Made by a program: the position numbers and the translations under genes
Notes under the pieces: model-generated
What the model was told of the DNA's origin: nothing
Databases searched by the model: none
What the model saw: the letters and a program-made list of their open reading frames with translations, nothing else
Assembly: GCA_041615815.1 (NCBI GenBank)
Contig: JBFJCP010000024.1
Location: 1-64,000 of the forward strand
Reading direction: 5' to 3'
Origin: Gemmatimonadales bacterium
Lineage (GTDB): Bacteria > Gemmatimonadota > Gemmatimonadetes > Gemmatimonadales > GWC2-71-9
DNA length: 64,000 nt
Part shown: in pieces, positions 1 to 64,000 of the stretch
Numbering within the stretch: position 1 is the stretch's first letter
Layout: the number at the start of each line of letters is the position of its first letter

Positions 1-303
1 ACACGCATTGCACACCTCGTGCACGTCGTAGAACGTGATAAGGTCACCATCTCGTAGCGGCGCCCCGAGCGCGTCCCGTTCCACTCCCCGGCGCTCGAGC
101 ACGCGTCCCACACTCACATGTCCCGGGATGATCGGATACGGAACTCCGGCTAGTCGTCCATGATGGAGATGGACATCGGTGCCGCACACTTCGCTAGCCA
201 CCGTTTCCAGCAGCACACTGCCATCCTCGAGGGACGGATCCTCCAACGTCCAGATTTCCAGCGGGGCCTCTGGGGCCTTCATCACTGCCGCGCGAATCGT
301 CAT
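1..303 (-). CDS. Zinc-dependent alcohol dehydrogenase (MDR family), N-terminal part, truncated by window edge
   Basis: Manual translation from ATG at 303: MTIRAAVMKAPEAPLEIW...EVCGTDVHLHHG...YPIIPGHVSVG...CNAC. Contains CGTD, a GHxxxG motif and the first structural-Zn cysteines. Not in the ORF track because it runs off the edge. Confidence 0.9.
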   Translation of the reverse strand, partial: MTIRAAVMKAPEAPLEIWTLEDPSLEDGSVLLETVASEVCGTDVHLHHGRLAGVPYPIIPGHVSVGRVLERRGVERDALGAPLRDGDLITFYDVHEVCNAC

Positions 304-336
304 GGATGTCCGTCTCGAAAAAGAAGAGCCGCGGAG

Positions 337-588
337 CTAACCGTGGTCAGGACGCCGTCGATCCCGTCCACTCCGACGGTCGGTGCCACTGCGGCGTTCG
401 CTCTCGCGGCGTTCACCGCGGCGCTGGTGCTCAAACAGGGCCGGTGGCATGGCAGCGCGTTGGGGATTCCGTCGATCCGTCCCCGCGCGTCGATCCTCAC
501 CCGTGCGCCGGTCTACCCGGATGTGCGCGGTCCCCGAGAGCTTTCTCCGCTGTGCCCACCGACGGTCGAACCCAAACGGTCCAGTCAT
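337..588 (-). CDS. Small Arg-rich DRR/ERR-repeat protein (83 aa)
   Basis: ATG at 588 preceded by GGGGA; MTGPFGFDRRWAQRR...VDRRTGEDRRAGTDRR...GERRESERRSGTDRRSGRDRRR; co-oriented with flanking genes and fills the gap. Confidence 0.6.
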   Translation of the reverse strand: MTGPFGFDRRWAQRRKLSGTAHIRVDRRTGEDRRAGTDRRNPQRAAMPPALFEHQRRGERRESERRSGTDRRSGRDRRRPDHG

Positions 589-712
589 CACCGATCCCCA
601 GTGTATGAGACGGACCTGCCACGGCGGCGAGAAACCTATCGTCCCCGTGGCGCTCCGGCCAATCTCGCGAGTTCGCCGCCAGCCATTGCGGTGCGAGCGC
701 CGTGTGCGCCCC

Positions 713-1900
713 TCACGCCCGCTTTCGCTCCGGATTGAAGAACGGCGTCTTGACCACCGTGGCCACGGCCCGTTTGCGTTGATGCTCGATAGTGATCTCC
801 ATCTCGACGCTGGATCCAGGGGCGGCAAAAGGAGTCTCTACGTGACCCAGCGCCAGGTACTTCTTGAGCAGCGGGGACCAGCAGCCGCTGGTCGCGTACC
901 CCACTTGCCGCCCCCGCCTGTACACCGGCACGCTCACGCGCCACGCGGTGGTGGGAAGTGTTGGCGCCAATCCGACGTCAAGATACAATCGCTCCAGGGA
1001 GTCCCAGTCCACGTCGAGCCCGACGAATTGCCAGGCAACGCCGCGAGCGTGTTCGACCTCCAGTGCCCGTTTGCCCACGAACGGACCCTTGTCCAACGGC
1101 ACCGTCCAGCCCAGCCCGAGCTCGTAGGGAGAAGACAGTTGCATGGCGATCATGGCTCGTCGGGAGGAGATGTAATCCACATCGATGAGCAGGAGCCCAG
1201 CTTCGATCCGCGCGAGGTCGAGCGCGAGGAGACCGGCCGGTGCCAGCCCATACGGCGTCCCGACCTCGATCAGCAAGTCCCACAACGCGAGCGCGTGCTG
1301 GTTGGCCACCCACAGTTCGAACCCGAGATCGCCCGTATACCCGGTGCGGGTGACGGACAGGGGGATGCCGCGCGCCACCGCGGAGGTCACGCGAAAGAAC
1401 TTGAGGGACTCGAGGCTTGCCTCCACGGCCTGCTCGAGGATGGCGCGCGCGTTGGGTCCCTGGATGGACAAAGCGGCCACCTGCTGGGAGACGTCCTCGA
1501 CGGAGACACGCAGTCCTCGCCCGTTGTCTGCGAGCCACCGGAGATTGGGATCGGCCGCGGTCATGCGAAAGACCTGTTCGTCGAGCCGAGCGACCGTACC
1601 ATCGTCTATGACTTTGCCGGCCCCGTCGCACCACGGCGTATACAGCACTTGTCCCACCTGACATCGCATCACATCGCGGGTGATCACGCGGTCCACTAAC
1701 CGATGCGCGTCCGGGCCTCGGATCACGTATTTGTAGAGTGGGGTGACATCGAACAGGGCCGCGGCATTCCGAATGGAGTGATACTCGCGGTCGTGCAGGA
1801 GCTCGTACGAGCTGGCCGCGAGGTAGCCGGCCCAGCGACGCCAGTTCTCTCCTGCACAGAGAGCGGCGGTCCGGGGGTGGAACGGCGTGGTCTTGAGCAC
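713..1900 (-). CDS. Aminomethyltransferase family protein (GcvT-like)
   Basis: LKTTPFHPR, LFDVTPL, VIDDG, TRTGYTGDLGFE, ARIEAG, PFFNPER motifs; probable GTG start at 1900 (ORF open to 1918). Confidence 0.9.
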   Translation of the reverse strand: MLKTTPFHPRTAALCAGENWRRWAGYLAASSYELLHDREYHSIRNAAALFDVTPLYKYVIRGPDAHRLVDRVITRDVMRCQVGQVLYTPWCDGAGKVIDDGTVARLDEQVFRMTAADPNLRWLADNGRGLRVSVEDVSQQVAALSIQGPNARAILEQAVEASLESLKFFRVTSAVARGIPLSVTRTGYTGDLGFELWVANQHALALWDLLIEVGTPYGLAPAGLLALDLARIEAGLLLIDVDYISSRRAMIAMQLSSPYELGLGWTVPLDKGPFVGKRALEVEHARGVAWQFVGLDVDWDSLERLYLDVGLAPTLPTTAWRVSVPVYRRGRQVGYATSGCWSPLLKKYLALGHVETPFAAPGSSVEMEITIEHQRKRAVATVVKTPFFNPERKRA

Positions 1901-1932
1901 GGAAGCGGCTCGTGGCAACGGGCCGCGGTCGG

Positions 1933-2280
1933 TTATCGTAGACTAATGAGGCGGGCCACACGGCCCGCCGTGTTCTCGAGCACGTTGCGAAACTGCTCCA
2001 GCTGAGTCTCGTCCACCGGGACCGCGCCGGCATCGATATCGGCCACGAGATGCCGGCACATTTCCATGATGCGCTTCATCCGAAATTGCGTGACGACCAG
2101 CTGATGCCCCCCCTTGTGCTGCTCGGTCAGAATCGCCCAGACGCTAATGCGGATGTGATCGACCGCGAGCTTGAAGTCCTCCAGAGTGTCACGGCTCGTC
2201 GGCGTCGCGACCACTTCTCGTTCGATCGTTTCCAGAGCGGCCTTGAGCTTTCCCACCCGTTCCTTCAGCGTCTCGGACAT
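1933..2280 (-). CDS. Hypothetical helical protein (115 aa)
   Basis: ATG with GAGGAG upstream; amphipathic helical composition; sits inside a minus-strand gene run. Confidence 0.75.
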   Translation of the reverse strand: MSETLKERVGKLKAALETIEREVVATPTSRDTLEDFKLAVDHIRISVWAILTEQHKGGHQLVVTQFRMKRIMEMCRHLVADIDAGAVPVDETQLEQFRNVLENTAGRVARLISLR

Positions 2281-2295
2281 GTCGCTTTCGACTCC

Positions 2296-3348
2296 TCAAG
2301 GGCGCGGTTGTATTGATGCAATAGCGTCGAGGGGGGCAGGCGTGCGAGCGTCAGCGTCCTGCGTCTCCCGCCCTGGATCGCGTGCGTGCACCATGGGACG
2401 CGACGAGCGGTCCACCGTCAACTGAAAGACATCCGGCCGCCCATAGTGCCCCGCGACATCCAGCTGAAAGCGCGGACCCGTGTAGTGTCGCGGATCGATC
2501 TCTGCGTGCGGATCGATCTCTGCGTAGAGAATCTCCTGCGCCTTTTCCAGCGGCCCGGCAATGAACTTGCCGTCGGGATCGACAATGGCGCTCTCACCCG
2601 GGTTGATCCATTCCGGCACCCGCGCGAGATACCGTTCCATAAACTCATATCGCTCGGGAATGTCCGCCTTCCGAACGACACTGCAGCATCCGATGACGTA
2701 GACGCGCCCTTCTTTCGCGATGTGGCGCAGAGTGGACAACCACGGCTCCCCATGATCCCAGGTGGGGGCAACGTACAGTTGGGCACCCCACGCAAACATC
2801 GCGTATCGGGCGAGGGGCATGTAGTTCTCCCAACAAATCAGACCACCTAGCCGCCCCACCGGCAGATCGTAGACCTCGAGCGTGCTGCCGTCCCCCTGCG
2901 CATGCACCAGGCGTTCTCCGGAGGTCGGGACGAGCTTCCGATGCTTCCCGAGCAACCGGCCGTTGGCGTCGATATACACCAGCGTGTTGTAGAGCGTCGA
3001 TCCGCTGGCCTCGGCGTTTCGTTCGTTGACCCCTATCACGACGTGGACGCCCGCTTCACGCGCGGCCTGGCCCAACTGCTCGATCTCCGGACCCGGTACC
3101 GTGACCGCGTGCTCCACGAGCTCCGTGTACAGCGACCGCAGCGTCGCCGTGTCCCCCGACGGGACAAACCAAACCCAGAAGGGGTACGCCGGGACGAACG
3201 CTTCCGGAAATACGGCGAGCTTGGCACCGCCCCCGCCGGCATCGTGAATGAGACGGCAGGCCTTCTCGACCGTGGCGGTGCGATCCAAAAAAACCGGCGT
3301 CGCTTGCACGGCGGCCACACGGAATGGCTGAGTGGCGTTCACGCCCAT
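2296..3348 (-). CDS. Nitrilase / carbon-nitrogen hydrolase
   Basis: FPEAF (Glu), HRKLVPT (Lys), ICWENYMPLAR (Cys) catalytic triad; DVAGHYGRPDVF C-terminal motif. Confidence 0.93.
   Translation of the reverse strand: MGVNATQPFRVAAVQATPVFLDRTATVEKACRLIHDAGGGGAKLAVFPEAFVPAYPFWVWFVPSGDTATLRSLYTELVEHAVTVPGPEIEQLGQAAREAGVHVVIGVNERNAEASGSTLYNTLVYIDANGRLLGKHRKLVPTSGERLVHAQGDGSTLEVYDLPVGRLGGLICWENYMPLARYAMFAWGAQLYVAPTWDHGEPWLSTLRHIAKEGRVYVIGCCSVVRKADIPERYEFMERYLARVPEWINPGESAIVDPDGKFIAGPLEKAQEILYAEIDPHAEIDPRHYTGPRFQLDVAGHYGRPDVFQLTVDRSSRPMVHARDPGRETQDADARTPAPLDAIASIQPRP
2490..2525. repeat. Perfect 18-bp tandem duplication inside the nitrilase gene
   Basis: gcggatcgatctctgcgt x2; gives YAEIDP-HAEIDP in the protein. 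Confidence 0.95.
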
Positions 3349-3382
3349 GAGAGACCCCGCTTCAGACGCCCGCCGTTTCGCA

Positions 3383-3742
3383 CTAGATCCACTCCAACTC
3401 CGCCACGGTACGTTCGTTCTCGAGATTCCCGGTGTTCCGGGTGGACGCCGGCTCGAACATCATCACGTGGACTTCCTCGGGGGCGACCGGCTTGTGTTCG
3501 ACTCCGCGCGGCACGATGAAGAACTCGCCTTCGCGCAACTCCACATCACGGTCCCGCAGTTGCAGGACCAGGCGCCCGCGGATCACCAGAAATAGCTCGT
3601 CCTCGTCCGGGTGGTGGTGCCACATGAACTCACCCTTCAGCTTGGCCAGTTTCACATGCTGACCGTTGAGCTCACCCACGAGTTTGGGGCTCCAATGGTC
3701 GCTGAACATCGCGAGTTTTTCGCGCAGGTTCACTTTTGCCAT
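3383..3742 (-). CDS. Cupin domain protein
   Basis: MAKVNLREKL...WSPK...GEFMWHHHPDEDELF...VPRGVEHKP; start moved to ATG 3742. Confidence 0.9.
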   Translation of the reverse strand: MAKVNLREKLAMFSDHWSPKLVGELNGQHVKLAKLKGEFMWHHHPDEDELFLVIRGRLVLQLRDRDVELREGEFFIVPRGVEHKPVAPEEVHVMMFEPASTRNTGNLENERTVAELEWI

Positions 3743-4037
3743 CACAGGCTCCCTGGCTCCCCACCCGCTCCCAACAGCATGGGGAACCAAGCAATGATAG
3801 GTTTCTTCCCGCCCTTGGAGACGGGATCACGACCCAGGTAGACGTCGAACAACGCCCAACAGGAGCATCGCTCCACGCACCGCGACCCCCGAGAACCGCC
3901 TCGTCATACTACCCGCCCGCCCGAGCGGTCGCCAGCGAGCCAGTCCGTGAAGCGGACTTCATGCTCACTTACCCTCCAGCATACGGCTCCGCATCATTTC
4001 ATGCATCTGACACGATCCACACCGAGGGAGGCCAGGC

Positions 4038-4454
4038 ATGTTCCGCAAGCTCCTCGTTCCCATGGACCTTTCGCAGAAGAACGTCCGGGCCGCCGAGGTC
4101 GCTGCCGAACTGGCCGGCCGCAACGGGGGACAGGTCATCGTGCTTCACGTCATCGAGACTCTGGACGCGCCCTTCGAGGAGCTCGAGGATTTTTATGCCA
4201 AACTCGAAACCACGGCGCGAGAACGGATGATCGAGCTGGCTGAGCCTCTCCGCGCGGCACAGGTGCAGCACGAGTTCGCGCTCTGCTACGGGAAACGCGC
4301 GCCCGAGATCGTGCTGTACGTGCAGGAGCACGACATCGACCTCGTGGTGATCTCATCGCACAGGGTCAATCCGGAGGATGCCACCCGTGGATTCCTGACG
4401 ATCAGCCATCAGGTCGCCATCGTCGCACCCAGCGCGGTGTTGGTGCTGAAGTGA
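4038..4454 (+). CDS. Universal stress protein (UspA family)
   Basis: MFRKLLVPMDLS, LHV, DLVVISSH, VLVLK; GGAGG RBS. Confidence 0.92.
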   Translation: MFRKLLVPMDLSQKNVRAAEVAAELAGRNGGQVIVLHVIETLDAPFEELEDFYAKLETTARERMIELAEPLRAAQVQHEFALCYGKRAPEIVLYVQEHDIDLVVISSHRVNPEDATRGFLTISHQVAIVAPSAVLVLK

Positions 4455-4464
4455 CCGCTCGGCC

Positions 4465-6849
4465 TCACCCGCCGGCGGCACGCTCCAGGTCTCGCAGCAT
4501 CTCGCGGGCGCCGGCATTTCCCGGCTCGAACTGCACCGCGTTGCGGGCAGCGGTCAGGGCGGAGTCGAGTCGATTGGTCAGGATGTACGTTCGTCCCAGA
4601 TAGTAGTACGCTCGGGCCAGACCTGGATCGGCAGCCACGGCGTTCCGGTATGCTCTGATGGCGTCGTCCAACTCTTGCCGGCGCAGGTGGTAGTTGCCGA
4701 GGTTGAGGTGTGCCAACGCTTCACCAGGGTTGAGCGCCAGGGCCTCGCGATAGGCGGCCACCGCATCGGGCGTCCGGCCGAGCGCCTCGAGCGTCACCCC
4801 CATATTCACCAAGACCAAGGGACGATCGGGGTGCACGTCGAGCGCCCGCGTGTACTGCTCGAGCGCCATTCCATGATTCTGCGCCGCGGCATACGCCAGA
4901 GCCAAGTTGAGGTTGAGCCCCGGGAGCTGCGGTAGCAGCTCGAGACCTTTGCGATACGTGGTCACAGCTGCCACGATATCGCCGCTCGCGCGATACCGAT
5001 CGCCGAAGAATCCCAGCGCTGATGCCCACCGCCGTCGCAAGGACGGAACGTCGTCCTCTCGCGTCCGCACGACATCCACCAAGGCCCGACGTACGGCAGG
5101 ATCATGGCCCGCCGCGAGGTGGAGCGCCGCGAGCGCCACGGCCGCCACGTCAGGATCTCGGTGCTCGCCGATCGCCAAGAGGCGCGTGCGAATGTCTGGG
5201 TCGAGGTCCGGCATGTTCGGTCGCAGGCGCGCGGTGACCAGTTGATTCACCGCAGACACCTGTGCCATGGCGTGCGAGCCTTCGGGATCGAGCAACCGCG
5301 ACGGTGTCACGTGCCCGGGGGCACCCTCGGCCTCGAAGAGCGAGCGCACCAGCGGCTTGTGGGGTTTCAGCGAACCCCACCAGGTGTCGGTTTGCTCTTG
5401 CAGCGCGGCCGGACTCGAGTCCTGATGACACATGACACACGCGCTCTCGAGTCCGAGCGATGCCTCCAAGGCCGGCCGCGGTACCGGGATCGTGTGGTCG
5501 GACCTGGCAAATTGGAGATGGTCACCCACCTCGGGGTGCTGGAGATAGGGCATGTGGCAGGCGACGCATTGGCTCCCGGGAGACCCCACCGGATGATACG
5601 TGTGCGCCGCGACGTCCCGCGCCTTGCTGGCGTGGCAGTCGAGGCACTGTTCATCCGCAAAACGGCCAGACAAAGCTTGCCCGTAGATGTCGCGATAGCC
5701 CTGGCTGTGGGGATCGTGGCAGTCCACGCACGTCATCGAGCCGCTGAGATAGCAATCGCTGAAGAGGTGGTTTTCCTGATAGGCGAAGGTCCGAACCCGA
5801 CCGTCGGGAAACAGCGGACGCTCACCCACGAGGGTGAGGCCGAGCGAGTAGTACGCGGCGAGGTCTTCGCCGGGGAGGTAGCCGGGCTCGAGCACCTCCT
5901 TGAGAGCATGGCACTGGAAGCACACTTCGAGGGATGCATCGGTACTGACGGTACCGAGGGCCCGAATGGCGATCTCCTCGCTCGTTCCGAGCGCTCCCGC
6001 CAACGCCAGATCCACGTGTTGGCGTCCCGGTCCGTGACACGATTCACAGTTCACACCGTAGCTCGTCAACTTCGTGTCGTACTGCCGGGCGGACGCATCG
6101 TAGGCCACCACAATCTGACTGCCATGGCAATCCTGACAATTGGAGAACCGGGGCTCCGTACCGAGAATCCGGCTGGGCGGCCAGTCGCCGCAGTCGGCCA
6201 ACGCCATACCGTTGGTGATAGGTACCCACCCGTCGTCCGTCCGCGAATTCGTGTTGCAGAACCACAAGTCCTCTCCGCGGATGTAGTCGAAGGGTAGGAA
6301 CCGGATCGTTCCGTCCGCGAATCGAGATACGAACCCCTGGGTCCCGCCACCAACCATGTGCCCGCGCCCAATCACGCCGTCCACGCGGTAGACCACCGAG
6401 TCGCGATGGTCCTGCCGAACGGTGAAACGATATTCGCCACGCGGTGTCCGTGAGGGCGTCACGACGGCATCGGCGAACCGAATGGGCGTTCCATCGAAGG
6501 GCGCGATGACCGTCTCGGGTGAAGGGGGGCCTCCGGCGCGCCCGTGCGTGGATCCACGCCAAGCGGCGTATTGAGCGGTGTGACAGTCGCGACAGGCTTC
6601 GGCGCCGACGAAGTCGTCGAAGGCCACTCGCGCACCCATGTGGGCCTCGGCGGAGGCCTGAGGAAACTCGACCAGCGCGGGCTCGCGTCGCACGATGAGC
6701 CACCAGACGACGAGCGCCACCGTTACCGCGGCCACCGCAATCGCGGCGAGCCGCATTGGAGCGCCACCACCTGAGGGAGACGTCGAATCGGTTGGCGGTA
6801 CCCGCCCACGGGACCGTCGCTGCTTGGGGTGCTTCCTCCGGCGTCCCAT
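4465..6849 (-). CDS. Membrane-anchored multiheme (8 CxxCH) cytochrome c with C-terminal TPR repeats
   Basis: CRDCH, CQDCH, CESCH, CFQCH, CVDCH, CLDCH, CVACH, CVMCH; N-terminal TM helix; TPR pattern (AVAAYREALALNPGEALAHLNLG). Confidence 0.9.
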   Translation of the reverse strand: MGRRRKHPKQRRSRGRVPPTDSTSPSGGGAPMRLAAIAVAAVTVALVVWWLIVRREPALVEFPQASAEAHMGARVAFDDFVGAEACRDCHTAQYAAWRGSTHGRAGGPPSPETVIAPFDGTPIRFADAVVTPSRTPRGEYRFTVRQDHRDSVVYRVDGVIGRGHMVGGGTQGFVSRFADGTIRFLPFDYIRGEDLWFCNTNSRTDDGWVPITNGMALADCGDWPPSRILGTEPRFSNCQDCHGSQIVVAYDASARQYDTKLTSYGVNCESCHGPGRQHVDLALAGALGTSEEIAIRALGTVSTDASLEVCFQCHALKEVLEPGYLPGEDLAAYYSLGLTLVGERPLFPDGRVRTFAYQENHLFSDCYLSGSMTCVDCHDPHSQGYRDIYGQALSGRFADEQCLDCHASKARDVAAHTYHPVGSPGSQCVACHMPYLQHPEVGDHLQFARSDHTIPVPRPALEASLGLESACVMCHQDSSPAALQEQTDTWWGSLKPHKPLVRSLFEAEGAPGHVTPSRLLDPEGSHAMAQVSAVNQLVTARLRPNMPDLDPDIRTRLLAIGEHRDPDVAAVALAALHLAAGHDPAVRRALVDVVRTREDDVPSLRRRWASALGFFGDRYRASGDIVAAVTTYRKGLELLPQLPGLNLNLALAYAAAQNHGMALEQYTRALDVHPDRPLVLVNMGVTLEALGRTPDAVAAYREALALNPGEALAHLNLGNYHLRRQELDDAIRAYRNAVAADPGLARAYYYLGRTYILTNRLDSALTAARNAVQFEPGNAGAREMLRDLERAAGG

Positions 6850-6854
6850 GGCCC

Positions 6855-8576
6855 CTACGGCTCCCGTTCCTGATCGTCCCGTGACCAGGCCGGTCCCTGA
6901 CAACGGCACAGCTCGCGCAGATAGCCCACCACCCGGTCGATTTCGTCCCCTGACAAGGTGAAGCCGAAGCCCGGCATCCGGTGATGGCGTCCCAGAATGT
7001 GCCCGCCGGCATGGATCCCATCGAAGAGCGTGTCGTCCGGCCGTGCGGACATGTATGCGCTGTCCGCGAGTCGCGTGGGACGCACTGGGAGGGTTGCGAC
7101 GTTGTATCCGTCACTGTTGCCGGAGGGCCCGTGGCAACCGGCGCAAAACCGTCCGTACAATCCGGCTCCGGAGGCATCCTGCGCTGCGTCGCGATTCCCG
7201 ACATCCAGTGGGGACACATAGGTGGCCGCCGAAGGCTCGCCGCCGCCACCGGACAGGAACGCCGCAAGCAGCGCCACTCGATCGTCCGGCATCGGGATGC
7301 GTGGCATCACCCGGTCGCCGAGCGCCGAACCCGGATCGCGAATGACAGCCGCGACGTACGCGGGACGGAGGCGGCGCCCCGCATCGCTGAGGTCCGGTCC
7401 GATCCGCCCTCCCTCACCGTCCAGGGCGTGACACCCGAGACACGGGAGCCGGTCCCGGATCAACGACCGCGCTTTGGCGCGGGAGAAGACGCTGAGGGCG
7501 GTGGGCTCCGCACCCAGCGGTGGCGGTGTCGATGCGCCTCGATCGAGATAGTCCATGATCGCGTCGATCTCGGCAGGCGACAGATCGAAGTCCGGCATTC
7601 GGCTCCACGTACCGGCAGGAAATCCGGACGGGCGCACCGGTTGCGGACCGGCAAGAAAACGCCGAATCCAATCAAGCTCGAGGCGACGCGTCACCCCAAG
7701 GAGCCGTGGCCCCAGCGCCGCGCCGTATCCGTCCGGTCCCTTGTGACACCCCCCACACCCCAGGGATCGAAAGAGGGTGGCTCCATCCGCCGCCGCAACG
7801 TTCGCGTATCGGCGCTGCGCACGCTCGAATGCCCGACCCTGCTCTGCGCGTGTCTCGGACGCGAGCGAGATCAAGAACGCGACGACCGCGCCGAGCCGCG
7901 AGGCCGCGTCGGGGTGGACGGGATGAGCGCGGCCGTCCCGCCGCTCGAAGAAGAGATCCGGCATCGGCGTCGTGGAATCGAAGGCGCGTGGATCCATCAG
8001 GTACCGATGGATCCATGCTTCGTTCAATCGCTCACCCACGCGCTCCAGGGCGATCGCGCTTCCCCCGCCACTCTCGCCGAGCGTGTGGCAACCCAGACAT
8101 CCGAGATCGGACCGGACGAGGCGTTCGCCGTCGCGCGCGGCGTTGCGGCCGCCACGCGCGGCGTCGGGTGGCGGCTGCGGATCGCTGACCGGTAAAGTCG
8201 TAAGCGACGAGAGGAAGAGCGTGAGCGCCACCCGCTCCCGCTCATCGAGCGGAAACCGTGGCATACGAGAAGCTCCGATGTGACGCCGGAGCCGCGTGGG
8301 GTTGTCGAGGTAGGTAAAGAGGTGTCCCGGTGCGAAGCGGCGACCTGCATCCGCGAGGGGTGGAGCGGGCGATCGAACCGTGCGTTCCGCGAGATCTCGA
8401 TGACACGTGGCGCAGCCCAACTCCGCCACGAGGGCAGCGGGGTCCGTGATGACAACCGAAGGATCTGCCTGGTGGCGTGTCGAATCCGCCGGAGCCGATC
8501 GGACACGATCGACGGCACCGAGCGCAATCAATGTCAACACGAGAACCCCAGCGGTGGGCAGCGCTCTGCGGGTCAT
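6855..8576 (-). CDS. Secreted multi-domain cytochrome c (5 CxxCH)
   Basis: Signal peptide; CATCH, CLGCH, CGGCH, CLGCH, CAGCH, each followed by a downstream MP motif typical of His/Met class I domains. Confidence 0.9.
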   Translation of the reverse strand: MTRRALPTAGVLVLTLIALGAVDRVRSAPADSTRHQADPSVVITDPAALVAELGCATCHRDLAERTVRSPAPPLADAGRRFAPGHLFTYLDNPTRLRRHIGASRMPRFPLDERERVALTLFLSSLTTLPVSDPQPPPDAARGGRNAARDGERLVRSDLGCLGCHTLGESGGGSAIALERVGERLNEAWIHRYLMDPRAFDSTTPMPDLFFERRDGRAHPVHPDAASRLGAVVAFLISLASETRAEQGRAFERAQRRYANVAAADGATLFRSLGCGGCHKGPDGYGAALGPRLLGVTRRLELDWIRRFLAGPQPVRPSGFPAGTWSRMPDFDLSPAEIDAIMDYLDRGASTPPPLGAEPTALSVFSRAKARSLIRDRLPCLGCHALDGEGGRIGPDLSDAGRRLRPAYVAAVIRDPGSALGDRVMPRIPMPDDRVALLAAFLSGGGGEPSAATYVSPLDVGNRDAAQDASGAGLYGRFCAGCHGPSGNSDGYNVATLPVRPTRLADSAYMSARPDDTLFDGIHAGGHILGRHHRMPGFGFTLSGDEIDRVVGYLRELCRCQGPAWSRDDQEREP

Positions 8577-8688
8577 GGGCCATCAAAGGTCGGGGGAGAC
8601 CCCGACAGGCGTCAAGCCGGTCGCCAAAACACGGCGGCCGACCACGCAAGTGGTCGGCCGCGGACGAGCTTAGTCCGTAATCTCCCTA

Positions 8689-9099
8689 TCAACTCTTCCA
8701 CACGCTGATGTTGGACAAGGTGAGGTTGTTTCGCAGTTGCCACTCCACGAGGTCCCCCGGATCCACCGTCACTGCCGGGCTCGTGTAGCTTCGCGCCGAC
8801 CCCACGGGCAACGCCATCAAGCGAAGCGGTGCATTGGCCACCAACACCCAGTTCGGAAGCACGAAGACGGCATCGGTGAATCCGGTGACCGTACCCAGTT
8901 GATGACGCCGGCCACCACTCACGGCATAGATCCGCATGTCGAGAAAATTGTCGTTATCGACGACGACGTGCGTCTGCTGACCGCCTCGCTCGGCGTCTGG
9001 GTCCGGGTCGGGCTCCTGACCGATCAGCGGTACCGGCGAGAGCACAACACCTGCCGTCACGAGACCAGAGACCAATAGGTAGAGGGCGATTTGTTTCAT
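8689..9099 (-). CDS. Secreted hypothetical beta-rich protein
   Basis: Signal peptide MKQIALYLLVSGLVTAG, then VVVDNDNFLDMRIYAV...LGTVTGF. Confidence 0.75.
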   Translation of the reverse strand: MKQIALYLLVSGLVTAGVVLSPVPLIGQEPDPDPDAERGGQQTHVVVDNDNFLDMRIYAVSGGRRHQLGTVTGFTDAVFVLPNWVLVANAPLRLMALPVGSARSYTSPAVTVDPGDLVEWQLRNNLTLSNISVWKS

Positions 9100-9229
9100 G
9101 TACAGGCACCCCATCCAGTGTCACCCTACGACGTCGACCTACCCTCACGGCATAAACACCACGGTAAGAAGGGAAGTTCCGTCAGGCAACACCCGACCGG
9201 CCGACCTTCATAGTGTCGTGCTGCATTTT

Positions 9230-9463
9230 TCACGCCCGCGCCTCGGGGAGCACCACAAAGCGACGGCACGAGGGGCATCGCAACAGCGAAAGCGTCGAGG
9301 CCCGGGCGTGGGGCTCTGGAATGGCCACCACGTCCAGTGGCAACTGGCAACGCGGGCAATGCGGCACAGCCGACGCTCGCTGGACCTCCCGCCGAACAGC
9401 CCGAATTTCCTCCTTGGAGAATTGCGCGTCACTGGTTCGGATCTTGGACCTCGTGCTACTCAT
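9230..9463 (-). CDS. Small zinc-ribbon-like protein (77 aa)
   Basis: GGAGG RBS before ATG 9463; CPRC...CPSC. Confidence 0.65.
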   Translation of the reverse strand: MSSTRSKIRTSDAQFSKEEIRAVRREVQRASAVPHCPRCQLPLDVVAIPEPHARASTLSLLRCPSCRRFVVLPEARA

Positions 9464-9733
9464 GACACCTCCGTTGATGGTCCGGTCGCGCGCGGTGAAC
9501 GCCGAGCGGGCGGAGCGAACCGTCCCCGAATGGGATAGCGAGCATCCCTCAAGCACCGCCCTTCCAGAGTCGTAAGACGGTCAACACCTTGTATCTTTTG
9601 ATGTTATGGATCGTCTGGTCAATGGGGGCCACGCTTGTGAACCCCGTGCCGGCCGGCTAGTTCTGAAGCAGCTGAAGGGCTCGAGGACTCGTGGGCTGCC
9701 GCCGAGGGGACAGAGGAGTTCGCTGGGCGTACC

Positions 9734-11479
9734 CTAGATCGCCACCGAACCCTCGCGGAAATCCGTCTTGCCGATCCAGACATTCACGAGAGCAGGAATT
9801 CCCTCTCGTGCCGCCGCCTTGGCATCCGCGAGCACACCGGGGAGGTTGGACTGTGCGTCAGCGAGGAACCCGCGACCTCCGTAGCCCTCGGCGACGGTGT
9901 GGTATGCGGTTCGCCTGAGCACGGTCCCAACGTCGTCGTGCAGGAGGGCTGTCTGACCGCGGGCAATTTGCGTCCAGGCCGCGTCGTTCCCCACCACGGC
10001 GATGACGGGGAGCCCGTGGCGCGCAAAGGAATCGAATTCCGCCAGGCTGAAGGCGGCCGCACCGTCGCCGTAGAGAATCCACACCTCTGCACCAGGACGG
10101 CAGAGTTTGGCTCCGAGGGCGAATCCCGCACCGACACCGAGAGTCCCAAACGGCCCGGGATCCAGGAACGCCAGTGGACGCCGCGGTGAGACGATGTACG
10201 ACGCGGTGGCCGCGAAGTCACCCCCATCCAGAATCAACACGCTGTCCGGGTCGAGCGCATCATCCACGGCTCGGCAGAGCGCTAACGGGTTCACGTACTC
10301 GGTGAGGGTCTGCTCGCGCCGCTCGATATCCGCTTGCCGCACACGATCGCGGTTCCGAAGCCGCTCGCGCCACTCGGTCCACGCCGAAGGTGGAGGTGGA
10401 GCCTCGCGCGCGAGACGACACAAGAACTCGGCGGGATCTTCACAGAGGGGCACCGTGGGCCGCCGGTTACGGGTGAGATCCCGGCGGCTTCGGTTCACCG
10501 CCACCACCGCCGCCTTCCGATTGATCTGACGCCCGTAGTCCAATCGGAAGTCGCAGGGCACCCCCGCCAGAACCACGAGATCGGCCTCGCGAAGGGCATC
10601 ACCACGCTGATGCCGCATGAGCAAGGGGTGCGCTGGTCCCAACAGGCCGCGAGCCATACCTGACAGAAAGACCGGGAGTCCCAACTGATCGACGGCGTCG
10701 ACCAGCTCGGCGACGCTTCCAGGTCGAAGCATCGCCTGACTGCCGACGAGCAACACCGGGCGACGGGCAGCCGCCACCTGGACCGCTGCGCGTTGCACGT
10801 CCCCGGCGGTCACGGGCGCGATGACGGGAAGCGCCGGCTCGGGGGAGGGGTCGTCCTCGCCGGTGCCGAAGACCCGGTCCAGGTGGCGCCGCAAGTAGGC
10901 GCGTTTGAATCGGGCCCCCAACGACATCGCATCGTCGTCGGGACTGGCCGCGCCATACCACTCACGGACCACGTGTTCCGGGTACAGGACGTCCACCGGG
11001 CACTCCACGAAGACCGGCCCCGGAACCCCCTCCTGAGCAATGAGAAACGCGTCTTGAAGCGCCGGCACCAAGTCCCCCACTCGGCTCACACCGATGGTCC
11101 GTTTGACGTGCGGACGAAAGAGGGCCAGTTGATCGATGTCCTGGAGCGCCCCACGACCCTTGAGGATGGTGGCGGTCGCACCGCCGATGATTACGATGGG
11201 AGACTGCGAGAGCTGTGCGTTCTTGAGGGCCGTGATGGTGTTGGTGGCCCCGGGTCCCGCCGTCACCACTGCCACCCCTGGCGAGCCCGTGAGCCGCGCC
11301 ACCGCATCGGCGGCAAACACGGCGGTTGCCTCGTCACGGACATCGATCACCCGGATCCCACGGTGCTTCGCCGCCACCAAGATCGGCGAAATGTGCCCGC
11401 CACAGAGCGTGAACAGGAACGGAACCCCTTGCGCCGCCAGGAACCCGGCAATCCGATCGCCACCGTCACGTGCGGTCAT
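9734..11479 (-). CDS. ThDP-dependent enzyme, ILVBL/2-hydroxyacyl-CoA lyase / acetolactate synthase-like
   Basis: [45 protein letters not shown]...VGND ThDP motif. Confidence 0.9.
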
Positions 11480-11480
11480 C

Positions 11481-13469
11481 TCACCACCCTTCGTCGATGG
11501 CCCGAGCGACATGATCAGCGATGGCCATGATCGTGATCATCGGATTGACACCGCTGGACGTCGGGAACGTGCTCGCATCTGCCACGTACAAACCACGCAC
11601 CCCATGCACGTTACCGGTCTCACCCACCACGGACCGACCCGGCTCCCTCCCCATCGCGGCGCTCCCCATCTGGTGGAAGCTGATGAACGACATTCGGCAA
11701 TGTCGGTAGCCTCGCGCATCCATGCCTTCCACGAGCGTGTCCAGCCACCCGGCCGCACCGGGCCTGGCCCGCACCGGTGGCGTGTGGAGAGACATCACAT
11801 CGGTGGCACCGGCCGCCGCGAGGATCTCACCGGCCCCGCGGAGCCCTTGCCGCAGATGCTCGATGTCATGGTCACTGGGCTCGTAGGAAACCCGTGGCCG
11901 ACCTTCCCGGCTGACCGCAAGGCGGCCCGCATCGCGATCGCGTAACAGCACCCCCACGAGGCTCGTATGCGCCAGCCGCGCGACATCTTCACGAAATGCG
12001 ACCGCGCTCTCCCAGCCAAATCCGCTGGCGGGCAACGCAAAGTGCACGGGCCCGGTCTCGAATCTGACACCGTACCCGTGGCGCAGATTGGCAAACTGAT
12101 CCGAGTACCGGGTTTGAAGAGCGCCACTCCAGGGCTCGACCCGTTCCGGAAACACCCCCACCACGGCACTCGCGGGGTGGAGCCGAAGCCCGCGCCCAAT
12201 GTTTCGGTTGGCGACTCCTGAGCGCTTGAGCAGCGCGGGGGTATAAACCGCGCCACACGCCACCACGACCGCGCGAGCCCGGACCGTGAGCGAGCACATG
12301 GTGCCGTCTGCACGCTCCACCGTCGCCTCGACCCCAGTCGCTTCGCCCGCGCGTACGAGGATCCTCCGGACGTCGCACCGTGGGATGAGACGCGCCCCAC
12401 CGTCGGTAGCATCCCGGAGATAGGTGACCGCGGTCGAGTTCTTGGCACCGTGGCGGCAGCCATACCCACAATAGCCGCACTCGATCCCTTGCCGGCAGTC
12501 CGACACGTTCCGCGGCTGCTGGTCCACGTGCCACCCCAGCGCGCGACATCCGCGCTCCAGAATCGCGTCTCGCATCCCGGGCGTGTTCCACTCTGTGCCG
12601 ACGTTCACCCGGCGTCCAACCCGCTCGAGCGATTCGCCGAAGCGAGGGCTCGCAAAGAGCGTGAGCCCGGAAAGCGCATCCCATTCCGCTCGAACCGACC
12701 GCGGAAGCGCAAAGCTCGTGGTCCAATTGATGGTGGTGCCGCCCCCCACACAGCTTCCAGCCAAGATCGGCATCGAGCCGCTTTGCGTCATGAGGAGTCC
12801 ATGATCCAGGTACAGCGCACTCAGCATGTCCCCTTCGATTTGCGTCATATCGCTGGCGCCAGGGTTGGGGCCTTTCTCCAGCACGATCACGTCCCGCCCG
12901 GCGGCCGTGAGGACGCCCGCGACCACACCCCCTCCCGCCCCCGATCCCACAACCACCACGTCGCAATCGAGCGTCTTGTCCCCAGGCAGTGGAAACACGG
13001 GCAGCGGTTTCGCACCATCCAGAGGAGGATCGAGCGGTCCGGGATAACCCACCGCTCGCCACGCCGGATGCATTCCGTCGTCCAGCGGCCAGCAAAAATG
13101 CGCGACGTGGGTGAGGCGCTTCAGCGCCTGAAAGCCCGCGCGGCGCAACGCAATTGGAGAAATGGCCCACCGTCGGAGAACCTCTTCGCGCTCGCGGGGC
13201 TCGAGTGTGGCGAAAGACACCATGCGTCCGTTCAGCGCGAGATTGGCAAGCCGCGAACCCAACACGGTGAGCAACGTGCGGAGCCGCGCCCCATCCCGGG
13301 GATCGCCGAGCAGGTTTATCAGGTGCTCGACGCGCTGCGCAGCACCGGTCCGCACGGCACCGGTGGCAAAGAGCGCAGCCGTATCGTCATCGCGCACGAG
13401 CTCCGGGAGAAACGTCTCGCACACGGCGGCGAGCGTGGCGCGTTGGGCGGCGGTGAGCTTGGAAGGCAT
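11481..13469 (-). CDS. GMC oxidoreductase, long-chain alcohol oxidase-like
   Basis: [53 protein letters not shown]-terminal extension. Confidence 0.9.
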
Positions 13470-13715
13470 GAACGCCCTTTGACGAGAAGCGTGACCTGGC
13501 CCCGCGACCGGGCTACGGCACGACCCGCGACGGATGGACGACCGGTTTCAGGAATGAACGAAACACTACGAGTGGCCAACAGTCAAAGCCACATCTCGAA
13601 CGCATCGAGATAGCGACGAGGGGGTGGCCACCCGCGACAACAATCCCAAAGATCGTGGCGGGTGAGACGAGGTGCGACTCTGTGATTTGCTCTCTGCCCC
13701 CTATGGGCCTGGTCG

Positions 13716-14036
13716 CTAGTTCGGGGAGGGAAAGAACAGCACCTGGGTCAGCTCAAAAGCGGTTGGCACCAATCGGGTAGCCTTGAACGCCGACTCGCAT
13801 TCGCGGTTGCACAACACGGCACCGTCACCAAAACGCTCGCATTGGCATACCATGAGCCTGTCACCGTTCGCCGGCCGCAGACGGACGCGTTGCGTTTGCT
13901 TGACCACCGGGCACCACACACCAACCCACGCCTCAGCGGTGCGCTTCGCCGTTACTCGCGGCGCCGGGGTGCTCGCCACCGAGACCAGACCACACACGCC
14001 AATGAGGCCGAACGCGACAAGAATAGAGATCAACAT
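13716..14036 (-). CDS. Small membrane-anchored Cys-rich hypothetical protein
   Basis: GGAGG RBS before ATG 14036; N-terminal hydrophobic helix; WCP...CQC...CNREC. Confidence 0.6.
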   Translation of the reverse strand: MLISILVAFGLIGVCGLVSVASTPAPRVTAKRTAEAWVGVWCPVVKQTQRVRLRPANGDRLMVCQCERFGDGAVLCNRECESAFKATRLVPTAFELTQVLFFPSPN

Positions 14037-14197
14037 AAATACCCTCCGTGTGGCGGACTCCCCCAACTCATATTCAACACCACCGGGTGAAAGAGCCGTG
14101 AACTCCTCATGAAGCGGGATTGCTTGCGCGCAACGCTTGTGGCGGTACGATTGAGCCAGGTCTCGGTCCTGACTTCACGCCCCTCCGGAGGGACTCG

Positions 14198-16861
14198 ATG
14201 CGCTCCATGTTCTCAGCCGCGCTCATGGCTACTCTGCTGCTGGTCTCAGCTGCCCCACGTGCTGCCGTCGGCCAGGCCATTCCCTCGCCCGCAGCGCATT
14301 TCGGTTTCGAGCTCGGCACCGACGGCCGGCTTGCGTCCTGGAACGCCCTGGTGGCGTACTACCACCAACTGGCGGAAGCATCGGACCGGGTCCGGGTGCG
14401 AGAACTCGGAACGACCGTCCGGGAGAACCCGTTTCTGTTGGTGACGATTTCATCGCCCGCCAACCTCGCCAACGCGGACCGACTGCGCGAGATCAGCCGT
14501 CAGCTGGCGGATCCCCGCGGTCTCTCCGATGCGCAGGTCGCGCGCCTCGTGTCCGAGGGCAAGGCCGTCGTGGCGGTCACAGTGGGGCTCCACTCCACGG
14601 AGGTCGCCGCCAATCAAATGGCGCCGGGACTCGCCTATCGACTCGCGACGGCCACGGACGCCGAGACCCGTGCCGTGCTCGACAACGTCGTGTTTCTGCT
14701 GTTCCCGTCGTTCAATCCCGATGGGCACCAGATGGTGACGCGGTGGGTGGACAGCACGCGGGGAACGCCCTACGCGGGCTCGAGACTCCCGGAGATGTAC
14801 CACCACTACGTGGGACACGACAACAACCGGGACGCGTACATGCTGACGCAGAACGAAGCGCAGTTCTTTGCCCGGGTCGTGTATCACGAGTGGATTCCAC
14901 AGTGGTACTTGGACGTGCACCAAATGGGGAGTTACGGTCCACGCCTCTACGTCCCGCCGTACGACGATCCCATCAATCCCAACGTGGACCCCCTCGTGTG
15001 GACTGAGCATGATTTGGTGGGTGCCAACATGGTGATGGCGCTCGAACGCGCGGGGTTCACCGGCGTAGCTACGGGCACGTACTACACCGGTTGGTGGTTC
15101 CCGTCATTCCACATGGCCACAAACCACCACAACATTGCCGGCATGCTCACCGAGTCCGCCAGCGCCAATATGGCGGAGCCGCTCATGATTCACGAGCAGC
15201 AGCTGGCGGAGCACGGACGCAAGCATCGCGCCTATGAACGAATGCAAGTATTTCCCCATCCCTGGAAGGGCGGTTGGTGGCGCGTCGCGGACATCATCCG
15301 TCAACAGCACGCCAGCACCTACGCCCTGCTCACCACCGCGGCCAAGTATCGGGAGACGGTGTTGTGGAATATGGTGCTCAAGGCCCGCCGAACGATGGAA
15401 CGTGGCCTGACGGAACCCCCGTTTGGGTTTGTGGTTCCGATTGCGCAACACGATCCCCTGACAGTCCACAAGTTCATCACGATCCTGATGAACAATGGAA
15501 TCGAGGTGCAGCGCGCCCTTGATGACTTCGTGCACGGTGGGAGAGCCTACCGGGGCGGCGACTACGTGATCTCCACCGCACAGCCGAATGGCATTCTCGT
15601 GCGCTCGCTGCTCTCCCGCACGTTTTATCCGGATAACGCCATCACGCGACGGGACGACGGACGCATCGTGCGTCCCTACGATATGGCAAACTTCGTGCTC
15701 GCCGAGCAGATGGGGGTGACGGCCATTCCGCTGGAGACGCATCTCGAAACACCGCTGGCCATGGTGACGGATCCACCACAACCGGTGGGCCGCATCCATG
15801 GATCGGGAAGTGCTGGTTGGCTCGTCTCCCATGCCGTCAACGACGCGTTTCGCGTAACCAACGCTGTCCTCGCCGACGGCGGAAGCGTGTTCTGGCTGCG
15901 GCAGCCTCTCGAGGTCGGCGACCAACGATTCGGGCCGGGTACCCTATGGATTCCGGCGGGACGGACGTCCAGCAGCCGCGTGCAGGCCCTGGCGCGGGAG
16001 ACCGGAGTCGACTTCACTGCCCTGTCCACGCCGCCAACCGGCCCCGCTTATCGCCTCAACCCCCTCCGATTGGCCACCTACCGCCGCTACTCGGGCGAGC
16101 AATTGGACGAGGGCTGGAGCCGGTATCTCTTCGACACCTGGGGATTCCCGTATCGACGGTTGGAGGCAGATGCGATTCGGAGCGGTGGGCTCCAGAACAT
16201 CGATGTCTTGCTGGTGCCGTCGGACGGACTGTCACGACTCAAGGGCGAGGGGGACGTGTCTCCACCCGGTGAGGGCAAGGCCGATGAATACCCCGAAACG
16301 TTTCTGCCGCCACGTTTTACTGAGGGACTGGACGAGCAGGCCATCGAGACCATCAAGGCATTCGTCAAGCGGGGCGGCGCGCTGGTTCTGCTCGATCACG
16401 CTTCCGAGTTGGCCCTGGAAGAAATGGGCATCCCGGTACGCAATCTGGTGGAGGGCTTGGAGGCGGAGGAGTACTTCAGCCCCGGATCGAACCTATGGGT
16501 TCGGTACGACACCACCCACCCGCTGGCATACGGAATGCCGGAGAGGGGCCTGGTACTCAACTGGGGCAGTCCGGTCTACCGGGTAGACCGGACGGCATTC
16601 AACGCGAGGATCGCGGCACCCATCCGCTACGTAGACCGTGATCCATTACAGAGTGGGTGGCTGGTGGGCGCGCAGCACATTACCGGGCAGCCGGCGGCGC
16701 TCGACGTGGAATACGGCCGCGGCCGAATCCTCTTGATCGGATTCCGGGCTCAACATCGGGCGCAGACCCATGGCACGTTCAAGGTGTTCTTCAACGCGCT
16801 CTACTATGGAGCAGCGGACGGCATCGAGCTGGGCGGTGTCGCGGCTGGTGGATCGCCTTGA
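14198..16861 (+). CDS. Secreted M14 zinc carboxypeptidase family protein
   Basis: GGAGG RBS, signal peptide, HSTE, NPDG, DNNRD, DVHQMG, LTE; C-terminal GATase-like domain. Confidence 0.9.
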   Translation: MRSMFSAALMATLLLVSAAPRAAVGQAIPSPAAHFGFELGTDGRLASWNALVAYYHQLAEASDRVRVRELGTTVRENPFLLVTISSPANLANADRLREISRQLADPRGLSDAQVARLVSEGKAVVAVTVGLHSTEVAANQMAPGLAYRLATATDAETRAVLDNVVFLLFPSFNPDGHQMVTRWVDSTRGTPYAGSRLPEMYHHYVGHDNNRDAYMLTQNEAQFFARVVYHEWIPQWYLDVHQMGSYGPRLYVPPYDDPINPNVDPLVWTEHDLVGANMVMALERAGFTGVATGTYYTGWWFPSFHMATNHHNIAGMLTESASANMAEPLMIHEQQLAEHGRKHRAYERMQVFPHPWKGGWWRVADIIRQQHASTYALLTTAAKYRETVLWNMVLKARRTMERGLTEPPFGFVVPIAQHDPLTVHKFITILMNNGIEVQRALDDFVHGGRAYRGGDYVISTAQPNGILVRSLLSRTFYPDNAITRRDDGRIVRPYDMANFVLAEQMGVTAIPLETHLETPLAMVTDPPQPVGRIHGSGSAGWLVSHAVNDAFRVTNAVLADGGSVFWLRQPLEVGDQRFGPGTLWIPAGRTSSSRVQALARETGVDFTALSTPPTGPAYRLNPLRLATYRRYSGEQLDEGWSRYLFDTWGFPYRRLEADAIRSGGLQNIDVLLVPSDGLSRLKGEGDVSPPGEGKADEYPETFLPPRFTEGLDEQAIETIKAFVKRGGALVLLDHASELALEEMGIPVRNLVEGLEAEEYFSPGSNLWVRYDTTHPLAYGMPERGLVLNWGSPVYRVDRTAFNARIAAPIRYVDRDPLQSGWLVGAQHITGQPAALDVEYGRGRILLIGFRAQHRAQTHGTFKVFFNALYYGAADGIELGGVAAGGSP

Positions 16862-16875
16862 TCGTCTCGCCATTC

Positions 16876-17637
16876 ATGAGACGAATCGGGGCGCGCGGGA
16901 TCCTCGTCGGGATTGCGCTTGCCGCACTCGTGTCTCCGAGCGAGACGCAGGAGCACGATGCGTTGTCGCAGCTGAATGCCCTGCTGAAAGTGACCAGTGC
17001 GCTCGAGCATGGCATGAACGCCCTTCTGACCGGACGCCATCCCGTGGACGCGTTCGACCCGATCGACGTTGCTGTCAGCCGCCGGTTCGCCGAACAGTTG
17101 GCGGAGCATGGCGTGGACTCCATCCGGATGATCGGGATGGAATTCGAGATCGTGTACTACCGCGGCGATCACGCCGTGTACTATCTGCGCACGTTCGTGC
17201 ATCCCACGAGAGACGGTGTCACCTTCATCAGTTTCGCTGGTCGGGCGCCGGAGCGCGGCAGGGTGTCGGTGCGCAATCATCCGTTCGACCGTTTCTGGGA
17301 CACGGCGGCGCCGCTCGGCATCGCCGCCGAGGGTCTCGTTACCATTATACGCGACGGCCCGTGCTCGGTCTTGTCCGCACCGAGAGCCGAGGAGTTGAGC
17401 CGTCTGGTCTCACCCCACGATCGCGCCGAGGTCGTCGGACAAGTTGCGCGCGTGAAACGCGGCATCCAACGCGAATGTGATGTGCTGGCGAGAGTTTCGA
17501 GCGACCGGGCGCACCTTCGAATCGACGATGTGAGCTTCGCGGCGCTCGGGTCCGATGGGATGGCAACAGGAACCATCCGGAGCACGTTGGAGCTGGTCGA
17601 TGGGAACCTGCGGTTGGAGATAGCGGGAATGCGGTAG
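16876..17637 (+). CDS. Secreted hypothetical protein
   Basis: ATG 14 nt after the upstream stop; signal-peptide-like MRRIGARGILVGIALAAL. Confidence 0.65.
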   Translation: MRRIGARGILVGIALAALVSPSETQEHDALSQLNALLKVTSALEHGMNALLTGRHPVDAFDPIDVAVSRRFAEQLAEHGVDSIRMIGMEFEIVYYRGDHAVYYLRTFVHPTRDGVTFISFAGRAPERGRVSVRNHPFDRFWDTAAPLGIAAEGLVTIIRDGPCSVLSAPRAEELSRLVSPHDRAEVVGQVARVKRGIQRECDVLARVSSDRAHLRIDDVSFAALGSDGMATGTIRSTLELVDGNLRLEIAGMR

Positions 17638-17720
17638 GGGAATCGCCGGTTGATGGAGTCCCCCCACCGCTCAGAAACCACGAGGTCGACCAACGATGAT
17701 TGGCCGCGTCACATCGCGTT

Positions 17721-19181
17721 TCAGTGTCCCACGGCCGGACTCCCAATCTCATCCGCGTATGTCTCGCGCAGGCGCTCCAGATACTCGTCGAACAAGGTCG
17801 CCATGGTTCGATGTTCTTCCGCCACCATCTCGCGGAAGCGGCGGTCCGTCAGAAAATGGTAGAGCACCGCCGTCATGATCTTCGCGTCCAATAGGAATCC
17901 GGTGTGCCCTACGGGCTTCATCGAGTCGAGCCAGCGTTCGATCGTATGGCCCGCCGCGGGTGAGCTGAACACGCTCACGCCCACCCCGGGAATATCGCGG
18001 GTGAGAAAGCCGGTTTCCTCATACCCCGCCGGGCGCTGCGCCTCGGGGTTGATCTCGGGCGCATCGAGCGCCTCGGCATAGGCGAACGCCAGCTCCTCCA
18101 AAGTTCCCAGGGTAATCCCGTCACGGTATTCGCCGTATCGCTCTATGGTCACCTTGGTGCCAGTGGCCATGGCGGCGCCGCGGGCGGCGTTGGCCATCAT
18201 CGAATCCATGTGCGCCAGATACACCTCGTCCGGATATCGGATGTAGTAGTCGACCACCGCCCGCTCCGGCACCACGTTGGGGGCAATGCCCGCTTCGGGC
18301 ATGACGCCTTGGATGGACGCCTCCGGACGGAACGTGGGGCGCAACGCATCGACGGCCGAATAGAACATCACCGCCGCCGAGAGCGCATTACGTCCGTGCC
18401 AGGAAGCCCGCTGGTGCGCCGCTTTCCCCTCGAACACGTACTTGACTTCATTGATGTTGAGACAGCACACGCCAAAGCCTGCGCGGTTGCGCGCAGTCTC
18501 GTTGGACCCGTGGCTCCGAATGAGAATGTCCGCCCCGTCAAATACCCCTGCTTCCCACATGATGGTCTTGGCCGGCGGTCCCACCTCCTCGGCCGGCGTC
18601 CCATAGACGCGAACGCGACCCGGCACCCCCTTCTCCCGCATGTACTCTGCGATGGCAATCGCGGTGGCAAACCCGACGGGACTTTGGGCGTTGTGCTGAC
18701 AGCCGTGGAACGGCTCGGTGGTGCTGCGTAACGCGTCGTACTCTACGATGATGCCGAGGGTGGGCCCGTTGGTGCCGGCCGGCGAGTCCCAGCGGCCCAC
18801 GAAGGCCGTCTCGAGATCCGCCTGCCCCGTCTCCACCGCGAACCCGAAGCCACGGAGGACGGCGGTGAGCGTGTCGACCGACTCGTACTCCTTCCACCCC
18901 ACCTCGGGGTGCTTTCCGATGTGGTCGCTCAAATCGCGCATTCCACCAACCCACAACTCGTCGATGCGCGCCAGCAACCGATCCCGATCCCCATCGCGCT
19001 TGGTGGCCATCCGGCGGCTCGTCTGGGCAGGCTTCAAACGGTCCTGCAACGCGTCGATCTGGCGAATGATGTCCCGAGCGGCCGCCCGCTCAGTGGGCGT
19101 CGTCTGTGCTGGGGCACTCAACGGAAACAGGAAGGCGACCAACAGCATCGCCACAGCCAAGGCGGGGCGCAAAATCCGCAT
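17721..19181 (-). CDS. Secreted M20 family amidohydrolase (AbgB/ACY1L2-like)
   Basis: Signal peptide; HPEVGWKE, EYDAL, HGCQHN, GTPAEE, NVVPERA. Confidence 0.88.
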   Translation of the reverse strand: MRILRPALAVAMLLVAFLFPLSAPAQTTPTERAAARDIIRQIDALQDRLKPAQTSRRMATKRDGDRDRLLARIDELWVGGMRDLSDHIGKHPEVGWKEYESVDTLTAVLRGFGFAVETGQADLETAFVGRWDSPAGTNGPTLGIIVEYDALRSTTEPFHGCQHNAQSPVGFATAIAIAEYMREKGVPGRVRVYGTPAEEVGPPAKTIMWEAGVFDGADILIRSHGSNETARNRAGFGVCCLNINEVKYVFEGKAAHQRASWHGRNALSAAVMFYSAVDALRPTFRPEASIQGVMPEAGIAPNVVPERAVVDYYIRYPDEVYLAHMDSMMANAARGAAMATGTKVTIERYGEYRDGITLGTLEELAFAYAEALDAPEINPEAQRPAGYEETGFLTRDIPGVGVSVFSSPAAGHTIERWLDSMKPVGHTGFLLDAKIMTAVLYHFLTDRRFREMVAEEHRTMATLFDEYLERLRETYADEIGSPAVGH

Positions 19182-19367
19182 GAGAGGACCTCCGGCAGGT
19201 TGCGTAGACGGCGTGGACCCTCGGTAGTGTAGATCTTGGGAGCGTAGCTGGAAAGTACCGGCACGGCACCGACCGGCGCATCGTGCCGCCCCACGCAGGA
19301 AAGGGGTCCGTGATGCGGGAAACGAATGTGGGATGAACAACGCCGGTCGGGTATGATGTCCGTGCGG

Positions 19368-19610
19368 CGCGGGAAGGCTTGCTCGGGTTGGGCATCATCC
19401 CTTCGCGGCCAGAGCGCTACCGAGAGGTGCCGGTGGAGCGAACCTGGTCACTGCGGCAACGCAAGCCTTCGGGCTCACGCCCATTGGGTGAGAAACCCAC
19501 CACCGGCACCGGCCGCACCACCGAGAGGAGGGACACGACGGCCGCGGGCCACCACCGCAGGTGGCCATGCGAAACCGGGTCGGGAGTCATGGCCTCCCGA
19601 CATTTCGCGT
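19368..19610 (+). ncRNA. Candidate structured non-coding RNA, family not recognised
   Basis: 11-bp stem 19426-19436/19500-19510 enclosing tgcg-GCAA-cgca, agcc-TTCG-ggct and tggg-TGAGAAA-ccca hairpins; more hairpins on both sides; TATGAT at 19352-19357. Confidence 0.5.
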
Positions 19611-19658
19611 AACCACTCGATCCTCTTCCATTTTCTCCACCCTACGGCCGGTGCTTCT

Positions 19659-20660
19659 CTAGGGCCTCCACCTGGCAGCAGACTCGTTGGCTTGGTTGCC
19701 ATCGAGCACGCCCGGCTCGCTCCCATTGGCCCGGGCGATCACAATGTCCCAGTTGCCGAATCGGTTGCTTTCAAAAGCCAGTCGACTGCCGTCGGGTGAC
19801 CACGATGGCGCACTCTCGCTCGAGCCTAGCTGGGTGACGTTGACCGGGGGGGCACCGCCCACCTGCCATACGAAGATCTCCCAGTCCCCCTGTCGGTTGC
19901 TTTCGAACGCGATACGCGTACCGTCCGGTGACCACGCGGGGTTTTCGTCGAACGCGGCACTGCCCGAGATATTCAACAGTCCGGTGCCATCGGCATGGAT
20001 CACCAACAACTCACTCGCCCCGGCGCGATTACTGGTGAAGGCCACCCTCGTCCCGGCCGGATCCCAGACCGGTGAGAAGTCGTCACTGTCCGGATTATTC
20101 GTCAGGTTCTGCGGATCACTCCCATCCGCGTTCATGACGTAGATATCGCTCCTGAAACCCCTCGTGGTCGTATAGGCAATGCGGGGGCCCTCCGGCGACC
20201 ACGCCGGATCGGTATCGAAGGCGGGATGATTCGTGAGGTTCCGCAACCCGTCACCATTCCAATCCACCACGTAGATCTCGGGATCGCCGTCCCTGGCGCT
20301 CTCGAAGACGACATGCCGGCTGTTTGGCGCCCACGCCGGCGATCCATCCCGTGCGCCGTGTTGGCTCACGTTGCGGATCCTGGGCAGGCTCGTAAAGAAG
20401 TCGACGACGTAGACCTCGTCATTCCCATCACGGTTGCTCACGAACGCCAAACGCCACCCGTCCGGCGACCAGGTTGGCTCCCGATCCCGCCCGGGATGCT
20501 CGCTCACATTGAGCAGGCGGCCGCTCTCGAACACCACGTACACCTCTTCATTACCGTCGCGGTTGCTCACGAACGCCATGGCCGGCACACCACCCGGCTC
20601 GGCGGTCTGACCGCACGCGGCAGTGGCGAGCAACAGGACGGAGACGATCACGCAGCGCAT
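19659..20660 (-). CDS. TolB-like (PD40/WD40 repeat) lipoprotein
   Basis: Lipobox TAAC; repeated PxWSPDGxxxAFxSNRDG units. Confidence 0.9.
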   Translation of the reverse strand: MRCVIVSVLLLATAACGQTAEPGGVPAMAFVSNRDGNEEVYVVFESGRLLNVSEHPGRDREPTWSPDGWRLAFVSNRDGNDEVYVVDFFTSLPRIRNVSQHGARDGSPAWAPNSRHVVFESARDGDPEIYVVDWNGDGLRNLTNHPAFDTDPAWSPEGPRIAYTTTRGFRSDIYVMNADGSDPQNLTNNPDSDDFSPVWDPAGTRVAFTSNRAGASELLVIHADGTGLLNISGSAAFDENPAWSPDGTRIAFESNRQGDWEIFVWQVGGAPPVNVTQLGSSESAPSWSPDGSRLAFESNRFGNWDIVIARANGSEPGVLDGNQANESAARWRP

Positions 20661-20667
20661 GCAAGTC

Positions 20668-22290
20668 TCAGGGTTGGGACGCCCCGCCAGCCGCAGCGGC
20701 GGTGGGATGGTCCAGGAGATACCGTCGCAGATCCCCCACGTCGTAGCGCCCGTTTTCATTACCCACGGCGTCGAGATAGGCCTGATCGTCGGCGGTGAGC
20801 ATGCCCACGCCACCCATGAATGGACCCGCGAGCTGGCTCAGCGGAATCACCGTCGTCGACACGCGGATGCGGGCGCGGTCCGTCTCGAGATGGATGGCAT
20901 AGATCGACACCGAGGATGCGGCACCCGAATTGAGGCGAGCGGAGGGAGTGGTACGATTGGTGAGCCGGGTCATGGCGTGTCCGAATGCGTCTCCCGCTTC
21001 GCCTCGATTTCCTCCATTGGTCATGTCGAGCCGGAGACCGTCGTTGGCGTCCGCCTCGAGGAGCTGGACTTGGTAGATACGCTCGCATGAGCGGCAGGGC
21101 CGGCGAAGCCGCGTGTCGTCCACGTGGTAGACCAGGACCCCCGCCGCCGGCAGGTCTTGGTCGAACCCTTGCTGGTCCCGATACTCGACCAGGAGGTACT
21201 CTTTCGAGGAAAGGGGGAGCTGCAGGACATGTCCCGTAGTGCGAACCGGAAGGATCTCGATCTCCGCATTGCGCACGTCACCAACGATCTCGAGGTCCAA
21301 CCACCCCAGCTCCAGCTTCTCCCAAGCCCCGAAATGCGGCGGTCGCCGCACGGCAGCGCGATTCAGCGGCCTTCCACATCCCCACGCTCCCGCCGCCATC
21401 AACGCCCAACAGCCCACGACCCAACGGCGCCGCTCCGGCAGGATGCCTTCCGTACTGTCATACAGATCCGGCAATCCGAGCACGTGGCCAAGTTCGTGGG
21501 CAATGGTAGCCGCATTTTGTACCGCACCTCCGTCACAGGTCACCGTACTCTGGATGATGTAATCGTTGACCAGTACCGGCGACCCGTCTGGACGGAGATC
21601 GTTGGTGCGATACGGCTCGCCCATCCAGTTGGCGAGGGTGGACCGATGCGGCCAGATCCCCGGTCCGGGACACGACGCCGCAATCTCGAGAAACTGAAAC
21701 GCAACCGCGTCCACGAATCCGTCGTCATCACCGCTGTTGGGTACCCCGTCCGGCCCATCGTTATCGAACAGCCCGAAGTCGGCGGCTTGATCCGCTTGGG
21801 CGACCGCCTGCACCAGATAGACACCCGTCTGACTTCCGCTCAAGCCAAAGCTGCTCCCCACCGTTTGCCGGAGGGTGATCTGGGTTCGCACCCAGGGAAG
21901 CGCCTGGCCAGTGACGGTGAACCGACCTCCGGAGGCTTCGGCGAAGAACTCCGTGAGTGTTCCATTGTCCGTTGGACCGTCGAACAGCGCGCGCTGGACA
22001 TCGTCTTGGGAGAACGCCGGCTGCGGCGAGTCCGCAAACAGCGCCAAAATCACGACCAGCGGCAGCTCCCCTGAGACTGGTTGCCGCAGCATAGCCGACG
22101 CCTTGGTGCGGGCAATCCACCCACGTTCGATCTCGAAGAAGTCCGGCTTCGCCGTGACGCGTTCGAAATAGGCCGCCGGCAGCGGCTGCTCCGTTACCTG
22201 CGAGGTCATTTCGATGTCTTGCGCCGCAACGCCGGGAACGAGCGTGATCCCAAGACCGAGCCCCACCCACGGCGAAGTGCGCCGTCTCAT
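20668..22290 (-). CDS. M6 family (immune inhibitor A-like) metalloprotease
   Basis: Signal peptide, FDNDGPDGVPNSGDDDGFVD, IWPH, AHELGHVLGLPDLYD, WALM Met-turn, EYLLVEYR. Confidence 0.9.
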   Translation of the reverse strand: MRRRTSPWVGLGLGITLVPGVAAQDIEMTSQVTEQPLPAAYFERVTAKPDFFEIERGWIARTKASAMLRQPVSGELPLVVILALFADSPQPAFSQDDVQRALFDGPTDNGTLTEFFAEASGGRFTVTGQALPWVRTQITLRQTVGSSFGLSGSQTGVYLVQAVAQADQAADFGLFDNDGPDGVPNSGDDDGFVDAVAFQFLEIAASCPGPGIWPHRSTLANWMGEPYRTNDLRPDGSPVLVNDYIIQSTVTCDGGAVQNAATIAHELGHVLGLPDLYDSTEGILPERRRWVVGCWALMAAGAWGCGRPLNRAAVRRPPHFGAWEKLELGWLDLEIVGDVRNAEIEILPVRTTGHVLQLPLSSKEYLLVEYRDQQGFDQDLPAAGVLVYHVDDTRLRRPCRSCERIYQVQLLEADANDGLRLDMTNGGNRGEAGDAFGHAMTRLTNRTTPSARLNSGAASSVSIYAIHLETDRARIRVSTTVIPLSQLAGPFMGGVGMLTADDQAYLDAVGNENGRYDVGDLRRYLLDHPTAAAAGGASQP

Positions 22291-22694
22291 CGCGCACTTC
22301 GCACAGGCGTCAACGCGATCCCGTACCCTGCGAGCCCAGATCGCAACCGATCATCCGGACCGGCAACCTCGACGATGCGGACCGACGGGGGGCTCGACAG
22401 GTCGGCGACCTGGATCGAAAACTCGATGCGACCGGGCCGTTCGCGAACGACGACGACGCGCACCACATCGCCCGCCACGCCAGCGAGCGCGATTCCCTCC
22501 TCCGCGCTGATGGCGCCGAGGCCGCTCCCCACCAGCTCCAAGACCACAGCACCTTCGGCGCCGTTGGGAGAGACCAGCGCGCCCACAACCCTGCCAGGTC
22601 CACTCGTGGCGGCGGGCTCCGAGTTGCACGCCAACACTCCTAGACACATGACCCATCGGCAGCGGGGTACGAACCAACGGATGACGTGCGTCAC
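22287..22694 (-). CDS. Small beta-rich lipoprotein, hypothetical
   Basis: Lipobox VLAC; ATGA overlap with the M6 gene. Confidence 0.75.
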   Translation of the reverse strand: MTHVIRWFVPRCRWVMCLGVLACNSEPAATSGPGRVVGALVSPNGAEGAVVLELVGSGLGAISAEEGIALAGVAGDVVRVVVVRERPGRIEFSIQVADLSSPPSVRIVEVAGPDDRLRSGLAGYGIALTPVRSAR

Positions 22695-22905
22695 AATGCC
22701 TTAGCGCTCGGGACCAGTGATGACGCGGGACGGGCCAATGAGAGGGGCCCTTGGTCTCTGATCGTATACGTACCGGCCACTTCCCGGAAGGATCCGTGCG
22801 CGCTTTCTGCGTTTCTGTCGACCGCGGCACTGCAGCGTCGCTCTTCCGAAGAGCCGACCGTCGGGACACCATACAAGACGTTCGTCTTCTTTCCCGGGAG
22901 CCACC

Positions 22906-23505
22906 ATGACGGAGATCGATCGTCGACGTTTCCTCGAATCCATGGCCGTTGCCGTGCCCGCAACCGCGCTCGCGGCGCGGAGCGCGCGCTCCCCCACGGG
23001 CCACGCACCCGCGACCCTCGATGAGTCACTGCTCCATGCCCTCTCCCAGGCCGTGCTTCCCTCCGAGCTCCCTATCGCGGATACGGTGCGAGTGGTGACC
23101 GCCTTCATCCGCTGGCTCGATCGCTACCGCGCTGGCGCGGAACGCGATCACGGCTACGGCACCGGCGCACTCACACGCGTGCCGGAACATTCCCGCTCGC
23201 GGTGGGCCGACCAGCTCGAGGAGCTGGATCGGGAGGCTCGGGAGCGTCTCCGGACGCCTTTTGCCCAACTCTCGAGGGATCAACGGCAGCTGTTGGTCCG
23301 CTCTGCGCTCGCCGGCGACTCCATGCAGCGGTTTCCCGATCCCGAAGTCGCTCGTCATGTCGCTGTTGCGCTGTTGGCGTTCTTCTACCGGAGCCCAGAG
23401 GCAACCGATCGCTGTTACCGTGCTCGCATCCAAAAGCACCTTTGTCGACCGTTGGTACGGTCACCGGAACGCCCTGCGCCGCTCGACATGGGAGCTGACC
23501 GATGA
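22906..23505 (+). CDS. Tat-signal small subunit of a flavoprotein dehydrogenase (gluconate 2-dehydrogenase subunit 3-like)
   Basis: DRRRFLESMAV twin-Arg signal; FAQLSRDQRQ and FYRSPE motifs; ATGA overlap with a GMC gene. Confidence 0.75.
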   Translation: MTEIDRRRFLESMAVAVPATALAARSARSPTGHAPATLDESLLHALSQAVLPSELPIADTVRVVTAFIRWLDRYRAGAERDHGYGTGALTRVPEHSRSRWADQLEELDREARERLRTPFAQLSRDQRQLLVRSALAGDSMQRFPDPEVARHVAVALLAFFYRSPEATDRCYRARIQKHLCRPLVRSPERPAPLDMGADR

Positions 23506-25136
23506 ACCACCCACCCAACCGCGCTGCTGCCCGCGGGTCCGCCGTCATAGAGTCCGACGTGTGCATCATCGGTTCGGGCATCACGGCCGCGCTTCTGGCG
23601 GAACGCCTCACCGAAGAACGCGACGTCCGCGTCGTCGTCGTCGAAGCGGGTGACGCGCCCATTCCCCTCGCGCGGCGTCACGCACACCGTCAGCGGTATC
23701 TCGATTATGGCGAAAACCCGTGGCCCAGGGACCATGTGGATGGTCTGGAAGTGGATGGAATGCAGTCACGGTCCATGTGCGTCGGGGGCCTCGCCATGCA
23801 CTGGGGCGGGGTCACGCCCAGGTTCAGTCCGGAAGACTTTCGTCTCCGCTCCTTGTATGGCGTGGGAGACGACTGGCCGCTCACGTATGAGGACCTGGAA
23901 CCCGATTATCTCGACGCGGAAGTCCGCATGGGCGTTGCCGGCGAGGAGGGCCCGCCGGAGCTCGATCCGCGCTCGGCGCCCTATCCCCTCCCACCGCTAC
24001 CGCTCTCGTACAACCTTCGCCAGCTGCACACCTGGGCGGACCGCGCGGGCATCGCCTTCTGGACCCAGCCCTCGGCGAAGAACTCCGTCGCCTACCGCGG
24101 GCGCCCGGTGTGCTGCCGCAACGATACGTGCTCACCTATTTGTCCCACGGGCGCCAAATACACACCGGATGTGACCTGGAACGCCCTTACCGCGGGCGGC
24201 AAGGTCGACCTCGTCACCCGTACGGTCGTGCGCCGGTTAGTTGCAGCGGCCGGGTCCAACAAGATCGAACGGGCCGTCGCAATGGATCGCGACGATCCGG
24301 ACCGGGACCTCGAATTCCGAGCCACCACGTTCATCGTGGCCGCTGGGTACGTCTGGAGCTCCCATCTCCTCCTGCTCTCGACCTCCAGCCGTTTCCCGAC
24401 CGGCCTGGCGAACCGGTCCGGTCTCGTGGGCAAATACTTGAGCGGCCACCGGAGCGTGAGCGCCCACCTCGAGCTCCCGCTCGAGCTGTATCCCGGAATC
24501 AACGTCCACCACAGTCTCGTGTCGAAGCAGTTCATGCGTCCGGGGCCGCTCCCCAGGTACATGCGGCACGATCTCCGGATCTGGGAATCGACCTTCGGCC
24601 GAGAACCGCGGCTCAGAAACGCGCAAGGACAGGTACAGTTGGGCGATGCCATTCTTGCGGACTGGCGCGACCGCACACGGCGTGGCGCAGCGCGGGTTCG
24701 GGCCTATTACGATGTATTGCCAGCGCGGGGGAGCGAGCTCACGTTGGACCCCACCCGCAAGACCCCGTGGGGCGATCCGTTGCCCCGCCTCGCGTTCCGC
24801 GACAGCGAGATCTCCCGAACACTGCGACGAGAAACGGAAACCGAGATTCACGCGCTGTTTCAGCGCATGGCCCGCGTGGGCGACGGAACGATTCTGTGGT
24901 CCGGTGTGAACGAGTTTCAGGATCATCCCGCTGGAGGGTGTCGCATGGGAAACGACGCGGATACCAGCGTCTGCGATAGTTCCGGACGCACGCACGATCA
25001 CGAGAATCTGTTCGTGGTGGGGGCGCCGACGATGGTGACCGGTGGCTGCGCCAACGGTACCCTGACGTTCGTGGCCCTGGGTCTTCGCGCCGCTCGCGAG
25101 ATCGGACGAGCATTTCCGACTAGGAAAGCCCGATGA
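23502..25136 (+). CDS. GMC family flavoprotein dehydrogenase large subunit
   Basis: DVCIIGSGITAA, CCRNDTCSPICP (3Fe-4S-type Cys motif), HPAGGCRMG, ANGTLT. Confidence 0.9.
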   Translation: MNHPPNRAAARGSAVIESDVCIIGSGITAALLAERLTEERDVRVVVVEAGDAPIPLARRHAHRQRYLDYGENPWPRDHVDGLEVDGMQSRSMCVGGLAMHWGGVTPRFSPEDFRLRSLYGVGDDWPLTYEDLEPDYLDAEVRMGVAGEEGPPELDPRSAPYPLPPLPLSYNLRQLHTWADRAGIAFWTQPSAKNSVAYRGRPVCCRNDTCSPICPTGAKYTPDVTWNALTAGGKVDLVTRTVVRRLVAAAGSNKIERAVAMDRDDPDRDLEFRATTFIVAAGYVWSSHLLLLSTSSRFPTGLANRSGLVGKYLSGHRSVSAHLELPLELYPGINVHHSLVSKQFMRPGPLPRYMRHDLRIWESTFGREPRLRNAQGQVQLGDAILADWRDRTRRGAARVRAYYDVLPARGSELTLDPTRKTPWGDPLPRLAFRDSEISRTLRRETETEIHALFQRMARVGDGTILWSGVNEFQDHPAGGCRMGNDADTSVCDSSGRTHDHENLFVVGAPTMVTGGCANGTLTFVALGLRAAREIGRAFPTRKAR

Positions 25137-26953
25137 ACCGTTCATGGCAGATCGGCATCTGCGCCGGGACGATCCTCCTGGCCACGCTCGTCGGTGCAGC
25201 AACCGCGCAGGACCGGCCGACCGCGAGGGATACACTCGCCGCCGCGGTTCGCTCTGCAATCACCCAAGATGCCTTGACGCGACACGCGCGTGCCATCGTC
25301 GCACACGAACGGCCCTCCGGCAGTCCGGGTGAAAATGCCGCCATCGACTATATCCTCGAAACGTTGCGGAATGCCGGCGTGCCGGTCGAGGTGCACACGT
25401 TTCTGGCCTATGCGAGCGATCCGGTGGCTGCCGCCGTCGAGGTCGTGGGCGAGTTACGCAGGATGGACGCCATCACGATGGCGTTCTCCGGATCCGCGCG
25501 CAATTTAGAGGCGCCCCTGGTGGACGTCGGCCGTCTTCGCGACCTCCCGCAGCTCGAAGTGGGGACGGGCGAGCGGTTGGTCTTGCCTTCGTCTCCCGGC
25601 CGTCTTACCCCAGATCTCACCGGCGCCATTGCCTTGGTGGAGGGACAACCGCGCAATGTTCCCACCAGCGTGCTGGCGCAACTCGGCGCCGTCGGGATCA
25701 TCTTCGTCAACCCGGAAGAGCGTCTCAATGATCTGATCGTCACGTCCACTTGGGGGGTGCCGTCGCTGCGGAACTTCCACCGGCTCCCGACGATTCCAGT
25801 GGCACAGGTCAAGAAGAGCGACGGTGAGCGCCTGCGTACCCGCCTCGCCCGGGGGCCCGTGCGCGTCCGCCTCACCACCGAAGTGAGTTCGGGTTGGAAA
25901 CCCCTGCGCCTCGCCGTGGCCCGCATCCCCGGCCCCGACCCGCGCGCTCCCCTCGTCGTCCTTGGCGGGCATATCGACGGGTGGTATCACGGTGCCACCG
26001 ACGAAGGCGCTTCCAACGCCGCGATGATCGAGCTCGCAATCGCCTTCCATCGGCACCGCGAAGGCCTGCGCCGGGGTCTCGTGGTCGCCTGGTGGCCGGG
26101 ACACAGCAACGCGCGCTACGCCGGATCCACCTGGTTTGCCGATCGATTCGATGAATCACTGCGAACGAGAGGGATTGCCTATCTCAACATCGATGGCGTT
26201 GGGCAACGTGGCGCCAAACGCTTCGGTGCGTCGACAACATCCTCGATGGCGGCGCTCGCGTCACACATTCTCCGCCAGCGCACCGGCGCCCAAGTCGTTC
26301 CTGGTCGCCCCGGCCGCAACTCGGACCAATCGTTCAACGGAATTGGTCTGGCACTCTTGCAGTTTCATCACACCAGACTGCCTGAGGACGGGGGATATTG
26401 GTGGTGGCATACCCCGGACGACACGTTTGACAAGATCGACGTTGAGATTCTGGAAACGGATACCGATCTGTACGTCGACGCGCTTGCCGCGCTCCTGGTG
26501 GAACCGGTGGTCCCACTCGATATTGCTGCGGAAGTCGAGGCGCTGGGACAGGAGATGGAGCGGCGCGCGCTTCAGGCCAATGGCCGGTTCGATCTCTCGG
26601 CCGCGCACCGAAAACAAGAGCGCCTCCTCATCCTCGCGCGGGAGATTCAAAGTATCCTCGAACGGGAGAGTAAGGACGACGGCGGAATCGATCTCGCGTT
26701 GATGGGAATTCTTCGCCCACTCCTTCGCGTGCTGTACTCGCCTTCCGATCCGTTCCATCCCGACCCAGGGATCGACCTCGGCCTCTTACCGGGGATGGCA
26801 CCGGTGACGATGCTCGCGACCGAACCGTTCGAGAGCGACCGGTACGGCTTTGCCGAAACCACGCTGGTGCGGGAACGCAACCGATTGCTCGATGCGCTCA
26901 CCCGCGCCACCGGTGAGGCGGAGCGGCTGTTGGCGCAGCTGCGCGAACGATAG
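25133..26953 (+). CDS. Secreted M28 family peptidase with PA-like insert
   Basis: Signal peptide; GGHIDGW, GATD, YLNID, WHTPDDT. Confidence 0.85.
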   Translation: MNRSWQIGICAGTILLATLVGAATAQDRPTARDTLAAAVRSAITQDALTRHARAIVAHERPSGSPGENAAIDYILETLRNAGVPVEVHTFLAYASDPVAAAVEVVGELRRMDAITMAFSGSARNLEAPLVDVGRLRDLPQLEVGTGERLVLPSSPGRLTPDLTGAIALVEGQPRNVPTSVLAQLGAVGIIFVNPEERLNDLIVTSTWGVPSLRNFHRLPTIPVAQVKKSDGERLRTRLARGPVRVRLTTEVSSGWKPLRLAVARIPGPDPRAPLVVLGGHIDGWYHGATDEGASNAAMIELAIAFHRHREGLRRGLVVAWWPGHSNARYAGSTWFADRFDESLRTRGIAYLNIDGVGQRGAKRFGASTTSSMAALASHILRQRTGAQVVPGRPGRNSDQSFNGIGLALLQFHHTRLPEDGGYWWWHTPDDTFDKIDVEILETDTDLYVDALAALLVEPVVPLDIAAEVEALGQEMERRALQANGRFDLSAAHRKQERLLILAREIQSILERESKDDGGIDLALMGILRPLLRVLYSPSDPFHPDPGIDLGLLPGMAPVTMLATEPFESDRYGFAETTLVRERNRLLDALTRATGEAERLLAQLRER

Positions 26954-27004
26954 ACTGGGACGCCGGTCAGCCTAGCCGGCGCCATCGCCGCAGGGGACTC
27001 GAGA

Positions 27005-30000
27005 CTAGCGCATCGACGTCTGCCGGCCGGCGTCGCGAGGCAAGATTACGCCGGGAACTCCGAGCGCCTGGAGCCGCTGGTTGAACGCCGCAACCTCTCG
27101 ATCAACGACCTCGCGTACGCGATTGCGAAGCGTCGACCACTGCGTATTGAGATCGGCGAATCGTTGGAACGCGCCCGCCGTGGGACGCCCCTCGGGACCT
27201 CCGTAGATGTAACCATCGGTACCGGTGACGTAGCCGTACAAGGTGATGTATTGGTTGTCGATCTGCGGAGGGTATCGGAGCGGATCCTGGTTGCTCTGAT
27301 TCCGTGTCTGTGTGAGCTGCTTCTCCACCGCCGCGAGATTGCCGACCACGGTGTCCGCAAACGCGTCGAGGTCATCGCCGAAGCCACCAGCCACCGCGCG
27401 CTTCGCCACGGACCCCACCTGCTGCTTCACGGACCTGACCGTCCGGAGGCCATCGTAGATGGCATCGATCGTATCTCGAATCTCCGATCCCAACGCGAAC
27501 TGCTGCTCGAAGTCCTCCTGGGTGACGTCGCTGAGGCGAGGATCCTTGAGCACCCGGAAGGAGCGGGTGTGGGCCGCCGATGCCACCGTGAGCCGCGCCT
27601 GGTACGTGCCTGGCGGGGCTTTCACCCCTCCCGTGTAGCCCCACACGACCACCGAATCGGGTACCGTAGGGCCATGATACGTCAGGTCCCACGTCGCGCG
27701 GTTGGTTCCCGCCTTGGCGGGGATGCGCTCGAGATGCTCCTCCGCTGCTCTCGCCGAATCACTGGTGAAGCGCCGGGCCACCCGCCCGGACGAATCCACG
27801 ATCTCGAGTGTCACCTCGTCCGAAGGCTCGGTGGCCAAGTAATAGTGAAAGAGCGCATTGCCTGGCAGCGCCTCGGGCGATTCTCCGTCTTCATCGGACC
27901 CCTCCGCGTTCACGCGATGGGCGTCGCGGGGACCGTACAGGTGCACTGAAGCGCCCGCCACTTCGGCGGACAATTCCCGCAACGGGGTGACGTCGTCGAG
28001 AATCCAGAATGACCGGCCTTGCGTGGCCAGCACGAGGTCGCCCCCATGGACCCGCATGCCGGTGATGGGCGTCACGGGGAGATTCATCTGGAGCGGCTGC
28101 CAGTTGCGTCCGTCATTGAAGGATACGAATACCCCGAACTCGGTACCGGCGTACACGAGTCCTCGGCGCTCGGGATCCTCCCGCACCGTACGGACGGGGA
28201 AGCCCGCCGGAATACCGTTCGTTCCATTCGTCAGTAACTGCCACGAGCGGCCATAGTCGTCGGTACGGAAGACATACGGCTTGAAATCGTCCAGACGGTA
28301 CCGGTGCGCCGCCACGAACGCGCGGCCGGGTTGATGCACGGAAAGGTCGATCTCATCCACCGTGGCGAGGGGTGGCAGACCCCGCGGCGTAACCTCCGAC
28401 CACGTGCCGCCGTGATCGCGGGTCACGTGGATTCGTCCATCATCAGTTCCCGCCCAGAGCACATCGGAGGCATGCGGAGAGACGGCGAGGGCGAATATGG
28501 TGTTGTAGATCTCGACACCGGTGATGTCGTGATCGATGGGGCCTCCTGAGAAATCCTGATGTTCGGGATTATTCGTGGTGAGATCGGGACTGATTGTCTC
28601 CCAGGACATGCCACCATCCCGGGTTACATGCACAAACTGGGATGCGTGGTAGACCACGTCGGGGTCATGCGGGGACACCACGATGGGTGACACCCACTGG
28701 AATCGGTACTTGAGATTTTTGCCCGCTTCCCCCACTTGGAGTTGCGGATAATTCGAGACGTAGCGTCGCTGGTCTTTGGCGAGATCATAGCGGTCGATCA
28801 CGCCGCCGTAACAGCCGCCATAGATGACGTCCGGCCGATCGGGATGGAGCGCCAACGGCCCAGTCTCGCACCCACCCACATTGTACCAGTGTTCTTTGGC
28901 GTGGAGGGTGTTGCTAGTGGTCCAGGCCGGCACACTGATCGTGGTGTTGTCCTGCTGCGCGCCGTAGAGACGATATGGAAAGCCGTTATCGACGATGACG
29001 TCGTAGAGCTCGGCGGTTGGCTGATTGTGGTAGGTGCTCCAACTCGCACCGCCGTTCACGGTCACCTGCCCACCGCCATCATCCGCCACTGCCATGACGT
29101 TGTGATGGGCGGGATTGATCCACAGGTCGTGGACGTCGCCGTGCGGCACCTCGATGACCTCGAACGTGCTGCCACCATCCACCGACTTGTGAAGCCGCGT
29201 GTTCAACACGAACACCGTGTTCTCGTCTCGAGGATCGGCCCGGACGTGGGTGTAGTAAAAGGCGCGCTGCCGCAGTTTGTTCTCGCTGTTCACCCGCTTC
29301 CACGTCTTTCCTGCATCCTCCGATCGATACAACCCACCATCCGGTTCGGCTTGTACGATGGCCCAGACGCGATCGGGATTGGCACCCGAAACGTCAACAC
29401 CCACCTTGCCCACGATTCCACCGGGAAGGCCGCCGGCCAACTTGGTCCAGGTCTCGCCACCATCGGTGGACTTGTACACGCCACCTTCCGGACCACCGCT
29501 CCGTAGCGTCCAGGGCTTACGCTCACCCCGCCACATCCCGGCGAACAACTCCCTGGGGTTGGTGGGATTCATAGCGAGGCTGCTCGCCCCCGTGCTGTCG
29601 TTCAGCACCAGCACATGCTGCCATGTCGCTCCGCCATCGCGGGACCGATAGATGCCTCGTTCGGCATTCTTTCCGAATGGATGTCCGAGGGCTGCCACGT
29701 AGACGAGGTCGGGATCGTTGGGATGGACGACGACCCGCGCAATCTGTCCGGTTTCCGCGAGCCCCTGAAAGTTCCAGGTCTTCCCCGCGTCGGTCGACTT
29801 GTAGAGACCCCGCCCGGTTGACGTATTGCCGCGAATGTCGGCACTCCCCGTCCCCACATAGATGACATTGGGATCCGCACCGGCGATCGCCACGGCACCA
29901 ATTGAGCCGCCAAAGAACCCGTCGCTGATGTTCACCCAGCGCTGGCCGGCGTCGGTCGTCTTCCACACTCCGCCCCCGGTGGTACCCATGAGGAACGTAT

Positions 30001-30196
30001 GCATTGCACCCGGCACGCCGGCGATCGCCGACGAACGCCCACCACGATACGGCCCAACCATGCGGTATCGCAGACCATCGTACAGCGACGTGTCGTATAC
30101 CATGTTCGCGCTCCGGGCCTGTTGACCCCAAGCCGAAACACTCGTTCCGCTCAACGTGACTAGCGTCGCCAATGCAACGCGCCAAATGATCCGCAT
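27005..30196 (-). CDS. VPS10/BNR-repeat beta-propeller protein (glycosyl hydrolase-like)
   Basis: Signal peptide; many S/T-x-D-x-G-x-T-W Asp-box repeats; PHGDVH; C-terminal helical region. Confidence 0.9.
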   Translation of the reverse strand: MRIIWRVALATLVTLSGTSVSAWGQQARSANMVYDTSLYDGLRYRMVGPYRGGRSSAIAGVPGAMHTFLMGTTGGGVWKTTDAGQRWVNISDGFFGGSIGAVAIAGADPNVIYVGTGSADIRGNTSTGRGLYKSTDAGKTWNFQGLAETGQIARVVVHPNDPDLVYVAALGHPFGKNAERGIYRSRDGGATWQHVLVLNDSTGASSLAMNPTNPRELFAGMWRGERKPWTLRSGGPEGGVYKSTDGGETWTKLAGGLPGGIVGKVGVDVSGANPDRVWAIVQAEPDGGLYRSEDAGKTWKRVNSENKLRQRAFYYTHVRADPRDENTVFVLNTRLHKSVDGGSTFEVIEVPHGDVHDLWINPAHHNVMAVADDGGGQVTVNGGASWSTYHNQPTAELYDVIVDNGFPYRLYGAQQDNTTISVPAWTTSNTLHAKEHWYNVGGCETGPLALHPDRPDVIYGGCYGGVIDRYDLAKDQRRYVSNYPQLQVGEAGKNLKYRFQWVSPIVVSPHDPDVVYHASQFVHVTRDGGMSWETISPDLTTNNPEHQDFSGGPIDHDITGVEIYNTIFALAVSPHASDVLWAGTDDGRIHVTRDHGGTWSEVTPRGLPPLATVDEIDLSVHQPGRAFVAAHRYRLDDFKPYVFRTDDYGRSWQLLTNGTNGIPAGFPVRTVREDPERRGLVYAGTEFGVFVSFNDGRNWQPLQMNLPVTPITGMRVHGGDLVLATQGRSFWILDDVTPLRELSAEVAGASVHLYGPRDAHRVNAEGSDEDGESPEALPGNALFHYYLATEPSDEVTLEIVDSSGRVARRFTSDSARAAEEHLERIPAKAGTNRATWDLTYHGPTVPDSVVVWGYTGGVKAPPGTYQARLTVASAAHTRSFRVLKDPRLSDVTQEDFEQQFALGSEIRDTIDAIYDGLRTVRSVKQQVGSVAKRAVAGGFGDDLDAFADTVVGNLAAVEKQLTQTRNQSNQDPLRYPPQIDNQYITLYGYVTGTDGYIYGGPEGRPTAGAFQRFADLNTQWSTLRNRVREVVDREVAAFNQRLQALGVPGVILPRDAGRQTSMR

Positions 30197-30252
30197 GACA
30201 AGCTCCTCGACAAGACGTTTATCGGTATGGTATCGGCGGTCGCCGCGTTTGC

Positions 30253-31572
30253 TCAACTCCAGTTTCGCGCGTCGACATTCAGTAGGGAGTGGAGAAGCAC
30301 ATTCGCACCGTTCAGCACATCCCGGGGCCAGGAGAATTCCTTGGGCGAGTGACTGATGCCCCCTACACTGGGGACGAAGATCATGCCAACTGGTGCAAGC
30401 TGCGCGATGCTTTGCGCATCGTGCCCGGCACCGCTCGGCATTCGCAACGTGGACAGACTGAGCTCACGGGCCGCTCGCTCCACGATATCCCGCATCCGCT
30501 CATCCGTCGGAGCGGAGCGGCTCTCGTAGAATTGATCGAAGGCAATCGCCGTATTCGTCTCACCCGCGATGCGATCCGCAGCGGTCCGGATCTCACCGAA
30601 GATCACGTCGATCTTCTCCATGTCGAGATCCCGAATCTCCAGGCTCAGGTCGACTCGCCCTGGGATGACGTTGGGCGCTCCCGGCTGCGCGTCGATCCGC
30701 CCAACGGTCGCCACCTGGCGACCCGGAAGTTCCTTTACCCCTCGGTGGATGGTCACGACCAACTCCCCCGCCGCCACCAGGGCATCGCGACGTTGGTCCA
30801 TCGGTGTCGTCCCAGCATGATTGGCGAAGCCGTCGATCGCCACACTCCACCGTTTGATCCCGACAATGCCTTCCACCACGCCGATGTCGACATTCTGCGT
30901 GTCGAGTACACTACCCTGCTCCACGTGGAGCTCGAGGAACGCCGCAATATCCCCAGGCGATCGGCGTGCCCCATCGAGCCGATCGGGATCCCCGCCAACC
31001 GCGCGAAGCCCGTCACCGATCGTGAGTCCACTGGCGGTCACGAGCTGCAGCTCGCGGGCTGCGACTTCGCCAATGAGGGCCCGACTACCCGTCTTCCCAC
31101 CTTCCTCGTTGGTGAACACCACGACTTCCAGGGGATGACGCGTTCGAAGTCGCTGTTCCTCCATCGACTGGGCAACCTCGATGCCGGCGATGACACCAAC
31201 CGGGCCGTCGAAGTTTCCTCCCTCGGGCACGGAATCGATGTGCGATCCGACCATGAGGGGGCGCAGTTCGGCATCGCTGCCAGCGCGGCGGCCAATCACG
31301 TTGCCGGCCACGTCGACCGTGGGATCGAGCCCGGCCCCGCGCATGAGCTCGGTGACATACGCCCGAGCCGCCTGGTCAGCCTGGCTGAAGGCCAAGCGGC
31401 GTGCGCCTCCTGCCGTAGTGCGGCCGATCTCGGCGAGGCCCCGGTGATGGCGCAACAACCGGTCGCCATTGATCCCGAGCTGCGGCCCGCGACCGGACGC
31501 CGGGAGACGGGTCGCCGTCAGCAGCGCTCCCGCCAGTCCCACTCCTGTCGCCACGAAACCGCGTCGATTCAT
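30253..31572 (-). CDS. Tat-signal Zn-dependent hydrolase (N-carbamoyl-L-amino acid amidohydrolase/allantoate amidohydrolase family, M20)
   Basis: MNRRGF signal; GSHIDSV, NEEG, ELHVEQG, NHAGTTPM, SGAGHDAQ, ISHSPKE. Confidence 0.9.
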   Translation of the reverse strand: MNRRGFVATGVGLAGALLTATRLPASGRGPQLGINGDRLLRHHRGLAEIGRTTAGGARRLAFSQADQAARAYVTELMRGAGLDPTVDVAGNVIGRRAGSDAELRPLMVGSHIDSVPEGGNFDGPVGVIAGIEVAQSMEEQRLRTRHPLEVVVFTNEEGGKTGSRALIGEVAARELQLVTASGLTIGDGLRAVGGDPDRLDGARRSPGDIAAFLELHVEQGSVLDTQNVDIGVVEGIVGIKRWSVAIDGFANHAGTTPMDQRRDALVAAGELVVTIHRGVKELPGRQVATVGRIDAQPGAPNVIPGRVDLSLEIRDLDMEKIDVIFGEIRTAADRIAGETNTAIAFDQFYESRSAPTDERMRDIVERAARELSLSTLRMPSGAGHDAQSIAQLAPVGMIFVPSVGGISHSPKEFSWPRDVLNGANVLLHSLLNVDARNWS

Positions 31573-31693
31573 GCCATCACCCATCGGCCCTCATGCCCCA
31601 CACCGCGCGCATATCCTCGGTGGTTCAGGGGATCGTCGGGAACGGACCCGCCCTCTGTCCTCGGTGATTGGCACGCTACCTTCAGGTTCGCGC

Positions 31694-31721
31694 TTCTCAC
31701 TTCTGACTCCTCATTCCTCAC
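31694..31721. repeat. Degenerate heptamer tandem repeat (4 units)
   Basis: ttctcac ttctgac tcctcat tcctcac, just past the M14 stop. Confidence 0.6.
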
Positions 31722-31724
31722 TGA

Positions 31725-34568
31725 TCAATGATCCGCATCCCTCCGCGGGGGCGCACCCACAAAGATGGCGTTGAGCAATAAACCCGCGGTGCCATCGTAT
31801 ACACCGCGATACAAGGGATCTTCGGCGAAGAGAATCACGATACCGCGACCCACCTGGTCCACGGTGGCGTACGGTCGTCCCGCATAGGTTCGTGCCGTAT
31901 TGTCCGGCCATGCAAACCCGGCAAGCACCAAATCGTCCGCGGCGCTGAACACGATGGCGTTTGCCCCCTGCGCAGATACCCGAAGCGGTAGTGAACGCAT
32001 GAACACCGGTATCTCGTCTCGCTCGTAGCCGAACGTGAGCCAGTGCGTTCGGTCCACGCGGCCACGCAGAAAGCTGCCGGGAACGTTGAGCGGCGCGTCC
32101 GGGCGGGCCTCTGGGCTGAGCAGGGGCGGCACCGCGGTCCCCGCCGGCGCGGCGCCGTCAATCGTCCGTAGAATGGCGCGAATGGTGTCCGCCGGCGGAC
32201 GTGTCGTGTCGGGCTCCTGATGCGAGGTGCCGAGGTCCCGTTCCATGACGAAGGTGGCGCCACCCCCATACGCAACCAGCGTCCCCCCTCCTTCCGCCCA
32301 CTCCCGCAACACTCGGGCGCCTGCATCTCCCAGGGTAGACCCATACGAGCCGGACGGTAAGACCAGAACGTCGAAATAGCTCAGGTCGGTGCGATCCAAT
32401 CCCGCGGCCCGAAGTGCGGTGAAGGGATACCCCACCCGTCGCTCCAATTCGAACCAGAGATGACCGTACGAGGTGATTCGGACTCCCTCCCCCGCCACCA
32501 CTCCCACACGCGGCGCGCGGATGCCGCGCGTATCCTCTGAACCGGTCCCGGCCTGGCCACGATCCGGAAACGCCGTCTGTGATGCGGTAACCATGACGCC
32601 CGCTTCGCGCGCCAGCTCGCCGACCCGTTCGTGGAGCGCGGTGGGGTTGCGATCGACCCGCGCCACGAACGTGCCTCGAGGATACCGTTCACCATCAACA
32701 ATGAGTGGCCGCTCGGACACCGCGATCTCAAAGCCTTCGCCGAGCAGACGAGCAAGCAGTCGGAAGGAGCCGGTCCCACCTGGAGACCACACGTAGGAGC
32801 TCCTCGCCCGGCCATTCACCCCACCGGTTCGATTCAGTGCTTCGCTGACCCATCCACCGGGCGCCTTTCGCAGGTGGTCCGGGAGCTCGAGCGGGCTTGC
32901 CCCGAGATCCAGCGGCTCTGAAGACCAGTATCCGTCCACGCCGGCCGCAAGCAGGAGATTCCAGGCCGTGACATCGTAAAACGTGTATCGCTCGTGCTCG
33001 GAGTCTGCGCGGCGAGCGTTCCGCGCCCGCCGCGCGAGCTCCTGAGCCGCGTATGCGTCTGGGAGCGGGATGTTCGGTGCCAAGAGGGTTGCCGCGAGAC
33101 GGCCGTTGGGCTGTGCCAAGTTTACCACATACGCCTCCGCAGGAACGTCCACGGCGCGTGGCGGACCGCCCATGAAGGACCGCACAGTGACCCGTGTCTC
33201 ACGGATGGTGCGACCAACCTCAATACCGTGCCGGAGCAGCGTCGTGGCCACCCGAGCTGCACCCTGCGGATCACGGCCGGGAACGACGACGACGGTCCGG
33301 ACGTCGGTGCCCCCCGCCTGCAGCAGCGCGGACCGGAAGTCGTCGTAGTACGCCTGGAGCCGCGTGGTCCGATTCCGGGCCGCCGTCTCGACGGTGGCCA
33401 ACGAGGCGACGAAGTGATGCGCGATTCCATCCGCGAAGGAGAGAATCGTGCCGTCATCGCGTCGCCACCGAACCCCCTTGGAGCCACCGCCGTCCGTCTC
33501 GTACGTCATGCCCGTGGCACCGTGGAGCGCAGGGTAGGTATCCCAGTATCCCGGATAGAACAGATCAAACCGATCCCGTGTGTAGTAGCTCCATCCAAAC
33601 GCATCGAACGCCTCAGCGTTGCCGCGGCCGAAGACCTCGAGCCACTCGTTGAGCGAGGCTGGGTAGAGCGGCATGACCGGTGGGGCGGCAGGCGGAAAGA
33701 AATACTGTGTCGTTTGTCCGTGGAGATCGACGAACACTTGGGGACGCCAGCGCTGAAGCTCTGCCACCACCGCGCGTGTCTCCGTCTGGGTCAGTCCCAA
33801 TGCATCCCGATTCAGATCGAATTGATAATGATTGTTGTTGGTACTCATCCCCCAGGGAGCGTCGTGCTCCAACGCGGCCGGATCCGCATCCCCGGCAACG
33901 AATGCGTTGTACCACGCCACCATACGCTCGTGACTCTCGGGATTGTGAGCCAGGTTGATCACGGTCAGGGCGCTGTCGCGCAGCAGCCGCGTCCGCGAGT
34001 CTTCGCCCGCCGCCACCTGATACGCCACTTGCATCGCTGCTTCGAACGCCGCGGTTTCGTTCCCATCGTTCGCCGCGTTCAACCACACGACGATGGGAGT
34101 TTCGGCAATGAGGGTTCGGGCGCTCGCCGGATCTGTGCGGCGCGGGTCAGCGAGCCGAGCGAGATTGCCACGAATGTCATCGAGCCGGCGGATATTCTCC
34201 TCTGCCGATACGATGACGAGATGCATCGTCTGATGCTCGACGCTTTGACCGTAGTCGATCACACGCACCCGCTGCGGGGCGCTGGCGGCAAGGCGCTCGA
34301 GATACCGCTCCATCCGACCGTACGTCGTATGCCAGCTCCCGATGGGATACCCGAGGACCGAATCGGGGCGCGGCACCTCCGCGCGATACGCGCCGGTCGC
34401 GTAGAAGTCGAAGGCTGCTTCCGGACACAGTCCGAAGGCCAGCCGGGCATCCAGTTCCGAGCGACACCGTGTCTCGGGTATGACCGGGAGCTGCTGCGCT
34501 GGCGCGGCCGAAGTCCATACGAGCAACAGGCAGGCCAGGCTCAACCAATGAGGGGATTTCGATGGCAT
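31725..34568 (-). CDS. Secreted M14 zinc carboxypeptidase-like protein
   Basis: Signal peptide; DGNE in place of HxxE, DLNRD, DLHG, MTYET; C-terminal GATase-like domain. Confidence 0.85.
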   Translation of the reverse strand: MPSKSPHWLSLACLLLVWTSAAPAQQLPVIPETRCRSELDARLAFGLCPEAAFDFYATGAYRAEVPRPDSVLGYPIGSWHTTYGRMERYLERLAASAPQRVRVIDYGQSVEHQTMHLVIVSAEENIRRLDDIRGNLARLADPRRTDPASARTLIAETPIVVWLNAANDGNETAAFEAAMQVAYQVAAGEDSRTRLLRDSALTVINLAHNPESHERMVAWYNAFVAGDADPAALEHDAPWGMSTNNNHYQFDLNRDALGLTQTETRAVVAELQRWRPQVFVDLHGQTTQYFFPPAAPPVMPLYPASLNEWLEVFGRGNAEAFDAFGWSYYTRDRFDLFYPGYWDTYPALHGATGMTYETDGGGSKGVRWRRDDGTILSFADGIAHHFVASLATVETAARNRTTRLQAYYDDFRSALLQAGGTDVRTVVVVPGRDPQGAARVATTLLRHGIEVGRTIRETRVTVRSFMGGPPRAVDVPAEAYVVNLAQPNGRLAATLLAPNIPLPDAYAAQELARRARNARRADSEHERYTFYDVTAWNLLLAAGVDGYWSSEPLDLGASPLELPDHLRKAPGGWVSEALNRTGGVNGRARSSYVWSPGGTGSFRLLARLLGEGFEIAVSERPLIVDGERYPRGTFVARVDRNPTALHERVGELAREAGVMVTASQTAFPDRGQAGTGSEDTRGIRAPRVGVVAGEGVRITSYGHLWFELERRVGYPFTALRAAGLDRTDLSYFDVLVLPSGSYGSTLGDAGARVLREWAEGGGTLVAYGGGATFVMERDLGTSHQEPDTTRPPADTIRAILRTIDGAAPAGTAVPPLLSPEARPDAPLNVPGSFLRGRVDRTHWLTFGYERDEIPVFMRSLPLRVSAQGANAIVFSAADDLVLAGFAWPDNTARTYAGRPYATVDQVGRGIVILFAEDPLYRGVYDGTAGLLLNAIFVGAPPRRDADH

Positions 34569-34737
34569 AAGACAGTTCTCGGTGCGTTTGCAACGACGTG
34601 CGCGCGCGCGGCTACGACCCGAACGAATCGTTCAGGAGGAGAGTGGTGGCCGGCACATGGCAAGGTTACACCGCCTTCCGCCGGAGAGCCAGATGCTCTG
34701 CTTGCCGGCACGCCACGAAGACCGATACACTTGATAC

Positions 34738-36051
34738 ATGAACCGACGCGACTTCACGACCACGATGGGCGCCGCGCTGGGCGCCTGGAGCCTGACACGC
34801 TCCCGAGATCTTCCGCGCGAACCCATTCGGGTGGACGCAGAGCGTCTGCTGCGCCACTTCGATGCCTTGTCGGCGTTTGGTGCGACCCCGGCCGGAGGTG
34901 TATCGCGTGTCGCATACACCGAAGCTGACCGCCAGGGCCGCGAGTTCGTCATGGGCTTGATGCGACAGGCCGGACTCAGGGTGCGCATGGATGCTGCCGG
35001 CAATATCCTCGGCCGGCGTTCGGGTACGCAAAACGACTTGCCCCCCCTGCTTGTCGGGTCCCACATCGATTCCGTCCCGGACGGTGGCCGATACGATGGC
35101 AACGTCGGATCCATGGGCGCCTTGGAAGCGGCGTGGACCCTGGGCGATCGTGAAATCCAAACACGTCACCCAATCGAGGTGGTCGTTTTTCAGAACGAAG
35201 AGGGTGGGCTCATCGGCAGCAGTTTGATGGTCGGGACGCTCCGCGCATCCGTCCTGGACCAGCCAAGTCAAAGCGGAAAAACCTTCCGTGAGGGAACGGC
35301 GTTCATTGGCGGGAATCCGGATGATCTCGCCACCGCCGTTCGACGGTCGGGGGACGTCGCTGCCTATCTGGAGCTCCATATCGAGCAAGGGGGTCTCCTC
35401 GAGGCGGCCAATCTGGATGTGGGCGTGGTCGAGGGCATCGTGTCGATCCGGTGGTGGAACGTGACCATCGACGGATTTGCGAATCATGCGGGAACCACAC
35501 CCATGGGCCAGCGGCGCGACGCATTACTTGCGGCGGCCGCATTCATCGAAGCGGTCAACCGCATTATCAGGAGCGTCCCTGGCAGGCAGGTGGGCACCGT
35601 GGGTCAGATCCGCGCGCATCCTGGCGCACCGAACGTCATCCCCGGACAGGTCGTGGTCAGCCTCGAGATTCGGGATCTCGATGCGGCGAAGATCGAGCGC
35701 CTGTTTCGCGAGATCGAGACGGAAGCACACCGCATTGGCACGGCAAGCGGCACGACCTTCACCATTACGGACACCGAGATCGATACCCCGCCAGCCCCGA
35801 CCGACGTCCGCATTCGGGGCATGGTGGAGGAGGCCAGCGACGAGCTGGGACTCACGCACCAGCGCATGCCAAGTGGCGCGGGCCATGACGCGCAGAGCCT
35901 CGCCTTGATCGCTCCCGTGGGTATGATCTTCGTGCCGAGTGTGGGCGGGATCAGTCACTCGCCGCGGGAGTATACGAAGCCCGAAGACCTCGTGAACGGG
36001 GCGAATGTGCTGCTTGGGACGCTGCTGGCCGTCGACCGAGCCGAGTTGTAA
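34738..36051 (+). CDS. Tat-signal Zn-dependent hydrolase (M20 carbamoylase family), paralog of 30253-31572
   Basis: MNRRDF signal; GSHIDSV, NEEG, ELHIEQG, NHAGTTPM, SGAGHDAQ. Confidence 0.9.
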   Translation: MNRRDFTTTMGAALGAWSLTRSRDLPREPIRVDAERLLRHFDALSAFGATPAGGVSRVAYTEADRQGREFVMGLMRQAGLRVRMDAAGNILGRRSGTQNDLPPLLVGSHIDSVPDGGRYDGNVGSMGALEAAWTLGDREIQTRHPIEVVVFQNEEGGLIGSSLMVGTLRASVLDQPSQSGKTFREGTAFIGGNPDDLATAVRRSGDVAAYLELHIEQGGLLEAANLDVGVVEGIVSIRWWNVTIDGFANHAGTTPMGQRRDALLAAAAFIEAVNRIIRSVPGRQVGTVGQIRAHPGAPNVIPGQVVVSLEIRDLDAAKIERLFREIETEAHRIGTASGTTFTITDTEIDTPPAPTDVRIRGMVEEASDELGLTHQRMPSGAGHDAQSLALIAPVGMIFVPSVGGISHSPREYTKPEDLVNGANVLLGTLLAVDRAEL

Positions 36052-36170
36052 GAGAAGCCGAGGGGCCACCGGGAGTCGCCATCACCCCATCGTCGGTAGC
36101 CTGCGGCTCGGATGCCTTCGTCGGTACACCCTGCGCTGCACCTCGGGCAGGCAATCGAGTCCCCTTCCCG

Positions 36171-38834
36171 CTATCCGGTATTGCGCATTCCCGCCGCGAT
36201 ACCGTTCACACACACTGTCAGGGCATCCACCAGCTCTGCGCTTTTTCCCTCGCGCCGGAGTCGGCACAGGATCTCCGCCTGCACGATGTTGATGGGATCG
36301 ACATAGGGGTTGCGCACGTCGATGGATCGCCGCAGCACCCGGTTGTGCTCGAGCAGCTCTTGGTGCTCGGTGACCGCGAGCACCGTGTCGATGGTTTCGC
36401 GAAGACGCTCGCGCAATTCGACGCCCACCGCGCGCAACGGCTCCGGGACGAGACGTTCGTCGTATCGCGCGCTGATCGTGGGTGATGCCTTGGCCAGCAC
36501 CATCTCGATGAGATCGAGCGTACTCTGAAAGAACGGCCACTCCCGATACATCTCGCGGAGCTCGGCGAGGCGTCCATCGGCGATCGCGGCACCGAGTGCC
36601 GCACCCACACCCAGCCACGCGGGTAACATCAGGCGAGTCTGCGTCCAGGCAAATACCCAGGGAATGGCGCGTAACGATTCGACACCGGAGCCACTGCTCC
36701 GCCGTGCGGGCCGACTCCCGATGTTGAGGTGGGCGAGCTCCTGCTCGGGCGTGGCGGTGCGAAAGTATTCGAGGAATTCGGGCCGTTCGTACACGACGTG
36801 GCGATAGGACTTGCGCGATTGTTCTGCCAGGGAATGCATCAGATCGCGCCAGCTCGGGTGCGGATCCGATGCGGGGTCGAGCGTCGCTTCGAGCGTGGCC
36901 GTCAGATACACCTCGAGCGTACGCACGGCGATTCCCGGGAGTCCAAACTTCGCATCGATCATCTCGCCCTGCTCGGTCACTCGGAGCGACCCGGCCACCG
37001 ACCCCGGTGGCTGAGACTGAATGGCGAGATATGTCGGGCCACCCCCTCGACCCACGGTGCCACCACGACCATGAAACAGGGTGACGTGGACGCCGCTCTC
37101 CCGCGCCCGAGCGACGATCGCCTCCTGCGCGCGATAGAGCTCCCATGAGGCGGCGAGGCGGCCTCCGTCCTTGGCCGAGTCGGAATAGCCAAGCATGACC
37201 TCCTGGCTTCCGCCGATCCGCTCGCGGTACCACGGGATGGCCAGCAATTCGGCCACGGCATCGCCGGCCCGTCGGAGATCGCTGACCGTCTCGAACAACG
37301 GGACGACACGAAGCGGCGGGCGTATGCCGGCGGCGACCTGCATCAGCTCCACCGCCAACACGTCTGACGGTGCAGCCGCCATGGAGATGACGTACGCGCC
37401 GAGTGACCCCACCGGCAACGAGGCCGCAACCCGAAAGGTGTCGAGGACATCCCGCACGGGCGGCGCCAGCCGCCCCTGGTCTTCCATGACGCGTCGGACC
37501 GTCGTGCCCCCAGTCTCCAGATGCGTGCAGAGAAACGCCTGCCGCGTCGCTTCGTCCCATTCGGCGTACGACCCCTCCCCGAGCCGGTGGCTGATCGCGT
37601 CGAGCGCGTCGGTGTGGCGCGTGGCTTCCTGCCGTAGATCGAGCCGTACCAAGGTCAAGCCGAACGCCGCCACACGCCGAAGAAGATCCAGCAAGCGGCC
37701 GCGGGCTACCTCCTTCGCACCCGTTGCCTCCAAGGATCGAAAGCAGATCCGGAGTGGTTCCGCGAGGTCCTCGACATTCCAGTACGGCTCCGCTCGCGAA
37801 ACGCGTTGGGACTGGACGCCCTCGAGGTCGGCCTCGATTTGGGCGCGCGTAGCGCGAAGTCGATCGAGCACACGACGTAGCAACACTCGGTATGGCTCCT
37901 CCGCGCTGCCAACACTCGAGCGCAGCTCCGTGCTCCCGTCGCGCATCGAGAGCTCGCTCCTCAGCTCGGTGATTTCCTTCAGGTAGAGGTCGGCCGCCAT
38001 CCATCTGGCCAGGAGCACCGCCTGCCGGGTGATCGCCGGAGTCACGTTGGGATTCCCGTCACGATCACCACCCATCCAGGACCCGAACCGAACGGGAGCC
38101 GCCTCCACTGAGAGCTCGCGGCCCGTCGTCTCCTGGAGCGCCCGATCCAGCGCCCGCAAGACCTCCGGCACTGCGTGCCATACCGTTTGTTCGAAAATCA
38201 CGAGTCCCCACCGGACTTCATCCAGCGGCGTAGGGCGCCGGTGTCGGACTTCGTCCGTCAGCCAGCCCGTGATCACCTCGCGGCGTAATCCGTGCCGGAT
38301 GGCATCGCGTTCCGCAGGCGTCAAATCTCCGTGGTCGTCGCGCGCGAGAAGCTCGGCAATACGCCGCTGCTGTTGCCGAAGTGTCCGACGGACCACTTCC
38401 GTGGGGTGGGCGGTCAGGACCAGCTCGATTTGCAGGGCCTCGAGACCCTCACACAGCCGCTCCACATCAACGCCCCGCTCGCGAAGCCGCCGGAAGCTGT
38501 CCGCAAACGACGCGCGCTGGGGCGGAGCCTGCGGATCGCGCTGGTAGTCCCGCCGACGTCGCACACGGTGATGCTGCTCGGCGATATTGGCGAGCGTGAG
38601 AAAGTGTGCAAACGCGCGAGCGAGACGGCGAGCCGTGCGCACCGGTAATCCGGTGAGCCGCGCTTCGAGCACCTCGAGATCTGCCGCACTTCCATGGCGC
38701 GCGCGTTTGGCCAGCGCGCGAACCGTCTCGACCGCTTCGAAGAGATCCACGCCCTCGATCTGCGTGAGGGTATCTCCAAGGAGACTGCCCAGCAGACGAA
38801 CATCGTCGCGAAGCCGCTGGTGGGGATCGCTCAC
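36171..38834 (-). CDS. ppc: Phosphoenolpyruvate carboxylase
   Basis: VLTAHPT, WMGGDRDGNP, QEVMLGYSDSAKDGG, FHGRGGTVGRGG, LRAIPW, C-terminal MRNTG; GTG start overlaps the upstream TGA. Confidence 0.97.
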   Translation of the reverse strand: MSDPHQRLRDDVRLLGSLLGDTLTQIEGVDLFEAVETVRALAKRARHGSAADLEVLEARLTGLPVRTARRLARAFAHFLTLANIAEQHHRVRRRRDYQRDPQAPPQRASFADSFRRLRERGVDVERLCEGLEALQIELVLTAHPTEVVRRTLRQQQRRIAELLARDDHGDLTPAERDAIRHGLRREVITGWLTDEVRHRRPTPLDEVRWGLVIFEQTVWHAVPEVLRALDRALQETTGRELSVEAAPVRFGSWMGGDRDGNPNVTPAITRQAVLLARWMAADLYLKEITELRSELSMRDGSTELRSSVGSAEEPYRVLLRRVLDRLRATRAQIEADLEGVQSQRVSRAEPYWNVEDLAEPLRICFRSLEATGAKEVARGRLLDLLRRVAAFGLTLVRLDLRQEATRHTDALDAISHRLGEGSYAEWDEATRQAFLCTHLETGGTTVRRVMEDQGRLAPPVRDVLDTFRVAASLPVGSLGAYVISMAAAPSDVLAVELMQVAAGIRPPLRVVPLFETVSDLRRAGDAVAELLAIPWYRERIGGSQEVMLGYSDSAKDGGRLAASWELYRAQEAIVARARESGVHVTLFHGRGGTVGRGGGPTYLAIQSQPPGSVAGSLRVTEQGEMIDAKFGLPGIAVRTLEVYLTATLEATLDPASDPHPSWRDLMHSLAEQSRKSYRHVVYERPEFLEYFRTATPEQELAHLNIGSRPARRSSGSGVESLRAIPWVFAWTQTRLMLPAWLGVGAALGAAIADGRLAELREMYREWPFFQSTLDLIEMVLAKASPTISARYDERLVPEPLRAVGVELRERLRETIDTVLAVTEHQELLEHNRVLRRSIDVRNPYVDPINIVQAEILCRLRREGKSAELVDALTVCVNGIAAGMRNTG

Positions 38835-39691
38835 TGCAGGACCAGGGCGAGCACGCCCACCGCAATGTGCGCCGCCGCTCGCGCAGCTCGTCCATCGTGG
38901 TCCACCGCTGGATCGCATGCCGTAAGCGCTACCGCCGCAAGGGGACAGCGCGCGGCACTCGCCCGGACCGATGCCACCACGTCATCCACCGTAATCCCGT
39001 TGGGTGCCTGATATTCGTTGACCCGGGCGACCGCCGGATCCAGCACATCGAGGTCGACATGCGCGTAGAGCTGGATGGCACCCGCCGTGGCGCCCTCGAG
39101 CGAGGCCCTGACCTGAGGAGACGGCCCTCCCCGGGTCGCCTGTGGATCCACGACCGTCATCCCCGACTGACGAAGGAACATTTCTTCAGGTGCATCCAGA
39201 TCTCGAAGCGCCACCGTGGCAACGCGAGCTTCGGACACCGGTGCCCATCCGGGAATCGATTCGAGCAGGGACACCCAGCACCGTCCCAACACCATCGAGA
39301 GGGCCATGCCATCGAGGAACCCACTGGTCGTCGTCTCGGGAGTATTGAGATCGCCGTGGCTGTCGAACCAGAGAACTCCCGTCTCGTTGGAGCCCAATCC
39401 AGCGAGCGTGCCGGCGGCGGTGCTGCAGTTGCCGGCTAGAACGAGTGGAAAAGCACTCGACGCGCAGACCCAACGCACCCGCTCCGCCACCGCACGGGAT
39501 ACAGCCACCGCCATTCCGATGTCTGAGGGTACCTCCGGCTCTTCCACCCGCACCTCGTGCACCTCGACGTCGTGTCCCGCACCGCGCACGACGTCCACGA
39601 GGCCATGCGTGAGGAGATGCTGCGGACCACCACCCAGTCGCCATTCCCGTTTTCCCGAATCGTAGGGAACGGTGATGACATGGACGTTCAC
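38831..39691 (-). CDS. Arginase/ureohydrolase family protein with non-canonical active site
   Basis: VPYDSG, AGNCS, WFDSHGDLNTPETT, HVDLDVLDP; GTG start overlaps the upstream TGA. Confidence 0.85.
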   Translation of the reverse strand: MNVHVITVPYDSGKREWRLGGGPQHLLTHGLVDVVRGAGHDVEVHEVRVEEPEVPSDIGMAVAVSRAVAERVRWVCASSAFPLVLAGNCSTAAGTLAGLGSNETGVLWFDSHGDLNTPETTTSGFLDGMALSMVLGRCWVSLLESIPGWAPVSEARVATVALRDLDAPEEMFLRQSGMTVVDPQATRGGPSPQVRASLEGATAGAIQLYAHVDLDVLDPAVARVNEYQAPNGITVDDVVASVRASAARCPLAAVALTACDPAVDHDGRAARAAAHIAVGVLALVLQ

Positions 39692-40725
39692 TCGACGGGG
39701 GTTCGAAACGCAAGGATGCGCGTGGGTGCTTCGCCGATCTTCGCGGTTCGCAACACTGCGCGCAATCCCCGATGGATGGCGGCCACCGCCCCACCCGCCT
39801 CGAGACTCACGTACAAGGGTTCCCCGTCTGGATGGAGCGTGAACCAGTGCGGTCCACCCTCGGTCTCGATCTCCGCAAACTGTCTCCGCTCCGGTAACAA
39901 GAACCCATAGACTCTGCTGGTTCCGTACGCCGCCACCCACAACTCCCGCTCGTTGGGCGTGAGCAACAAGCCATGGGTATACGTATCGAGCGGTGGTGGT
40001 GGGGTGCCGGGTGGGATCGGGTACTCCACGCGATGCACCACCTGATCGGAGCTGAGATCGACCGTCACGAATCCGATGAGTCCCGAGAGTGCCACGTACG
40101 CCAGGGAGTCGTCGGCGGTCAGTGCCACCGGCCGGGGGATGCCGCCAACGTGGATTTGGCGCTGGATCTCGAGCGTCGTAGGGTCGATGACGGTAATCAG
40201 ACTATCGCCCATCGACGTCACATACACCCGATCGCCGTTCGCTGACGTGTAGGCGTTGTGCTGCGCCCGACCGGCCGACAGGGTCTTGACGACCAGCATG
40301 GATTCCGTGTCGACGATGGCCGTCTGGTCGCCACCGCGCTGCGGGACAAACACGTGGCGACCGTTGGCGCTGATCGTCGGCTCGTTGGGAATGGGTCCCA
40401 CGTCCACCCGGGACACAATCTCGTGAGTCGCGACATCGACCTTGAGGAGTTCGTTGCTGGTTTCGACGGTGATGTACAGCGTGCGCCCGTCCGGAGACGC
40501 CACGATCCCATGGGGACGAGGGCCCGTATCGATCGTATCGAGCACGTCCAGCGTGTGGGGATCGAGCTGGAACACGCCTTCGTACCGATCGACGGCGTAG
40601 AGCCGCACGGTGCCGCCGTCGACGCCCTGCCCGTCCGTTTCGGGCCGTTCCTCTGCACAGGCCGCTCCCAGGACCACTCCCAGTGCTACGAGTAGCACTT
40701 GCCCGATCCTGCGATACCGACGCAT
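39688..40725 (-). CDS. YncE/YVTN beta-propeller lipoprotein
   Basis: Lipobox GAAC; repeats such as PHGIVASPDGRTLYIT and GDRVYVTS. Confidence 0.85.
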   Translation of the reverse strand: MRRYRRIGQVLLVALGVVLGAACAEERPETDGQGVDGGTVRLYAVDRYEGVFQLDPHTLDVLDTIDTGPRPHGIVASPDGRTLYITVETSNELLKVDVATHEIVSRVDVGPIPNEPTISANGRHVFVPQRGGDQTAIVDTESMLVVKTLSAGRAQHNAYTSANGDRVYVTSMGDSLITVIDPTTLEIQRQIHVGGIPRPVALTADDSLAYVALSGLIGFVTVDLSSDQVVHRVEYPIPPGTPPPPLDTYTHGLLLTPNERELWVAAYGTSRVYGFLLPERRQFAEIETEGGPHWFTLHPDGEPLYVSLEAGGAVAAIHRGLRAVLRTAKIGEAPTRILAFRTPVE

Positions 40726-40754
40726 ACACCCTCTCCTGCCGCCGCCGCCCAAGG

Positions 40755-41876
40755 TCACACCCATCCCCGCGCCCGGAATCCCTGCAAGACTTCCGCAAAC
40801 CTGCCCATTTCCTCGGGCGTTCCAATCGAGAGGCGATTGTAACTCAACAGAGGGGGGAATGGACGCCCCACGCGCACACCGTGGTCTCGCATGCGCTTGA
40901 TGTAGGTCGCGAGCTCTCCGTTGATCCGGTGCATGACGAAGTTCGTGTGACTGGGGAGATACTCGAGCCCAAGATCTTCGAGACACTCATGGAGAATTCG
41001 CATGCCGGCGGCGTTCGCCTCGCGACCCCGGCGAACCAGGTGGGAGTCGCGCAAGGACGCGAGCGCGGCCACCAGCGCCAGTTGGTTGGCGTTGTTATGA
41101 CTAATGAAGGCTCGAAGTCGCTCTGCGGTGTCCGGGTGGGCAATGCCGTAGCCGAGTCGGAGCCCCGCCATCCCGTACACCTTCGAGAAAGTTCGTACGA
41201 CGACCACGTTGGTCCGCTCCTTGACCCACTTGACGGTGGACCAGTACGCCGAATCGTCCACGTACTCGAAATAGGCCTCGTCCACGAGAAAGGTCACCCC
41301 GTCTGGCCTGGCCGCGATCCACTCGTCGATCTCCCGACACGACGTCAGGGTACCCGTGGGATTGTTGGGGTTGCAGACATATGCGAGCACCGGTTTGGCC
41401 GCCCGATCCGCCCGGTCGCGCATCCGCTCGATGTCGTGGGCAAAGCGGGCGTTGAGTGGTACCGTGGCAATGGCTGCCTGGAAGGGCGCGGCGTACCCCT
41501 CGACATCCTCGAAGGTCGGATCCGGTAGCACAATCGTCCCGCCCACGATCGCCGTGGCTTGCACCATCATCTGCAGAACCTCGGTGGAGCCCGCTCCCAA
41601 GACGATCTGTTGGGGTGTCACCCCGTGTTGGGCGGCGAGAACGGCAATCAGACGATCCTCATCCTCGCCAGGGTACCGATTCGCTTCCGCGATTCCCTCG
41701 ATCACCGCCGCGCGGGCCGCTGGGGCGAGACCAAGCGGATTCTCATTGGAACTCAACCGAAGGACATCGGAGGAATGCCGAGTGGGCGTGGCCACGGCGG
41801 ACCGGGTACCCGGCATGCTTCCGAGCCCGGCAACGCCGACGGCGACGCCAGTACGGAGAAAGTCTCGGCGATACAT
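40755..41876 (-). CDS. Tat-signal PLP-dependent aminotransferase (HisC-like, class I/II)
   Basis: MYRRDFL signal; LSSNENP, CNPNNPTG, VDEAY, RTFSKVYGMAGLRLGY. Confidence 0.9.
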   Translation of the reverse strand: MYRRDFLRTGVAVGVAGLGSMPGTRSAVATPTRHSSDVLRLSSNENPLGLAPAARAAVIEGIAEANRYPGEDEDRLIAVLAAQHGVTPQQIVLGAGSTEVLQMMVQATAIVGGTIVLPDPTFEDVEGYAAPFQAAIATVPLNARFAHDIERMRDRADRAAKPVLAYVCNPNNPTGTLTSCREIDEWIAARPDGVTFLVDEAYFEYVDDSAYWSTVKWVKERTNVVVVRTFSKVYGMAGLRLGYGIAHPDTAERLRAFISHNNANQLALVAALASLRDSHLVRRGREANAAGMRILHECLEDLGLEYLPSHTNFVMHRINGELATYIKRMRDHGVRVGRPFPPLLSYNRLSIGTPEEMGRFAEVLQGFRARGWV

Positions 41877-42011
41877 GGATTGCCTCCTCACGCAGAGAGG
41901 AATCGGGGACCTTGCGCCAATCTACGGATCGTGATGTTCCCCGCCACCCTTGTTGACGGCCATCAACGCTGACGCTACAACTAGCGAAACGCGCGAACAG
42001 GAATTCGATCC

Positions 42012-43190
42012 ATGCATCGCCGAACATTCGTCGAGATTGTCGCGGGCACGGCCGTGACCGTGCTGCCCGGTTTTCGATTTCCGAGCCGACGTCCGGAGCG
42101 CGTGGCCGTCGTCGGCGGTGGGATCCTCGGGGCGTCGATTGCCTACCACCTGGCCCGTCGCGGTGCCGAAGTCATCGTGCTCGAACGGGAACGCCCGGCG
42201 GCAGGCGCCACGGGGAAGTCGTTTGCATGGATCAACGCGACCTTCACCAAGCAACCTTACCATTACCATTGGCTGAATCGCCTGAGCGTGCTTTCCTACC
42301 TCCAGCTCGAGCGTGAGCTCGAGGGTGCTCTTCAGGTCGAGTGGGGTGGGAGCCTCCAGTGGTTTGGACGGCCGGAACACGCAGCGCGACTGCGCGAACA
42401 GGTCTCGCAGCATCAGGCGTGGGGTTACCCCGTGCGGCTGATCGATGAAGATGAGTTTCGGCAGTTGGAGCCCAACGTAGTAGCGGGGAAAGCGGCGACG
42501 GCCGCTTACACGGAGCATGAGGGAACCGTTGATCCTGTGCATGCCAATGAGGTACTCATCGATGCCGCACGACGGGCCGGAGCGACGATCGAGTATCCGC
42601 AGGATGTGACGGGCATCGACCTGCGTTGGGGACGGTTGCGCGGTCTTCAGACGGCTCGCGGTGCCGTGGCGGCGGATGTCGTCGTGATCGCAGCCGGCGT
42701 CGATACGCCTCGGCTTGCGACGATGGTGGGAGTGGGCGTCCCCCTCAAGGATTCCCCGGGTGTCTTGGCCCACACGAAACCCGCGAACCGCCTCATTCAT
42801 CGAGCGCTGCTCTCTCCGGGTGGACATATGAAGCAGATGGCCAACGGGCGGGTGGTGGCCGGGACGAGTTTTGGGGGCGCGCCGGTCACTGATACGTCGC
42901 GGGCACGCGGGGAGCAGATCCTCGAGGGCGTATCCCGGCACCTTCCCCAACTCGAAAAGCTCGAACTGGACCGGGTCACGCTCGGCTGGCGGCCGTTGCC
43001 CGCCGACGAGCATCCCGTCATGGGGTTTTGCCCCGGCGCCAGTGACGTGTACCTGGCAGTCATGCACAGCGGGATCACCCTCGCTCCCATCGTGGGACGG
43101 TTGGCGGCCCTCGAGATTTTGGACGGTGCGAGGGTGGAACTGTTGGAGCCGTACCGCGTGACGCGATTCGACCGGCAACATCAACCCTAG
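42012..43190 (+). CDS. Tat-signal FAD-dependent oxidoreductase (D-amino acid oxidase/DadA family)
   Basis: MHRRTF signal; VVGGGILGASIAYHL, GATGKSFAWIN, RPLPAD, HSGITLAP. Confidence 0.88.
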   Translation: MHRRTFVEIVAGTAVTVLPGFRFPSRRPERVAVVGGGILGASIAYHLARRGAEVIVLERERPAAGATGKSFAWINATFTKQPYHYHWLNRLSVLSYLQLERELEGALQVEWGGSLQWFGRPEHAARLREQVSQHQAWGYPVRLIDEDEFRQLEPNVVAGKAATAAYTEHEGTVDPVHANEVLIDAARRAGATIEYPQDVTGIDLRWGRLRGLQTARGAVAADVVVIAAGVDTPRLATMVGVGVPLKDSPGVLAHTKPANRLIHRALLSPGGHMKQMANGRVVAGTSFGGAPVTDTSRARGEQILEGVSRHLPQLEKLELDRVTLGWRPLPADEHPVMGFCPGASDVYLAVMHSGITLAPIVGRLAALEILDGARVELLEPYRVTRFDRQHQP

Positions 43191-43298
43191 TGCGTAGACG
43201 GCGCCCCACCGCGCGATTTCTTGCGCGCCGGCTTCCCGATGTCCGCGGCGGCGTAGGCGATTGACACGTGACCGGAGTCCCTCGATAACCATCATGGG

Positions 43299-44474
43299 AT
43301 GAGGCGTAGCCTGATGCGACGAGTACCAAACCGGAAGCAACGATGCGAGCCCGCGATCCGCCGTCAGACCCGCTGCGTCCTATTCGGCCTACTGGCCTTG
43401 GGCGGCTGCTCTGCGAGTGATCGGCCGCAGGGCACGGACGAGCCATGGATCCTGATCGATGCCGCACCGGATACCACGGACGGTATCCGCGTGCTCGTGC
43501 TCCACGATATGGAGGGACTCGCTGGCCAAGACGACCCCAAGTCGTTCGACTTCGGGAACGACGAATACCCGTTTGGCCAGGAGCTGTTGGCGGGAGACAT
43601 CAACGCCGTGGTCGACGGTCTGTTCGCGGGCGGCGCCACGGAGGTCCACGTGGTCGATGGTCACGGCAGCGGCAACCCCGAGCCCGATCTTCGTGGGGAT
43701 CTTCTGGACCCTCGCGCCACCCGGGTGCTCAGGGATGAACCCTTCGACACCTACTTCGATCTCGTCGAACCAGGAGCATACGATGCCGTCGCGGTCGTGG
43801 GCATGCACGCCAAGACCGGAAGTCGTGGATTTGCCTCGCATACGTACACGCTTGGGATGGACTTCATCCTCAACGGCCGGTCCATCACCGAGACGGAGCT
43901 GGTGGCGCTCTCATGGGGTCGTGTGGACGTGCCCGTCGTCTTCGGCTCCGGCGACGATCGGCTGGCTGCAGACCTGGTCACGATGCCGTGGATCGAGTTC
44001 GTCACGGTCAAACGTGCCACGAGCGCGTCCACCGCTGAACCACGGCCGCTCGGCGAGGCGCGGGCCGATCTTCGGGAGGGAGCGCGGCGAGCCATCGAAC
44101 GAATCTCGTCGGCGAAAGTCATGAAGATCGCCCTGCCGATTCGGACTGCGCTCCGCGCGGTGCCGCCAGCGAGCCTCCGGAGCCTCGAGGGAGTTCCCGG
44201 CATCGATTACGCGGACAACACGGTCACTTTCGTGGCCAGCGATCTCGCGGAAGCGTACGAGGGACTCCAGGAATTGGTCGGGGTCGCGCGGGTGCCCTAT
44301 GTCTCCTTGCTGCTCGAGCAGCTCCGGGCCAGAGCGGATTGGCCCGAGGTACGGCGCCGGTACGGCGACGCCCTCACGGCGCGGTGGCTCGACTACGAAT
44401 CGGGCCGCGGGGAACCCGAGCAGCCCCCGCTCGCAACGCCATCACCAGACCGCAAGTATCACGGGTACCAGTGA
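43299..44474 (+). CDS. M55 D-aminopeptidase (DppA-like) lipoprotein
   Basis: Lipobox LGGC; DMEG, VVDGHG, GMHA, SHTY, SGDD. Confidence 0.85.
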   Translation: MRRSLMRRVPNRKQRCEPAIRRQTRCVLFGLLALGGCSASDRPQGTDEPWILIDAAPDTTDGIRVLVLHDMEGLAGQDDPKSFDFGNDEYPFGQELLAGDINAVVDGLFAGGATEVHVVDGHGSGNPEPDLRGDLLDPRATRVLRDEPFDTYFDLVEPGAYDAVAVVGMHAKTGSRGFASHTYTLGMDFILNGRSITETELVALSWGRVDVPVVFGSGDDRLAADLVTMPWIEFVTVKRATSASTAEPRPLGEARADLREGARRAIERISSAKVMKIALPIRTALRAVPPASLRSLEGVPGIDYADNTVTFVASDLAEAYEGLQELVGVARVPYVSLLLEQLRARADWPEVRRRYGDALTARWLDYESGRGEPEQPPLATPSPDRKYHGYQ

Positions 44475-44543
44475 CGCACGGTGGGCCGCACGCTCGCTCG
44501 ACAACGGCGAGCGCGCTGCCACCGTGCGCGATGGTGTCCGGAT

Positions 44544-45524
44544 CTATTTTCCAGCCTGCGGTCCGCGCCGCCCACGCGCCCGGACTTGGCGGATTGTGGC
44601 CAAATGCTCTCGGTAGGATCGTGAGAACTCGTGGAGTCCGTCGCGGCGCGCGACGAAGTAGAGGTACTCGCTTTCCGGGGGATACAAGGCGGCCTCGAGA
44701 CTGGCCAGCGACGGCTGGTTGATGGGAGCCGGTGGGAGTCCGTTGATCCGATAGGTGTTGTAGGGTGACTTGACCTTGTAGTCGCCCTGATAAAGACGCC
44801 GGCGCTTGCCAAGCGCGTAGACCACCGTCGGATCCGCCTGAAGCCGCATTCCCCGAGTCAGACGATTGTGATACACGGAGGCAATCTCCGGTCGGTCACC
44901 GCCGTGTACCAATTCCCCTTCGATGACGGAGGCGAGCGTTACCGCCTCGTCGCGCGTGAGACCGAGCGAATCGAGTCTCGCATTCCACTCGACGTTCCAT
45001 CGCGTCTCGAAGGAATCGACCATCTGCCGCACGATGTCGTGGGCAGAGGTAGGCAGCTTCACGTAGTAGGTGGTCGGGAAGAGATACCCTTCCAGCGACG
45101 CGCCGCGGGCACCGACCCGTGCTCGAAGAGTCGAATCACCAGCCGCGACCACCAAACTCTCTGCCGGGATGCCAAAGCGGTCTTCCACGGCTTCCGCCAC
45201 TTCGGTGATCCAGTGCCCGGCTTTTACCCGCAGGCGTTGGACCGGGGGGCGGCCCTTCCGTAGTTGGATGAGCACGCGACCCATCGGCGTCCCGGGACGG
45301 AACGGGTACGTTCCCGGCTGGATGCCATCGTCTTTATTCCCCAAGCGTGCGTAGCGCGCAAACGATTCCGCCGAACGCACGATCCCATGCACGGCCAGCG
45401 ATTCCGCGACGGCGTCCACGGAGGCGGCCTCCGGCACCGTCACCCACACGGCATTCGGTGGCTCGGGAACCGTGCAGGCGCCGATCGCGACCACGATCGT
45501 CGCCAAGGTACTCCACGCTCGCAC
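44544..45524 (-). CDS. mltG: Endolytic transglycosylase MltG
   Basis: EGYLFPTTY, LASVIEGE, SVYHNRL, LQADPT, SPYNTY, GLPPAPI, YLYFVA. Confidence 0.93.
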   Translation of the reverse strand: MRAWSTLATIVVAIGACTVPEPPNAVWVTVPEAASVDAVAESLAVHGIVRSAESFARYARLGNKDDGIQPGTYPFRPGTPMGRVLIQLRKGRPPVQRLRVKAGHWITEVAEAVEDRFGIPAESLVVAAGDSTLRARVGARGASLEGYLFPTTYYVKLPTSAHDIVRQMVDSFETRWNVEWNARLDSLGLTRDEAVTLASVIEGELVHGGDRPEIASVYHNRLTRGMRLQADPTVVYALGKRRRLYQGDYKVKSPYNTYRINGLPPAPINQPSLASLEAALYPPESEYLYFVARRDGLHEFSRSYREHLATIRQVRARGRRGPQAGK

Positions 45525-45610
45525 TCTTACTTTTTGACCATTCGTATGGAGCAAGATGTCCTCACATGCCACGGACGGGCCGAGGATAACCCGACCTCGA
45601 AAACAGAGGC

Positions 45611-45653
45611 TGTGATCTACCTAACAGGTGGCGAGCTCGTGATGTATGTCACG
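45611..45653. promoter_or_regulatory. Two CRP/FNR-family-like boxes
   Basis: TGTGA-N6-TAACA (45611-45626) and CGTGA-N6-TCACG (45638-45653) in the mltG/DUF481 divergent region. Confidence 0.45.
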
Positions 45654-45990
45654 TCTGCGAGGCGCTGTCTGAACACTGTGCTCAGGGCCAGAACACGCAG
45701 GCGCGAGCCCCCATGAGTGTTCGCCGGACAGACTCGACTTGCATCTGTCCGTGCGCCGTGGTGAAATCGCGGCGGCGGCCGAGAAGCGCGGCGACCACGA
45801 GAACAAAGAACGATCACGCAGAGCCCCTTCCCAGCTGCGATGGCTCCGGCGCCTACTCCGCACCGGCCTTCACTTCGCCTATTCACGATTACCTTGGGCC
45901 CACACCCGTGTTGAGTTTGCTCCTCAGACCACGTAGTCTTCGCGCCGGACCGTAAAGCGTTTCAGCTGGAGGCGAGAGCCCGGGTATCCT

Positions 45991-46758
45991 ATGCGTGTCA
46001 TCGCACTACTGGTGCTGTTCGCGGGCGAGGTGGTGTCGGTGGCGGGCGCCCAAGTCAACATCGAGAGCCTGCGCCCGGGAGGAGATGCTCTCGGATGGTC
46101 CGGAACCGCAGCACTCGAGCTCTCCGTCCGCACCGGCAACGTCGAGATCGCACAGTTCACGCTCACGGGGCGGGTGAATCGGGTGGGGCCGCGCGCCCAC
46201 TCGTTTCTCATTGCGAGCGGTGATCTGGGATTTCAGGCGGGAGAGCGATTCTCCAATGCGAGCCTCGTACACCTCCGTCATGCCTACGCGGTCAGCCCCC
46301 GGTTTCAACCGGAGGCCTACGTGCAGTTGAACTACAATAAACCGCAGCGCCTCGATCTTCGGTGGCTTGCGGGAGCCGGACTCCGCCTGGGCGTGCACCA
46401 CGATGCCCGACGCCTCGTTTGGTTCGGCACCGGCGCCATGTTCGAGCACGAGCGGATCGATCTCGATCCACCTGCCGTTCACCCTCGACGGACCTCCGTG
46501 GTCCGCTGGAGCAGCTATCTGGCGGCCCGCTTCACGTTTCCCCGGGAGGTCGTCCTGACGGCTACCTCCTACCTCCAGCCCCGGACCGATGCGTTCCGCG
46601 ACACCCGAAATCTCACCAAACTGGATCTCGCAGTGCCACTCAGCGAGCGCGTGGGTCTTACGGTGTCGTACGACCTTCGCTACGACAGTCGTCCCCCGGA
46701 CGGGGTGACGTCGCTGGATACGGCCCTCAAGACCGGCGTGTCGGCGGCTTTCCCATGA
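45991..46758 (+). CDS. DUF481 (YdiY-like) outer-membrane beta-barrel
   Basis: Signal peptide, QVNIESLR, GNV, alternating beta-strands, YDSRPP, terminal aromatic residue. Confidence 0.8.
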   Translation: MRVIALLVLFAGEVVSVAGAQVNIESLRPGGDALGWSGTAALELSVRTGNVEIAQFTLTGRVNRVGPRAHSFLIASGDLGFQAGERFSNASLVHLRHAYAVSPRFQPEAYVQLNYNKPQRLDLRWLAGAGLRLGVHHDARRLVWFGTGAMFEHERIDLDPPAVHPRRTSVVRWSSYLAARFTFPREVVLTATSYLQPRTDAFRDTRNLTKLDLAVPLSERVGLTVSYDLRYDSRPPDGVTSLDTALKTGVSAAFP

Positions 46759-46955
46759 AGGGACGAAGACGCGTCCTGATGACTTTGGCCTGCCTGGGCC
46801 TGGTTGGACTGGGCCCGGGTAGCACTACTGGATGCGATTTTGCGCCCACCGACCTCCAGTGCAAAGCACAAGGCGCTCGCTGCCTCGGCGATCTCGAGTG
46901 TTGTACCAATAACTGCGGGCCCGACATTTCGGGAACGCGAGGCGTGTGTCAATGA
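46755..46955 (+). CDS. Small secreted or lipoprotein cystine-knot-like peptide (66 aa)
   Basis: ATGA overlaps on both sides; MKGRRRVLMTLACLGLVGLGPGSTTGC then C-X6-C-X5-CC-X3-C-X10-C. Confidence 0.75.
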   Translation: MKGRRRVLMTLACLGLVGLGPGSTTGCDFAPTDLQCKAQGARCLGDLECCTNNCGPDISGTRGVCQ

Positions 46956-47428
46956 GCGCGGCGCGAGGAAAAGACCTCGAGGGCGGGGGGGGCGCCAACG
47001 GCTTCCCGCAGGTGGCCAAGGCCCTCGTCTCGGTGGAACGGAAAAAGTTCCTGCTCTTTTCACGCAAGCGAGCGCCGGGGACAGACAAGCACGGGCGGCT
47101 CGAGCTGCTGGGGGGGCACATGGATGGGGGAGAATCACCGCTCGAAGCGTTGGTACGCGAGCTCGCCGAGGAAGAGGCGACCGGCACGCTCGCCACGCGG
47201 GTTCGCAAGTCCAAACCGTCCAGCACGGCCATCCCGCTGTCCGACGCCGTGTACCACGTGTTTCGGATCGGGATCTCGCTGGACGATTACCTGACGCTCG
47301 AGCCGGGCCACGGTGAGAGCCTCGGATTTCATCTGGTTCCGCTGTCGCTCATGACCAAGCGTCGCCTCAGGAGCCACTTCACCGACAAAACCGTGGAGCT
47401 CTTTACCAACATGGGGATCCTCGACTAG
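46952..47428 (+). CDS. NUDIX hydrolase
   Basis: Nudix box GHMDGGESPLEALVRELAEE. Confidence 0.85.
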   Translation: MSAARGKDLEGGGGANGFPQVAKALVSVERKKFLLFSRKRAPGTDKHGRLELLGGHMDGGESPLEALVRELAEEEATGTLATRVRKSKPSSTAIPLSDAVYHVFRIGISLDDYLTLEPGHGESLGFHLVPLSLMTKRRLRSHFTDKTVELFTNMGILD

Positions 47429-47432
47429 CCAT

Positions 47433-48224
47433 ATGCGTTGGCTGCCGATCCTCCCCGCGCTCTGGAGTGTCTTCCTCACTACGCCGCTCCGAGCCCACGT
47501 GGGCTCGGGGATCGCCTTCGATACGGTCGGTCGCATCTACTTCTGCGATACGGCCCGCAACGTGGTGTGGCGGCTCGAGCTGGATGGTGATCTGACCCTC
47601 GTCGCCCATGACGTGCACACCAACGTGCTCTGGGTGAACCCGGACGGATCCATTGGGTTTCCGGAGACCGGCTACGATGCGGACACGACGTTCACCACCG
47701 TTACACCGGACGGTATGGCATTCCGGATCGATCGCCGTGCCATTCTCCGCCGTCGACCAGGCGGGACGACCGATACGCTCACCGGGTACGGTGTTGGCAC
47801 GGAGGAGACGGCATTCGGACGACCCGTGGCGCTCGCAGCCGATTCGATGGGCAATCTCTACGTCGCGGATTACGGCCGTCGCCGAGTCCTGCGGATCACG
47901 CGTACGGGAACGGCCACGACCGTCGCGGTGTCGTCGTGGTTTCGACATCCTACGGGCGTGGCGGTTCGAGACGGCCGAGTGTACGTCCTGGAACGGTGGG
48001 GTGATTATTGGGGGCCGTCCGCCCTCGTGACTCAGCTTCCCTTTGGGGACGACGTCGTGGGACATCCCCGCCTGCGAGTCATCGAAGCGGATGGAAAGGG
48101 CCGGACGCTCGTGACGTTGGCCGCAGCGGGACCCCGCCTCGGGGCAACCCTCCTCGTCATCATCATCCTCGGCGTGGCGGTGGTGCCGTTATGGCGTCGG
48201 TTCGTGGCCCACCGTCAGGCGTAA
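47433..48224 (+). CDS. NHL-repeat protein with signal peptide and C-terminal TM anchor
   Basis: FGRPVALAADSMGNLYVADYG, HPTGVAVRDGRVYV; hydrophobic tail followed by WRR. Confidence 0.8.
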   Translation: MRWLPILPALWSVFLTTPLRAHVGSGIAFDTVGRIYFCDTARNVVWRLELDGDLTLVAHDVHTNVLWVNPDGSIGFPETGYDADTTFTTVTPDGMAFRIDRRAILRRRPGGTTDTLTGYGVGTEETAFGRPVALAADSMGNLYVADYGRRRVLRITRTGTATTVAVSSWFRHPTGVAVRDGRVYVLERWGDYWGPSALVTQLPFGDDVVGHPRLRVIEADGKGRTLVTLAAAGPRLGATLLVIIILGVAVVPLWRRFVAHRQA

Positions 48225-48424
48225 CCTTCCTCCGGCATCAGGATCCAGAGGAGAATGTACGCCAGCAGTCCGGGAAATCCCGCCGAAAACAACGAGATCA
48301 GGACGTAGGCAACGCGGACCAACGTGGGATCCCAATCCAGCCACTTGGCAATCCCGCCACAAACGCCCGCGATCATTCGATCGTCCTGAGCCCGCCGAAG
48401 CGGTCGCTGCAATTGATTACCCAC
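48215..48424 (-). CDS. pspC: PspC domain protein
   Basis: LRRAQDDRMIAGVCGGIA...DPTLVRV...YILLWILMPEE. Confidence 0.92.
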   Translation of the reverse strand: MGNQLQRPLRRAQDDRMIAGVCGGIAKWLDWDPTLVRVAYVLISLFSAGFPGLLAYILLWILMPEEGYA

Positions 48425-48429
48425 TCGAC

Positions 48430-48481
48430 ACGGCCTCCAAGACAGAGCTGTTCAAACGGCCTCCAAGACAGAGCTGTTCAA
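48430..48481. repeat. Perfect 26-bp tandem duplication
   Basis: acggcctccaagacagagctgttcaa x2. Confidence 0.95.
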
Positions 48482-50085
48482 AAAGTAACGTTCCGGCCGA
48501 AACTGAACACCCAGCGGTTTTCGCCGAATCCATCTCCAAACCGATAGGCGACGTCGAGGCGTCCCATCGTAACCGCACCTGCTCGAGTGGAAGAAAGCCG
48601 GAGTCCCGCCCCCACACTCCCGCCGAACCGCGGAGACTGATCGTCGAACCAGGCCCCACCATAGTCCACAAACGTCGCCAACCCAATGCCGAACAACTTG
48701 AGGAAGCTGTCGAGCAGAAACACTCGCTGCTCTGCCGTCCACCAGATCTCCTGGTCACCCGTGAACGCATGGGCGGGGAATCGCCGCAGTCCCTTATCGA
48801 AGCCGACGTCGAACTCCTTGGACGGTGGCGCGCCCTTACGAACGCTCGCTTCGAGGCGGAGCACCGTGGCTGTGCGCGGAATGGGCTGGGTGACGGCCGT
48901 GAGGATCCCGCGGACCTGGCCCGAATCCAATCCGGCCGACGTGAAGAGTCCATTGGCGAACCCTTCGAGTCGGGCGAAATGCCTGCCACCCACCGACCCG
49001 CCAATCTGAAACTCGAGGCTCGGCCCCACCCCGGTACGCTCGTACCCCAACGCGCTCGGAGCCAACCACACCGAGACCGCCACTCGCGGGGATAGGTCCA
49101 CGTCCACGTCCCGTGAAAAGGCGAGGTAGTAGTGGGTGATCAGAAACCGGGCTTTCGTGAGCTCGGCGCCAAATCCAATAGCGGCAGTCACCGTATCCGG
49201 AATCGCGAGCGCCGTGTCCGCCAACAGCTGGTACTCCTCACGCTTGATCTGGCCGAGGACCCCGAGGCGAAGATACCGACTCTCATCGGCGAGGGGAGCG
49301 ATGGCGGCATTCATGTTCACCTGAATGAGCCGGCGAAAGAACTCAGTCTCCAGCACGCCGTCGCGAAACTGCAGCTCCCGCTGGGTCGCCCACTCTCCAG
49401 TCAGCTCAACCGCATTGCGATCGGCAAAGGCGCGAAAGGGCAGCCCAACCCCCCACACGCCCTTGTTACCATCGCTCAGTTGGTCCCACCGTCCAAAGAA
49501 TCCCGCGCGCGTTCCCAGGAGGCGATTCTGCGATGCCTCGAGCGTGAACGAGTTCCGATCCACCTCTTTGCGAAACTTGGCTCGGAACAGGGTCCCCGTC
49601 CCCAAGATGTTCTTCTCCTTGAGTCCGAGTCCCCACATGGTCTGTCCGCCGGTGCTTCGCGCATCCATTTGTACGGTCGTGGTCCAGGCGTCCGCGACAT
49701 CCACTCGGGCCGTCAGTTGCCCATCCACGGTGAGCGTATCGATATCCACGTCACGGAAAAGCCCCAAAGTCCGCAGATTGCGCGCCGTTTCATTCAGTAC
49801 GAGGGAGTCGGCGGGTCTCCCTTCGTCGAAGAGCAGCTCCTGACGGATGACGAACGATCGCGTCCGGATATGTAAGGTGTTGAGGAGGCGAAACAGGAAG
49901 TTTCCGCGGGTCTCGTCCGGGTCGAAAACGTTCCGCTGCACGATGACCACCGAATCGATGGTGGGCGCGACCACGGTATCGCGGCTGTGTTGCGCCTCGC
50001 CGGGGGTGGACACGGTCGACGCGAGGGCGAGGACGGCCGCCGCGCGGATCAATCCCGCTCGTACGGCGCCTGTATGGCCACTCAC
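48478..50085 (-). CDS. Omp85/BamA-TamA-like outer-membrane protein (POTRA-like region plus barrel)
   Basis: Signal peptide; TRSFVIRQELLF, ETARNLRTLGLF, EKNILG, GLRRFP, FVDYG, C-terminal F. Confidence 0.8.
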   Translation of the reverse strand: MSGHTGAVRAGLIRAAAVLALASTVSTPGEAQHSRDTVVAPTIDSVVIVQRNVFDPDETRGNFLFRLLNTLHIRTRSFVIRQELLFDEGRPADSLVLNETARNLRTLGLFRDVDIDTLTVDGQLTARVDVADAWTTTVQMDARSTGGQTMWGLGLKEKNILGTGTLFRAKFRKEVDRNSFTLEASQNRLLGTRAGFFGRWDQLSDGNKGVWGVGLPFRAFADRNAVELTGEWATQRELQFRDGVLETEFFRRLIQVNMNAAIAPLADESRYLRLGVLGQIKREEYQLLADTALAIPDTVTAAIGFGAELTKARFLITHYYLAFSRDVDVDLSPRVAVSVWLAPSALGYERTGVGPSLEFQIGGSVGGRHFARLEGFANGLFTSAGLDSGQVRGILTAVTQPIPRTATVLRLEASVRKGAPPSKEFDVGFDKGLRRFPAHAFTGDQEIWWTAEQRVFLLDSFLKLFGIGLATFVDYGGAWFDDQSPRFGGSVGAGLRLSSTRAGAVTMGRLDVAYRFGDGFGENRWVFSFGRNVTF

Positions 50086-50092
50086 AGGTTCG

Positions 50093-51712
50093 TCATCTTT
50101 CTGATCTCGGTCCCCCTTCGAGCATGATCGCCGGCTCCGAGCGAGCCACCGCTAGACCGTCCCGCCGCCGGTACACGATACCGTCGGTACCCGTATACAC
50201 CATGACATACTGCTTTTCCACGAGACGCCATAAGACCGGAAATTGTTCCATCGGGTAACGCGTCACGGGACGCACCGCCTCGGTGTCGACGATGAACACC
50301 GGTGGATGGCGGTCTACATCCGCGGCGAACCGGTCCCAGGCACCGGGCACGATCCGATCGGATGTGTCGATCGCGGGATCCCAGCTCCACGGGCTCCCAA
50401 AGATGTACCCGGTCAAGGGGAACGTGGCGACGTAGCGGCTTGCCGGACGGCGACGCGCGTCCAGATAGATACCTGGCGCCTGCCCCCAGACAAAGATCCG
50501 CTCATGGGGATCGGAGTGCTCGAAGACGTACTGGCCCACGTCGGAGGGTCGCCGTTGCTGCCAGAGCCCCACCGCGTGGGCGGCCGTGAAGCCTACGACG
50601 GTGAGCGCAAGCCAGGTCACCAACAGTCGCCGGCTGACGAGCGGCCACGGCGCCCGGGGATCTCGAAACAGCAGTCCGGCCACAGTCGGCGCGGCCAGCA
50701 CGCTGAGTGGCAGTACGAGCTGGACATAGTAATGAGGATAGAACCGACCGCTCGCAGCCGTTCCCACGACCGAGACCAGCGCGAGTCCCACGAGGGCCGC
50801 GAACTCGGCTTCTCGCCCCTTCCAGAGCGGGCGATACCGCGTCACGGCGAGCACTGCACCGATCACGAGCGGCGCGCACGCACCCACAAACGCCAACGAC
50901 ATCCGGCCGCCCCGGAGCCAGAACACTGGGTCGAGCACGCCGTGCGGTACGTCGTGATGGGTGATCGTCCAAAAGAACGCCTCGCGCCATATCCCTTTCT
51001 TCACGAGTACCAGCGCGACGAAACCCACGAGCGCCCAGAATCCAAAGCTGAACAGCGCCGCGTGCAGAACCCCGTGCCGCAGGGGCAGCCGCCGCGTACG
51101 CTGATAACCGGGGAGCAGGAAATACACGGCCAACGGCACCGCCGCCACGGCTGCCGGCTGCTTCAGGAGAAACGCCGCTCCCACGAGCGCACCGCTCAGC
51201 ACGAGGTCGGGTCGAACACGGGACGGCGACACGCGAAAGGCCAAGAGCATGCCCAACGCGATGGGCAGATTCATCAAGACCTCGCCGTTGAACGCCAGAT
51301 TCTTCCACGTGGCCCACGGCTGATAGAGACTGTAGAGAAAGGCGGCGGTCAGCGCCGTTCGATCGTCGAATAACCGTCGGCTCACCAGAAACAGCGCGCC
51401 CATGGTGAGGAACACCCATCCCAGCGCGGCAACGTGCAATCCGAACCAGTTATATTTGCCGCTCGCCTCGATCACCGACGCGTACACCCAGAACAAGAGC
51501 GGTGGCTTGCGCTCGACGGCGGTAAGGTACGGTTCGCCACCCTCGACCATCTCCAAAGCCACCACCGCGTACGTCGTCTCGTCGTCGATGGCCCGGGGAT
51601 GTACGAGTGCGGGGACCCGAAGCACCACCGTGACGGCGAGCAGCGCCCACCAGAGGCGCGGAGAGACCGAGCGAGCATCCGATGGTGGCGAGGCAGCCGG
51701 GGTATCGGTCAC
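50093..51712 (-). CDS. GT-C fold glycosyltransferase (ArnT/PMT-like, GT39/GT83)
   Basis: DDETTY, ERKPPLLFWVY, multiple TM helices, LLKQP, YPHYY; start uncertain. Confidence 0.82.
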   Translation of the reverse strand: MTDTPAASPPSDARSVSPRLWWALLAVTVVLRVPALVHPRAIDDETTYAVVALEMVEGGEPYLTAVERKPPLLFWVYASVIEASGKYNWFGLHVAALGWVFLTMGALFLVSRRLFDDRTALTAAFLYSLYQPWATWKNLAFNGEVLMNLPIALGMLLAFRVSPSRVRPDLVLSGALVGAAFLLKQPAAVAAVPLAVYFLLPGYQRTRRLPLRHGVLHAALFSFGFWALVGFVALVLVKKGIWREAFFWTITHHDVPHGVLDPVFWLRGGRMSLAFVGACAPLVIGAVLAVTRYRPLWKGREAEFAALVGLALVSVVGTAASGRFYPHYYVQLVLPLSVLAAPTVAGLLFRDPRAPWPLVSRRLLVTWLALTVVGFTAAHAVGLWQQRRPSDVGQYVFEHSDPHERIFVWGQAPGIYLDARRRPASRYVATFPLTGYIFGSPWSWDPAIDTSDRIVPGAWDRFAADVDRHPPVFIVDTEAVRPVTRYPMEQFPVLWRLVEKQYVMVYTGTDGIVYRRRDGLAVARSEPAIMLEGGPRSER

Positions 51713-51860
51713 GGATTGATGGACGGTTCGCAGTTGGCTCGCCTGTGCGAGACGAAAAAGACGTCCCAAGTCTAAACGGATCGAGCGAATGTTCAACGCA
51801 AGGAGGAGTGCGATGCCGCGCGCTGGCCCCGCCAAGCAACGACGCTGCACAGCAATCTGG

Positions 51861-53414
51861 ATGTCCCGGTGGTTCGCGGCGTTGGTGGCGCTCACCACCG
51901 CGGTGCCACCGACCCTCCCGGCACAGGCACCCGGCAGGGGCTCGCGCAACCTGCCTACCGACCATTGGGCCTACGAATACATCAAACGGCTCCGCACACG
52001 GGGACTCTTACTCAACCTCAACCCCCTCGCGCAACCGTACCGTCGGGGTGACGTGGCGTCCGGACTCGCCGGCATCGATCCCGATACGGTTTCGTCCCCC
52101 ATGGCCGCGTGGATCCGATTGCTCCAGGACGAGTTCAAGCGAGAGCTGGATCGCCAGGGGGGGGATCCCGTGGGGGCATGGGGCGTTCCGTTGAGCGGCC
52201 GCGTCGTGGCCTCATCCGGGCAACGCTTGGACGTGCTTCGCCCCGTGGGCCAAGCCGAGGCGTGGCCACGGACCAGCGGCGGGGTGTGGATCGAGCGTGG
52301 GCCGTTTGCCGCGGAGGCGCGCCTCACCTACGAGGGCCAGCTGCAAGACGACCCCGACGGGGCGGTCGATCAGGGGCGCATTGGACGCGCCGACAACGGC
52401 TATCTCTCTCTGGGGTTCTCCTTCGCCGACATCTGGTTCGGACGGTTCAAGCAGAACTGGTCCGCGCTCGGGACCACGGGCCTCATGATTTCGGACGTGG
52501 CGCCGGCGTATGCCCAACTCGCCTACGAGGTCCGCATCGGGCCGTTTGCCCTTCGGTCGCTCACCGGGGAGCTCGAAACGCTTCCCTCCTCCGACCCCAA
52601 CGGACTCAAACGCTACATCTCGGCTCACCGCTTCGAGTATCGCTCCAAACACATCACGTTGGCCATTGGCGAAGGGACTATGTTCGCCACCGATCGTGGC
52701 TTCCAGCTGCGGTTCTTGAACCCCCTGGAAGGAACCATCATTCAAACGACCACTCGCGCTCCGGGTGCCGAGCGGGAGAGCGTGGAAAACTCGGTCGTGG
52801 AGGCGCTGGGATGGTTCGGTGTCCCAGGATTCGAGGCCTACGTCGAGTTCTTCGTGGACGACATCGACGTGGACCCCGGTCCCGAGGGTGCCGAACCGTT
52901 CACTTATGCCTTCACCGTGGGGAGCCGGCTGGCCAATCTCGCTCCGTGGCTCGAGCTCGGCGTGGAATACAGTCAGGTCTCCGCGTTCGCGTATCGCGCC
53001 CCCCCCGGCGTCGACGTGTGGAGTTTCATCAACCGCGGTTTGGGCCAGAATTTCTCGGATTACGATCGCCTGACCCTGACCGCAGACGTCTTCGTGCCCC
53101 GGATACCCGGTCTGCGGCTCACTCCTACATTGCAGGTGCAGCGCCAGGGCGAGGGTTCATTCCGGGACCCCGTTCCCCCTCGCGATATCCACGTGGCGTC
53201 GCCCGCCCTTTTTCTCGGAGTCAAAGAGACGACGGTGCGGTTCGGCCTGCGCGGGTGGTTTCAACCGCATCGGTTTCTCCACCTGGAATGGGATATCGGT
53301 CAGAATGTGATCGACAACCCGGGCAACGTCTCAGGTACGAGCCGCAACGAATTCACCGCGGTGGTCGAAGCCGGATTCACGGTGGATTTCTCGCTGGGGG
53401 GATCGAGGCAGTGA
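51861..53414 (+). CDS. Capsule assembly Wzi-like outer-membrane protein
   Basis: Signal peptide; HWAYEYIKRL...PYRR N-terminal helices, GR..QNWS..G...L, SAHRFE, FLNP, YVEFFVDD. Confidence 0.7.
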   Translation: MSRWFAALVALTTAVPPTLPAQAPGRGSRNLPTDHWAYEYIKRLRTRGLLLNLNPLAQPYRRGDVASGLAGIDPDTVSSPMAAWIRLLQDEFKRELDRQGGDPVGAWGVPLSGRVVASSGQRLDVLRPVGQAEAWPRTSGGVWIERGPFAAEARLTYEGQLQDDPDGAVDQGRIGRADNGYLSLGFSFADIWFGRFKQNWSALGTTGLMISDVAPAYAQLAYEVRIGPFALRSLTGELETLPSSDPNGLKRYISAHRFEYRSKHITLAIGEGTMFATDRGFQLRFLNPLEGTIIQTTTRAPGAERESVENSVVEALGWFGVPGFEAYVEFFVDDIDVDPGPEGAEPFTYAFTVGSRLANLAPWLELGVEYSQVSAFAYRAPPGVDVWSFINRGLGQNFSDYDRLTLTADVFVPRIPGLRLTPTLQVQRQGEGSFRDPVPPRDIHVASPALFLGVKETTVRFGLRGWFQPHRFLHLEWDIGQNVIDNPGNVSGTSRNEFTAVVEAGFTVDFSLGGSRQ

Positions 53415-53551
53415 TGCGGGGCTAGGGACGAGGGATGAGGAACAAGGAGTCCTGGGCAGGCTCCCTCACGTGGGCGCCTGCTCCGCTCCCGCTCCACGAT
53501 ACTGAACCCCTCGTCCCTGACAGCTGGCCCGAATGCCTAAACCGCTGCTTG

Positions 53552-53911
53552 TCACAATCCAAATCGCGCGATCATGTAGTGGCTGGTGAACTGCAGGTGG
53601 TACAACAGGATCAGATAGTAGATCAGAAACGTAAAGAAGATGGCACACACGGCGAGGATGTGCCCCCGGCGACGCCAGAGAAAGAGGGCCCCCAGAGAGA
53701 CGAGGGCGATCTTGGCTAGGACGAAGACGAGCGCCCCATCGTGGACGAGGTCACGCATGAGGGCATTGGCTTCCACGGCGAGCCCAGCCTTGACCCACCA
53801 GAGAGTGAACACGGCGTCGAACAGGTTCAGCACGATCACCGCCCGTACGATTCCGTCCAACCAGCGCAGATGTTCCGCGGTACCGACGATGATCCGCTGA
53901 CGCATGCTCAT
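53552..53911 (-). CDS. DUF5658-like small membrane protein
   Basis: LNLFDAVFT...EANALM...FVLAK motif; several TM segments. Confidence 0.8.
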   Translation of the reverse strand: MSMRQRIIVGTAEHLRWLDGIVRAVIVLNLFDAVFTLWWVKAGLAVEANALMRDLVHDGALVFVLAKIALVSLGALFLWRRRGHILAVCAIFFTFLIYYLILLYHLQFTSHYMIARFGL

Positions 53912-54000
53912 CCCATGTCCTTCTCGCCCTGACGTCGCGAGCCCTCCACAGCGCGGCGCGCCTGCCACACCGAACGGGCGCGGTTCGGTGACTGGGTTTG

Positions 54001-54016
54001 TGTGACACCCATCACA
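54001..54016. promoter_or_regulatory. CRP-type palindrome upstream of glpD
   Basis: TGTGA-caccca-TCACA, exact TGTGA-N6-TCACA match. Confidence 0.55.
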
Positions 54017-54099
54017 AAAGCAACAAGCATGCCCAGACCCGGCTACAGGAGCTTCCGGTTCCTTACCCCGCTCGTGGCCGGCGGTTACCATTCCTTCTC

Positions 54100-55665
54100 A
54101 TGAACCGAGACGCCATGATGGACCGGCTGCGGGACCGGTCCGACCCGTGGGACTTCGTGATCATCGGTGGCGGCGCTACCGGGATGGGCATCGCCGTGGA
54201 TGCGGCGTCCCGCGGATTCGATGTGCTCCTCGTGGAGCAGTCGGATTTTGGAAAGGGCACGTCGTCCCGATCCACCAAGCTGGTGCACGGCGGTGTGCGG
54301 TATCTGAAACAGGGCAATGTCTCGCTTGTCATGGAAGCGCTGAAAGAGCGCGGAATCTTACTGCAGAACGCGCCGCACCTCGTGTCCGATCTCGAATTTG
54401 TCGTTCCCAATTACGAGTGGTGGGAGGCACCCTTCTACGGAGTCGGGATGAAGGTGTACGACGTACTGGCCGGCCGCTATCGGTTCGGAAAGTCCAAGAC
54501 GCTCTCGGTGGAAGAGACCATCGAGCGGCTCCCCAACATCGAGCGTGACGGGCTCCGGGGAGGGGTGCTCTACCATGATGGCCAGTTCGACGACGCCCGG
54601 CTTCTGATCAACCTCGCGCAAACCGCCTTCGAACAGGGGGCGTGCCTGGTCAACTACGCCCAGGTCACCGCGCTCGGCAAGAATGGGAGTGGCTTCGTGA
54701 GCGGTGTGCGAATCCACGACGTGGAGGGTGACAAGGAGTTTGCTGCGTCGGCGCGGGTCGTCATCAACGCCACGGGGCCCTTCACCGACGGGGTGCGGCG
54801 GATGGACCGGCCCGGGATCAAGCCGATCATTGCCCCCAGCCAGGGCGTCCATGTCACCTTGACGCGGGACTTCCTCGCCGGGGAATCAGCGATCATGGTG
54901 CCGCGCACCCCCGATGGACGGGTGCTCTTCGCCGTTCCGTGGCATGACCATGTCATCGTGGGGACCACGGACACGCCGCTCGACGAGGTGCGCCTCGAGC
55001 CCCGTGCGATGCCAGAGGAAATCGACTTCATTCTCGAAACCGCCGTGCAGTACCTCGTGAAGGATCCGACCAAAGAGGATATCCTCTCCGTGTTCGCCGG
55101 CATCCGCCCGCTAGTCAAGGTCGGCGACGAGGAGAATACGGCTGAGCTCTCTCGCGATCACACCATCGAGATCTCGCAGTCCGGACTCATGACGATCGCG
55201 GGCGGGAAATGGACTACCTACCGCAACATGGCCGAGGACTGTGTGGATCAAGCCATCACCGTGGGTGCGCTGGAAGACCGCCCATGCATCACCAAGACCC
55301 TCCACATTCATGGACATCTGCGCGATGCCGATCGCTTTGACGCGCTCGCCTGGTATGGCGCGGACGCGACGGCGGTGCAGACCCTCATCGATTCCAATGA
55401 TGCGCTCGCTGAGCAATTGCACCCAGCACTCCCCTATCGAGCGGGTGAGGTTGTCTGGTCGACGCGGCATGAAATGGCGCGCACCGTCGACGACTATCTC
55501 TCGCGTCGGAGCCGAACCACGTTCCTCAATGCCCGAGCCGGCATCACCATGGCACCACGGGTCGCCGCCCTGATGGCGGAGACGTTGGGGAAGAACGAGA
55601 CCTGGGCCGCCAACCAGGTCCGTGACTACCAAGCGCTCGCTCAGGGATACCTCGTCGACGCCTGA
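54100..55665 (+). CDS. glpD: FAD-dependent glycerol-3-phosphate dehydrogenase/oxidase
   Basis: IIGGGATG, GTSSRSTKLVHGGVRYL, DGQFDDARL, INATG, GTTD, AGIRPL, SRDH, GGKWTTYR. Confidence 0.93.
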   Translation: MNRDAMMDRLRDRSDPWDFVIIGGGATGMGIAVDAASRGFDVLLVEQSDFGKGTSSRSTKLVHGGVRYLKQGNVSLVMEALKERGILLQNAPHLVSDLEFVVPNYEWWEAPFYGVGMKVYDVLAGRYRFGKSKTLSVEETIERLPNIERDGLRGGVLYHDGQFDDARLLINLAQTAFEQGACLVNYAQVTALGKNGSGFVSGVRIHDVEGDKEFAASARVVINATGPFTDGVRRMDRPGIKPIIAPSQGVHVTLTRDFLAGESAIMVPRTPDGRVLFAVPWHDHVIVGTTDTPLDEVRLEPRAMPEEIDFILETAVQYLVKDPTKEDILSVFAGIRPLVKVGDEENTAELSRDHTIEISQSGLMTIAGGKWTTYRNMAEDCVDQAITVGALEDRPCITKTLHIHGHLRDADRFDALAWYGADATAVQTLIDSNDALAEQLHPALPYRAGEVVWSTRHEMARTVDDYLSRRSRTTFLNARAGITMAPRVAALMAETLGKNETWAANQVRDYQALAQGYLVDA

Positions 55666-55672
55666 CCACCGC

Positions 55673-56284
55673 ATGACCCCCCTGTGGAGGCTGTCCGTTC
55701 TCACCGCGGTCGGCACCCTCTTGGTCGCGCTCGGAGTGAGTACCGCGCTCGGATACGGGCTCTGGGTGAAGCTCGCCGGCTATCCGGTGGCCCAACTCGA
55801 GGTCGCGTCGGGAACCACCATGCCGCTCATGGGACTCAACGTGTCGATAGTGGAGGACGGGGGTGTCCGGACGCGTATTGGACCTGTGGGACTGACGGTG
55901 GCCATGACACCGCTCGAGGTACGACTGGGGTACCGGGAGCCGCCCAGCCCCGCCTCCCTCCACTATCACTTGCTGGTCACGTCCCGCGAGGGCGTCACGA
56001 TCCACGAGCAATCCGGCACCTTCGGGACGTGGTTTCGTGGTCTACCCGGAAGTCCCGCCGTCAGGCTCGGCCGCTTCGCGGTGCGCGAGAACGGCAGCTA
56101 CTACGTGGACTTCACGCTCCGTCCTAACGTCCGCGGGGATTCCACTCCACCGCTCGTGCCACCCAACGCGCGGCTGCAGGTACGGGCAGCCACACCCGAA
56201 TTTCAATTGTGGTATGGCGTTGCGTGTCTTCTCACGGTCGGACTCGGCATCTGGCTCATCCTGCGAGGACCAAGAGCGGGCTGA
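55673..56284 (+). CDS. Hypothetical membrane protein (N- and C-terminal TM)
   Basis: ATG 7 nt after the glpD stop; two hydrophobic helices flanking a beta-rich domain. Confidence 0.7.
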   Translation: MTPLWRLSVLTAVGTLLVALGVSTALGYGLWVKLAGYPVAQLEVASGTTMPLMGLNVSIVEDGGVRTRIGPVGLTVAMTPLEVRLGYREPPSPASLHYHLLVTSREGVTIHEQSGTFGTWFRGLPGSPAVRLGRFAVRENGSYYVDFTLRPNVRGDSTPPLVPPNARLQVRAATPEFQLWYGVACLLTVGLGIWLILRGPRAG

Positions 56285-56306
56285 CCTACCGTCTCGCCGT
56301 TCACCC

Positions 56307-56864
56307 CTACCAGCCTTCTGTGCCAGGCGTCCCCTTGAAGGGTCCCAAGATGTCGGGCGTCACCCAGCCCCCGTAGAAGTCGCCGTCTTGCGGAGCCACT
56401 TGCATGTCGCCAACCCAGCATCCATCCATCTTCCCCGCATAGAACGCCAGATAATCCCGAATGACGGCGAACGCCGCTGTGGGTCGGGGATAACTCCAGG
56501 CGGCGTTGGTGACGACACGCTCGCCCACCCGCACATCCCAATACCGCGCCACCCCTTTCCACTCACACATGGTGCGATGGGAACTCGGCGTGAGGTACTC
56601 GGTGACCACGTCGGCGGGCGGCAGATAGTACACGGGCGGACTGGCGGTTTCGATCACGCGGTATGCCGCTGCTGTCTGCGCGAGCTCGATGCCGCCAAAC
56701 TCGACGCGGATCGGCGCGGTCACCGGCTCCACCCGCGGCGGCCGCGGATAGTCCCAGACCGATTCCTGGCCCGGCCCCGGCACGTCGCGCTGGGGCCGCT
56801 CGCCCTCGAGCGCGTCCCACTTTCGTTGTTCCTGCTCGATCCGCTGATCGGACCACGATTTCAT
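56307..56864 (-). CDS. DUF427 family protein
   Basis: QESVWDYPRPP, ETASPPVYY, CEWKG, AAWSYP, FYGGW. Confidence 0.9.
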   Translation of the reverse strand: MKSWSDQRIEQEQRKWDALEGERPQRDVPGPGQESVWDYPRPPRVEPVTAPIRVEFGGIELAQTAAAYRVIETASPPVYYLPPADVVTEYLTPSSHRTMCEWKGVARYWDVRVGERVVTNAAWSYPRPTAAFAVIRDYLAFYAGKMDGCWVGDMQVAPQDGDFYGGWVTPDILGPFKGTPGTEGW

Positions 56865-56880
56865 CGGTAACCTCGCGCGT

Positions 56881-58488
56881 CTACGGAGCATCACCTTCGG
56901 ACGCGGCGACCTGCTTCGACTCCGCGACCATGCGTCGCACTTCAGCGAGGAGCGCTTGCGTATCGAAGACCACCCCGTCCTTGATGGTGTACTTGATCCC
57001 TCCCACGCGCTGCACGGTGCGCGTCTCCGGATCGAACTTGATGGCCCCCGTGCCGTACAAGACCTTGAAATTCTCCAGCGGGTTGGCGTCGACCACCACG
57101 AGATCGGCGAGCTTCCCAGGTTCCACCGTGCCGAGTTGATCCGCCTTGCCGAGCGCCTCAGCCGCGTGCATCGTGGCCGCGCGGATGACCTCCAGCGGAT
57201 GGAATCCCGCCTGTTGCAGCAGCTCGAACTCGCGAATGTAGGTGAAGCCGGGAAGCGTATAGCCCGACCCTTCATCGGCACCCGTCACGACGCGGCCGCC
57301 GCGGTTCTTGAAATCGTTGAGAAACCGCTGCCACGAGATGAAGAAACGATACCAATTGGTCTCGTCCTTCGTGGTCCAATAAAACTGTAACGAGCCGTGA
57401 TGCTCGGGATCGGGAATCCAGTAGTCGAGGAAGCCCTGTGACGAGTACTCGTCGTGCCACTCGGCCCGCCGGACGAACATGAAGTTTCGACTGTCCTCAT
57501 ACACCGCCATCGTGGGCACGATGGTGAAGCCGAGACTCACGAGCTCGTCCAAAACCGCGTTCCATTTTTCGGAGCCCGGCTCCACAGCCTGCATGAAAAA
57601 CCGTCCGGATTCCGAGAACCGCTGGTACTCGTTGTTCTGGTTGTAGTCCGCTGGCCAGTCCGGGACCGTGGCATCGGCAAGCATCGACTCGGCGAGGCCG
57701 TACCAATGTTGTTGATGATCCAGTCCGAGGCGGGCGGCATCCACGATGTTCATCCGTGTCACACCACTTTGCCGGAGGTGCATCGTGGTCAGGAGACCGT
57801 GTTTGTGGGCCTCGTCGATGAACGCCGCCGTGAGCACAGGAGCTTCGCCCTGGAGCTTGAGACCGTCCGCACCCGCGGCGGCCACCGCCCGAACCCATTC
57901 CCGTGCGATCTCCGGGGTCGTGATCTGTTTGCCGAAGCTGAAGATCCCACGGCGCCCGGGCCGGACGTACGCTTCGATGCGCGGCGCGATAATCTGCCGC
58001 CGATCGCTGGAATCGCGTTGGGCAGTAGTCCACGCGAGGCCATTGCCGCTTCCGGCGTCGAGGATCATCGTCTGGCCGTGGCCAAGTCGCAAATAGTAGT
58101 CGTACGCGACCGGCAGGCTCGCACGACCACTGGCCGTGTTGATGTGTGCGTGCGCGTTGATAAAACCCGGCATCACGTACATACCGGTGCCATCCAACTC
58201 GAACGTCCCAGCCGCCGGTCGCAGCGCCGCGTCTATGCGACCGAAATCGTCACCCACCACCACCACGTCCACGATCTGGTTGCCTTCGATGGCGATATCC
58301 ACCGGGAACACTGGAGGCGCCGCGGTGCCGTCGATGAGCGTCACGTTGCGGATCACCATTCGGTCGAACGGGCCCTGGGCAAGCTGTTGGGCATCGACGG
58401 CGGAGACGGCGAACAGCGTGCCGACGAATGCGCAGAGCAACACGGATCGGCCGTTCGGGGAACGGACCGGGGAAGGAACACGGCACAT
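56881..58488 (-). CDS. Secreted amidohydrolase family protein
   Basis: Signal peptide; MPGFINAHAH, GTVEPGKLADLVVVDANP. Confidence 0.88.
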   Translation of the reverse strand: MCRVPSPVRSPNGRSVLLCAFVGTLFAVSAVDAQQLAQGPFDRMVIRNVTLIDGTAAPPVFPVDIAIEGNQIVDVVVVGDDFGRIDAALRPAAGTFELDGTGMYVMPGFINAHAHINTASGRASLPVAYDYYLRLGHGQTMILDAGSGNGLAWTTAQRDSSDRRQIIAPRIEAYVRPGRRGIFSFGKQITTPEIAREWVRAVAAAGADGLKLQGEAPVLTAAFIDEAHKHGLLTTMHLRQSGVTRMNIVDAARLGLDHQQHWYGLAESMLADATVPDWPADYNQNNEYQRFSESGRFFMQAVEPGSEKWNAVLDELVSLGFTIVPTMAVYEDSRNFMFVRRAEWHDEYSSQGFLDYWIPDPEHHGSLQFYWTTKDETNWYRFFISWQRFLNDFKNRGGRVVTGADEGSGYTLPGFTYIREFELLQQAGFHPLEVIRAATMHAAEALGKADQLGTVEPGKLADLVVVDANPLENFKVLYGTGAIKFDPETRTVQRVGGIKYTIKDGVVFDTQALLAEVRRMVAESKQVAASEGDAP

Positions 58489-58571
58489 GACGACCTCGTC
58501 TGGTCAGGAGAGGAACGGCCATCGGTACTATAGTCCCAGCCGGCGGCGTCGGCCAGGTGATGAATGCGTGG

Positions 58572-59435
58572 TTATCGAGCGGATCGGGTGAGAAACGCCA
58601 AGCGCGTTGCGTGCTCGGTATCCGTCACCCGCTTGAGGTCCGGCGAAATGGCTTCGAGCAGCTGACTCAAGGCCCGCGTGGCAAACGAGAAGCCCTTTCG
58701 CCGCTCGTCATCGGGATACTCGCCCACGAGCACGCGACGACGGACCGTCATGCCCACGAGGCGTCGGTCGCAGGCGCAGGCGGTAAAGCGGGACTCGCAC
58801 GCGGTTACCAACTCAGTCAATTGCTCACGCGGAGACGAACCGGTCAGCTTCGAGAGATCTGTCCGGCCCTCCGCGAATGAGAATCGGCGAGTCGCGGCAC
58901 CCTCAACGACGAAGACGTCAACGAACCCCATGAAATCTTCGCTCGCTGTCTCGTCCCCACGGTCCCGGCTGCGGCCACGTTGTCCCCGGCCCACGAGCGT
59001 ATCGGGCGTGAGGCCGGAGTGGGAGAGCCGGCCCATCGCGGTTCCCGTCGACGATCGCGCAGCCGCAGCGCGCTCGCGCTTCGGTTCGCAATGCACGACC
59101 AGTACGCGCGACTCGTACGGAATGGTCTGCGCACCGCCGTCGGCCGTCACTTCCAGGCCCGTATCACTGACCTCCACCGCCGAGGCCTCGGTTCTGGCGG
59201 GCACCGATCGGAGATCGGCGGCAGACAAGAAGATCACCCCCATACCCGCGTCACGGAGTGTGTCGAAGGTCGGGACCATGGCGTCCCGATCCTTGCCGGC
59301 GAACCAAATCTCTGGCAAGCCGTAGTTCGCCTTCATCTTGACCTCGGCCTGCGTTAGCCGGAAACATGGCAAGGCCTGCACGTAGTCGACGTCGCCGTGC
59401 GGCGGGTCAGAGACAATCAGCCAATAGTCGCTCAT
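58572..59435 (-). CDS. Hypothetical protein
   Basis: ATG 59435 MSDYWLIVSDPP; natural globular composition; fills the gap. Confidence 0.7.
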   Translation of the reverse strand: MSDYWLIVSDPPHGDVDYVQALPCFRLTQAEVKMKANYGLPEIWFAGKDRDAMVPTFDTLRDAGMGVIFLSAADLRSVPARTEASAVEVSDTGLEVTADGGAQTIPYESRVLVVHCEPKRERAAAARSSTGTAMGRLSHSGLTPDTLVGRGQRGRSRDRGDETASEDFMGFVDVFVVEGAATRRFSFAEGRTDLSKLTGSSPREQLTELVTACESRFTACACDRRLVGMTVRRRVLVGEYPDDERRKGFSFATRALSQLLEAISPDLKRVTDTEHATRLAFLTRSAR

Positions 59436-59544
59436 CGCGGCCGAAGGTAGCAATTTCCCCGGGCCATGTCCACCGACGAGGAACCAGGGCGGGCTCGCGT
59501 GGTATTCAGTGGTTGTACTCTTTCCACGCCGAGCGGGGGTCCAT

Positions 59545-60399
59545 ATGTCCAGTGTTGGGGTTCCGCCAGTCGTGCCCGCCACTCCGTTGCGACGAATCAG
59601 TGTGCTCACATGGTCGCTCGCGGTGCTTGCCGTCTCGAAAACCGCGTGGTCGCAGGAACCCCAGACCACCATTCGTGGGACCGTTGCGGACTCACTGACC
59701 CACCAGCCGCTCGGTGGGGTGGCCATACTGATTCCGGGAACCGAGTATCGCGCCACCACCGATCCCCAGGGCTCGTTCGCGATCGCCGTGGCCCACGGTA
59801 CCACCCTCCTCATCCAGTTCCACCGTCGGGGCTATCGATCCATGGAGGTGGAGATCGACTTTCCGGCAGAGCATGTAGCCGAGGTGGCATTGGGCACCAT
59901 TCCATTACCAGCCGATGCGACGCGACTGGACAGCCTAATCGTTGAGGCCGTGGCCCCGCCCCCCGCGGGCCTCGCCGAGTTCTACGAGCGTTTGAATCGG
60001 GGCGCCGGGCGGTTCATCACCCGCGAGGCCATCGAGCAGCAAAGACCGTCGCACGTATCTGAGATGTTCCGCGGGATATCCGCGGTGCGGCTTCGCTGTT
60101 CAGGAGCGGGCAATTGCGTGGCGGCCACGCCACGTCAGCCCAGGCAGTCCATCGCTCTCGAAATGCGCACCCCGCGCGACACGCTGATCAATCGGGTCCA
60201 AACGGCGCAGGATACACTCGGCACCTTCTGCCCCATGCCGGTTTACCTCGATGGGCTCCCCGTGGCGGACTTCAACATAGACGCGGTGCCACCGCACGAC
60301 GTCATGGGCATCGAGATCTATACGGGTGCCTTGGTGCCAGCCAAGTATCGCAGCAGCGCATGCGGGGTGATCCTCATTTGGACGAGCCGGGCTGGGTGA
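59545..60399 (+). CDS. Secreted protein with carboxypeptidase-regulatory-like domain plus TonB-receptor plug-like domain, no barrel
   Basis: IRGTVADS...ATTDPQGSF...GY; FYER, FITREAIE, VYLDG, GIEIY, CGVILIWT. Confidence 0.8.
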   Translation: MSSVGVPPVVPATPLRRISVLTWSLAVLAVSKTAWSQEPQTTIRGTVADSLTHQPLGGVAILIPGTEYRATTDPQGSFAIAVAHGTTLLIQFHRRGYRSMEVEIDFPAEHVAEVALGTIPLPADATRLDSLIVEAVAPPPAGLAEFYERLNRGAGRFITREAIEQQRPSHVSEMFRGISAVRLRCSGAGNCVAATPRQPRQSIALEMRTPRDTLINRVQTAQDTLGTFCPMPVYLDGLPVADFNIDAVPPHDVMGIEIYTGALVPAKYRSSACGVILIWTSRAG

Positions 60400-60497
60400 G
60401 GATACTCGCGCAGGCTAGCGTGCAGAGTCGTCTTCGGTGCCACCGGGGCGCTGGTGTCCCTGCTGCTCGCAGCAGCCCCGATGACCGAGGGAAGACG

Positions 60498-61310
60498 TTA
60501 CCAGTCGATCTCTTCGAGAAACGCCCGCACTAGTTTGCCGACCATGTCAGGCTGCTCGATGGGTGACATGTGCCCCGTCTTCGGGAGGACCTCGAGCCGC
60601 GCGTTGGGAATCGTCTCCGCCAAACGCCGGGACTCCCGTCGCGGGGTCGTACGATCTTCGTCACCGTACAGCACGAGGGTCGGGGCGGTGATGGTCGCGA
60701 GCTGGTCAATCACGGATGGTCGGGCGACGGGTACCGACACCGTCCGCGCCACCCAGTCGGGGTCCAAACGCTTCCAACGGTTCGTCCACGACTCCACGAC
60801 ATCCGGATGGGCGGCACGGAAGGTCGGACCAAAGGCCGTCGCCGCGGCTTGGTTGAGGATCCACTGTCGCATCCCGAAAAGGCGAACGCCGAGCACCAAC
60901 CCGGCGTACTTGAGCCGCGCTCCGAACGCCTCCGAGTTGGCGCTCGTATCGATGAGCACGAGGCCGGCGAGACGGTGTGGCCGGTGCATGGCGAGGTGGA
61001 GGGCGGCCATGCCACCCATGCTCTGTCCGATCACGACGGCCCGGTCGATCTCGAGGGCATCCATCGTGCGCGCATAATCCTCGCCCTGATCCTTCATGTC
61101 CCACGAGCTGCGAGGCATCTCGCTGGCACCATGGGCTCGCCAATCGATCCGGACTACCCTATGGTCCCGTTCCAGGTTCTGCGCCAACGCGTCGTACATC
61201 GAGTGATCGAAGAGATACCCATGCCCAAGAATCACGGGCCGGCCACTTCCGCGGTCCAACACGTTGAGACGAGTACCATCCGCATCGACGGCGAGAATCG
61301 AATCCTGCAT
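60498..61310 (-). CDS. Alpha/beta-fold hydrolase
   Basis: HG, DWRAHGAS, GQSMGG nucleophile elbow, GDED, GHMSPIEQP. Confidence 0.9.
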   Translation of the reverse strand: MQDSILAVDADGTRLNVLDRGSGRPVILGHGYLFDHSMYDALAQNLERDHRVVRIDWRAHGASEMPRSSWDMKDQGEDYARTMDALEIDRAVVIGQSMGGMAALHLAMHRPHRLAGLVLIDTSANSEAFGARLKYAGLVLGVRLFGMRQWILNQAAATAFGPTFRAAHPDVVESWTNRWKRLDPDWVARTVSVPVARPSVIDQLATITAPTLVLYGDEDRTTPRRESRRLAETIPNARLEVLPKTGHMSPIEQPDMVGKLVRAFLEEIDW

Positions 61311-61370
61311 GTCGCCAATGCTATCGCGAAAAACGTCCTGGCGCCATGAATGCCTCATGACGGTCGCACC

Positions 61371-61405
61371 AAAAAGACATGGGACCCGACCGGCGGGTCC
61401 CATGT
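61371..61405 (-). terminator. Intrinsic terminator after the YegP-family gene
   Basis: 12-bp stem acatgggacccg/cgggtcccatgt with a 5-nt loop, followed on the minus strand by CTTTTT. Confidence 0.75.
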
Positions 61406-61429
61406 GACTCAGGCGAAACGCGAGGTGCG

Positions 61430-61762
61430 TTACGCCTCTTTGATCCTCGCCCGCCCTGCATTGCGCATGACAGAAGAGATGCCGTTGGAGCGCCCGGAAG
61501 CCGAATGGTACATCTGGCTCTTGGCGACCGACTGGCCGTTCGGTGAGGTCAGCACGAAATAGTACTTCCCATTCCGCGACGTGCGTCGATCGAACAACGT
61601 CTTCTTCTTCGAACACGCTTTTACCGATTTGACGCCGTTGGTGGCGCTGCCCTTGGAACGGTACCCCTCACTCTGCAGAATCACCTGTCCGTTCTTGGCC
61701 GTGAGGTTGAAGTAGTACTGGCCAGTCTTACCACGAAAAATCTGGAATCGGGGGTGTGCCAT
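61430..61762 (-). CDS. YegP/DUF1508 family protein (tandem domain)
   Basis: GAAGGAG RBS; YFNLTAKNGQVILQSEGY and YFVLTSPNGQSVAKSQMY...GISSV. Confidence 0.9.
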   Translation of the reverse strand: MAHPRFQIFRGKTGQYYFNLTAKNGQVILQSEGYRSKGSATNGVKSVKACSKKKTLFDRRTSRNGKYYFVLTSPNGQSVAKSQMYHSASGRSNGISSVMRNAGRARIKEA

Positions 61763-61864
61763 CACATGCTCCTTCAGAAAACGGCGATTCGATGCCTCAG
61801 CCATGCTGGGGGCTCGTGTCGCCGGTCATTGTAGTGACTTACCACGTTTGGTGCAACACCCTCC

Positions 61865-62171
61865 ATACCTGGCGCAGCTGGCCGAGGTCTCGACATGACT
61901 CGCGCTGCGGAGGCCGTGAACTCGGCGGAACGCGCTGTGGAGCTCATACCGATCGAGCGTGACGGCTCTCGAGGACCGGATTGGGAAGTCAACTTGGCAG
62001 AAGTCATGGTGCGGCTGGGCGACCTCGATCGTGCAGTCCAAAGCTGGATCGCATCGTCCAGCGGCCCGCGCCCCTCCCCCTCAGGCTGCTCGCGGTGGAC
62101 CCCATCTGGGCACCTTACAGGATCACGCTGGCTTCCGGCGACTAGTGGGGCAACGTCACCGGTCAGGCTGA
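61865..62171 (+). pseudogene. Frameshifted remnant of the TPR C-terminus of a kinase/TolB-TPR type protein
   Basis: Joining three frames gives AERAVELIPIERDGSRGPDWEVNLAEVMVRLGDLDRAVQ / KLDRIVQRPAPLPLRLLAVDPIWAP / LQDHAGFRRLV; no N-terminal part present. Confidence 0.6.
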
Positions 62172-62255
62172 GCCTACCCATCCTGTGTTTCCTATTATAC
62201 TCGGTACACGAGAATTATACTCCGTACTCCCGAACCGAGACAGCGATACTGCCAG

Positions 62256-62804
62256 GTGACCGTGCACCGGCACATTCCCAGCCCGTTCGATCCAACCGAG
62301 ATGCGCGCGTTCCTCGATACGTTCATGTACGAGGAGGCGGCCTTCTTACCAGACGAAATCCTCGAAGCCGACGAGACCGCACGTTCGATCGTGGCACGGA
62401 TGGATACGACGAGGCAGCTACCGTACGTCGAGCTGCAGCGGGCATGGCCCGGTCATCCGGCGCACGTGTCGGTGGGCGAACTCGTCATGGCCACCGCCCA
62501 TATGGGATCCTTGCACGGATGGTTCTTCTATGGGCTGCGCTGGAACGAGGGATGGGTCGGGTACGGAAATCGTATCCACCGCGCAGACTTCAAGTCCCTC
62601 GCGCACGTTGGTCCGCCGCTCATATTGCGCTCCCAGGAGACGGCGTCGAGGATCGGGACGCGCCGGATCATCGTGCGGTTCAACTTCGAATTCACGCAAC
62701 AGGGAAGCCCGGTGTACGTGGGCGATCAAACGGCCATGTTCGTCAAGAACGGCCAGCGTGGTTCGCTCATGCCGAACGGGGCAACCACCGCTCGACCTCG
62801 CTGA
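62256..62804 (+). CDS. Hypothetical protein, probable hotdog fold
   Basis: GHPAHVSVGELVMAT helix followed by beta-strands ADFKSLAHVGPPL...VRFNFEFTQ...VYVGDQTAMF. Confidence 0.65.
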   Translation: MTVHRHIPSPFDPTEMRAFLDTFMYEEAAFLPDEILEADETARSIVARMDTTRQLPYVELQRAWPGHPAHVSVGELVMATAHMGSLHGWFFYGLRWNEGWVGYGNRIHRADFKSLAHVGPPLILRSQETASRIGTRRIIVRFNFEFTQQGSPVYVGDQTAMFVKNGQRGSLMPNGATTARPR

Positions 62805-62822
62805 CTAGGAAGGAGAGAATAC

Positions 62823-64000
62823 GTGTTCCATCGTACCCGCACTCTCTTGGCAAGCGTTTCGCTGCTTTTCGTCGCGGTCCTGAGCGCCGGCGCTCAGCAG
62901 ATCGACTATCCGATGACTGCCAAACGGGACATCGTCGATACGCTCCACGGCCATTTCGTATCTGATCCCTACCGCTGGCTCGAAGACGTGGACGCTCCAG
63001 AGACACACGCCTGGGTCCAAGCCCAGAACCAAATCACCTTTGCGTATCTCGATTCGATCCCGGAGCGGGAGCGGATCCGCCAACGGCTGACGGAGCTGTG
63101 GAACTACGAGCGCTTCAGCGTGCCTTTCAAAGAAGGCGATCGGTACTTCTATTACAAAAACGACGGCCTGCAGAACCAATCCGTCCTGTACACGCAACGG
63201 TCATTGGACGGGGAGCCAACCGTTCTCCTCGACCCCAACCAGTTGTCAGAGGACGGCACCGTGGCACTTTCGACGGTAGCCTTCACCGAAGACGCAAAGC
63301 TCATGGTGTACGGTGTGTCCCGCAGCGGTTCGGATTGGCGCGAGTTCTTCATCCGGGACGTGGAAACCGGTCGCGATTTAGCTGACCACCTCCGGTGGAT
63401 CAAATTCTCCGGGGCCTCATGGACGCATGATGGACGAGGCTTCTTCTACAGTCGGTACCCCGAACCTCTGGAGAGCGAGACCTACGCTGGTGCCAACCGC
63501 AATCAACGCCTCTACTACCATCGCGTCGGGGAGCCGCAAGCCAGTGATCCCTTGATCTACCAACGTCCGGATCAGCCGGAGTGGGGGTTCGGAATGGCGG
63601 TCACCGACGACGGCCGCTACGGCATCATGAGCGTGTGGCATGGCACCGACGAACGCAATCGGGTCTACTACATCGATTTCCAAAGCGCCAACCAACCGAA
63701 CCTCGGCGGGGATGTGGTGAGACTGCTGGACGATTTTGACGCCGACTACGGCTTCGTCGGAAACGACGGACCGGTGTTCTACTTTCGCACCAACCTGGAT
63801 GCGCCCCGGTACCGCGTGATCGCCATCGACACTCGGCGGCCCGGCCGCGACCATTGGGAAACGCTCATTCCCGAACGGGGAGACGTTCTGCAGAGCGTGG
63901 ACATCGTGAACAACCAGTTCGTGGTGCGATACCTACACAACGCCCATACACAGATCCTGATCTACGATCTGGATGGCACGTTCGTTCGGGAAGTGGCCCT
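62823..64000 (+). CDS. Prolyl oligopeptidase (S9A), truncated by window end
   Basis: AGGAG RBS, GTG start, signal peptide, DPYRWLED, WVQAQN, GLQNQSVLY, LLDPN, GSDW, WIKFSG; manual translation, absent from the ORF track. Confidence 0.92.
   Translation, partial: MFHRTRTLLASVSLLFVAVLSAGAQQIDYPMTAKRDIVDTLHGHFVSDPYRWLEDVDAPETHAWVQAQNQITFAYLDSIPERERIRQRLTELWNYERFSVPFKEGDRYFYYKNDGLQNQSVLYTQRSLDGEPTVLLDPNQLSEDGTVALSTVAFTEDAKLMVYGVSRSGSDWREFFIRDVETGRDLADHLRWIKFSGASWTHDGRGFFYSRYPEPLESETYAGANRNQRLYYHRVGEPQASDPLIYQRPDQPEWGFGMAVTDDGRYGIMSVWHGTDERNRVYYIDFQSANQPNLGGDVVRLLDDFDADYGFVGNDGPVFYFRTNLDAPRYRVIAIDTRRPGRDHWETLIPERGDVLQSVDIVNNQFVVRYLHNAHTQILIYDLDGTFVREVA

What the first reader, a model, noticed from the sequence alone, without database searches (positions are those of the whole stretch)
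19352..19610. Candidate novel structured ncRNA with a tRNA-like core in a 480-bp intergenic gap
Seen on the + strand: TATGAT (-10-like) at 19352; a hairpin at about 19368-19408; a perfect 11-bp stem GGTGCCGGTGG/CCACCGGCACC (19426-36/19500-10). The stem encloses a D-loop-like AACCTGGTCA, a GCAA tetraloop hairpin, a cUUCGg hairpin and a 7-nt T-loop-like TGAGAAA hairpin next to the closing stem, like a tRNA T-arm beside an acceptor stem. Two more hairpins follow (19547-66, 19569-608). GAAGGCTTGC (19373-82) is exactly complementary to GCAAGCCTTC (19461-70), allowing an alternative fold or pseudoknot. Both flanking genes are on the minus strand, while the stable tetraloops read on plus. Inference: an independently transcribed tRNA-mimic or switch-like RNA. 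It lacks the signatures I know for tRNA, tmRNA, SRP, RNase P, and the SAM, FMN, cobalamin and c-di-GMP riboswitches.
Basis: partly seen in the sequence, partly recalled or inferred. Interest (0 to 1): 0.75.

Follow-up and report, generated by a model that had tools for sequence, protein, structure and literature searches.

The report
Disarmed miscoding-tRNA and antisense pair
This is a disabled copy of an apparently undescribed two-RNA gene cassette of Gemmatimonadales bacteria, in which a leucine-type tRNA carrying the wrong anticodon sits beside a small RNA gene that pairs exactly with that anticodon, most likely a protein-free poison-and-antidote pair that works by mistranslation.

Summary
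The structure is real, but it is tRNA-derived, not a new fold. It is a broken copy of a cassette found in over 100 Gemmatimonadales loci and two Acidobacteriota. The cassette is: promoter, ~70-nt leader, a tRNA with a leucine body but an Ala/Val/Glu/Asp/Thr/Gly/Ile anticodon, then a second sigma-70 promoter (114 of 115; shuffles 5), a ~75-nt RNA and a terminator. The small RNA's 5' end is complementary to its own tRNA's anticodon arm and switches with the anticodon (109 of 109 Gemmatimonad-titled tRNAs have it). Best reading (inferred, no expression or toxicity data): LeuRS charges the tRNA, leucine is misincorporated at abundant GNN codons, and the antisense RNA neutralises it, as an all-RNA toxin-antitoxin pair. 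The window copy has lost the anticodon stem, U8/U55/C56 and the antisense promoter, yet keeps its other helices, so it is either a relic or repurposed. No Rfam family covers the leader or antisense RNA. Ten paper searches and five look-ups of this scan's notes found no description.

The parts
19293..19330 (+). Degenerate copy of the family's upstream 20-bp-period direct repeat (putative regulator site in place of a -35 box; inferred)
   Evidence: Motif found by EM in 115 upstream regions, mean 18.1 bits vs about 7 in shuffled sets; window copy 7.9 bits, below the 25th percentile; family HMM aligns from 19282
19352..19357 (+). -10-like box of the tRNA-unit promoter (TATGAT)
   Evidence: Homology with G036 starts exactly here; A at -11 in 66% and T at -7 in 68% of 74 members aligned on the leader; the consensus scan found no full sigma-70 promoter
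19362..19425 (+). 5' leader, an imperfect antisense copy of the tRNA 5' half; 19373-82 pairs with 19461-70; 19362-68 pairs with 19512-18
   Evidence: Fixed-register leader:tRNA pairing 84.9% of 1206 cells, 80 double changes vs 33 shuffled, slid registers at most 43%; window fold
19429..19508 (+). Disarmed Leu-type tRNA: acceptor 19429-35/19501-07, D arm 19438-54, broken anticodon arm with former anticodon CGC (Ala) at 19460-62, variable arm 19471-82, T arm 19485-99, A73 at 19508; acceptor extended by 19426-28/19508-10
   Evidence: Alignment to the intact tRNA of G036; family HMM E 4.1e-10 in G000; position profile of 103 members
19509..19537 (+). Trailer and shortened spacer; the -35 box of the antisense promoter is deleted and the -10 box is eroded
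   Evidence: Gap of about 20-29 columns in alignment A2; no TTG in 19511-19600; 114 of 115 intact members have the promoter
19538..19566 (+). Remnant of the antisense (antitoxin-like) RNA: eroded anti-anticodon segment and hairpin 19547-53/19560-66
   Evidence: Longest complementary run to own arm 6 Watson-Crick pairs vs 10 or more in intact members; position in alignment A2
19569..19608 (+). Terminator-type hairpin of the cassette (core 19579-86/19594-601), weak U tract
   Evidence: Homologous helix 95.1% paired with 5 of 7 pairs doubly changed
17721..19182 (-). Flanking M20-family peptidase gene, divergent from the cassette (not part of it)
   Evidence: Pfam PF07687/PF01546; ortholog in G001 with an empty 81-bp gap
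19659..20813 (-). Flanking PD40/TolB-like beta-propeller gene, convergent with the cassette (not part of it); 20813 is the longest-ORF end, the true start is probably nearer 20650
   Evidence: Pfam PF07676

Best explanation
The window element is a disarmed copy of a two-gene, protein-free cassette. In intact members a regulated promoter makes a precursor whose leader can fold onto the tRNA 5' half and delay maturation (pairing shown by covariation; kinetics inferred). Processing releases a tRNA with the leucine identity set but an anticodon for GNN or ACN/AUN codons (sequence shown). LeuRS, which does not need the anticodon arm, charges it, and leucine is put at Ala/Val/Glu/Asp/Thr/Gly codons proteome-wide (inferred). 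A second sigma-70 promoter makes a ~75-nt RNA whose free 5' end pairs with the anticodon loop and 5' stem strand and blocks or destroys the tRNA or its precursor (promoter, terminator and cognate complementarity shown; neutralisation inferred). The pair most likely works like an addiction or abortive toxin-antitoxin module: when antisense synthesis stops, the stable tRNA poisons translation. In the window the tRNA lost its decoding and charging determinants and the antisense promoter was deleted; the rest of the fold was kept. Estimated odds by step: window copy belongs to this family 0.97; antisense RNA targets the tRNA 0.9; Leu miscoding is the activity controlled 0.75; toxin-antitoxin role rather than a benign dial 0.65.
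For: Cognate antisense in 109 of 109 Gemmatimonad-titled tRNAs picked by a pattern that contained only the tRNA, vs runs of 5-7 after the five ordinary tRNA-Leu genes of G000. Own trailer is the best partner in 28 of 28. Fixed-register duplex 90.1% paired, 124 double changes vs 39 shuffled. At least 14 Ala label changes forced by well-supported branches, 45 changes in all, on a tree built without the arm or its partner. Promoter 114 of 115 vs shuffle mean 4.7, max 11, ending a modal 6 nt before the antisense segment. G.U outnumbers A.C 48 to 22, as expected for RNA pairing of this strand. U8, G18, G19, U55, C56 in 103 of 103, A73 in 102 of 103, G3.U70 in only 2 of 103. LeuRS needs A73, U8-A14, G18-U55, G19-C56 and the variable arm, and the anticodon arm is dispensable (PMC2377443 abstract). 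Missense tRNAs kill or slow E. coli (PMC5389517, PMC10404621 passages). Target codons rank 2-7 in G000. Patchy and multicopy: 25 of 401 genomes, up to 4 copies per genome, empty site in G001. Among the weaker hits, three partial copies lost the tRNA 5' half but kept promoter and antisense gene.
Against: No expression, charging or toxicity data at all. 29 of 103 members have C33 instead of U33 and 20 of 116 lack a full 5-bp anticodon stem, which should weaken decoding. Val, Thr and Ile members might be charged correctly by their own synthetases (recalled identity rules). The leader-locked fold dominates in only 44 of 115 predicted ensembles and the anticodon stem in 37. The leader/trailer and leader-hairpin register I tested was only 65.9% paired vs 63.1% shuffled. 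No integrase, transposase or recombinase Pfam family among 152 nearest ORFs and no whole-cassette hit in phages or plasmids, so mobility is unexplained. Paralogues are not more orthogonal than random pairs (9 of 96 cross-match vs 4.4%). Nine Leu-body miscoding tRNAs outside Gemmatimonadota have no adjacent antisense, and in L262/L274 and L255 no antisense follows the tRNA part.
Confidence: 0.62

Rival explanations
1. Same molecules, benign purpose: the cassette is a host-controlled dial for adaptive mistranslation (or a phage-triggered translation poison that benefits the population), switched on through the upstream repeat and kept silent by the antisense RNA, rather than a selfish addiction module.
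For: The tRNA promoter has a conserved repeat instead of a -35 box. 90 of 116 anticodons are Ala or Val, the mildest substitutions by Leu. tRNA-ProX mistranslation is reported to raise antibiotic tolerance (PMC10404621 passage). 13 of 78 upstream neighbours are divergent Ser/Thr kinases against 59 kinase genes in G000; kin inflate this count.
Against: Patchy presence within genera, duplication and frequent decay. 106 distinct arms among 116 members, a diversity that a host dial does not need. The two Acidobacteriota members have a plain TTGACA-type promoter and no long leader.
Confidence: 0.2
2. The tRNA is not a Leu miscoder: it is an uncharged or cognately charged tRNA that acts as a ribosome-stalling or stringent-response trigger, a synthetase or nuclease decoy, or an extra Val/Thr tRNA, with the antisense RNA controlling its level.
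For: C33 in 29 of 103. A35, C36 and A73 are valine determinants (recalled) and 41 of 116 members have Val anticodons. Some allo-tRNAs were inactive in translation yet two caused cell death (PMC5389517 passage).
Against: All reported LeuRS determinants are nearly invariant while the anticodon drifts among seven amino acids. Ala members lack G3.U70. G000 already has ordinary tRNAs for Ala-CGC, Thr-GGU and all five Leu anticodons.
Confidence: 0.12
3. About the window copy only: it is no longer a neutral relic but a domesticated tRNA-shaped RNA, kept for its fold after losing tRNA function.
For: At positions at least 85% conserved in the family, 1 of 32 stem bases changed (to a G.U pair) vs 8 of 17 loop bases, Fisher p 0.0004. 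A related strain from another study (run X6) shows 1 listed difference inside 19352-19610, at an unpaired base, of 12 on a 703-nt contig, binomial p 0.03-0.07.
Against: The loop bias shrinks to p 0.06 for G/C positions only, and a one-base T-stem deletion fell below the cut-off and was not counted. The X6 contig has depth 4.6 and 2 of its 12 differences are unplaced. No second lineage with this variant: all 7 metagenome pattern hits were chance, and none in G001 or G002 at the syntenic site. Selection to disarm a toxic tRNA would also hit loop bases first.
Confidence: 0.3
4. The downstream segment is a DNA-level inverted repeat (invertible switch, attachment site or template-switch by-product), not an RNA regulator.
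For: It is an 11-21 bp inverted copy of the anticodon arm, a known integrase target region (recalled); template switching could explain how both sides change together.
Against: Own sigma-70 promoter at fixed distance and own terminator; G.U excess; no recombinase next door; no inverted form seen among the loci aligned; in L262/L274 the cognate unit lies upstream of the tRNA in the same orientation, though the contig ends about 70 nt after the tRNA.
Confidence: 0.04

Closest known systems
Type VIII toxin-antitoxin systems (SdsR-RyeA; CreTA)
   Same: Toxin and antitoxin would both be RNAs, in adjacent genes with their own promoters (definition in PMC10767807, passages).
   Different: The toxin is a tRNA acting by miscoding; CreT sequesters tRNA and CreA needs Cas proteins to repress transcription (PMC8501985, listing); SdsR-RyeA overlap on opposite strands. 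Here both genes lie on one strand, do not overlap, and the antitoxin is an inverted copy of the anticodon arm.
Allo-tRNAs (Mukai et al. 2017, PMC5389517)
   Same: Long variable arm, anticodon unrelated to identity, many anticodons, lethal missense suppression in E. coli, found near toxin-antitoxin genes in soil bacteria.
   Different: Allo-tRNAs have 8/4 or 9/3 branches and Ser/Ala identity; these are 7/5 with Leu identity. The words antisense, complementary, leader and Gemmatimonad do not occur in that paper's main text; antisense, complementary and Gemmatimonad also not in its one supplement.
tRNA-ProX family (Schuntermann et al. 2023, PMC10404621)
   Same: Natural bacterial tRNAs with one amino acid's body and Ala/Thr/Asn anticodons; toxic in E. 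coli.
   Different: Pro identity, encoded with ProRSx and murG; no antisense or antitoxin mentioned (0 occurrences). Here no partner protein gene is conserved.
Type I toxin-antitoxin loci such as hok/sok and tisB/istR (recalled, not checked in a paper)
   Same: Primary toxin transcript folded into an inactive form; short antisense RNA with a free 5' end and a terminator hairpin.
   Different: No toxic peptide; the regulated product is a tRNA.
Ordinary bacterial tRNA-Leu (Rfam RF00005)
   Same: Body closely resembles tRNA-Leu(UAA) of the same order; intact members score 48-60 bits on RF00005.
   Different: Non-Leu anticodon, antisense leader and cognate antisense gene; ordinary tRNA-Leu genes have no downstream complement.

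Membership tests
New miscoding-tRNA/antisense cassette (window copy) | Homology over upstream repeat, leader, tRNA body and trailer | tested here: met
   BLAST E 1.8e-9 to G036; family HMM E 4.1e-10, model 13-262 to window 19282-19521
New miscoding-tRNA/antisense cassette (window copy) | Intact anticodon arm and tRNA tertiary bases | tested here: not met
   3-nt deletion in the anticodon stem; U8, G9, A15, A20a, A22, U33, U55, C56, U60 changed
New miscoding-tRNA/antisense cassette (window copy) | Second promoter and at least 10-bp cognate antisense | tested here: not met
   No TTG in the spacer; best run 6 pairs
tRNA (RF00005), window copy | Cloverleaf scoring above gathering threshold | tested here: not met
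   No Rfam or ARAGORN call, even at ARAGORN -ps90
tRNA-Leu identity, intact members | A73, U8-A14, G18-U55, G19-C56, long variable arm | tested here: met
   102-103 of 103 at each position (A14 is the column printed as '15'); determinants from PMC2377443 abstract. Several of these bases were part of the search pattern, but the 28 BLAST-found members have A73 too
tRNA-Leu identity, intact members | Actual leucylation | not testable with these tools
   Needs aminoacylation assay
Type VIII toxin-antitoxin | Both components are non-coding RNAs in adjacent genes | tested here: met
   tRNA plus separately promoted and terminated ~75-nt RNA, by sequence; transcripts not seen
Type VIII toxin-antitoxin | RNA is toxic and the partner neutralises it; antitoxin labile | not testable with these tools
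CreTA | CRISPR-repeat-derived antitoxin beside cas genes | tested here: not met
   Antisense derives from the tRNA itself; no Cas family among 152 nearest ORFs
Allo-tRNA | 8/4 or 9/3 acceptor branch, G73/U73 Ser identity | tested here: not met
   7/5 branch with covariation; A73 in 113 of 116
tRNA-ProX | Pro identity and proSx/murG operon | tested here: not met
   G1-C72, long variable arm; neighbours varied
Any other Rfam family (riboswitches, YrlA, 6S, SRP, tmRNA and others) | Covariance-model match to leader, core or antisense RNA | tested here: not met
   Only tRNA above gathering score in 7 intact loci; nothing in the window

The most novel reading that the evidence does not exclude
Bacteria carry a class of all-RNA toxin-antitoxin module in which the toxin is a leucine-charged tRNA with a swappable anticodon and the antitoxin is a small RNA that caps that anticodon. 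Toxin, leader lock and antidote co-evolve so that each new anticodon arm makes a largely orthogonal pair. The design occurs in at least two phyla and may act as an abortive defence that corrupts the proteome when host transcription stops. The window copy would show the end state, a disarmed tRNA-shaped RNA that may be kept for a new job.
Probability: 0.55. Interest if true: 0.93.

Novelty: categorically new. Interest (0 to 1): 0.85.

Why it matters
Natural miscoding tRNAs are known, but how a cell can carry a lethal one has been open; here the control element is written next to the gene and changes base for base with the anticodon. If confirmed, it adds a toxin mechanism (programmed mistranslation) and an antitoxin mechanism (anticodon masking by a dedicated small RNA) with no protein in the cassette. 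It explains a set of tRNA genes that annotators label Ala, Val, Glu or Asp, and gives a simple screen (tRNA + promoter + inverted arm + terminator) to run on allo-tRNAs and other mismatched tRNAs. The cassette is about 350 bp and testable in E. coli, and natural orthogonal tRNA/anti-tRNA pairs would be useful switches for tunable recoding. The window copy itself is damaged and matters mainly as the lead and as a case of disarming.

Tried and rejected
Rfam on the window and on 7 intact loci: only tRNA. ARAGORN: nothing in the window, also at -ps90. Other copies in G000: none by BLAST or HMM beyond ordinary tRNAs. Window-type variant (TGAGAAA T loop) in metagenomes: 7 of 7 hits chance. Viral contigs: 0 hits with a leader pattern, 1 hit with the tRNA pattern, without antisense. 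Phages (2 records) and plasmids (8 records): tRNA body only. RNA evidence: no RNA holder listed. Cis-regulatory leader for a downstream gene: rejected, because 49 of 76 downstream ORFs are on the other strand and families are varied. Gap-filling tRNA: rejected for Ala/Thr/Leu, G000 has them. Purine-36 non-Leu anticodons: 0 of 301 genomes. Upstream repeat as a genome-wide regulon: 67 hits vs 66 in a shuffled genome. Leader/trailer helix by covariation: not shown. One search used a structure string off by one column in three helices and is superseded. A free-register leader test looked weak (best partner in 3 of 28; 16 of 115) until the fixed register was used. Selection for paralogue orthogonality: not shown. 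Riboswitch, SRP, Y RNA and group II intron likenesses that I recalled were dropped once the intact tRNA homologue appeared. Five look-ups of earlier scan notes gave nothing bearing on this.

Full report
OBSERVATION. The 85-nt core 19426-19510 folds well (z -4.59). Rfam, ARAGORN and the promoter scan find nothing of note. The element is single-copy in G000 and lies in a 476-bp gap between an M20 peptidase and a PD40 beta-propeller gene. In G001, of the same genus, the same two genes are 81 bp apart and carry no trace of it, so it was gained or lost as a unit.

THE KEY HOMOLOGUE. Of 60 relatives, one (G036) matched over the whole element, starting exactly at the -10 box (69%, E 1.8e-9). There the core is an intact tRNA (60.1 bits on RF00005) with a leucine-type body and a threonine anticodon. 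Searching 301 genomes of the order with it gave 72 with a match, many through ordinary tRNA-Leu; of the 30 best loci 28 were the same cassette and 2 were ordinary tRNA-Leu. These hold 122 distinct tRNAs; 113 have a complementary segment of at least 10 Watson-Crick pairs 40-70 nt after A73. By record title these are 109 of 109 Gemmatimonad-titled tRNAs, one 'bacterium HR33', one Deltaproteobacteria-titled bin and two Acidobacteriota; the 9 without are all from other groups. In a sample of 401 genomes of the phylum 25 matched, all in two families of one order (21 of 165 and 4 of 5). Decayed copies escape this pattern, as the window's does.

ANATOMY OF INTACT MEMBERS. (1) An upstream direct repeat with a 20-bp period (EM score 18.1 vs about 7 shuffled) and a -10 box with no clear -35. 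(2) A leader of about 70 nt that pairs with the D arm and anticodon arm: 84.9% of 1206 cells in a fixed register, 80 double changes vs 33 shuffled, slid registers at most 43% (44 sequences of alignment A2, window included). (3) A 7/5 cloverleaf with long variable arm; with the terminator 97.1% of cells pair. U8, G18, G19, U55, C56 are present in 103 of 103 standard-length members, A73 in 102, G3.U70 in 2. Anticodons among 116 of 125 distinct tRNAs from all loci: Ala 49, Val 41, Glu 11, Asp 6, Thr 6, Gly 2, Ile 1; purine-36 non-Leu anticodons were found in 0 of 301 genomes. The matching codons GCC, GCG, GAG, GTG, GGC, GAC rank 2 to 7 in 1873 long ORFs of G000. (4) A second promoter, TTG-N16-18-NANNNT counted from the end of the -35 hexamer, in 114 of 115 spacers (shuffle mean 4.7, max 11), ending a modal 6 nt before the complementary segment. 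(5) A ~75-nt RNA: anti-anticodon segment, hairpin, terminator. Opposite the anticodon 343 of 348 pairs are Watson-Crick and 5 are G.U (shuffle mean 215, max 240; the register was chosen by best duplex, which inflates this). The fixed-register count gives 90.1% and 124 double changes vs 39. A tree of 113 members built without the arm and its partner needs 45 amino-acid label changes, at least 14 for Ala on well-supported branches (bootstrap not settled; 2 Acidobacteriota rows left out), so the match was remade many times. The five ordinary tRNA-Leu genes of G000 have runs of 5-7 only.

THE WINDOW COPY. The family HMM places 19282-19521 on repeat, leader, tRNA and trailer (E 4.1e-10). The former anticodon is CGC (Ala), the commonest. 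The anticodon stem has lost three bases, and U8, G9, A15, A20a, A22, U33, U55, C56 and U60 are changed. The -35 of the second promoter is deleted and the antisense match is down to 6 pairs. The other helices survive: 1 of 32 conserved stem bases changed vs 8 of 17 loop bases (p 0.0004; G/C only p 0.06; a T-stem deletion was not counted). A related strain in run X6, from another study, carries the copy with 1 listed difference inside the element, at an unpaired base, of 12 on the contig (depth 4.6; p 0.03-0.07). Runs X1, X3 and X5 may be the source of this DNA and add nothing. This is a weak hint of continued selection; disarming followed by slow decay explains it too.

MECHANISM. Shown by sequence: two transcription units, cognate-specific complementarity, Leu determinants, leader pairing. 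From the literature: A73, U8-A14, G18-U55, G19-C56 and variable-arm orientation are critical for leucylation and the anticodon arm is dispensable (PMC2377443, abstract; PMC9976931, passages). Missense allo-tRNAs killed E. coli (PMC5389517, passages and section 3 part 2 of 5) and tRNA-ProX species were toxic to varying degrees (PMC10404621, passages). Inferred: the mature tRNA puts Leu at GNN codons, the small RNA masks the anticodon, and the leader delays maturation, as inactive primary transcripts do in type I systems (recalled). Because no terminator was seen between the two units, the primary transcript may also carry the antisense segment in cis. In L262/L274 the cognate unit lies upstream of the tRNA, which would require action in trans, but that contig ends about 70 nt later. 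Partial copies that lost the tRNA 5' half and kept the antisense gene (L247, L258, L259) fit loss of the toxin first; L255 keeps part of a tRNA and no antisense gene.

AGAINST. Nothing here shows transcription, charging or toxicity. C33 in 29 of 103 and imperfect anticodon stems in 20 of 116 should weaken decoding. The leader-locked fold dominates in 44 of 115 predicted ensembles. The leader/trailer helix was not supported by covariation in my register. No mobility gene appears among 152 nearest ORFs; neighbours include some type II toxin-antitoxin and nuclease families and 13 of 78 divergent Ser/Thr kinases (only 85 members had enough flank). Paralogues in 23 genomes are mostly orthogonal (9 of 96 ordered pairs cross-match; own partner 99 of 113) but not more than random pairs (4.4%).

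COMPARISON AND NOVELTY. It works like a type VIII or type I toxin-antitoxin pair and would be filed as type VIII if toxicity is shown (definition in PMC10767807, passages). It fails the structural tests for allo-tRNA, tRNA-ProX and CreTA (CreTA papers seen as search listings only). Reviews of mistranslating and non-canonical tRNAs contain no 'antisense' (PMC11415595 and PMC7609411, passages). Ten full-text searches showed no title or abstract describing such a cassette; I read listings only for most hits. Subscription journals and bioRxiv supplements are outside the library, so a description could exist there. I rate the cassette categorically new on the ground that no known system pairs a miscoding tRNA with a dedicated anti-anticodon RNA gene; a cautious reader may call it a new variant of type VIII. 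The window copy alone would be a degenerate tRNA of low interest.

VERDICT. Observation confirmed; interpretation partly supported; interest 0.85; best explanation 0.62.

Noticed in passing
L163 (285-368, -) and L164 (285-369, -): Two Acidobacteriota carry a simpler form: TTGACA-type promoter directly before a Leu-body tRNA (Gly-CCC, Asp-GUC), then second promoter, cognate antisense and terminator, with no long leader.
   Followed up: partly
L161 285-368: Leu-body tRNA with Glu-UUC anticodon and no antisense in an Ignavibacteria bin, just upstream of an ORF whose start looks like dnaK (label recalled, not tested).
   Followed up: no
L113 1041-1127, L177 283-369: Two Chloroflexota bins share a Leu-like long-arm tRNA with Gly-CCC anticodon and no adjacent antisense.
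   Followed up: no
L145 2483-2569, L173 283-368, L094 2485-2568: Further long-arm tRNAs with non-Leu anticodons and no antisense: Asp-GUC with encoded CCA (Patescibacteria), Ala-UGC (Terriglobia), Ile-UAU in a tRNA array (Gammaproteobacteria-titled).
   Followed up: no
L190 2480-2760 (= L176): An IMG/VR contig and a Variovorax contig share a tRNA-like Asp-GUC sequence with a poor acceptor stem followed by a 99-nt irregular long-arm tRNA (ARAGORN Ser-ACU).
   Followed up: no
L039, L057, L059, L070, L079, L091, L098, L104, L107, L135, L138, L143, L146: All 13 Ser/Thr kinase genes found upstream of the cassette are divergent from it; a shared regulator or insertion preference is possible.
   Followed up: partly
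L275 (G146:C53) 12-262, 3123-3277, 7077-7447: Three units in 10 kb: one whole, one with the tRNA 3' half deleted and a non-cognate antisense, one partial; local duplication and decay.
   Followed up: partly
L119 1348-2337: One divergent member lies head to head with an RtcB RNA ligase gene.
   Followed up: no
G000:C36:36480: Best genome hit (23.6 bits) to the upstream repeat, followed about 20 nt later by a -10-like stretch; possibly a promoter under the same regulator.
   Followed up: no
G000, whole genome: 59 Ser/Thr kinase domains and a tRNA-Sec; default ARAGORN lists no Ser-GGA or Val-CAC tRNA, perhaps assembly gaps.
   Followed up: no
window 20668-22290 (-), 14120-16861 (+), 25133-26953 (+): The neighbourhood is rich in peptidases (M6, M14, M20, M28) and has two GMC oxidoreductases.
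   Followed up: no
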